From positions 1 through 22,776 of the forward strand of contig JBHIAC010000038.1 in the NCBI GenBank assembly GCA_046758365.1: a stretch of DNA of 22,776 bases, in the 5' to 3' direction. The notes under the pieces were generated by a model that saw only the letters and a program-made list of their open reading frames with translations, did no database searches and was not told the DNA's origin. The position numbers and the translations under genes are program-made. Positions 1 through 22,776 of the stretch are shown one piece after another. This DNA comes from a bacterium. Lineage in GTDB: Bacteria > Zhuqueibacterota > Zhuqueibacteria > Oceanimicrobiales > Oceanimicrobiaceae. Position 1 is the first letter of the stretch, and each line of letters begins with the position of its first letter.

Positions 1-8512: not shown

Positions 8513-10411
8513 ATGGATATAAACAAAACAATCTTGCTTGTAGACGATGATCCAGATATGCTGGAAATTGGGGGTATAATTATCCATAAAGCCGGTTACA
8601 ACTACCTTGCCGCCGCTTCGGGGGAGGAAGGATTAGAAGTACTTATCCGAGAAAGGCCGGATTTGGTTATTTTGGATTACATGATGCCTAATATGAATGG
8701 CTATGAATTTTTCAAACAAATGACGAATAATCCAAAATACAAAATGGTGCGAGAAACTCCGGTAATTATGCTTACAGCAAAATCTGAGGAAGAGGTAGAA
8801 CGCAAAGAACTTTTTGAGATGGGACTAAGCGCGTTTTTGTTAAAGCCGTTTGGCAATCGGGAACTGATTAATGTAATTGATAATGTGTTCATTCTCCACC
8901 AGATGCGGATGAATAACAAAGAACTTCAGCAGAAAGTTAAACGGACAGAATATAAATACCAAGACTTAATCGAAAATGCTAGCGATTTGATATTCACTTT
9001 GGACCCGCAGGCAAGATTTGTTTTTATTAACAGACGTTTATCTTCAATAACTGGCTTAGACAGAAAAGGGTTGATGGGTAAGAATTTTTTTGACTTAATT
9101 GTACCTGAAGATCGCGAATACGCCAAATCGAATTTTCAAAAAACTATTAATGGACGTTCTAGCATTTTTGAAGTAAGAATTCACCACAACAACAAAAAGT
9201 GTATTTATCTTTCTACAAATATAAATCCCATATTTGAAAGGGGTCAGGTTGTTGGCTGTGTTGGCATAGCTCGAAACATTACCAAGAGAAAACAGCTTGA
9301 ACAAGAGATCATTGAACTAAAAAATTTCAATGAAAGTATTATTCAAAGCATAGGCTCTGGTTTAATTACGGTAGATCTGGACCGTAAAATCACTTCTTTT
9401 AACAATAGTGCAGAAGAAGTTTTGGGATATACCACCGAGGAAGTAGTAGGAAAATCGTTAGATGAAGTATTCCCCGCTGAAGAATGCAAAAGATTATTAC
9501 CAAATTTTGATAATCCTGATCAAGCTCTATTAAATCGTGAAATGCAGTTAACAGCGAAAAATGGTAAGCAGGTTTTTGTGGGCTTTACAGTGACACCGCG
9601 GATCGACAACCAAATTCAGCGAGTCGGAACGATCATTTCTTTTAGAGACATTACGCAAATCAAACAAATGCAGGCCGAGGTCCAAAGGATGGACCGCCTG
9701 GCTTCCATGGGCGTTTTAGCTTCTGGAATTGCCCATGAGATAAGAAATCCATTGGCAGGAATTAAAACGATTGCGCAAACATTGGAGGAAGAAATTGAAA
9801 CTGACAACCCCCGTCGAGAATATATTTCTCGAATTGTTCGGCAAGTGAACCGTATGGATGATCTGTTAAAAACATTTTTTTCCTACGCAAAACCTCGGCA
9901 GCCTCAACGGAAATTTCATCGACTCCAAGAAATTATACAAGAAGTTGTGGCCCTGCTTGAAAACCGCATACGAGGGCAATCAGTGAACTTTCAAGAAACG
10001 TATCATCCGGAACTTCCTTTATTATATATTGATTTCTATCAAATACAACAAGTGTTTGTAAATTTATTTCTAAATGCTCTGGACGCCATGCCTAAGGGAG
10101 GAGAATTAAAACTGGAAGCCTATCCCAAAATTACAACCCTTAAAAGAGTAGACCGTCGCGGACGCCCTTTTCCTGTCCAAAATAAAAGGGCACTATATGC
10201 AATAGTCAACATAACAGATACAGGCAAAGGCATAAAACCCAAAGACCTCCCTTCCATATTTAATCCTTTTTTTACTACAAAACCTCAAGGGTCTGGTTTA
10301 GGACTTTCGATTGTTTATAGAATTATAGCCGAACACGAGGGTGATATTCAAGTAGAAAGTGCATTAACTAAAGGGACATCTTTTCATCTGTTATTGCCTA
10401 CGGAGGAGTAA
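8513..10411 (+). CDS. Cytoplasmic hybrid histidine kinase REC-PAS-PAS-HisKA-HATPase (NtrB/AtoS-like)
   Basis: N-terminal REC (LVDDD, LDYMMP); two PAS domains; LASGIAHEIRNPL; NALDAM; FNPFFTTK..GSGLGL. Confidence 0.93.
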   Translation: MDINKTILLVDDDPDMLEIGGIIIHKAGYNYLAAASGEEGLEVLIRERPDLVILDYMMPNMNGYEFFKQMTNNPKYKMVRETPVIMLTAKSEEEVERKELFEMGLSAFLLKPFGNRELINVIDNVFILHQMRMNNKELQQKVKRTEYKYQDLIENASDLIFTLDPQARFVFINRRLSSITGLDRKGLMGKNFFDLIVPEDREYAKSNFQKTINGRSSIFEVRIHHNNKKCIYLSTNINPIFERGQVVGCVGIARNITKRKQLEQEIIELKNFNESIIQSIGSGLITVDLDRKITSFNNSAEEVLGYTTEEVVGKSLDEVFPAEECKRLLPNFDNPDQALLNREMQLTAKNGKQVFVGFTVTPRIDNQIQRVGTIISFRDITQIKQMQAEVQRMDRLASMGVLASGIAHEIRNPLAGIKTIAQTLEEEIETDNPRREYISRIVRQVNRMDDLLKTFFSYAKPRQPQRKFHRLQEIIQEVVALLENRIRGQSVNFQETYHPELPLLYIDFYQIQQVFVNLFLNALDAMPKGGELKLEAYPKITTLKRVDRRGRPFPVQNKRALYAIVNITDTGKGIKPKDLPSIFNPFFTTKPQGSGLGLSIVYRIIAEHEGDIQVESALTKGTSFHLLLPTEE

Positions 10412-10417
10412 TTAAAA

Positions 10418-11788
10418 ATGTCTAAAGCGAATGTTTTGATTGTTGAAGATAATGAGGACTTATGCCAGACATTGGCAGATGTTTTAGGAAAAGAGGGTAA
10501 TAAGGTACGCACGGCTTATTCAGGTGAACATGCCTTAAATATTTTACATAAAGATATCATTGATTTGGTATTATTAGATATCAAACTTCCAGATACAAAC
10601 GGCATAAAATTGCTGGAAGAAATCAAAGATCTGGACCCTGAAATCTTAGTTATTATGATTACAGCTTTGACAGATGCCCAACCTGCTGTAGATGCTATGA
10701 AAAGAGGCGCGTACGATTATTTAATGAAGCCTTTCGAATTGGATGAACTAAAAATAGTGTTAGCTAAGGCTCTGGAAACCCAGCACCTAAAGCGAGAGGT
10801 TTCTCGTTTGCTGAACCAGCAAAAGGAACAATTTCCCGATAATGAACTTTTTGGGAATTCTAAACCTATGAGAGAATTAAAAAAACTTATTAAAATCGTG
10901 GCAGGAACTCCCAAAACTTCTGTATTGATTCAAGGTGAGAGTGGTACTGGAAAAGAACTGGTGGCAAATGCTATACATAATTGGAGTGCCAGGGCTGAAA
11001 AACCACTTATTAAGATAAACTGCAGCGCTATTCCAGAAAACCTTTTGGAAAGCGAACTTTTTGGTTATGAAAAAGGAGCATTCACAGATGCCAAAAACAT
11101 GAAAAAGGGCATTTTTGAACTTGCTAATAACGGCACCATTATTCTGGACGAAATTTCCAGTATGCAGATGTCCATACAGCCAAAATTTCTTCGGGTCTTA
11201 GAAACTCAGTCATTTAGACGCATTGGCGGCACTTCTGATATTCAAATCGATGTCAGAATTATTGCAGCCACAAATAGAAACTTAGAAGATTGTGTTGAAC
11301 AACAAACTTTTAGAGAGGATTTATATTATCGTCTTAAAGTCATGGTACTAAATATCCCTACGCTACGAGAAAGAGCCGAAGACATCTTACCATTGGCCAT
11401 GCTTTTTATTGAAGCAAACAATAAGGAATTTAGTAAAAATGTAAAATGTATTGCTCCTGACGCTCAGGAACGAATGTTGAAATATAGCTGGCCAGGAAAC
11501 GTGCGAGAACTAAAAAATGTAATAGAAAGAGCTGTTATTTTATGTAATGGGGATGTACTGCAATCAGAACACTTACCTTTGGAACTGCAACAGGGTGTAT
11601 CAAAAATTTCAACTTCCACAGTATTTAGTTCAATTACTGGTGAAGGCTATTCATTAGAGGAAATGGAAAAACGACATATTATTAATATGTTAAAAAAATA
11701 TAATGGTAACAAATCTAAAACGGCAAGGATCCTTAGTATCTCTCGCTCTACGCTTCGAGAAAAAATGAAAAACTATGGTATAGCTTAA
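10418..11788 (+). CDS. sigma54-dependent transcriptional activator (REC-AAA+-Fis HTH, NtrC/AtoC family)
   Basis: REC; Walker A GESGTGKE; ESELFGYEKGAFTDA; Walker B LDEI; FREDLYYRL; WPGNVREL; HTH NKSKTARILSISRSTL. Confidence 0.95.
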   Translation: MSKANVLIVEDNEDLCQTLADVLGKEGNKVRTAYSGEHALNILHKDIIDLVLLDIKLPDTNGIKLLEEIKDLDPEILVIMITALTDAQPAVDAMKRGAYDYLMKPFELDELKIVLAKALETQHLKREVSRLLNQQKEQFPDNELFGNSKPMRELKKLIKIVAGTPKTSVLIQGESGTGKELVANAIHNWSARAEKPLIKINCSAIPENLLESELFGYEKGAFTDAKNMKKGIFELANNGTIILDEISSMQMSIQPKFLRVLETQSFRRIGGTSDIQIDVRIIAATNRNLEDCVEQQTFREDLYYRLKVMVLNIPTLRERAEDILPLAMLFIEANNKEFSKNVKCIAPDAQERMLKYSWPGNVRELKNVIERAVILCNGDVLQSEHLPLELQQGVSKISTSTVFSSITGEGYSLEEMEKRHIINMLKKYNGNKSKTARILSISRSTLREKMKNYGIA

Positions 11789-11795
11789 TATCCAT

Positions 11796-11812
11796 TGGTC
11801 AGAATCTGACCA
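11796..11812. promoter_or_regulatory. Perfect palindrome, putative upstream activator sequence for the sigma54 activator
   Basis: TGGTCAGA-A-TCTGACCA, about 185 bp upstream of the -24 element and 7 bp after the activator's stop codon. Confidence 0.6.
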
Positions 11813-11994
11813 CCTTTCCTATTTTTTCCCCCACTTCATCTAATAAAATAACAAAATCTATATTATTTTATCTCCCTAAAAAATTTATTGTAATAACCCG
11901 CCCACCTGTTAAGTTTTTGATTTTTTATGACGAATACAAATGGAGAAAGTGTAGGACAACCGAGTATCCAGGACTAAATTAAAAAAACTTTACA

Positions 11995-12010
11995 TGGCAT
12001 AAGAGTTGCA
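11995..12010 (+). promoter_or_regulatory. sigma54 (-24/-12) promoter
   Basis: TGGCAT-AAGAG-TTGCA with exact GG-N10-GC spacing, 46 bp before the ATG at 12057, which has an AAGGAG RBS. Confidence 0.85.
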
Positions 12011-12056
12011 GATTCGGAAGTAGATAATTTTTCTTTTAGATTTAAGGAGTCCTACC

Positions 12057-12725
12057 ATGATGGCTCAAAAAAAGATTCTTATTGTGGATGATGAAGAAGA
12101 TATAACCTGGGGAATTTCAAAAAGTTTAGCTAATGCTAATTACGCATTTGATGTGCATTGTGTAAATTCCGGTACTCAAGCTCTAGCTATGATTGATCAA
12201 AATAGATTTGATCTGGTTGTGTCTGATATTCGAATGCCGGGTCGTAATGGACTGCAATTATTATTAGATATTAGAAAGAAGTGTCCGAACACAAAAATTA
12301 TTATAATGACCGCTTATGGTTCTCAAGAAATAAAAGAGCGAGCAGAAAAGCAAGGCAGCTTTTTCTATATTGAAAAACCATTTGAAATTGGATATTTAAA
12401 ACAAATTATCCTCAACGCTTTAGAAGTTTACAACAACGGATTTAAAGGATACCTTAATAATGTAGGGATTCGAGAATTGGTAGAATTTAATTGCGCCAGT
12501 AAACGCACGTCTTCTTTATGGATTTCAAAAGATGAAGAACAGGGTACCATTTACTTTAGAAACGGAGATATTATTCATGCTGAATGTGGAAAATTAAGTG
12601 GTGAGAGAGCTCTGTTTAATATTTTAAATTGGAGCAAAGGTAACTTTAAAATCATCCCAAATGTTTTAACAATTAAAAGAACCATTCTGAGAGATTGGAG
12701 AACACTTTTGCATCATTGTCTTTAA
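12057..12725 (+). CDS. Response regulator with C-terminal DUF4388/PATAN-like domain
   Basis: REC (IVDDE, SDIRMPG, TAYG, KPF) followed by GFKGYL...ELVEF...GTIYFRNGDIIHAECGKLSGERALFNILNWSKGNF, a DUF4388/PATAN pattern. Confidence 0.85.
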   Translation: MMAQKKILIVDDEEDITWGISKSLANANYAFDVHCVNSGTQALAMIDQNRFDLVVSDIRMPGRNGLQLLLDIRKKCPNTKIIIMTAYGSQEIKERAEKQGSFFYIEKPFEIGYLKQIILNALEVYNNGFKGYLNNVGIRELVEFNCASKRTSSLWISKDEEQGTIYFRNGDIIHAECGKLSGERALFNILNWSKGNFKIIPNVLTIKRTILRDWRTLLHHCL

Positions 12726-12737
12726 AAAGGAATTAAG

Positions 12738-13556
12738 ATGGGAGAAGTCATAGCAATAGCCAGTCAAAAAGGTGGAGTTGGCAAAACCACCACCGCAGTT
12801 AATTTAAGTGCCAGTCTGGCTTCTTTAGGGCACAAAGTTTTACTCATTGATGTAGATCCACAGGGTAGTGTGGCCAACAGTTTTGGATACGGCAGATATG
12901 ACATAAAAGCTGGTGTTTTGGATATATTTACAAGAGATATCCCCCTAAGTGAAGCTATTCACCCAACAGGTTTGGCAAATTTTGATTTTGTACCAACAAA
13001 TGTCTGGTCAGATGAAGGGGGCAAAAAACGGTTCATTGACTTGGCCGCGGAAAACAAACTAAAAGATGTAATAGAGCCAATAAAAAATCAATACGATTTT
13101 ATTTTTATTGATTGTCCTCCATCATTTGGTTATTTGACCTACAACGCGCTTATTGCTTCAGATTCAATTATTATACCCATCCAGTGTGAATATTACGCAT
13201 TAAAAGCCCTTGGAAGGTTTTTAAAATTAACCCGTCTAATCAAAAGTGAAAAAAATCTTAATTTAAAATATCGAGGTTTTCTATTAACCATGGTAGACAT
13301 GAGAAACAATCTCAGCAAAATTGTGATAGAAAAAGTCCGCTATACACTGCAAGGATTAGTATTTAATACAATCATTCCCAGAAATATCCGATTGGCAGAA
13401 GTGCCATTCCATGGGAAACCTGTAATTATGTTTGACAAAGCCTGCAAAGGGGCGACTTGTTACATGAATTTGGCATTTGAAATTTTAGGTGAAAATGGAC
13501 AAACTGAACCAGAAGTGGAACAAAGAGAACATACCGAATTAGTAGAAGGAGTCTAA
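12738..13556 (+). CDS. parA: ParA/Soj-family ATPase (orphan, no adjacent parB)
   Basis: Deviant Walker A KGGVGKTT; DVDPQG; IDCPPS; IPIQCEYYAL; IPRNIRLAEVP. Confidence 0.9.
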   Translation: MGEVIAIASQKGGVGKTTTAVNLSASLASLGHKVLLIDVDPQGSVANSFGYGRYDIKAGVLDIFTRDIPLSEAIHPTGLANFDFVPTNVWSDEGGKKRFIDLAAENKLKDVIEPIKNQYDFIFIDCPPSFGYLTYNALIASDSIIIPIQCEYYALKALGRFLKLTRLIKSEKNLNLKYRGFLLTMVDMRNNLSKIVIEKVRYTLQGLVFNTIIPRNIRLAEVPFHGKPVIMFDKACKGATCYMNLAFEILGENGQTEPEVEQREHTELVEGV

Positions 13557-13558
13557 AA

Positions 13559-13951
13559 TTGCCAAAAATTCTTATCGTTGAAGATGAGTTCAACACTCGC
13601 CAAGGGTTATCTGAAATATTAACAGAAGAAGGTTTCGAAGTAGCGTTAGCAGAAGATGGAGCCAATGCTTTAGAGAAGATAGATATTGATACCGATTTGC
13701 TTCTTTCGGATTTGCGCCTTCCAGATATTACAGGATTAGACCTATTTAAAAAGCTTAAGCCATTGTATCCTGAATTGGTCACAATAATTATGACAGCCTA
13801 TAGCACGCCAGACCTTGGCGAGGAGGCGAAAGATGCAGGTGTGTTCAGTTGGCTAACAAAACCTTTAAATATAGAAATACTCCTTTCCAAACTTCAGGAA
13901 GCCCTAATTTTTCACAAAAGAGAGAAAAATAAGCCTATGAACTGTGTTTAA
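13559..13951 (+). CDS. Single-domain response regulator
   Basis: ILIVEDE, SDLRLPD, TAY, KP motifs; TTG start with an AGGAG RBS overlapping the end of parA. Confidence 0.88.
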   Translation: MPKILIVEDEFNTRQGLSEILTEEGFEVALAEDGANALEKIDIDTDLLLSDLRLPDITGLDLFKKLKPLYPELVTIIMTAYSTPDLGEEAKDAGVFSWLTKPLNIEILLSKLQEALIFHKREKNKPMNCV

Positions 13952-14019
13952 AATTTCAAAATGACATAACTAAATAAGAGACCGTGCATTAGACAAATTC
14001 TTTTTAAAAATTTATTCTA

Positions 14020-14739
14020 ATGTACATAGAAAGGAGGTCTGGTGGTACCTTGTTCTCTGTAATTTTGCTAAAAATATTGAAAGAGGGATATTTTATTCTT
14101 CTAACCATTGTAATGTTTATTTCCATGGTAAGCTTTTCCCATAACGTATTTAATTTTGATAAAGCTAAGCAGAAGGTGGCGCAGTTTGAACACACCTTGA
14201 AAGATTTAAAAGGCGTAATTAAAACAGATAGTGTTCGACAGCATGCTATATTTAAGATTTCCAGAATTATAGAGCAATACAATAATAAATTGAATCCTCA
14301 AAAAAAATATGAAATCGCCAATTTAATTAATAATATGAGCATCAAATACACCAATCTCGATGTAGATCTCATCTGCGCCACCATTACACATGAAAGTGCT
14401 TTAACTTGGCAACCTGATATTATATCCCCAGCAGGCGCCATTGGATTAATGCAAATCATGCCCTCCACAGGTCTTTTTCTTTCCAAGCACGAAAGTATAA
14501 GATGGACGAATGAAAAAGATATCCTCTTTAATCCAATTTATAATATAAGATTAGGCTGCCGTTATCTTTCCATGTTAATTGAGATGTATCATTTGGACGG
14601 AGGGTTGGCTGCTTATAACGGTGGAGAAAGACGTGCGGCTATGTGGCTTGCCAGTGGACGAGATAATGAAGTACTCTTGGAAGAGACTCGGGATTATATC
14701 CCAGCCGTTTTAAAATTGTATGATATATTTAAAAATTAA
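14020..14739 (+). CDS. Membrane-anchored lytic transglycosylase (SLT domain)
   Basis: N-terminal hydrophobic helix; catalytic HES; AGAIGLMQIMP; LAAYNGG; ETRDYI. The start may instead be TTG at 14050, after AGGAGG. Confidence 0.9.
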   Translation: MYIERRSGGTLFSVILLKILKEGYFILLTIVMFISMVSFSHNVFNFDKAKQKVAQFEHTLKDLKGVIKTDSVRQHAIFKISRIIEQYNNKLNPQKKYEIANLINNMSIKYTNLDVDLICATITHESALTWQPDIISPAGAIGLMQIMPSTGLFLSKHESIRWTNEKDILFNPIYNIRLGCRYLSMLIEMYHLDGGLAAYNGGERRAAMWLASGRDNEVLLEETRDYIPAVLKLYDIFKN

Positions 14740-14900
14740 ACAAAAATCAATTTTTAGGATGGTCAAAAGACTTAAGAAAACAGATATAAAATTGTAAAAC
14801 CATAAAATCACAGAGATAAACTCTGAGCTCTGAAAAAAAATCCCTTAAAAAATCCTCTGTGGTTAGATTTTGAAAATATAAAATATCCAAGAAGGAATCC

Positions 14901-16784
14901 ATGGAAAATGTACAAAAGGTACTTTCTGATGATGAATTTTACCAAGAACTGATTAGAAGATTTTTCCATCCAAATAGTTATTTTTACCATTGCATTAGCC
15001 ATCATCTTGATCGTATCATTCAAAGTAACGAAAATTCCAACAACGAAAATTATCTGCTCTTTGGCAGTTTTTTGGATAGTTTGGTGACTTCTGAAAATAA
15101 AGTTCAAGAACTCCTAAGACTCACAGCCATTGGGGGATTTCATAAATTTATTGAAAACTTAACAACCGGAGTAAGCTACCTGCGGGATTCCGATCTGACC
15201 CCCGAACAGATGAAAATAGAAATTGAATCTCTGGCGCAATCAATGGTTAAAATTGCTTTGGACGCTCTTCAGCACCAAGATACAAGGGAAAAGCTTAAAG
15301 AATACCTTGAATACACAAAATCAGATTTAGTCGATACCTCAACTAACGAAGTCAATGATTCAAATAGTAAATTAGACGATGAAGAGATAATCGAATTCAC
15401 AGAGCCGCCTTCCGAGGTACCCGGAAATGCGGAACCAGAATTAACTCAGCGAAGCCCCACCGACTTAACTGAGTTTAATAAAAACGAAGAAAAGGATTTT
15501 CTTCAATTTATGGTTAAGGGTAAGGATACCTCAATTGAAAATGGAATCGACTCTGATTTAGCCAAAGAAGGTGGCTCTGTTGATATTAACCTTAACTCCC
15601 AAAATTACACCATAGGCAGAGACCAAGTAGATGAGCAGCCAGAAAGTGTTATTCGAGTATTTCTAACTGAGATAGAATATCAACTTGAACAGTTGCAAAA
15701 TACATTTAAATTGCTAAGAAGCGATATTAGAAACAAAAACCACTGGACCGAGTTGAGAAATATTTTTGAAAATATCAAATCAACGGCTATGATTTATGGA
15801 CTGGAGGGATTTGAGCAAATTGCCGCTAAGGCCATAAAAATCATATCTGATTCAATTCATGAACCTGAAAACTCTCATCGAACTTCTCTAACACTCTTAA
15901 TGGAAACAAAGAATGTTCTTAGCCATTTGATTCAAGGTGATGTAGAAAATCTTGATGATAAAATCATTCTAAATCTTATTCAAAAATTAAAGAATCCCAA
16001 GGAATCGCTTTGCGAAGACATAAAAGAATCTCAACAGAGTTACTTAACAGAGCTAGAACAAAGTAATTTTTCAGTTGAAAATAAAGAAAAATCAATAAAA
16101 AAAAATCAATTAAATAATAATTCAGATTTCATATTACCGGGCGAAGACGACGAGGAAATTATAAGTTTGGTTAGAGAAATTTCAAAGAATAACCAAAAAG
16201 AGGATATCTCAGAAAGTAAAACCACTGATTTTGGCGATTCACAGCCGCTTATATCTATTAATAAAACAGAAAAACAAGAACTCAAAAATGAAAAATCTGA
16301 ACCATTGGCACCAAAAATTGTTGAACCTTCATTTGATGATCAACTAATCGCTTTTAAAGAGGAGGCGGATCTTTATTTCAGCATAATAGAAGAGGCCCTT
16401 AACACCTTGGAGACTCAAGCAGATAATAAGACTGCGTTGGATGATTTAGAGTTGGCTTCTTATTCTCTTTATGGACTTACCTTAAAGTTGAACCTCGAAC
16501 CTCTTGGCAAAATTCCTGCATCTATTGAAGGATTGATAAAAAATATAATCTCTAAAAAATCTTTACTTTCAGACAAAGAGCGCATATTAATAAAAAAGGC
16601 ATATCAACATTTTCGAAGTTTAACGCGAATTGAAGAAACAGAGAAGCGTCAATATAAAGAACTCCTTTCTTCACTACAGGCATTAAACTCAAGACATCAG
16701 ATGAATTCATATAATGATAATCCTATACCGCCGAGCTCAGATGAGTCAAAGAAAATAATAACAGAAACAGCAGAAAAGTGTTAA
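14901..16784 (+). CDS. Hypothetical protein with two histidine-less Hpt-like domains and acidic linkers
   Basis: VFLTEIEYQLEQL...LRNIFENIKSTAMIYGLEGFEQIA and AFKEEADLYFSIIEEAL...LELASYSLYGLTLKLNLEPL follow the CheA-P1/Hpt pattern F..E..E.L...IFRAAHTLKGSA...G...L, with E290 and Y521 at the His position. Confidence 0.7.
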   Translation: MENVQKVLSDDEFYQELIRRFFHPNSYFYHCISHHLDRIIQSNENSNNENYLLFGSFLDSLVTSENKVQELLRLTAIGGFHKFIENLTTGVSYLRDSDLTPEQMKIEIESLAQSMVKIALDALQHQDTREKLKEYLEYTKSDLVDTSTNEVNDSNSKLDDEEIIEFTEPPSEVPGNAEPELTQRSPTDLTEFNKNEEKDFLQFMVKGKDTSIENGIDSDLAKEGGSVDINLNSQNYTIGRDQVDEQPESVIRVFLTEIEYQLEQLQNTFKLLRSDIRNKNHWTELRNIFENIKSTAMIYGLEGFEQIAAKAIKIISDSIHEPENSHRTSLTLLMETKNVLSHLIQGDVENLDDKIILNLIQKLKNPKESLCEDIKESQQSYLTELEQSNFSVENKEKSIKKNQLNNNSDFILPGEDDEEIISLVREISKNNQKEDISESKTTDFGDSQPLISINKTEKQELKNEKSEPLAPKIVEPSFDDQLIAFKEEADLYFSIIEEALNTLETQADNKTALDDLELASYSLYGLTLKLNLEPLGKIPASIEGLIKNIISKKSLLSDKERILIKKAYQHFRSLTRIEETEKRQYKELLSSLQALNSRHQMNSYNDNPIPPSSDESKKIITETAEKC

Positions 16785-16909
16785 CGAATTCGTTAAGATG
16801 GCAAAAATACCTTATCTAATGTATTAAAAAAATAAAAATTGAGGTTAAATTTAACTAGAAAATCAATGACTGGGCGATTTACTTCAATAACTAAGAGGTT
16901 AGCAAAATA

Positions 16910-18619
16910 ATGGTTAAAAATAGTTCAGAAACTGATAAAGAACTTGAGTCTGTTTTAGGCATCCATAAAACTCGAATTCGTATAATTGGCACGGGTGGTG
17001 CAGGAAATAATACGATTACCCGCTTACTTGAAGTTGGTATAAAAGAAGTGGATGTCATTGCCATCAATACAGATGCCCAAGATCTTTTATTTGCGAAAGC
17101 CCATCAAAAGGTTCTCATAGGTAAAAACATAACGAATGGATTGGGGGCCGGAAGCGATCCTGAAAAGGGCGAGGATTCTGCCAAAGAGAGTTCAGAGGAT
17201 ATTGAAAAAGTTATTTCTGGCAGTGATATGATTTTTATTACCTGTGGATTGGGAGGCGGCACTGGTACAGGTTCAGCTCCCATCATTGCCGAGATCGCAA
17301 AAAAAATAGGGGCCTTGACTATTGCAATAGTAACTTTACCATTTTCTGATGAGGGTATTGTACGTTGGGAAAATGCTCGCAAAGGTTTAGACAAACTTCA
17401 AAAAAATGTAGATACTGTAATTGTTGTGCAAAACGATCGTCTTTTAGACATAGTTCCTGATATGCCGTTGAATGAGGCATTTAAAGTTGCAGATGAAATT
17501 CTTGTTAATGCAGTCAAGGGAATAACAGAATTGGTAACAGAAAAAGGATTAGTCAATTTGGATTTCGCCGATATACGCACCATCATGCAGAACGGTGGGC
17601 TTGCCATGATAGGCCTTGGTGAAAGCGATTCCGAAAACAATGCCGAAGATGCCGCAGCAAAGGCACTTAAAAATCCTTTATTAGATATAGATATCACCGG
17701 AGCAAAAAGTGCTTTAATAAATATCACGGGTGGACAGAATATGTCATTAAGTTCTGCTAAAACAATAATGAAAATTGTGGCTGAACAATTAGACCTCTCA
17801 GCAAAAATAATTTGGGGAGCAAGATTAGATGAAACCATGAACCATTCAATCCGGGTGATGCTCATTGTTACTTGCCTGAAAACTAATAGGCGATCACCTT
17901 CTGAAATTGATATGGCAATTAAGTCTATAGACCATGTTACTTCAAAGTCTAAAGAAATATCAAAAAAGTCTAGTCCTGATAAAGTTAATTCGGTAAAAAA
18001 AATAGACACAGAACAAACGAAAAAAGTACTAAAACCTGTTAAAAATAAGGGAACCAAAGTATTCTCTGAATTATTCATGGAGGAATCGTATGCTGATCTA
18101 ATCGTACTGGATGAGGCAATCAATGGATTAGCCATTGGAAATCGTGCGAGAAATGAAAAATATTTACGAGAAATTAATAATGCTTGCTCGTCCTTACAAA
18201 GCACTGCCGAGTTATTTTCCTTAAAAAACATTTCTGAATATGCGAAGATCATTGGTGAAGTAACAAAAAGAGCTCTAAAAGGTGAATTTGATTTATCAGA
18301 ATGTCTCATTAAAATATACCGACAAATACCATCTTCCGTGGAGAGCTTAATAGCCGAAGAAGAAAATTCTAATACAAAAGCCGAAGAAATCAAGAAAAAA
18401 TTGAACAGTATACTAGCATTGTTAAAAAATTCACAAGAAAAAAATAATTTAAATTCCCAAGATCAAAATAAAACCAATAAGGTGAATACGCTGAAGAATG
18501 ATTTTGAAATAAAAAAACAGCAGGTAGATAAATCCTCCGCTGAAGTAGGACCGAACCATGACGAACTCAATTTCTCTAATGTAGACGATGCTGTGAAGTA
18601 CATTAAGAAATTGTTTTAG
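16910..18619 (+). CDS. ftsZ: FtsZ homolog (archaeal FtsZ1-like core) fused to a C-terminal histidine-less Hpt-like domain
   Basis: GTGGAGNN, INTDAQ, GLGAG, tubulin signature GGGTGTG, T7 loop NLDFAD, IIWGA. Then a Lys/Ser-rich linker and LFMEES...LREINNACSSLQSTAELFSL (Hpt-like). Confidence 0.92.
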   Translation: MVKNSSETDKELESVLGIHKTRIRIIGTGGAGNNTITRLLEVGIKEVDVIAINTDAQDLLFAKAHQKVLIGKNITNGLGAGSDPEKGEDSAKESSEDIEKVISGSDMIFITCGLGGGTGTGSAPIIAEIAKKIGALTIAIVTLPFSDEGIVRWENARKGLDKLQKNVDTVIVVQNDRLLDIVPDMPLNEAFKVADEILVNAVKGITELVTEKGLVNLDFADIRTIMQNGGLAMIGLGESDSENNAEDAAAKALKNPLLDIDITGAKSALINITGGQNMSLSSAKTIMKIVAEQLDLSAKIIWGARLDETMNHSIRVMLIVTCLKTNRRSPSEIDMAIKSIDHVTSKSKEISKKSSPDKVNSVKKIDTEQTKKVLKPVKNKGTKVFSELFMEESYADLIVLDEAINGLAIGNRARNEKYLREINNACSSLQSTAELFSLKNISEYAKIIGEVTKRALKGEFDLSECLIKIYRQIPSSVESLIAEEENSNTKAEEIKKKLNSILALLKNSQEKNNLNSQDQNKTNKVNTLKNDFEIKKQQVDKSSAEVGPNHDELNFSNVDDAVKYIKKLF

Positions 18620-18639
18620 CTTTTTAGTGTACTTTTGAC

Positions 18640-19809
18640 ATGCAAACTCATAAAACAAATATAGACTTAAAAATATCTTCCGAAAATTCACTCCCTAATG
18701 TAATTTTAGATCGGTTTACCCAAGACTACTATTATCAAGAGGTCATGCAAGGTCTTAAAAAAATTGAGTCCTATTTATCTAAATTGCAGAAAGAACCTGG
18801 TAATCGAGAATATGTACAGCAGATTAGGAATATTGCAGAGTATGTAACAGATTTAGCAATGATCCATGGATACGAAGGGGTGGAGAATATAGCTGAAAAG
18901 ATAAGGTCTAGTTCTGATCTTATTTTGTGCAAAAGTGAGGAGTTGGAAAAACCTTTTCTTTCAAAAATAGAATTTGCCGTAAAAGCCATTCGTCAGGTGA
19001 TGGAATTGGAAGAAGATATTGACTATCAATTGATATTTGATGAGATTGACGAGAAAATAGCATTAAAACAAAAGGAAGTAAGATCTTGTGCCTCAAGACT
19101 TTCTAACTACTTTGAACAATCCAAGCAAAAAAATAAGCACCTATTTTTCGACATTCGAGAAATAAATACACTTATGAATTTAGTAGAAGAACCTCCAAGG
19201 ATCAAGTCAGGGAATAAGCCTAATAACTTAAATGATACCAAATTTATTAATAATCTCAAGAAAAATACGAAAAATTCAGCTATTAATTTTACACGACCTA
19301 TAGCATCGGCCGAAATTAGTAAAAATAACTTAACAGCCGTGGCAAAAGAACAATTATCTGTTATTGAACAGGCTGTATTAGAACTTCAGGTGATTCCTTA
19401 TGCGACCCATGCAATCCAAGATATTTACACAGCTTGTAAGACTTTACAAGAAACGGCACTGCGATTAAATGATAAAAATTTAACCTTAATTTTGAATCCC
19501 ATACAAAAACTTACTCAAGATAAATTAAATAAGACGAAGCCTGTTTCTGACTCCATTTTGGAAATATTTAATCAAACAACTAAACTCATACACAATCATA
19601 TAGATTATAATCAAGATGACATAAAGGAGATACAAAATCTTGGTCAAAAAATTGAAAAAATATTAAAAGTTGAATCAGTATCTTTAAAAGGCAAGGAAAT
19701 GGACACCGGACATTTTGCAAAAGATATGGAGGATGGATACGAAAAGAAAGGTGTTCACCGCAGCAAAATTGGTTCGTTTTTGAGAGGTTTGATTAAGAAT
19801 AAGAAATAA
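18640..19809 (+). CDS. Hypothetical protein with two histidine-less Hpt-like domains and a basic amphipathic C-terminus
   Basis: YYYQEVMQGLKKIE...IRNIAEYVTDLAMIHGYEGVENIA and AKEQLSVIEQAVLEL...IYTACKTLQETA; ends SKIGSFLRGLIKNKK. Confidence 0.7.
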   Translation: MQTHKTNIDLKISSENSLPNVILDRFTQDYYYQEVMQGLKKIESYLSKLQKEPGNREYVQQIRNIAEYVTDLAMIHGYEGVENIAEKIRSSSDLILCKSEELEKPFLSKIEFAVKAIRQVMELEEDIDYQLIFDEIDEKIALKQKEVRSCASRLSNYFEQSKQKNKHLFFDIREINTLMNLVEEPPRIKSGNKPNNLNDTKFINNLKKNTKNSAINFTRPIASAEISKNNLTAVAKEQLSVIEQAVLELQVIPYATHAIQDIYTACKTLQETALRLNDKNLTLILNPIQKLTQDKLNKTKPVSDSILEIFNQTTKLIHNHIDYNQDDIKEIQNLGQKIEKILKVESVSLKGKEMDTGHFAKDMEDGYEKKGVHRSKIGSFLRGLIKNKK

Positions 19810-19835
19810 ATAAATATTTAACAATTAAATTCAAC

Positions 19836-19870
19836 AAAAACCAGCCCCAGGTATTTGGGGCTGGTTTTTT
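19836..19870 (+). terminator. Intrinsic terminator closing the ftsZ-containing cluster
   Basis: AAAAA-CCAGCCCCA...TGGGGCTGG-TTTTTT. Confidence 0.9.
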
Positions 19871-19887
19871 ATTTTTCGAAAAAAAAG

Positions 19888-19916
19888 TTGCTTATTTAAA
19901 TGAATTTTATTACTAT
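19888..19916 (+). promoter_or_regulatory. sigma70-type promoter of guaB
   Basis: TTGCTT, 17 bp, TACTAT. Confidence 0.55.
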
Positions 19917-19931
19917 TAGTTCAAAATTTAA

Positions 19932-21414
<1,483 letters not shown>

Positions 21415-21416
<2 letters not shown>

Positions 21417-21490
21417 AAATAAGAAACCGGGCTTGCTCGTCTTACCGGGATTAGGGGGAGTTACCGGTTTAGACTTGCTTACCCGGTTTC
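21415..21490 (-). terminator. Long interrupted hairpin plus U-tract after rpsT, between convergent guaB and rpsT
   Basis: Minus strand GAAACCGGGT-AA-GC-AA-GTCT-AA-ACCGG-loop-CCGGT-A-AGAC-GA-GC-AA-GCCCGGTTTC followed by TTATTTTT. Confidence 0.6.
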
Positions 21491-21509
21491 AAAATTCATC
21501 CGCTCTCTC

Positions 21510-21761
21510 TTATATCGCATTAACAAACTTGGTTAATCTTGATTTCTGGTTGGCTGCCTTATTCCGATGGATAATACCTTTGGCTACCATTTTATCTAAT
21601 ATTGATACCGTCTGGGTTAAATGCTTCATCGCCGATTCTTTATCATGAGAGGCAAGAACATTTTTAATTGCTGTTTTCATAGCAGATTTATAATGTTTGT
21701 TGCGCATCCTTTCTTTTTCACTCTTTCGGACGCGCCGCATGGTTGATTTATTATTTGCCAT
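21510..21761 (-). CDS. rpsT: 30S ribosomal protein S20
   Basis: MAN.KS..R...N...KS..KT.IK; KGIIHRNKAANQKSRL. Confidence 0.96.
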   Translation of the reverse strand: MANNKSTMRRVRKSEKERMRNKHYKSAMKTAIKNVLASHDKESAMKHLTQTVSILDKMVAKGIIHRNKAANQKSRLTKFVNAI

Positions 21762-21808
21762 ATTGTTTTATGTTTCTCCTTACTTATTTCCCTCCTTTAA
21801 ATTTTTCA

Positions 21809-21837
21809 AATATACAAAAATATATTACTTTTGTCAA
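21809..21837 (-). promoter_or_regulatory. sigma70-type promoter of rpsT
   Basis: Minus strand TTGACA (21837-21832), 17 bp, TATATT (21814-21809). Confidence 0.7.
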
Positions 21838-21911
21838 TAGAAAAAATTGCAACAAATTAGTATTGTATTTATGAATGGTCAAGATGGGCTTGATTTTAAT
21901 AAAACTTTTTC

Positions 21912-21940
21912 TTGACTTTTAGTCTCTTTTATCTTATTAT
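21912..21940 (+). promoter_or_regulatory. sigma70-type promoter of the STAS gene
   Basis: TTGACT, 17 bp, TATTAT. Confidence 0.65.
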
Positions 21941-22042
21941 AAAATATAACCAATTATAAGTTTGTAACTCGTTTTACTTAGTAAGCTTTGCTTTCAAGAG
22001 TATAAATTTTTAACAAAATCTTAGCCCAACTAAGGAGGGAAC

Positions 22043-22381
22043 ATGAAAATTAAACAAAGAATGATTGGAGACGTTGCAATTTTAAGTTTAAGCGGAAAGC
22101 TTCTTGGTGGTCCTCCAGATTCTGATGAGTTCAAAAACACGATTTACAAACTAATCGATCAAGGTATTACTAAAGTTGTGGCAGATTTATCTGATGTAAA
22201 AAGAATGAATAGCTCTGGATTAGGTATTTTAATTTCAGGACTGACTTCCTTACGTAATAGGAATGGAAATTTGAAATTAGCCGCAGTCAATGATACGATG
22301 GAAGGGATTTTAATTATGACTAAGTTAAATACAATTTTTGATAATTTTCAGACGGCCGAAGGTGCAGCTCAAAGTTTTTAA
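22043..22381 (+). CDS. STAS-domain anti-sigma-factor antagonist (RsbV/SpoIIAA-like)
   Basis: LSGKL; DLSDVKRMNSSGLGIL with the conserved phosphorylatable Ser; AAGGAGG RBS. Confidence 0.92.
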   Translation: MKIKQRMIGDVAILSLSGKLLGGPPDSDEFKNTIYKLIDQGITKVVADLSDVKRMNSSGLGILISGLTSLRNRNGNLKLAAVNDTMEGILIMTKLNTIFDNFQTAEGAAQSF

Positions 22382-22399
22382 TTTCTTTACTTTAATTCT

Positions 22400-22418
22400 T
22401 AGCGCGGCGAAGCCGCAA
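22400..22418 (+). repeat. Short palindromic dispersed repeat, copy 2
   Basis: GCGGC-GAA-GCCGC mini-hairpin; 17/19 identical to 3381-3399. Confidence 0.5.
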
Positions 22419-22776
22419 ATTTCAGAACTGTAGGGATTTGCTTATTCGTACGTTTAGATAAAAAATAATGGAGTCATTAAGTCATAATGCTTCGCTGTCA
22501 TTTATAGTCATTGATATTCTTAATCATTTTTTCTTGCCAAAAAAACAAAGATTTGATTGGTAATACTATAAATACTTTAGTTTTAGAACTTTTAAAAATT
22601 CAACAAAAATTACGGGAGCTAAAAGGCTCTCTTTTTTTTGGTTAAAGCCAAAGAAAGGGGACATCACTTAAACGTTTTATAATCCATTCAATTAAATTCC
22701 ATGTAAGGATATCCCTAGAGGCGTGGACGGAAAGTATATTTTTAGAAAAAACTCGATCAAAAAAACAATAACTTAG

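Follow-up and report, generated by a model that had tools for sequence, protein, structure and literature searches.

The window, the whole stretch of 22,776 nt that was analysed, contains a cluster of seven genes, all on the + strand (12057-19809), with a sigma-54 -24/-12 element on its 5' side and a terminator on its 3' side; the open reading frames, the promoter match and a 15-bp stem were all recovered where the original prediction had placed seven co-oriented genes between these two signals. The products are, in order, a REC-PATAN protein, a Soj-like ParA, a REC protein, a membrane-anchored SLT lytic transglycosylase, U627, FtsZ2 and U389. Domains were assigned by Pfam and NCBIfam searches of the window proteins, with the following features:

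5706..6656, + strand, REC-GGDEF diguanylate cyclase (Pfam; GGEEF motif, RxxD I-site)
6667..8148, + strand, HAMP-PAS-HisKA-HATPase sensor histidine kinase (Pfam; synteny conserved)
8513..10411, + strand, REC-PAS-PAS-HisKA-HATPase hybrid kinase (Pfam)
10418..11788, + strand, NtrC-type sigma-54 activator with REC, AAA+ sigma-54 interaction domain and HTH_8 (Sigma54_activat E 9.5e-69)
11796..11812, + strand, palindrome TGGTCAGAATCTGACCA, just 3' of the activator gene and ~199 nt before the -24 element
11910..11941, + strand, A/T-rich conserved block TAAGTTTTTGATT...TGACGAA, between palindrome and promoter
11995..12010, + strand, sigma-54 -24/-12 promoter element TGGCAT-N5-TTGCA, 47 nt 5' of the start codon
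12057..12725, + strand, REC-PATAN (DUF4388) response regulator (Pfam; DUF4388/PATAN E 2.5e-14)
12738..13556, + strand, ParA2, orphan Soj-like ParA ATPase (Pfam AAA_31 E 1.6e-51; deviant Walker A KGGVGKT)
13559..13951, + strand, single-domain CheY-like REC (Pfam), start codon 2 nt past the ParA2 stop
14020..14739, + strand, membrane-anchored SLT-family lytic transglycosylase (Pfam SLT E 2.9e-19; hydrophobic N-terminal segment)
14901..16784, + strand, U627, scaffold-like protein of 627 aa, matching no Pfam/NCBIfam family
16910..18619, + strand, FtsZ2, FtsZ paralog with a 230-aa tail (Tubulin E 2e-46; FtsZ_C E 3.8e-31)
18640..19809, + strand, U389, 389 aa, two His-less P1-like bundles (~30-140 and 226-346), no Pfam/NCBIfam family
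19836..19869, + strand, intrinsic terminator, ending the cluster before guaB

Junctions are tight between PATAN and ParA (12 nt), ParA and REC (2 nt), and FtsZ2 and U389 (20 nt). Three wider gaps, correctly quoted in the prediction, lie at 13952-14019 (68 nt), 14740-14900 (161 nt) and 16785-16909 (125 nt); no sigma-54 motif was seen in them, and the scan listed no + strand terminator within them. Pfam/NCBIfam annotation of the window yielded no ftsA, ftsQ, mur or parB gene, as had been claimed for the cluster. The separate canonical ftsZ that was sought in the same genome (FtsZ1; 394 aa, 433 bits against TIGR00065) was located on contig C79 as the last gene of the dcw cluster mraZ-rsmH-ftsI-murF-mraY-ftsW-murG-murB-ftsQ-ftsA-ftsZ; the chromosomal parA-parB pair is likewise separate, on contig C4, and rpoN was found on contig C31. 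Contamination of the genome bin is 8.17%, but the two-FtsZ pattern nonetheless recurs: of 167 genomes from the phylum, 93 carry two or more FtsZ genes.

Positions 11995-12009 read TGGCATAAGAGTTGC, followed by A at 12010, which is the window's only intergenic match to TGGCAC-N5-TTGC with one mismatch. The looser pattern (up to two mismatches) is not enriched window-wide (12 matches against 12.45 expected), so the significance of the promoter rests on its conservation in relatives: the motif, with a chance expectation of 0.0038 per 300 nt, occurs between activator and first gene in 24/24 distinct loci with an adjacent activator, and upstream in four of five distinct loci without one. The strict motif is absent from locus L034. 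The palindrome may terminate the activator gene, bind an activator or do both; across 13 aligned family-level regions its block is conserved in part, and in three of them the 5-bp arms are exact, placed near -199 or -193. Within the A/T-rich block, which is IHF-site-like, TGACGAA precedes the -24 element by 55-69 nt in 10 of the 13 regions, and exact YAANNNNTTGATW stands at -85 or -86 in five. The terminator stem comprises 15 pairs, seven of them G-C, with a T-run after it.

The prediction had let the unit begin at the sigma-54 promoter; its seven genes stand, but the start probably lies farther upstream, at the conserved GGDEF-REC, kinase, REC-PAS-kinase and sigma-54 activator genes (5706-11788). 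Among 16 loci with sufficient flank, 14 have the activator immediately 5' of the cluster, and orthologs of the hybrid kinase, 57-86% identical, directly precede the activator gene in class-level loci (44% identity for the ortholog in the reduced f23 locus). The REC-GGDEF gene is also found upstream in relatives' loci, and its product probably contributes to sensory input or output. Neither activator nor kinase genes are adjacent in at least two loci that include the flank (L033 and L040). The cluster is apparently activated by a two-component cascade acting through the NtrC-type activator and the sigma-54 promoter.

FtsZ2 scores 417 bits against the equivalog TIGR00065 (cut-off 295). A disordered linker joins its GTPase core (~15-335) to a His-less CheA-P1-like bundle (~383-510), and another linker joins this bundle to an amphipathic C-terminal peptide, FSNVDDAVKYIKKLF; the helical hydrophobic moment of the C-terminal 11-mer is the top value among 559 windows in the protein. 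The G-box is intact in 33/33 sequences and the T7 loop N-x-DF-[AN]-D in 32/33, the exception reading NLDFSD; from these motifs, FtsZ2 is predicted to retain all requirements for polymerising as a GTPase. Like the housekeeping dcw FtsZ it thus combines the tubulin/FtsZ core, FtsZ_C, G-box, T7 loop and a TIGR00065 score over the cut-off, but its gene is not part of the dcw cluster and follows a sigma-54 promoter, and it shares 45% identity with FtsZ1 over 295 aa. The FtsA-binding C-terminal peptide D-I-P-x-Y/F-L-R, present in canonical copies including FtsZ1, is missing from FtsZ2, which instead has the P1-like bundle and a different amphipathic end. In a quick maximum-likelihood tree without outgroup, 35 FtsZ2 and 21 canonical FtsZ sequences form separate groups, split by one branch (SH-aLRT 100) that is long (~3.2 substitutions per site).

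The tail of FtsZ2 recurs in its neighbours. U627 (141 representatives; AF2 model pLDDT 75.8) has a seven-helix N-domain (10-145), for which fold comparison gave no clear match, and His-less CheA-P1-like bundles at 249-389 and 478-605; the invariant motif PGEDD (413-417) lies within a disordered linker. Profile comparison with PDB structures also gave hits for U627. U389 carries, besides its two bundles, the conserved motif FDI[KR]E (F170, I172, E174) and ends in a basic amphipathic segment, KIGSFLRGLIK. The FtsZ2 tail profile matched the CheA P1 structures 1i5n (E 3e-7), 8c5v (E 4.7e-7) and 1tqg (E 5.5e-5), and hhalign paired the tail with U389 domain 2 (probability 97.8%, E 1.1e-12) and the U627 mid-domain (96.1%, E 3.3e-9). 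The U627 C-domain superimposes on 3kyj (CheA3 P1 bound to CheY6) with VIA Z 16.7, rmsd 2.5 Å and 124/129 residues aligned, and the mid-domain on 1tqg with VIA Z 15.3. Helical bundles easily score high structurally; unrelated designed bundles gave up to Z 12.6 in the same comparison. By family profiles and predicted folds, the FtsZ2 tail and the four U627/U389 domains are classed as homologs of CheA P1 (Hpt); the pseudo-Hpt call for FtsZ2 and its partners thereby holds, the domains being more exactly CheA-P1-like. The window's Hpt-like domains miss the Pfam threshold (best 16.2 bits, cut-off 24.6).

None of the five P1-like domains of the window has the acceptor histidine. In relatives, His is found at the His48-equivalent column in 0/32 FtsZ2 tails, and an acceptor His likewise in 0/35 U627 mid-domains, 0/27 U389 first domains and 0/13 U389 second domains. 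The U627 C-domain keeps a His at the acceptor column in 5/35 relatives, so true phosphotransfer may occur in some of them. The cluster modules share fold and a detectable sequence profile with the CheA P1 domains that dock CheY (3kyj, 1i5n, 1tqg), but differ in having neither acceptor His nor an attached kinase domain, and in being fused to FtsZ or embedded in scaffold proteins.

In the REC-PATAN protein, the phospho-acceptor residues D11, D12, D57 and K107 are invariant among 23 orthologs. PATAN (DUF4388/PF14332) combined with a receiver domain is also found in PatA-type regulators (Anabaena PatA; Synechocystis PixG, PixE); bioRxiv 10.1101/2021.06.11.447907 describes PATAN as a protein-binding output domain and places it N-terminally in these proteins, before a C-terminal REC. 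The PATAN regulator of the prediction is thus present, but in the order REC-PATAN, the reverse of PatA. ParA2 is a paralog of the chromosomal ParA encoded beside parB (47% identity), with the Walker A motif conserved in 28/28 sequences. The SLT motifs ES (29/31), GLMQ (31/31) and AYNxG (31/31) are largely or fully kept, and the best NCBIfam match of the SLT protein is a flagellar-assembly lytic transglycosylase, far under the cut-off (68 vs 234 bits).

The gene cluster is a conserved feature of Calditrichota/KSB1 bacteria. The order U627-FtsZ2-U389 is kept in 19/19 loci from 19 different genomes, ParA2 is present in 18/18 loci reaching that far and REC-PATAN in 16/18, and the same cluster order is seen again in other named Calditrichota/KSB1 records and extends over classes of the phylum. 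The single REC (9/18 loci) and SLT (16/19) are absent from many loci and therefore not essential to the core; they are accessory members. At family level, U627 co-occurs with a second FtsZ: in the single-FtsZ families f4 and f6-f10 (47 genomes), U627-profile matches were found in only two genomes, both weak. The reduced locus L071 still has activator, REC and FtsZ2 together. Disrupted gene order, an only ftsZ in the genome, or separate transcription of the genes without sigma-54 dependence had been named beforehand as speaking against a module; order is kept, a canonical ftsZ exists alongside and the sigma-54 element is conserved. What is directly established here comprises the genes present, their conservation and that of the promoter, the homologies of the domains and the loss of the histidine.

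On balance, and with modest confidence, we favour an accessory FtsZ-based cytoskeletal module, specific to Calditrichota/KSB1, that would be controlled by a two-component system through an NtrC-type activator and sigma-54 and serve conditional septation or envelope remodelling. We infer co-transcription of the genes, contacts between their products and the cellular outcome as follows. The P1-like modules would be docking sites for the receiver domains of the cluster, modelled on CheA P1 binding CheY and on His-less FimL holding PilG, so that phosphorylation state could gate the place and time of FtsZ2 filament assembly. The FimL work, the binding role of PATAN, and the contacts of PatA with division factors and its destabilising effect on the division complex (PMC7380572) are precedents for this reading. 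The amphipathic ends of FtsZ2 and U389 would tie the assembly to the membrane, Soj-like ParA2 would position it relative to the nucleoid, and the membrane-anchored SLT would open peptidoglycan at the assembly site, with conditional septation or envelope remodelling, parallel to the housekeeping divisome, as output.

Among ParA-family systems placing the Z ring, PomXYZ (Myxococcus) and MipZ (Caulobacter) act on a single housekeeping FtsZ. They resemble the cluster in having an orphan ParA-type ATPase, encoded alongside large non-enzymatic partners, that acts with FtsZ (a proposed role in the case of ParA2), but are not known to include an FtsZ paralog, P1-like modules, receiver proteins or sigma-54 control, and ParA2 differs as a 47%-identical paralog of the chromosomal Soj-like ParA. 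As a multi-domain protein built of Hpt-like modules unable to accept phosphate, FimL of Pseudomonas aeruginosa, a scaffold that holds the receiver PilG at the FimV polar hub, is a parallel. Both of its Hpt-like domains have Gln in place of the phospho-acceptor (PMC3019171), and it helps bring PilG to the poles (PMC10519157). FimL differs in lineage and in its Pil-Chp pilus context, as opposed to FtsZ, ParA and SLT here. With E values up to 1 allowed, none of U627, the FtsZ2 tail and U389 matched a Pfam FimL family; a language-model search gave, as a weak lead, a cluster with FimL_2nd in 15% of its members. A second FtsZ GTPase long retained beside the essential one is also described for Rhizobiaceae FtsZ1 and others (bioRxiv 10.1101/2025.09.29.679267); those copies are mostly truncated to the GTPase domain, whereas FtsZ2 carries an additional domain of signalling origin and has partners of its own.

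Less probable, and held with fairly low confidence, is that FtsZ2 builds no machine of its own but modifies the housekeeping Z ring in a regulated way, as a checkpoint or commitment device: induced FtsZ2 would co-assemble with or cap FtsZ1 filaments and, with REC-PATAN, delay, block or relocate division. The identity between the two cores and the intact polymerisation motifs make mixed FtsZ1/FtsZ2 filaments conceivable, and the loss of the FtsA-binding peptide fits such a role. So do the destabilisation of the Anabaena division complex by PatA, a PATAN protein (PMC7380572), and the inhibition of Agrobacterium division by over-expression of an FtsZ paralog (bioRxiv 10.1101/2025.09.29.679267). 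A pure inhibitor would, however, not obviously need its own ParA, a lytic transglycosylase, two multi-domain scaffolds and possible membrane anchors, and the long branch between the paralog groups also argues against it.

We consider it unlikely that the module serves to place or build a cargo unrelated to division (chemosensory array, pilus, secretion machine or other envelope complex), with FtsZ2 as track or scaffold, ParA2 as positioning ATPase and SLT opening the wall for a trans-envelope structure. Orphan ParAs are known to position arrays, the P1-like modules are of CheA-type descent (phmmer with U627 as query finds multi-Hpt CheA-like kinases, E 7e-8 to 9e-4), and the flagellar-assembly match of SLT points the same way, as does the binding of PATAN regulators to Synechocystis pilus motor parts (bioRxiv 10.1101/2021.06.11.447907). 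Yet Pfam found no chemoreceptor, CheW, pilus, flagellar or secretion gene in the window, no query protein mapped onto the 19 loci, with their partly annotated flanks, is of such a kind, and FtsZ2 scores as a true FtsZ. That the genes are neighbours through inherited synteny alone, transcribed separately and without joint function, is very improbable: the wider gaps could house promoters, and guaB is likewise a conserved neighbour (12/19 loci) with no evident functional tie, but the rare His-less P1 module common to U627, FtsZ2 and U389, their invariable company, the family-level co-occurrence, the order kept across classes, the tight junctions and the content of L071 all speak against it.

For the accessory, signal-controlled module that we favour, no published description of the FtsZ2 cluster was found in the literature; the words Calditrich, KSB1 and Hpt do not occur in bioRxiv 10.1101/2025.09.29.679267 or in the FtsZ/tubulin survey PMC9871819. 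A second, signal-controlled FtsZ would give these bacteria an apparently undescribed link from environmental signals to the cell's internal skeleton.

An ORF scan of the window, combined with Pfam and NCBIfam searches, reproduced the coordinates and gene calls of the original prediction for the seven cluster genes; the window as a whole lacks ftsA, ftsQ and mur genes (Pfam, NCBIfam) and parB (no ParB_N match in the window). Every large ORF between 4226 and 21416 in the scan is encoded on the plus strand.

Features of the window, in order; genes from the glycine-cleavage gene to FtsZ2 as assigned with Pfam/NCBIfam unless stated otherwise
488-710: cobalamin riboswitch (RF00174, 92.5 bits)
1043-3211: TonB-dependent receptor with plug and CarboxypepD_reg domains (Pfam), downstream of the cobalamin riboswitch
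first in the Pfam/NCBIfam gene order, before REC-GGDEF, plus strand: glycine-cleavage P-protein subunit
5706-6656, plus strand: REC-GGDEF protein
6667-8148, plus strand: HAMP-PAS histidine kinase
8213-8464, plus strand: small HisKA-like ORF of 83 aa (weak HisKA match, E 9.8e-4)
8513-10411, plus strand: REC-PAS-PAS kinase
10418-11788, plus strand: NtrC-type sigma-54 activator
12057-12725, plus strand: REC-PATAN protein
12738-13556, plus strand: ParA (ParA2)
13559-13951, plus strand: single REC protein
14020-14739, plus strand: SLT protein
14901-16784, plus strand: U627, 627 aa, no family in Pfam/NCBIfam
16910-18619, plus strand: FtsZ2, the FtsZ of the cluster, 569 aa
18640-19809, plus strand: U389, 389 aa, no family in Pfam/NCBIfam
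19938-21416, plus strand: IMP dehydrogenase (guaB)
22043-22381, at the contig end: STAS-domain protein of the anti-sigma-factor antagonist type (Pfam)

The cluster is separated from guaB by a terminator at 19836-19869, which consists of a 15-pair stem followed by a T-run. Within the cluster, the junctions PATAN-ParA, ParA-REC and FtsZ2-U389 are tight (12, 2 and 20 nt), and in the internal gaps of 68, 161 and 125 nt no sigma-54 motif was seen and no plus-strand terminator was listed by the scan. The stretch 11790-19880 was recovered in DNA contigs of three runs, from one hydrothermal vent metagenome study; no RNA run matched it.

Upstream, the riboswitch and the TonB-dependent receptor form an ordinary B12-uptake arrangement. 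The 1 kb that separates the receptor gene from the glycine-cleavage gene (3212-4225) contains no ORF of at least 40 aa and includes a 25-nt inverted repeat (4055-4079/4140-4164, 96% complementary); by eye, the sequence around 3650-3720 resembles the beginning of a periplasmic binding protein and may be a gene remnant. In several relatives, the 83-aa ORF is again found between the two kinase genes; some of these relatives carry additional REC and kinase genes at this place.

The window is one complete contig (C38; 22,776 bases) of its genome bin (3.74 Mb, 318 contigs, 95.5% completeness, 8.2% contamination), and the bin was searched with FtsZ_C and ParB_N. The original prediction had set the cluster apart from the housekeeping divisome, and a separate canonical ftsZ (FtsZ1, 394 aa, TIGR00065 433 bits) was located in the dcw cluster on contig C79, in the order mraZ, rsmH, ftsI, murF, mraY, ftsW, murG, murB, ftsQ, ftsA, ftsZ. 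ParB_N matched twice, on contigs C4 and C2, and the chromosomal ParA, which lies beside the ParB_N gene on C4, is 47% identical to the cluster ParA. As the C79 ftsZ and the C4 ParA exist elsewhere in the genome, the cluster holds extra copies of both FtsZ and a Soj-type ParA.

FtsZ2 was matched by PF00091 (E 2e-46) and PF12327 (E 3.8e-31) and scored 417.1 bits with TIGR00065, for a cut-off of 295.2. FtsZ is recognized by a GTP-binding G-box, GGGTGTG, and by its T7 synergy loop, N-x-D-x-x-D; all 33 FtsZ2 sequences retain the former, and the T7 loop reads N-x-DF-[AN]-D in 32 of them and NLDFSD in the last one. A phage or plasmid tubulin was dismissed, as FtsZ2 scores as a true FtsZ, and a magnetosome-type FtsZ-like protein was dismissed on the absence of mam-type genes from the window. 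The core of FtsZ2 is 45% identical to that of FtsZ1 from the same genome. A quick maximum-likelihood tree was built from 56 FtsZ cores without an outgroup, the careful search having remained unfinished. In it, one branch (SH-aLRT 100; two segments of 2.58 and 0.66) sets 35 FtsZ2 sequences, among them the variants of families f15 and f23, apart from 21 canonical FtsZ, and the FtsZ2 of the f23 locus L071 stands on a very long branch (2.69). This single-branch split places the separation of FtsZ2 from canonical FtsZ before the radiation of these families. Among the best 120 of 8000 scored FtsZ2 relatives, cores are 65-85% identical and lengths mostly 480-900 aa; those that carry a name are called just 'cell division protein FtsZ', and nine have a precomputed PF01627 Hpt match.

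The two FtsZ types also differ at their C-termini. FtsZ binds FtsA and ZipA through a C-terminal peptide of the form D/E-[IV]-P-x-[FY]-[LIMV]-R, and D-[IV]-P-x-[YF]-[LIMV]-R was found in 20/21 canonical copies, with FtsZ1 ending in ...DIPTYLRRLVD. FtsZ2, which is located neither beside ftsA nor at the end of the dcw cluster, has no such peptide and ends in ...FSNVDDAVKYIKKLF. In an alignment of 32 orthologs, its tail comprises a helical domain and then a variable linker, and most sequences terminate in FSNVxDAVKYIxKLF. The C-terminal peptide of the window's FtsZ2 has the top helical hydrophobic moment (0.76) of 559 11-residue windows, and the FtsZ2 end may bind membrane, as a possible built-in anchor, or a protein.

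The helical domain of the FtsZ2 tail resembles the P1 (Hpt) domain of CheA. A profile of the 32 tails matched CheA P1 structures (1i5n, E 3e-7; 8c5v, E 4.7e-7; 2lp4, E 7e-7; 1tqg, E 5.5e-5), and also BRIC1 (6ff6), of which the PDB title says that it is a novel repeat protein and nothing more. Opposite the CheA acceptor histidine, the tails have Ser (13), Thr (5), Ala (4), Ile (4) or one of five further residue types, and His in 0/32; we refer to such bundles as P1-like. The same module was detected in both family-less proteins. The U389 profile matched, with its domain 2, the P1 domain of Thermotoga CheA (E 1.1e-5), and in the U627 profile, CheA P1 was matched by the C-domain (E 8e-4) and, weakly, by the middle domain (E 0.017). 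In profile-profile comparison, the FtsZ2 tail was linked to domain 2 of U389 with a probability of 97.8% (E 1.1e-12) and to the middle domain of U627 with one of 96.1% (E 3.3e-9). Whole-genome searches with the U627 profile recovered domain 1 of U389 (E 8.4e-12) as well as several FtsZ2 tails (E about 1e-11). With Pfam Hpt, U627 reached 16.2 bits for a cut-off of 24.6, and neither the FtsZ2 tail nor U389 gave a match.

The AlphaFold2 model of U627 (mean pLDDT 75.8) contains three confident helical domains (10-145, 249-389, 478-605) connected by disordered linkers. In VIA-align, residues 476-601 superimposed on 3kyj_A, the P1 domain of CheA3 in the CheA3-CheY6 complex (Z 16.7, rmsd 2.5 Å, 124/129 aligned), and residues 246-350 on 1tqg_A (Z 15.3, rmsd 2.3 Å, 103 aligned); unrelated designed bundles scored below both, with a Z of 12.6 or less. 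Foldseek ranked the same CheA P1 chains at the top (3kyi first, target TM-score 0.79), with weak E-values of 0.03 and above. The acceptor column lacks His in the U627 middle domain (0/35), in U389 domain 1 (0/27) and in U389 domain 2 (0/13). In the U627 C-domain, it is occupied by His in 5/35 relatives and by Tyr in the window (residue 521), so that some U627 relatives may, judging from this residue, retain phosphate transfer. A phmmer search with U627 against 1.84 billion representatives yielded 141 proteins, at the weak end of which stand multi-Hpt CheA-type kinases and multi-Hpt proteins, which makes these the likely source of the P1-like module. A feature-based look-alike search in the Atlas gave weak leads to a cluster with Hpt on 16% of its members (0.90) and to one with FimL_2nd on 15% (0.87); neither U627, nor the FtsZ2 tail, nor U389 showed a FimL Pfam match at E up to 1. 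Complex prediction, in which the REC domain of REC-PATAN (alignment residues 1-126) was paired with the P1-like stretch of the FtsZ2 tail (alignment residues 1-135), returned 0.01 and 0.00, for a mark of 0.32, in a run without controls that speaks neither for nor against binding.

Outside the P1-like domains, the best-conserved part of U627 is its N-terminal seven-helix domain, with F13, R20, F22, S26 and F28 invariant. Modelled alone, this domain reached a pLDDT of 85.9 and a pTM of 0.77; hhalign against the P1-like tail gave a probability of 1.4%, and no convincing structural relative emerged from VIA (best Z 5.2, 8kd2_B, rmsd 4.7 Å, 120 aligned) or Foldseek (best E 0.43), a result that assigns no fold and is no evidence for a new one. 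An invariant P-G-E-D-D motif is located in the disordered linker of U627, and an FDI[KR]E motif is conserved in U389; by eye, FDIKE-like strings are also seen in the FtsZ2 linkers of several orthologs. The C-terminus of U389 is basic and amphipathic, and about half of the U389 orthologs measure only about 200 aa and comprise the first domain alone.

REC-PATAN is composed of a REC domain (residues 7-118, E 9.1e-26), with D11, D12, D57 and K107 kept in 23/23 aligned orthologs, and a DUF4388 domain (PF14332, residues 130-221, E 2.5e-14). This order, REC followed by PATAN, is the reverse of that in PatA-type proteins, which are described with an N-terminal PATAN domain followed by REC at the C-terminus in bioRxiv 10.1101/2021.06.11.447907. 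ParA2 (AAA_31, E 1.6e-51) has the deviant Walker A motif KGGxGK[TS] in 28/28 sequences, a feature it shares with the ParA of ParABS systems, but an adjacent parB is absent from the cluster. The SLT protein (PF01464, E 2.9e-19) carries a hydrophobic N-terminal segment and the catalytic motifs of its family, namely E-S (29/31), GLMQ (31/31) and AYNxG (31/31).

For the distribution of the cluster, a motif scan with the U627 alignment was run over one genome per GTDB species. It gave 26 confirmed loci, all in metagenome-assembled genomes labelled candidate division KSB1, Calditrichota/Calditrichaeota, Caldithrix sp., Candidatus Zhuqueibacterota or 'bacterium'; a few Cytophagia and Bacteroidetes labels look like mislabels of machine-binned genomes. 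No cultured strain is named in the record titles of these 26 loci. The original prediction had treated the genes as one system, and their order proved to be kept in relatives: in a synteny table of 19 loci, each from a different genome of the phylum, U627, FtsZ2 and U389 follow each other in the same order and on the same strand in 19/19. ParA is present in all 18 loci that reach that far, REC-PATAN in 16/18, SLT in 16/19 and the single REC in 9/18. The sigma-54 activator and its kinases are found directly upstream in 14 of the 16 loci with enough flank, and guaB, whose product IMP dehydrogenase catalyzes the committed step to GTP, lies downstream in 12/19. A wider set of 45 loci contained 37 distinct places and 8 duplicates (L043=L025, L046=L029, L048=L026, L056=L038, L059=L042, L060=L041, L067=L039, L068=L036); FtsZ2 is next after U627 in 34/37, and in the remaining three, contigs of 2.5-3.2 kb, the sequence stops at U627.

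A census of the phylum covered 167 species-level genomes. FtsZ_C matched in 165/167 and at least twice in 93/167 (table count), or in 163/165 and 92/165 when G158 and G162, two genomes flagged unpublished, are left out; none of the other results depends on these two. The U627 profile matched 101/167 genomes and U389, as a single query, 50/167. In families f4 and f6 to f10 (47 genomes), 46 genomes have one FtsZ and 1 has none, and the U627 profile matched only 2 of these genomes, both weakly (E about 1e-6). As the single-FtsZ families are nearly devoid of U627 matches, the second FtsZ and its partner proteins come and go together at the family level; this co-occurrence is given without a statistic, as related genomes are not independent. 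A word-index search found 8 proteins with U389 and 6 with the FtsZ2 tail, numbers that are limited by the index and far exceeded by the genome searches.

Two variants were encountered. The reduced f23 locus L071 (G033:C6), from another class, consists of the kinases, the activator, a 146-aa REC and a 551-aa FtsZ2, which hints at receiver and FtsZ2 as the minimal pair. Unrelated genes (FAD oxidase, tRNA synthetases) come after FtsZ2 there. In the f15 variant L070, which has other neighbours, a 711-aa FtsZ shows a weak Hpt match (E 0.008) in the tail. At L070 (G152:C40) and L072 (G149:C26), the 711-aa FtsZ is flanked by unknown proteins of 589 and 239 aa, which might be very divergent forms of U627 and U389; a cohesin/dockerin protein is encoded nearby.

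The components for sigma-54 transcription are in place, with the activator gene directly upstream of the cluster and rpoN on contig C31 (E 1.1e-63). The promoter element TGGCATAAGAGTTGCA (TGGCAT-N5-TTGCA) is located at 11995-12010, 47 nt before the first start codon. Taken alone, the window proves little about this element, since the loose consensus is not enriched there (12 matches with up to 2 mismatches, 12.45 expected). Across relatives, all 28 rows of the promoter table have TGG[CT]A[CT]-N5-[CT]TGC in the interval from the activator to the first cluster gene; 4 rows repeat places already counted, which leaves 24/24 distinct places, and the distance to the start is mostly 46-90 nt. In places lacking an adjacent activator, the motif is found upstream in 4 of 5 distinct cases. 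Over both strands of the window's own 3.7-Mb genome, this strict motif was counted 94 times, equivalent to 0.0038 expected per 300 nt, a number that may reflect a sizeable sigma-54 regulon. The activator gene of the window is directly followed by the palindrome TGGTCAGAATCTGACCA, the local form of a block shared by 13 family-level regions. In 10/13 of these, an A/T-rich block ending in TGACGAA precedes the -24 element by 55-69 nt; it resembles an IHF site, and an exact IHF-type consensus is present in 5/13. A distal palindrome, a bend site and -24/-12 elements make up the classical layout of activator-dependent promoters. Actual dependence of the promoter on the activator is inferred.

For the working of the system, FtsZ regulation as known proceeds via dedicated inhibitors and positioning systems. 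Of the present system, the data show the anatomy, its conservation, the promoter and the lost histidine. By analogy with the role of P1 in CheA, for which 3kyj provides the structure of a P1-CheY complex, and with FimL, the P1-like modules would dock receivers. FimL is reported to contain a pair of Hpt-like domains in which glutamine occupies the acceptor sites (PMC3019171) and to help hold the receiver PilG at the poles (PMC10519157). PATAN is viewed as a protein-binding output domain in bioRxiv 10.1101/2021.06.11.447907, and a link from PATAN to division comes from PatA (PMC7380572). We tentatively propose, as a reading with less than even chances, that the cluster encodes a new class of signal-gated cytomotive filament, in which two-component phospho-signalling would be coupled directly to a tubulin-family polymer. 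In this view, FtsZ would have acquired a CheA P1 domain devoid of its histidine by fusion, and two scaffold proteins would have received copies of it. Phosphorylated receivers would dock on the filament system and so set the place and time of assembly of a second FtsZ machine, independent of FtsA and equipped with a ParA positioner and a wall-cutting enzyme of its own. Taken singly, the parts are all of known families; the system is placed with accessory FtsZ paralog systems, with a real chance that it is a new kind of signal-gated filament system.

In the searchable literature, which does not extend to subscription journals and bioRxiv supplements, we found neither the cluster nor a fusion of FtsZ to a dead P1 domain with partners made of the same module. 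The words Calditrich, KSB1 and Hpt are absent from two surveys of FtsZ diversity (bioRxiv 10.1101/2025.09.29.679267, PMC9871819), and FtsZ has 0 occurrences in the Zhuqueibacterota paper PMC11683472. Because public records say just 'cell division protein FtsZ', the second FtsZ is hidden from annotation-based surveys. The cluster is kept across much of a poorly studied lineage that is known mainly from metagenome-assembled genomes, and it bears on how FtsZ paralogs acquire new functions. If receivers dock on a module fused to FtsZ, this would constitute a direct link from signal transduction to a cytoskeletal polymer, of which no description was found, and, should docking hold as the analogy suggests, P1 modules without histidine would be a reusable docking device, with the cluster as the second example after FimL. 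If the signal-gated filament reading is true, the cluster would represent an alternative division or morphogenesis programme that is ancestral to a whole phylum-level lineage.

Follow-up and report, generated by a model that had tools for sequence, protein, structure and literature searches.

Introduction

FtsZ is usually regarded as passed on by vertical descent, the bacterial and archaeal proteins being cleanly separated. In canonical bacterial FtsZ, the C-terminal peptide serves FtsA binding. Some bacteria carry further GTPases of the tubulin superfamily, such as FtsZm of magnetotactic bacteria and TubZ, with roles other than or beside the main division ring, and the FtsZl families of Makarova and Koonin are reportedly also extra FtsZ-family proteins in bacteria. 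FtsZm, FtsZl and TubZ are bacterial-type truncations or very divergent proteins of the Tubulin_2 type. The view of a vertical descent is supported by two papers, one reporting a clear separation of bacterial and archaeal FtsZ (PMC8178401) and the other stating that no notorious transfer of ftsZ between the domains was detected (PMC9871819). Archaeal ftsZ1 lies in a context of translation genes (PMC9871819, PMC8178401) and archaeal FtsZ1 has a short C-terminal tail with a 'GID'-type motif that binds SepF (PMC8178401).

Here, we analysed a 22,776-nucleotide stretch of DNA (the window) from an uncultured bacterium of the phylum Zhuqueibacterota (KSB1), which encodes a long FtsZ. Its closest described relative is archaeal FtsZ1, as known from M. 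jannaschii (PDB 1FSZ/1W58) and Haloferax. Unlike archaeal FtsZ1, the long FtsZ is encoded by a diderm-type bacterium that also has a canonical FtsZ, carries a P1/Hpt-like domain and no evident short archaeal tail, and is found with two-component genes, a sigma-54 activator, a ParA-like ATPase and a lytic transglycosylase (SLT) rather than with translation genes. It has the fold family and the catalytic motifs in common with canonical bacterial FtsZ, and by eye its end peptide resembles that of the host's canonical FtsZ. However, it is 46-50% identical to the canonical FtsZ of its own phylum, it falls outside the bacterial clade, it is not beside ftsA and its tail holds an extra folded domain. 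As compared to FtsZm, FtsZl and TubZ, as these are generally described, it has a well-conserved FtsZ1-type core that exceeds the TIGR00065 cut-off, and it is fused to a signalling domain. No published account of an archaeal-type or Hpt-fused FtsZ in KSB1/Zhuqueibacterota was found; paper supplements could hold FtsZ tables, and the word 'FtsZ' is nowhere in the text of the Zhuqueibacterota paper.

A full-length FtsZ with a core of the archaeal FtsZ1 type

Judged from its translation, the open reading frame at 16910..18619 (+ strand) is a full FtsZ of 569 residues. Both Pfam domains of the family exceed their curated cut-offs, namely Tubulin (aa 23-182, 159 bits, cut-off 33) and FtsZ_C (aa 230-323, 108 bits, cut-off 27), and TIGR00065 ftsZ scores 417 bits (cut-off 295). 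All parts of the protein are encoded on the + strand. The FtsZ1-type core (aa 1-325, 16910..17884) is followed by a Lys/Ser-rich linker (aa 326-382, 17885..18055), delimited from the translation and the C-terminal alignment and poorly alignable across the long-form family. Then come a CheA-P1/Hpt-like helical bundle devoid of the usual histidine (aa 383-505, 18056..18424), a second linker and a C-terminal peptide ..NVDDAVKYIKKLF (18563..18616). An earlier reading of the window made from the sequence only had ended the feature at position 17880; this fits the end of the core and not that of the reading frame, which continues to 18619. The strings quoted in that reading all occur in the translation: ETDKELESVL (aa 7-16), GGAGNNTITRL (29-39), ITCGLGGGTGTGSAP (110-124), VTLPFSDEG (141-149), AFKVADEILVNAVKGITEL (190-208), NGGLAMIGLGESDSE (228-242), PLLDIDITGA (256-265) and IIWGA (300-304). 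The GTP-binding and T7 catalytic residues, which it had described as intact, are indeed so. The G-box GGGTGTG is present in GLGGGTGTGSAP (aa 113-124), the T7 synergy loop N-x-D-x-x-D is present in VNLDFAD (aa 215-221), and both are kept in the consensus of 20 long-form rows.

To characterize the core, phmmer scores against the PDB were compared. The core matched M. jannaschii 'FtsZ homolog 1' (1w58) with 392 bits and the best bacterial chain with about 298 bits. With the same M. jannaschii chain, Haloferax FtsZ1 scored 391 bits and Haloferax FtsZ2 319 bits, so that the core of the long FtsZ and a haloarchaeal FtsZ1 are equally similar to the M. jannaschii protein. Against this core, rows that were afterwards assigned to the FtsZ1 type mostly scored 340-426 bits, with 312-326 bits for a few from Thermoplasmata, as compared to 233-321 bits for FtsZ2-type rows and 257-306 bits for bacterial rows. 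With few exceptions, the local alignments begin at query aa 2-9 for most FtsZ1 rows and at aa 14-23 for most FtsZ2 and bacterial rows.

The residues point the same way. The long FtsZ has the FtsZ1 state at eight of the nine columns that distinguish FtsZ1 from FtsZ2 and at five of the seven that distinguish FtsZ1 from bacteria. Motifs were compared in a group-consensus table of the 88-row alignment. In this table, TCGLGGGTGTGSAP is common to the window protein and FtsZ1, where bacteria have aGmGGGTGTGAAP; the window protein also has the FtsZ1 states IIWGA (bacteria, IIFGa) and AmIGlGES (bacteria, ALMGiG), as well as NT in the T1 loop (bacteria, NA). An N-terminal D-x-E-L helix is common to the window protein and FtsZ1 and is seen in neither the FtsZ2 nor the bacterial consensus. 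In the string GGAGNNTITRL, which the sequence-only reading had given as a match to FtsZ1, NT holds. The Ala at the third Gly is however not diagnostic, since the FtsZ1 consensus in our set is GcGGgG.NT. Overall, scores, diagnostic columns, consensus motifs and the side of the tree on which the family falls agree with the initial proposal that the core looks like archaeal FtsZ1 and not like bacterial FtsZ, and show, at the level of sequence comparison, that the GTPase core is of the archaeal FtsZ1 type.

The long FtsZ is an extra paralogue in its phylum

A TIGR00065 search of the window's own genome gave two matches, the long FtsZ and a canonical FtsZ of 394 residues. The latter is encoded on another contig (C79), downstream of an ftsA-like reading frame, and has the C-terminal end DYDIPTYLRRLVD. 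Since the genome has this canonical ftsA-ftsZ pair as well, the long FtsZ is an extra paralogue, kept by KSB1 beside a normal pair. The genome bin is 95% complete with an estimated contamination of 8.2%. SepF (PF04472) was not found in it, and the control genomes matched. The sequence-only reading had mentioned neither the second, canonical FtsZ nor the His-less P1/Hpt tail nor the P1-like domains of the two neighbours.

Of 167 genomes of the phylum, 97 encode the protein (E <= 1e-101; 96 of 165 when two unpublished genomes are left out), always in its long version and with identities of 46-84%. The other 70 genomes are without it, so that division in these organisms does not depend on it. It is missing from entire families (f4, f7, f8 and f9), so that losses or patchy spread are required. 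The long-form family is old within the phylum. Among the 120 best matches, the 118 tail-bearing proteins with a source name are labelled KSB1, Calditrichaeota, Bacteroidetes or plain 'bacterium'.

Phylogenetic position of the long forms

A careful tree was built from 88 rows with IQ-TREE under LG+C20 PMSF. Near-duplicate Streptomyces, Paenibacillus, sphingomonad and Methanoregula rows had been dropped before any tree was made, and this tree was also made without 10 rows of CetZ, five rows with long branches (L140, P0156, L101, P0139 and P0151) and further near-duplicates. Bacterial FtsZ forms a clade (100/100) containing the host canonical FtsZ and all canonical rows sampled from 11 other bacterial phyla. 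FtsZ2 forms a second clade (100/100). The long forms make up one clade (100/99) outside both, grouped with DPANN FtsZ1 (97/91). Thus, the core does not nest with the ordinary FtsZ of the host phylum, and the long-form family is on the archaeal side. The FtsZ1 groups themselves form an unresolved short-branched grade, and the sister of the long forms depends on the model, being DPANN FtsZ1 under PMSF and Methanobrevibacter under LG+F+G4. With CetZ as outgroup, the root fell inside the FtsZ1 grade. This rooting was set aside since, according to PMC9871819, archaeal FtsZ is the likely source of CetZ.

AU tests were performed on a 55-row subset. Trees were searched under LG+F+G4 and the fixed topologies were then evaluated under LG+C20+F+G4, for which the constrained trees may be suboptimal. 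Forcing the long forms with the host FtsZ gave p 4e-49 under LG+F+G4 and 9e-4 under LG+C20+F+G4, so both models reject a derivation of the long forms from the FtsZ of their host. The topology 'long forms + Bacteria / all Archaea' gave p 0.33 and 0.53, respectively, and under LG+C20+F+G4 it ranked first among five trees, with a lead of 0.5-0.8 lnL. The topology 'long forms + FtsZ2' was not rejected either (p 0.375 and 0.40). Nesting within archaeal FtsZ1 is therefore not statistically secured. The sequence-only reading had proposed inter-domain transfer or a deep-branching lineage, between which the AU tests (p 0.33-0.53) do not discriminate.

The tail carries a P1/Hpt-like domain lacking the phospho-accepting histidine

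The tail of the long FtsZ comprises 244 residues. A profile of the tail family matched the P1 domain of T. maritima CheA in the PDB (1tqg, E 5.5e-12). The bundle was predicted by AF2 with a pLDDT of 94.6, and the top Foldseek matches of the predicted bundle are CheA P1 domains (Salmonella 1i5n, TM 0.82). When single tails were searched with Pfam Hpt, 1 of 20 exceeded the cut-off and 11 of 20 had E <= 0.05; the window protein itself gave no Hpt match at E <= 0.01. In the column of the CheA phospho-histidine, the window domain has a Ser, with a Cys just before it. A His is found in this column in none of the 143 FtsZ-borne domains and none of the 26 flanking ones, the residues being S/T/A/N/I/K and others, and the preceding Cys occurs in 71 of the 143. 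Within the ten surrounding match columns (39-48), 19 of 169 domains have a His in at least one position. We infer that the bundle is CheA-P1/Hpt-like and not phosphorylatable on the usual histidine. It resembles described CheA P1/Hpt domains (1i5n, 1tqg, 2lp4, 3kyi; PF01627) by its profile match and its predicted helical-bundle fold, whereas it never has the phospho-accepting His and is carried by a cytoskeletal GTPase and not by a kinase. The window protein shows no evident tail motif of the archaeal type. A complex prediction with a receiver and a P1-like domain scored 0.00, which is evidence neither way.

The gene is embedded in a signalling cluster

The tail profile, used with hmmsearch, also detected P1-like domains in both neighbours of the long FtsZ. 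Each of them has a pair of such domains without the His, at aa 253-353 and 484-596 in the upstream neighbour (14901..16784, +, 627 residues) and at aa 36-126 and 236-342 in the downstream one (18640..19809, +, 389 residues). Neither flanking protein matched a Pfam or NCBIfam family. Further upstream, on the same + strand, are genes for a lytic transglycosylase (14020..14739; Pfam SLT, E 2.9e-19), a single-domain response-regulator receiver (13559..13951; Pfam Response_reg), a ParA/MinD-type P-loop ATPase (12738..13556; Pfam AAA_31 and CbiA, the NCBIfam ParA and MinD models being below cut-off) and a receiver-DUF4388 protein (12057..12725; Pfam). Related loci were sampled as the best 80 of 603 stretches. 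In 9 of 20 loci, the long FtsZ has an orthologue of the transglycosylase beside it, and orthologues of the ATPase are also present in 9 of 20. Receiver-DUF4388 orthologues (100 bits or more) are found in 14 of 20 loci, and all of 16 sequences compared keep the phospho-acceptor Asp of this protein. Its receiver is directly upstream of the long FtsZ where distant classes have a compact cluster.

A candidate sigma-54 -24/-12-like site, TGGCATAAGAGTTGCA (11995..12010, +; one mismatch to consensus), ends 47 nt before the ATG at 12057. Counting the window, 11 of 16 loci have a similar site 50-73 nt before the orthologous receiver gene, and the pattern is absent from the other five. Over the whole window, the pattern shows no enrichment, with 7 matches against an expectation of 8.7; the weight given to the site comes only from its position and its recurrence in other loci. 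Upstream of it is a gene for an NtrC/AtoC-type sigma-54 activator with REC-AAA+-HTH architecture (10418..11788, +; Pfam Sigma54_activat, E 9.5e-69), and 13 of 20 loci have its orthologue (523 bits or more) in an upstream position on the strand of the long FtsZ. This gene is preceded by a sensor block (5706..10411, +; Pfam) composed of a REC-GGDEF protein (5706-6656), a HAMP-PAS histidine kinase (6667-8148), a small HisKA-like reading frame (8213-8464) and a REC-PAS-PAS hybrid kinase (8513-10411), all on the + strand. Orthologues of the block keep their order in loci of distant classes. The TonB receptor (1043-3211), the sigma-54 activator, the SLT and rpsT (21510-21761, -), which the sequence-only reading had cited as clearly bacterial neighbours, are all confirmed by Pfam.

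Origin and possible role

We consider the best overall explanation, with a probability of about 0.6, to be that the long FtsZ is an extra FtsZ paralogue of KSB1 with an archaeal-derived core and a link to signalling. The gene was probably gained once and early from an FtsZ1-bearing archaeon, after which the archaeal tail would have been lost and the CheA-P1/Hpt-like bundle acquired. No archaeal partner gene or context accompanies the long FtsZ, which argues against transfer and suits a rather unlikely but serious alternative. In this alternative, the family would be a relic that diverged near the archaeal node, on the stem between Bacteria and Archaea, and was inherited vertically as a paralogue, being kept only in KSB1 and lost elsewhere. 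Its likeness to FtsZ1 would then arise because both evolve slowly and stay near the ancestral sequence. The marginally best topology under LG+C20+F+G4 and the short-branched FtsZ1 grade are consistent with such a history. However, keeping the gene in one phylum would need many independent losses. The source names of the tail-bearing proteins and the canonical FtsZ rows sampled from the 11 other phyla, all within the bacterial clade, also speak against this history. Moreover, in the corresponding topology the long forms join 0.07 substitutions/site from the archaeal node as against 1.38 from the bacterial crown, and the best PMSF tree sets the family inside archaeal diversity. The presence of an FtsZ1-type protein next to the ordinary FtsZ in a whole phylum thus either breaks the rule of vertical descent or marks a surviving deep lineage, and either reading bears on the evolution of the division machinery.

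An artefact is exceedingly improbable, whether assembly or binning had wrongly placed archaeal DNA in a bacterial contig or the gene were a duplicate of the host FtsZ with convergent archaeal-like residues. The contamination estimate of the bin would leave room for the former, but the gene is mid-contig between bacterial genes, with even composition, and the gene order around it is kept in other genomes of the phylum. One contig of run X1, possibly the source sample, spans 12686-21474. Other samples yielded contigs over 16532-17267, 17265-18796 and 18351-20334, and none of these shows a joint. Conserved gene order and independent contigs bridging both junctions thus dispose of a chimeric assembly, and the AU rejection opposes the duplicate. 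As to function, the long FtsZ might be a constitutive second division protein working with canonical FtsZ as archaeal FtsZ1 does with FtsZ2, its signalling neighbours being incidental. Dual FtsZ rings are described for Haloferax (PMC8178401), the catalytic motifs are intact and the CTP-like end peptide resembles that of the host FtsZ. We find this improbable, since sensor, activator and receiver genes adjoin the long FtsZ even in distant classes with a compact cluster, the sigma-54-like site before the receiver recurs, signalling-type P1 domains are present in the tail and in both neighbours, and many genomes of the phylum do without the gene.

Returning to the signalling-linked paralogue, the FtsZ1-like core, the His-less tail and the signalling cluster together suggest a filament tied to cell signalling. 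Tentatively, the adjacent kinases would phosphorylate the NtrC-type activator, which would fire the candidate sigma-54 promoter before a gene row encoding the receiver-DUF4388 protein, the ParA/MinD-like ATPase, the receiver, the lytic transglycosylase, a 2xP1 protein, FtsZ-P1 and the second 2xP1 protein. The FtsZ core would polymerise with GTP. The dead P1 domains may be docking modules for receiver domains or for one another, so that filament assembly or position would track the signalling state. The CTP-like end peptide could link the filament to FtsA or the membrane. By eye, ..DDAVKYIKKLF resembles the canonical CTP ..DYDIPTYLRRLVD of the host, and a like end peptide is seen in 10 of 21 long forms. 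The fusion of FtsZ with a His-less CheA-P1 domain in a sigma-54/two-component cluster offers a concrete case in which a link between a cytoskeletal filament and signal transduction can be tested. A bolder version, which we regard as unlikely, has an archaeal-derived FtsZ induced by sigma-54 and assembled, positioned or dissolved by phosphorylation-dependent receiver docking on its dead P1 domain and on the flanking P1-repeat proteins. The ParA/MinD-like ATPase and the lytic transglycosylase would join it in a second, signal-triggered machine for septation or cell remodelling. In this version, the long FtsZ would also be the first clear case of ftsZ itself passing between the domains.

A second FtsZ with a core of archaeal FtsZ1 type

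The window comprises a complete contig, C38 of the source genome. The open reading frame at 16910-18619 (+ strand) encodes an FtsZ of 569 residues. Pfam Tubulin was matched at residues 23-182 and FtsZ_C at residues 230-323, and the whole protein scored 417 bits with the TIGR00065 ftsZ model (cut-off 295). The motif strings quoted in the sequence-only reading were all found in the translation, and the neighbour genes that it named were confirmed through Pfam. Its end coordinate, 17880, is correct for the GTPase core but not for the gene, which continues for 244 further residues. The TIGR00065 search of the source genome (3.7 Mb, 95% complete, 8% contamination) returned two matches. The window gene is therefore a second FtsZ. 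The other match is a 394-residue FtsZ on contig C79, which has an ftsA-like ORF directly upstream and terminates in a canonical bacterial C-terminal peptide, DYDIPTYLRRLVD.

The top PDB sequence match of the window core was M. jannaschii 'FtsZ homolog 1' (1w58/1fsz) with 392 bits; the top bacterial chain, 4dxd, scored 298 bits. Haloferax sp. Q22 served as an anchor for these values. Scored on the M. jannaschii FtsZ1 chain, its 379-residue FtsZ reached 391 bits and its 403-residue FtsZ 319 bits. By this measure, the window core equals a bona fide haloarchaeal FtsZ1 in its similarity to FtsZ1. Paralogues gathered from 15 named archaeal genomes were then scored against the window core. FtsZ1-type rows, typed by their later placement, mostly gave 340-426 bits, with a few Thermoplasmata rows at 312-326; the highest scorers came from Asbonarchaeaceae (426) and Woesearchaeota (423). 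FtsZ2-type rows gave 233-321 bits and bacterial FtsZ rows 257-306. With most FtsZ1 rows, the local alignment started at query residues 2-9 and so took in the N-terminal helix; with most FtsZ2 and bacterial rows, a few excepted, it started at residues 14-23. Finally, columns of an 88-row alignment were taken as diagnostic when two groups had different residues, each conserved to 80% or more within its group. Of 7 FtsZ1-versus-bacteria columns, 5 show the FtsZ1 state in the long forms, relatives of the window FtsZ across the phylum; of 9 FtsZ1-versus-FtsZ2 columns, 8 do.

Distribution in the phylum and integrity of the locus

The best 120 homologues listed for the window FtsZ share 66-100% identity with it and are mostly 540-920 residues long. 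Where given, their source names are KSB1, Calditrichaeota, Bacteroidetes or plain 'bacterium'. The tail domain is present in 118 of them, the remaining two being short or partial. When 167 genomes of the phylum were searched with the core, the outcome was bimodal. Long FtsZ was found in 97 genomes (96/165 when the unpublished genomes G162 and G158 are left out), in frames mostly of 500-900 residues with 46-84% identity and E <= 2e-101; canonical FtsZ appeared at E ~1e-80 to 1e-91. In this search, families f4, f7, f8 and f9 of the phylum had the canonical copy only and no long FtsZ.

Contig coverage and synteny settled the question of a chimeric assembly: the locus is not an artefact. Composition is even throughout. 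Logan contigs from three runs map to 12000-22000 without joints. One contig of run X1, possibly the source sample, spans 12686-21474, and contigs from other samples cover 16532-17267, 17265-18796 and 18351-20334. For synteny, the gene with 8 kb to either side was compared in 20 loci of other genomes in the phylum. A same-strand upstream sigma-54 activator was observed in 13 loci, a receiver orthologue (at least 100 bits) in 14, and a ParA-like ATPase and an SLT gene in 9 each.

Phylogenetic position and origin

A FastTree of the 150 best representatives from a library of 1.84 billion proteins split 59 rows from 86 with support 100. The 59-row side includes the window family; its nameable members are Methanobrevibacter, Huberarchaeum, Thermoplasmatota, Loki-, Heimdall- and Freyarchaeota and Altiarchaeum. 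The 86-row side includes the host's canonical FtsZ. The main groups were the same in two IQ-TREE runs, one quick (124 rows with CetZ) and one careful (88 rows, LG+C20+F+G4 by PMSF). In the careful tree, bacterial FtsZ formed a 100/100 clade that contains 21 rows of 11 named phyla and, as sister to a Gemmatimonadales FtsZ, the host copy. FtsZ2 was recovered at 100/100 and the long forms at 100/99. The long forms grouped at 97/91 with DPANN FtsZ1 (Woese-, Nano-, Aenigm-, Asbonarchaeaceae and three further representatives).

Topology tests were performed on 55 rows under LG+F+G4 and LG+C20+F+G4. A tree that unites the long forms with the canonical FtsZ of the host was 173 lnL worse under the first model (AU p 4e-49) and 142 lnL worse under the second (AU p 9e-4). 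This rejection excludes a duplication within the phylum. The PMSF topology had an AU p of 0.50. The topology 'long forms + Bacteria / all Archaea' had p 0.33 under LG+F+G4 and was nominally best under C20 (p 0.53), and 'long forms + FtsZ2' had p 0.375 and 0.40. With the family placed basally, its branch attaches 0.07 substitutions/site away from the archaeal node, against 1.38 from the bacterial crown. The long FtsZ family is archaeal-type under either topology. We favor a single ancient transfer of FtsZ from an archaeon to KSB1, with a probability of about 0.6. A deep FtsZ lineage kept only in this phylum appears rather unlikely; transfer is preferred to it because of the parsimony of the distribution and not because of the AU tests. 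The FtsZ1-type interpretation of the sequence-only reading is supported in its cautious two-way form, transfer or deep lineage.

The available text of PMC9871819 reports that no notorious ftsZ transfer was detected between archaea and bacteria, and that of PMC8178401 describes a clear separation of bacterial and archaeal sequences. The word 'FtsZ' is absent from the available text of the Zhuqueibacterota paper, and no description of the window protein was found in the literature searched. As a bacterial FtsZ1-type paralogue, the protein combines a new domain architecture with a signalling context.

The tail and its P1-like domain

In the window FtsZ, a Lys/Ser-rich linker (residues 326-382) leads to a P1-like domain of 123 residues (383-505). 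Pfam Hpt matched single tail sequences weakly, with E <= 0.05 in 11/20 and a score over cut-off in 1/20; the window FtsZ had no Hpt match at E <= 0.01. A 21-member family profile searched against the PDB retrieved CheA P1 (1tqg, E 5.5e-12; also 2ld6, 8c5v and 1i5n). The AlphaFold2 model of the domain has a pLDDT of 94.6, and CheA P1 structures were its top Foldseek matches (1i5n with TM 0.82, then 2lp4 and 3kyi). In the HMMER alignment, the CheA phospho-histidine (ALHTLKG) falls just after an often-conserved Cys; the window protein reads A-C-S-S-L-Q. No His was found at this column in 143 FtsZ-borne domains (S 68, T 21, A 10, others) or in 26 domains of flanking proteins.

The same family profile detected two P1-like domains in the 627-residue protein encoded upstream (residues 253-353 and 484-596) and two in the 389-residue protein encoded downstream (36-126 and 236-342). 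Neither protein had a match in Pfam or NCBIfam. P1-like proteins occur upstream of the long FtsZ in 10/20 loci and downstream in 6/20, two of these 16 matches being weak.

By eye, the final residues of the window FtsZ, ..NVDDAVKYIKKLF, recur in 10 of 21 long forms. Their likeness to the host's canonical C-terminal peptide, also by eye, is a lead. A short linker motif, ~[SN]-I-F-D-I-K-E-S-I, is conserved in many long forms of other classes (L037-L041, L048, L049 and others); it is not evident in the window FtsZ, and the linker is otherwise variable.

The signalling gene cluster and a proposed mechanism

From 5706 to 19809, every gene lies on the + strand. The order is REC-GGDEF, HAMP-PAS kinase, REC-PAS hybrid kinase, NtrC/AtoC-type sigma-54 activator, REC-DUF4388, ParA/MinD-like ATPase, REC, SLT, 2xP1 protein, FtsZ-P1 and 2xP1 protein. 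Distant classes of the phylum have a compact version of the cluster, made up of GGDEF-RR, kinase, hybrid kinase, activator and single receiver, with the long FtsZ ~400 bp downstream. The acidic pocket and the phospho-acceptor Asp of the receiver are conserved in 16/16 sequences. The receiver gene is preceded by a sigma-54 -24/-12-like site, TGGCATAAGAGTTGCA (11995-12010), whose end is 47 nt away. In 11/16 loci, window included, the receiver orthologue has a comparable site 50-73 nt upstream; over the window as a whole, the frequency of such matches does not exceed chance. An 83-residue ORF between both kinase genes (8213-8464) has a weak HisKA match below cut-off (E 1e-3). The ~1 kb at 3212-4225, between genes for a TonB-dependent receptor and a glycine-cleavage P-protein subunit, contains no ORF of at least 80 residues, and G+C is lower here (0.31) than elsewhere in the window.

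In the FtsZ, the motifs required to bind and hydrolyse GTP are intact. The P1-like fold is without the His, and linkage to sensor, activator and receiver genes is conserved. We propose that the kinases would activate the sigma-54 activator, which would switch on the gene row, and that the window FtsZ would polymerise. CheA P1 docks CheY; the dead P1 domains may likewise dock receiver domains, or each other. Filament positioning and wall remodelling could be the tasks of the ParA-like ATPase and the transglycosylase, and the end peptide may reach FtsA.

Other unusual FtsZ proteins

Among the library representatives, P0142 (511 residues) and P0145 (518 residues) are FtsZ1-like, without a P1-like domain, and cluster with DPANN FtsZ1 in the careful tree. 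Their long disordered tails end in an amphipathic basic peptide (e.g. ..KKGWFSFLGRKK) that looks like a built-in membrane-targeting helix. P0121, P0122, P0128 and P0256 have two complete FtsZ cores in tandem within one polypeptide; P0121 has 826 residues and the source name Altiarchaeum hamiconexum. P0137 (863 residues) has a D-aminoacyl-tRNA deacylase domain (PF04414, E 6e-66) ahead of an FtsZ1-type core; the quick tree grouped it with euryarchaeal FtsZ1. The long-form-type cores of P0134 and P0136 are interrupted, between query positions ~125 and ~100, by ~130 and ~340 residues, perhaps an intein or some other insertion. Loci L071 and L072, from Thermoplasmata-type genomes, carry adjacent tandem FtsZ1-type genes (e.g. 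L072 4678-5799 and 5956-7071). In the careful tree, their copies form separate cross-genome sister pairs, which indicates an old duplication.
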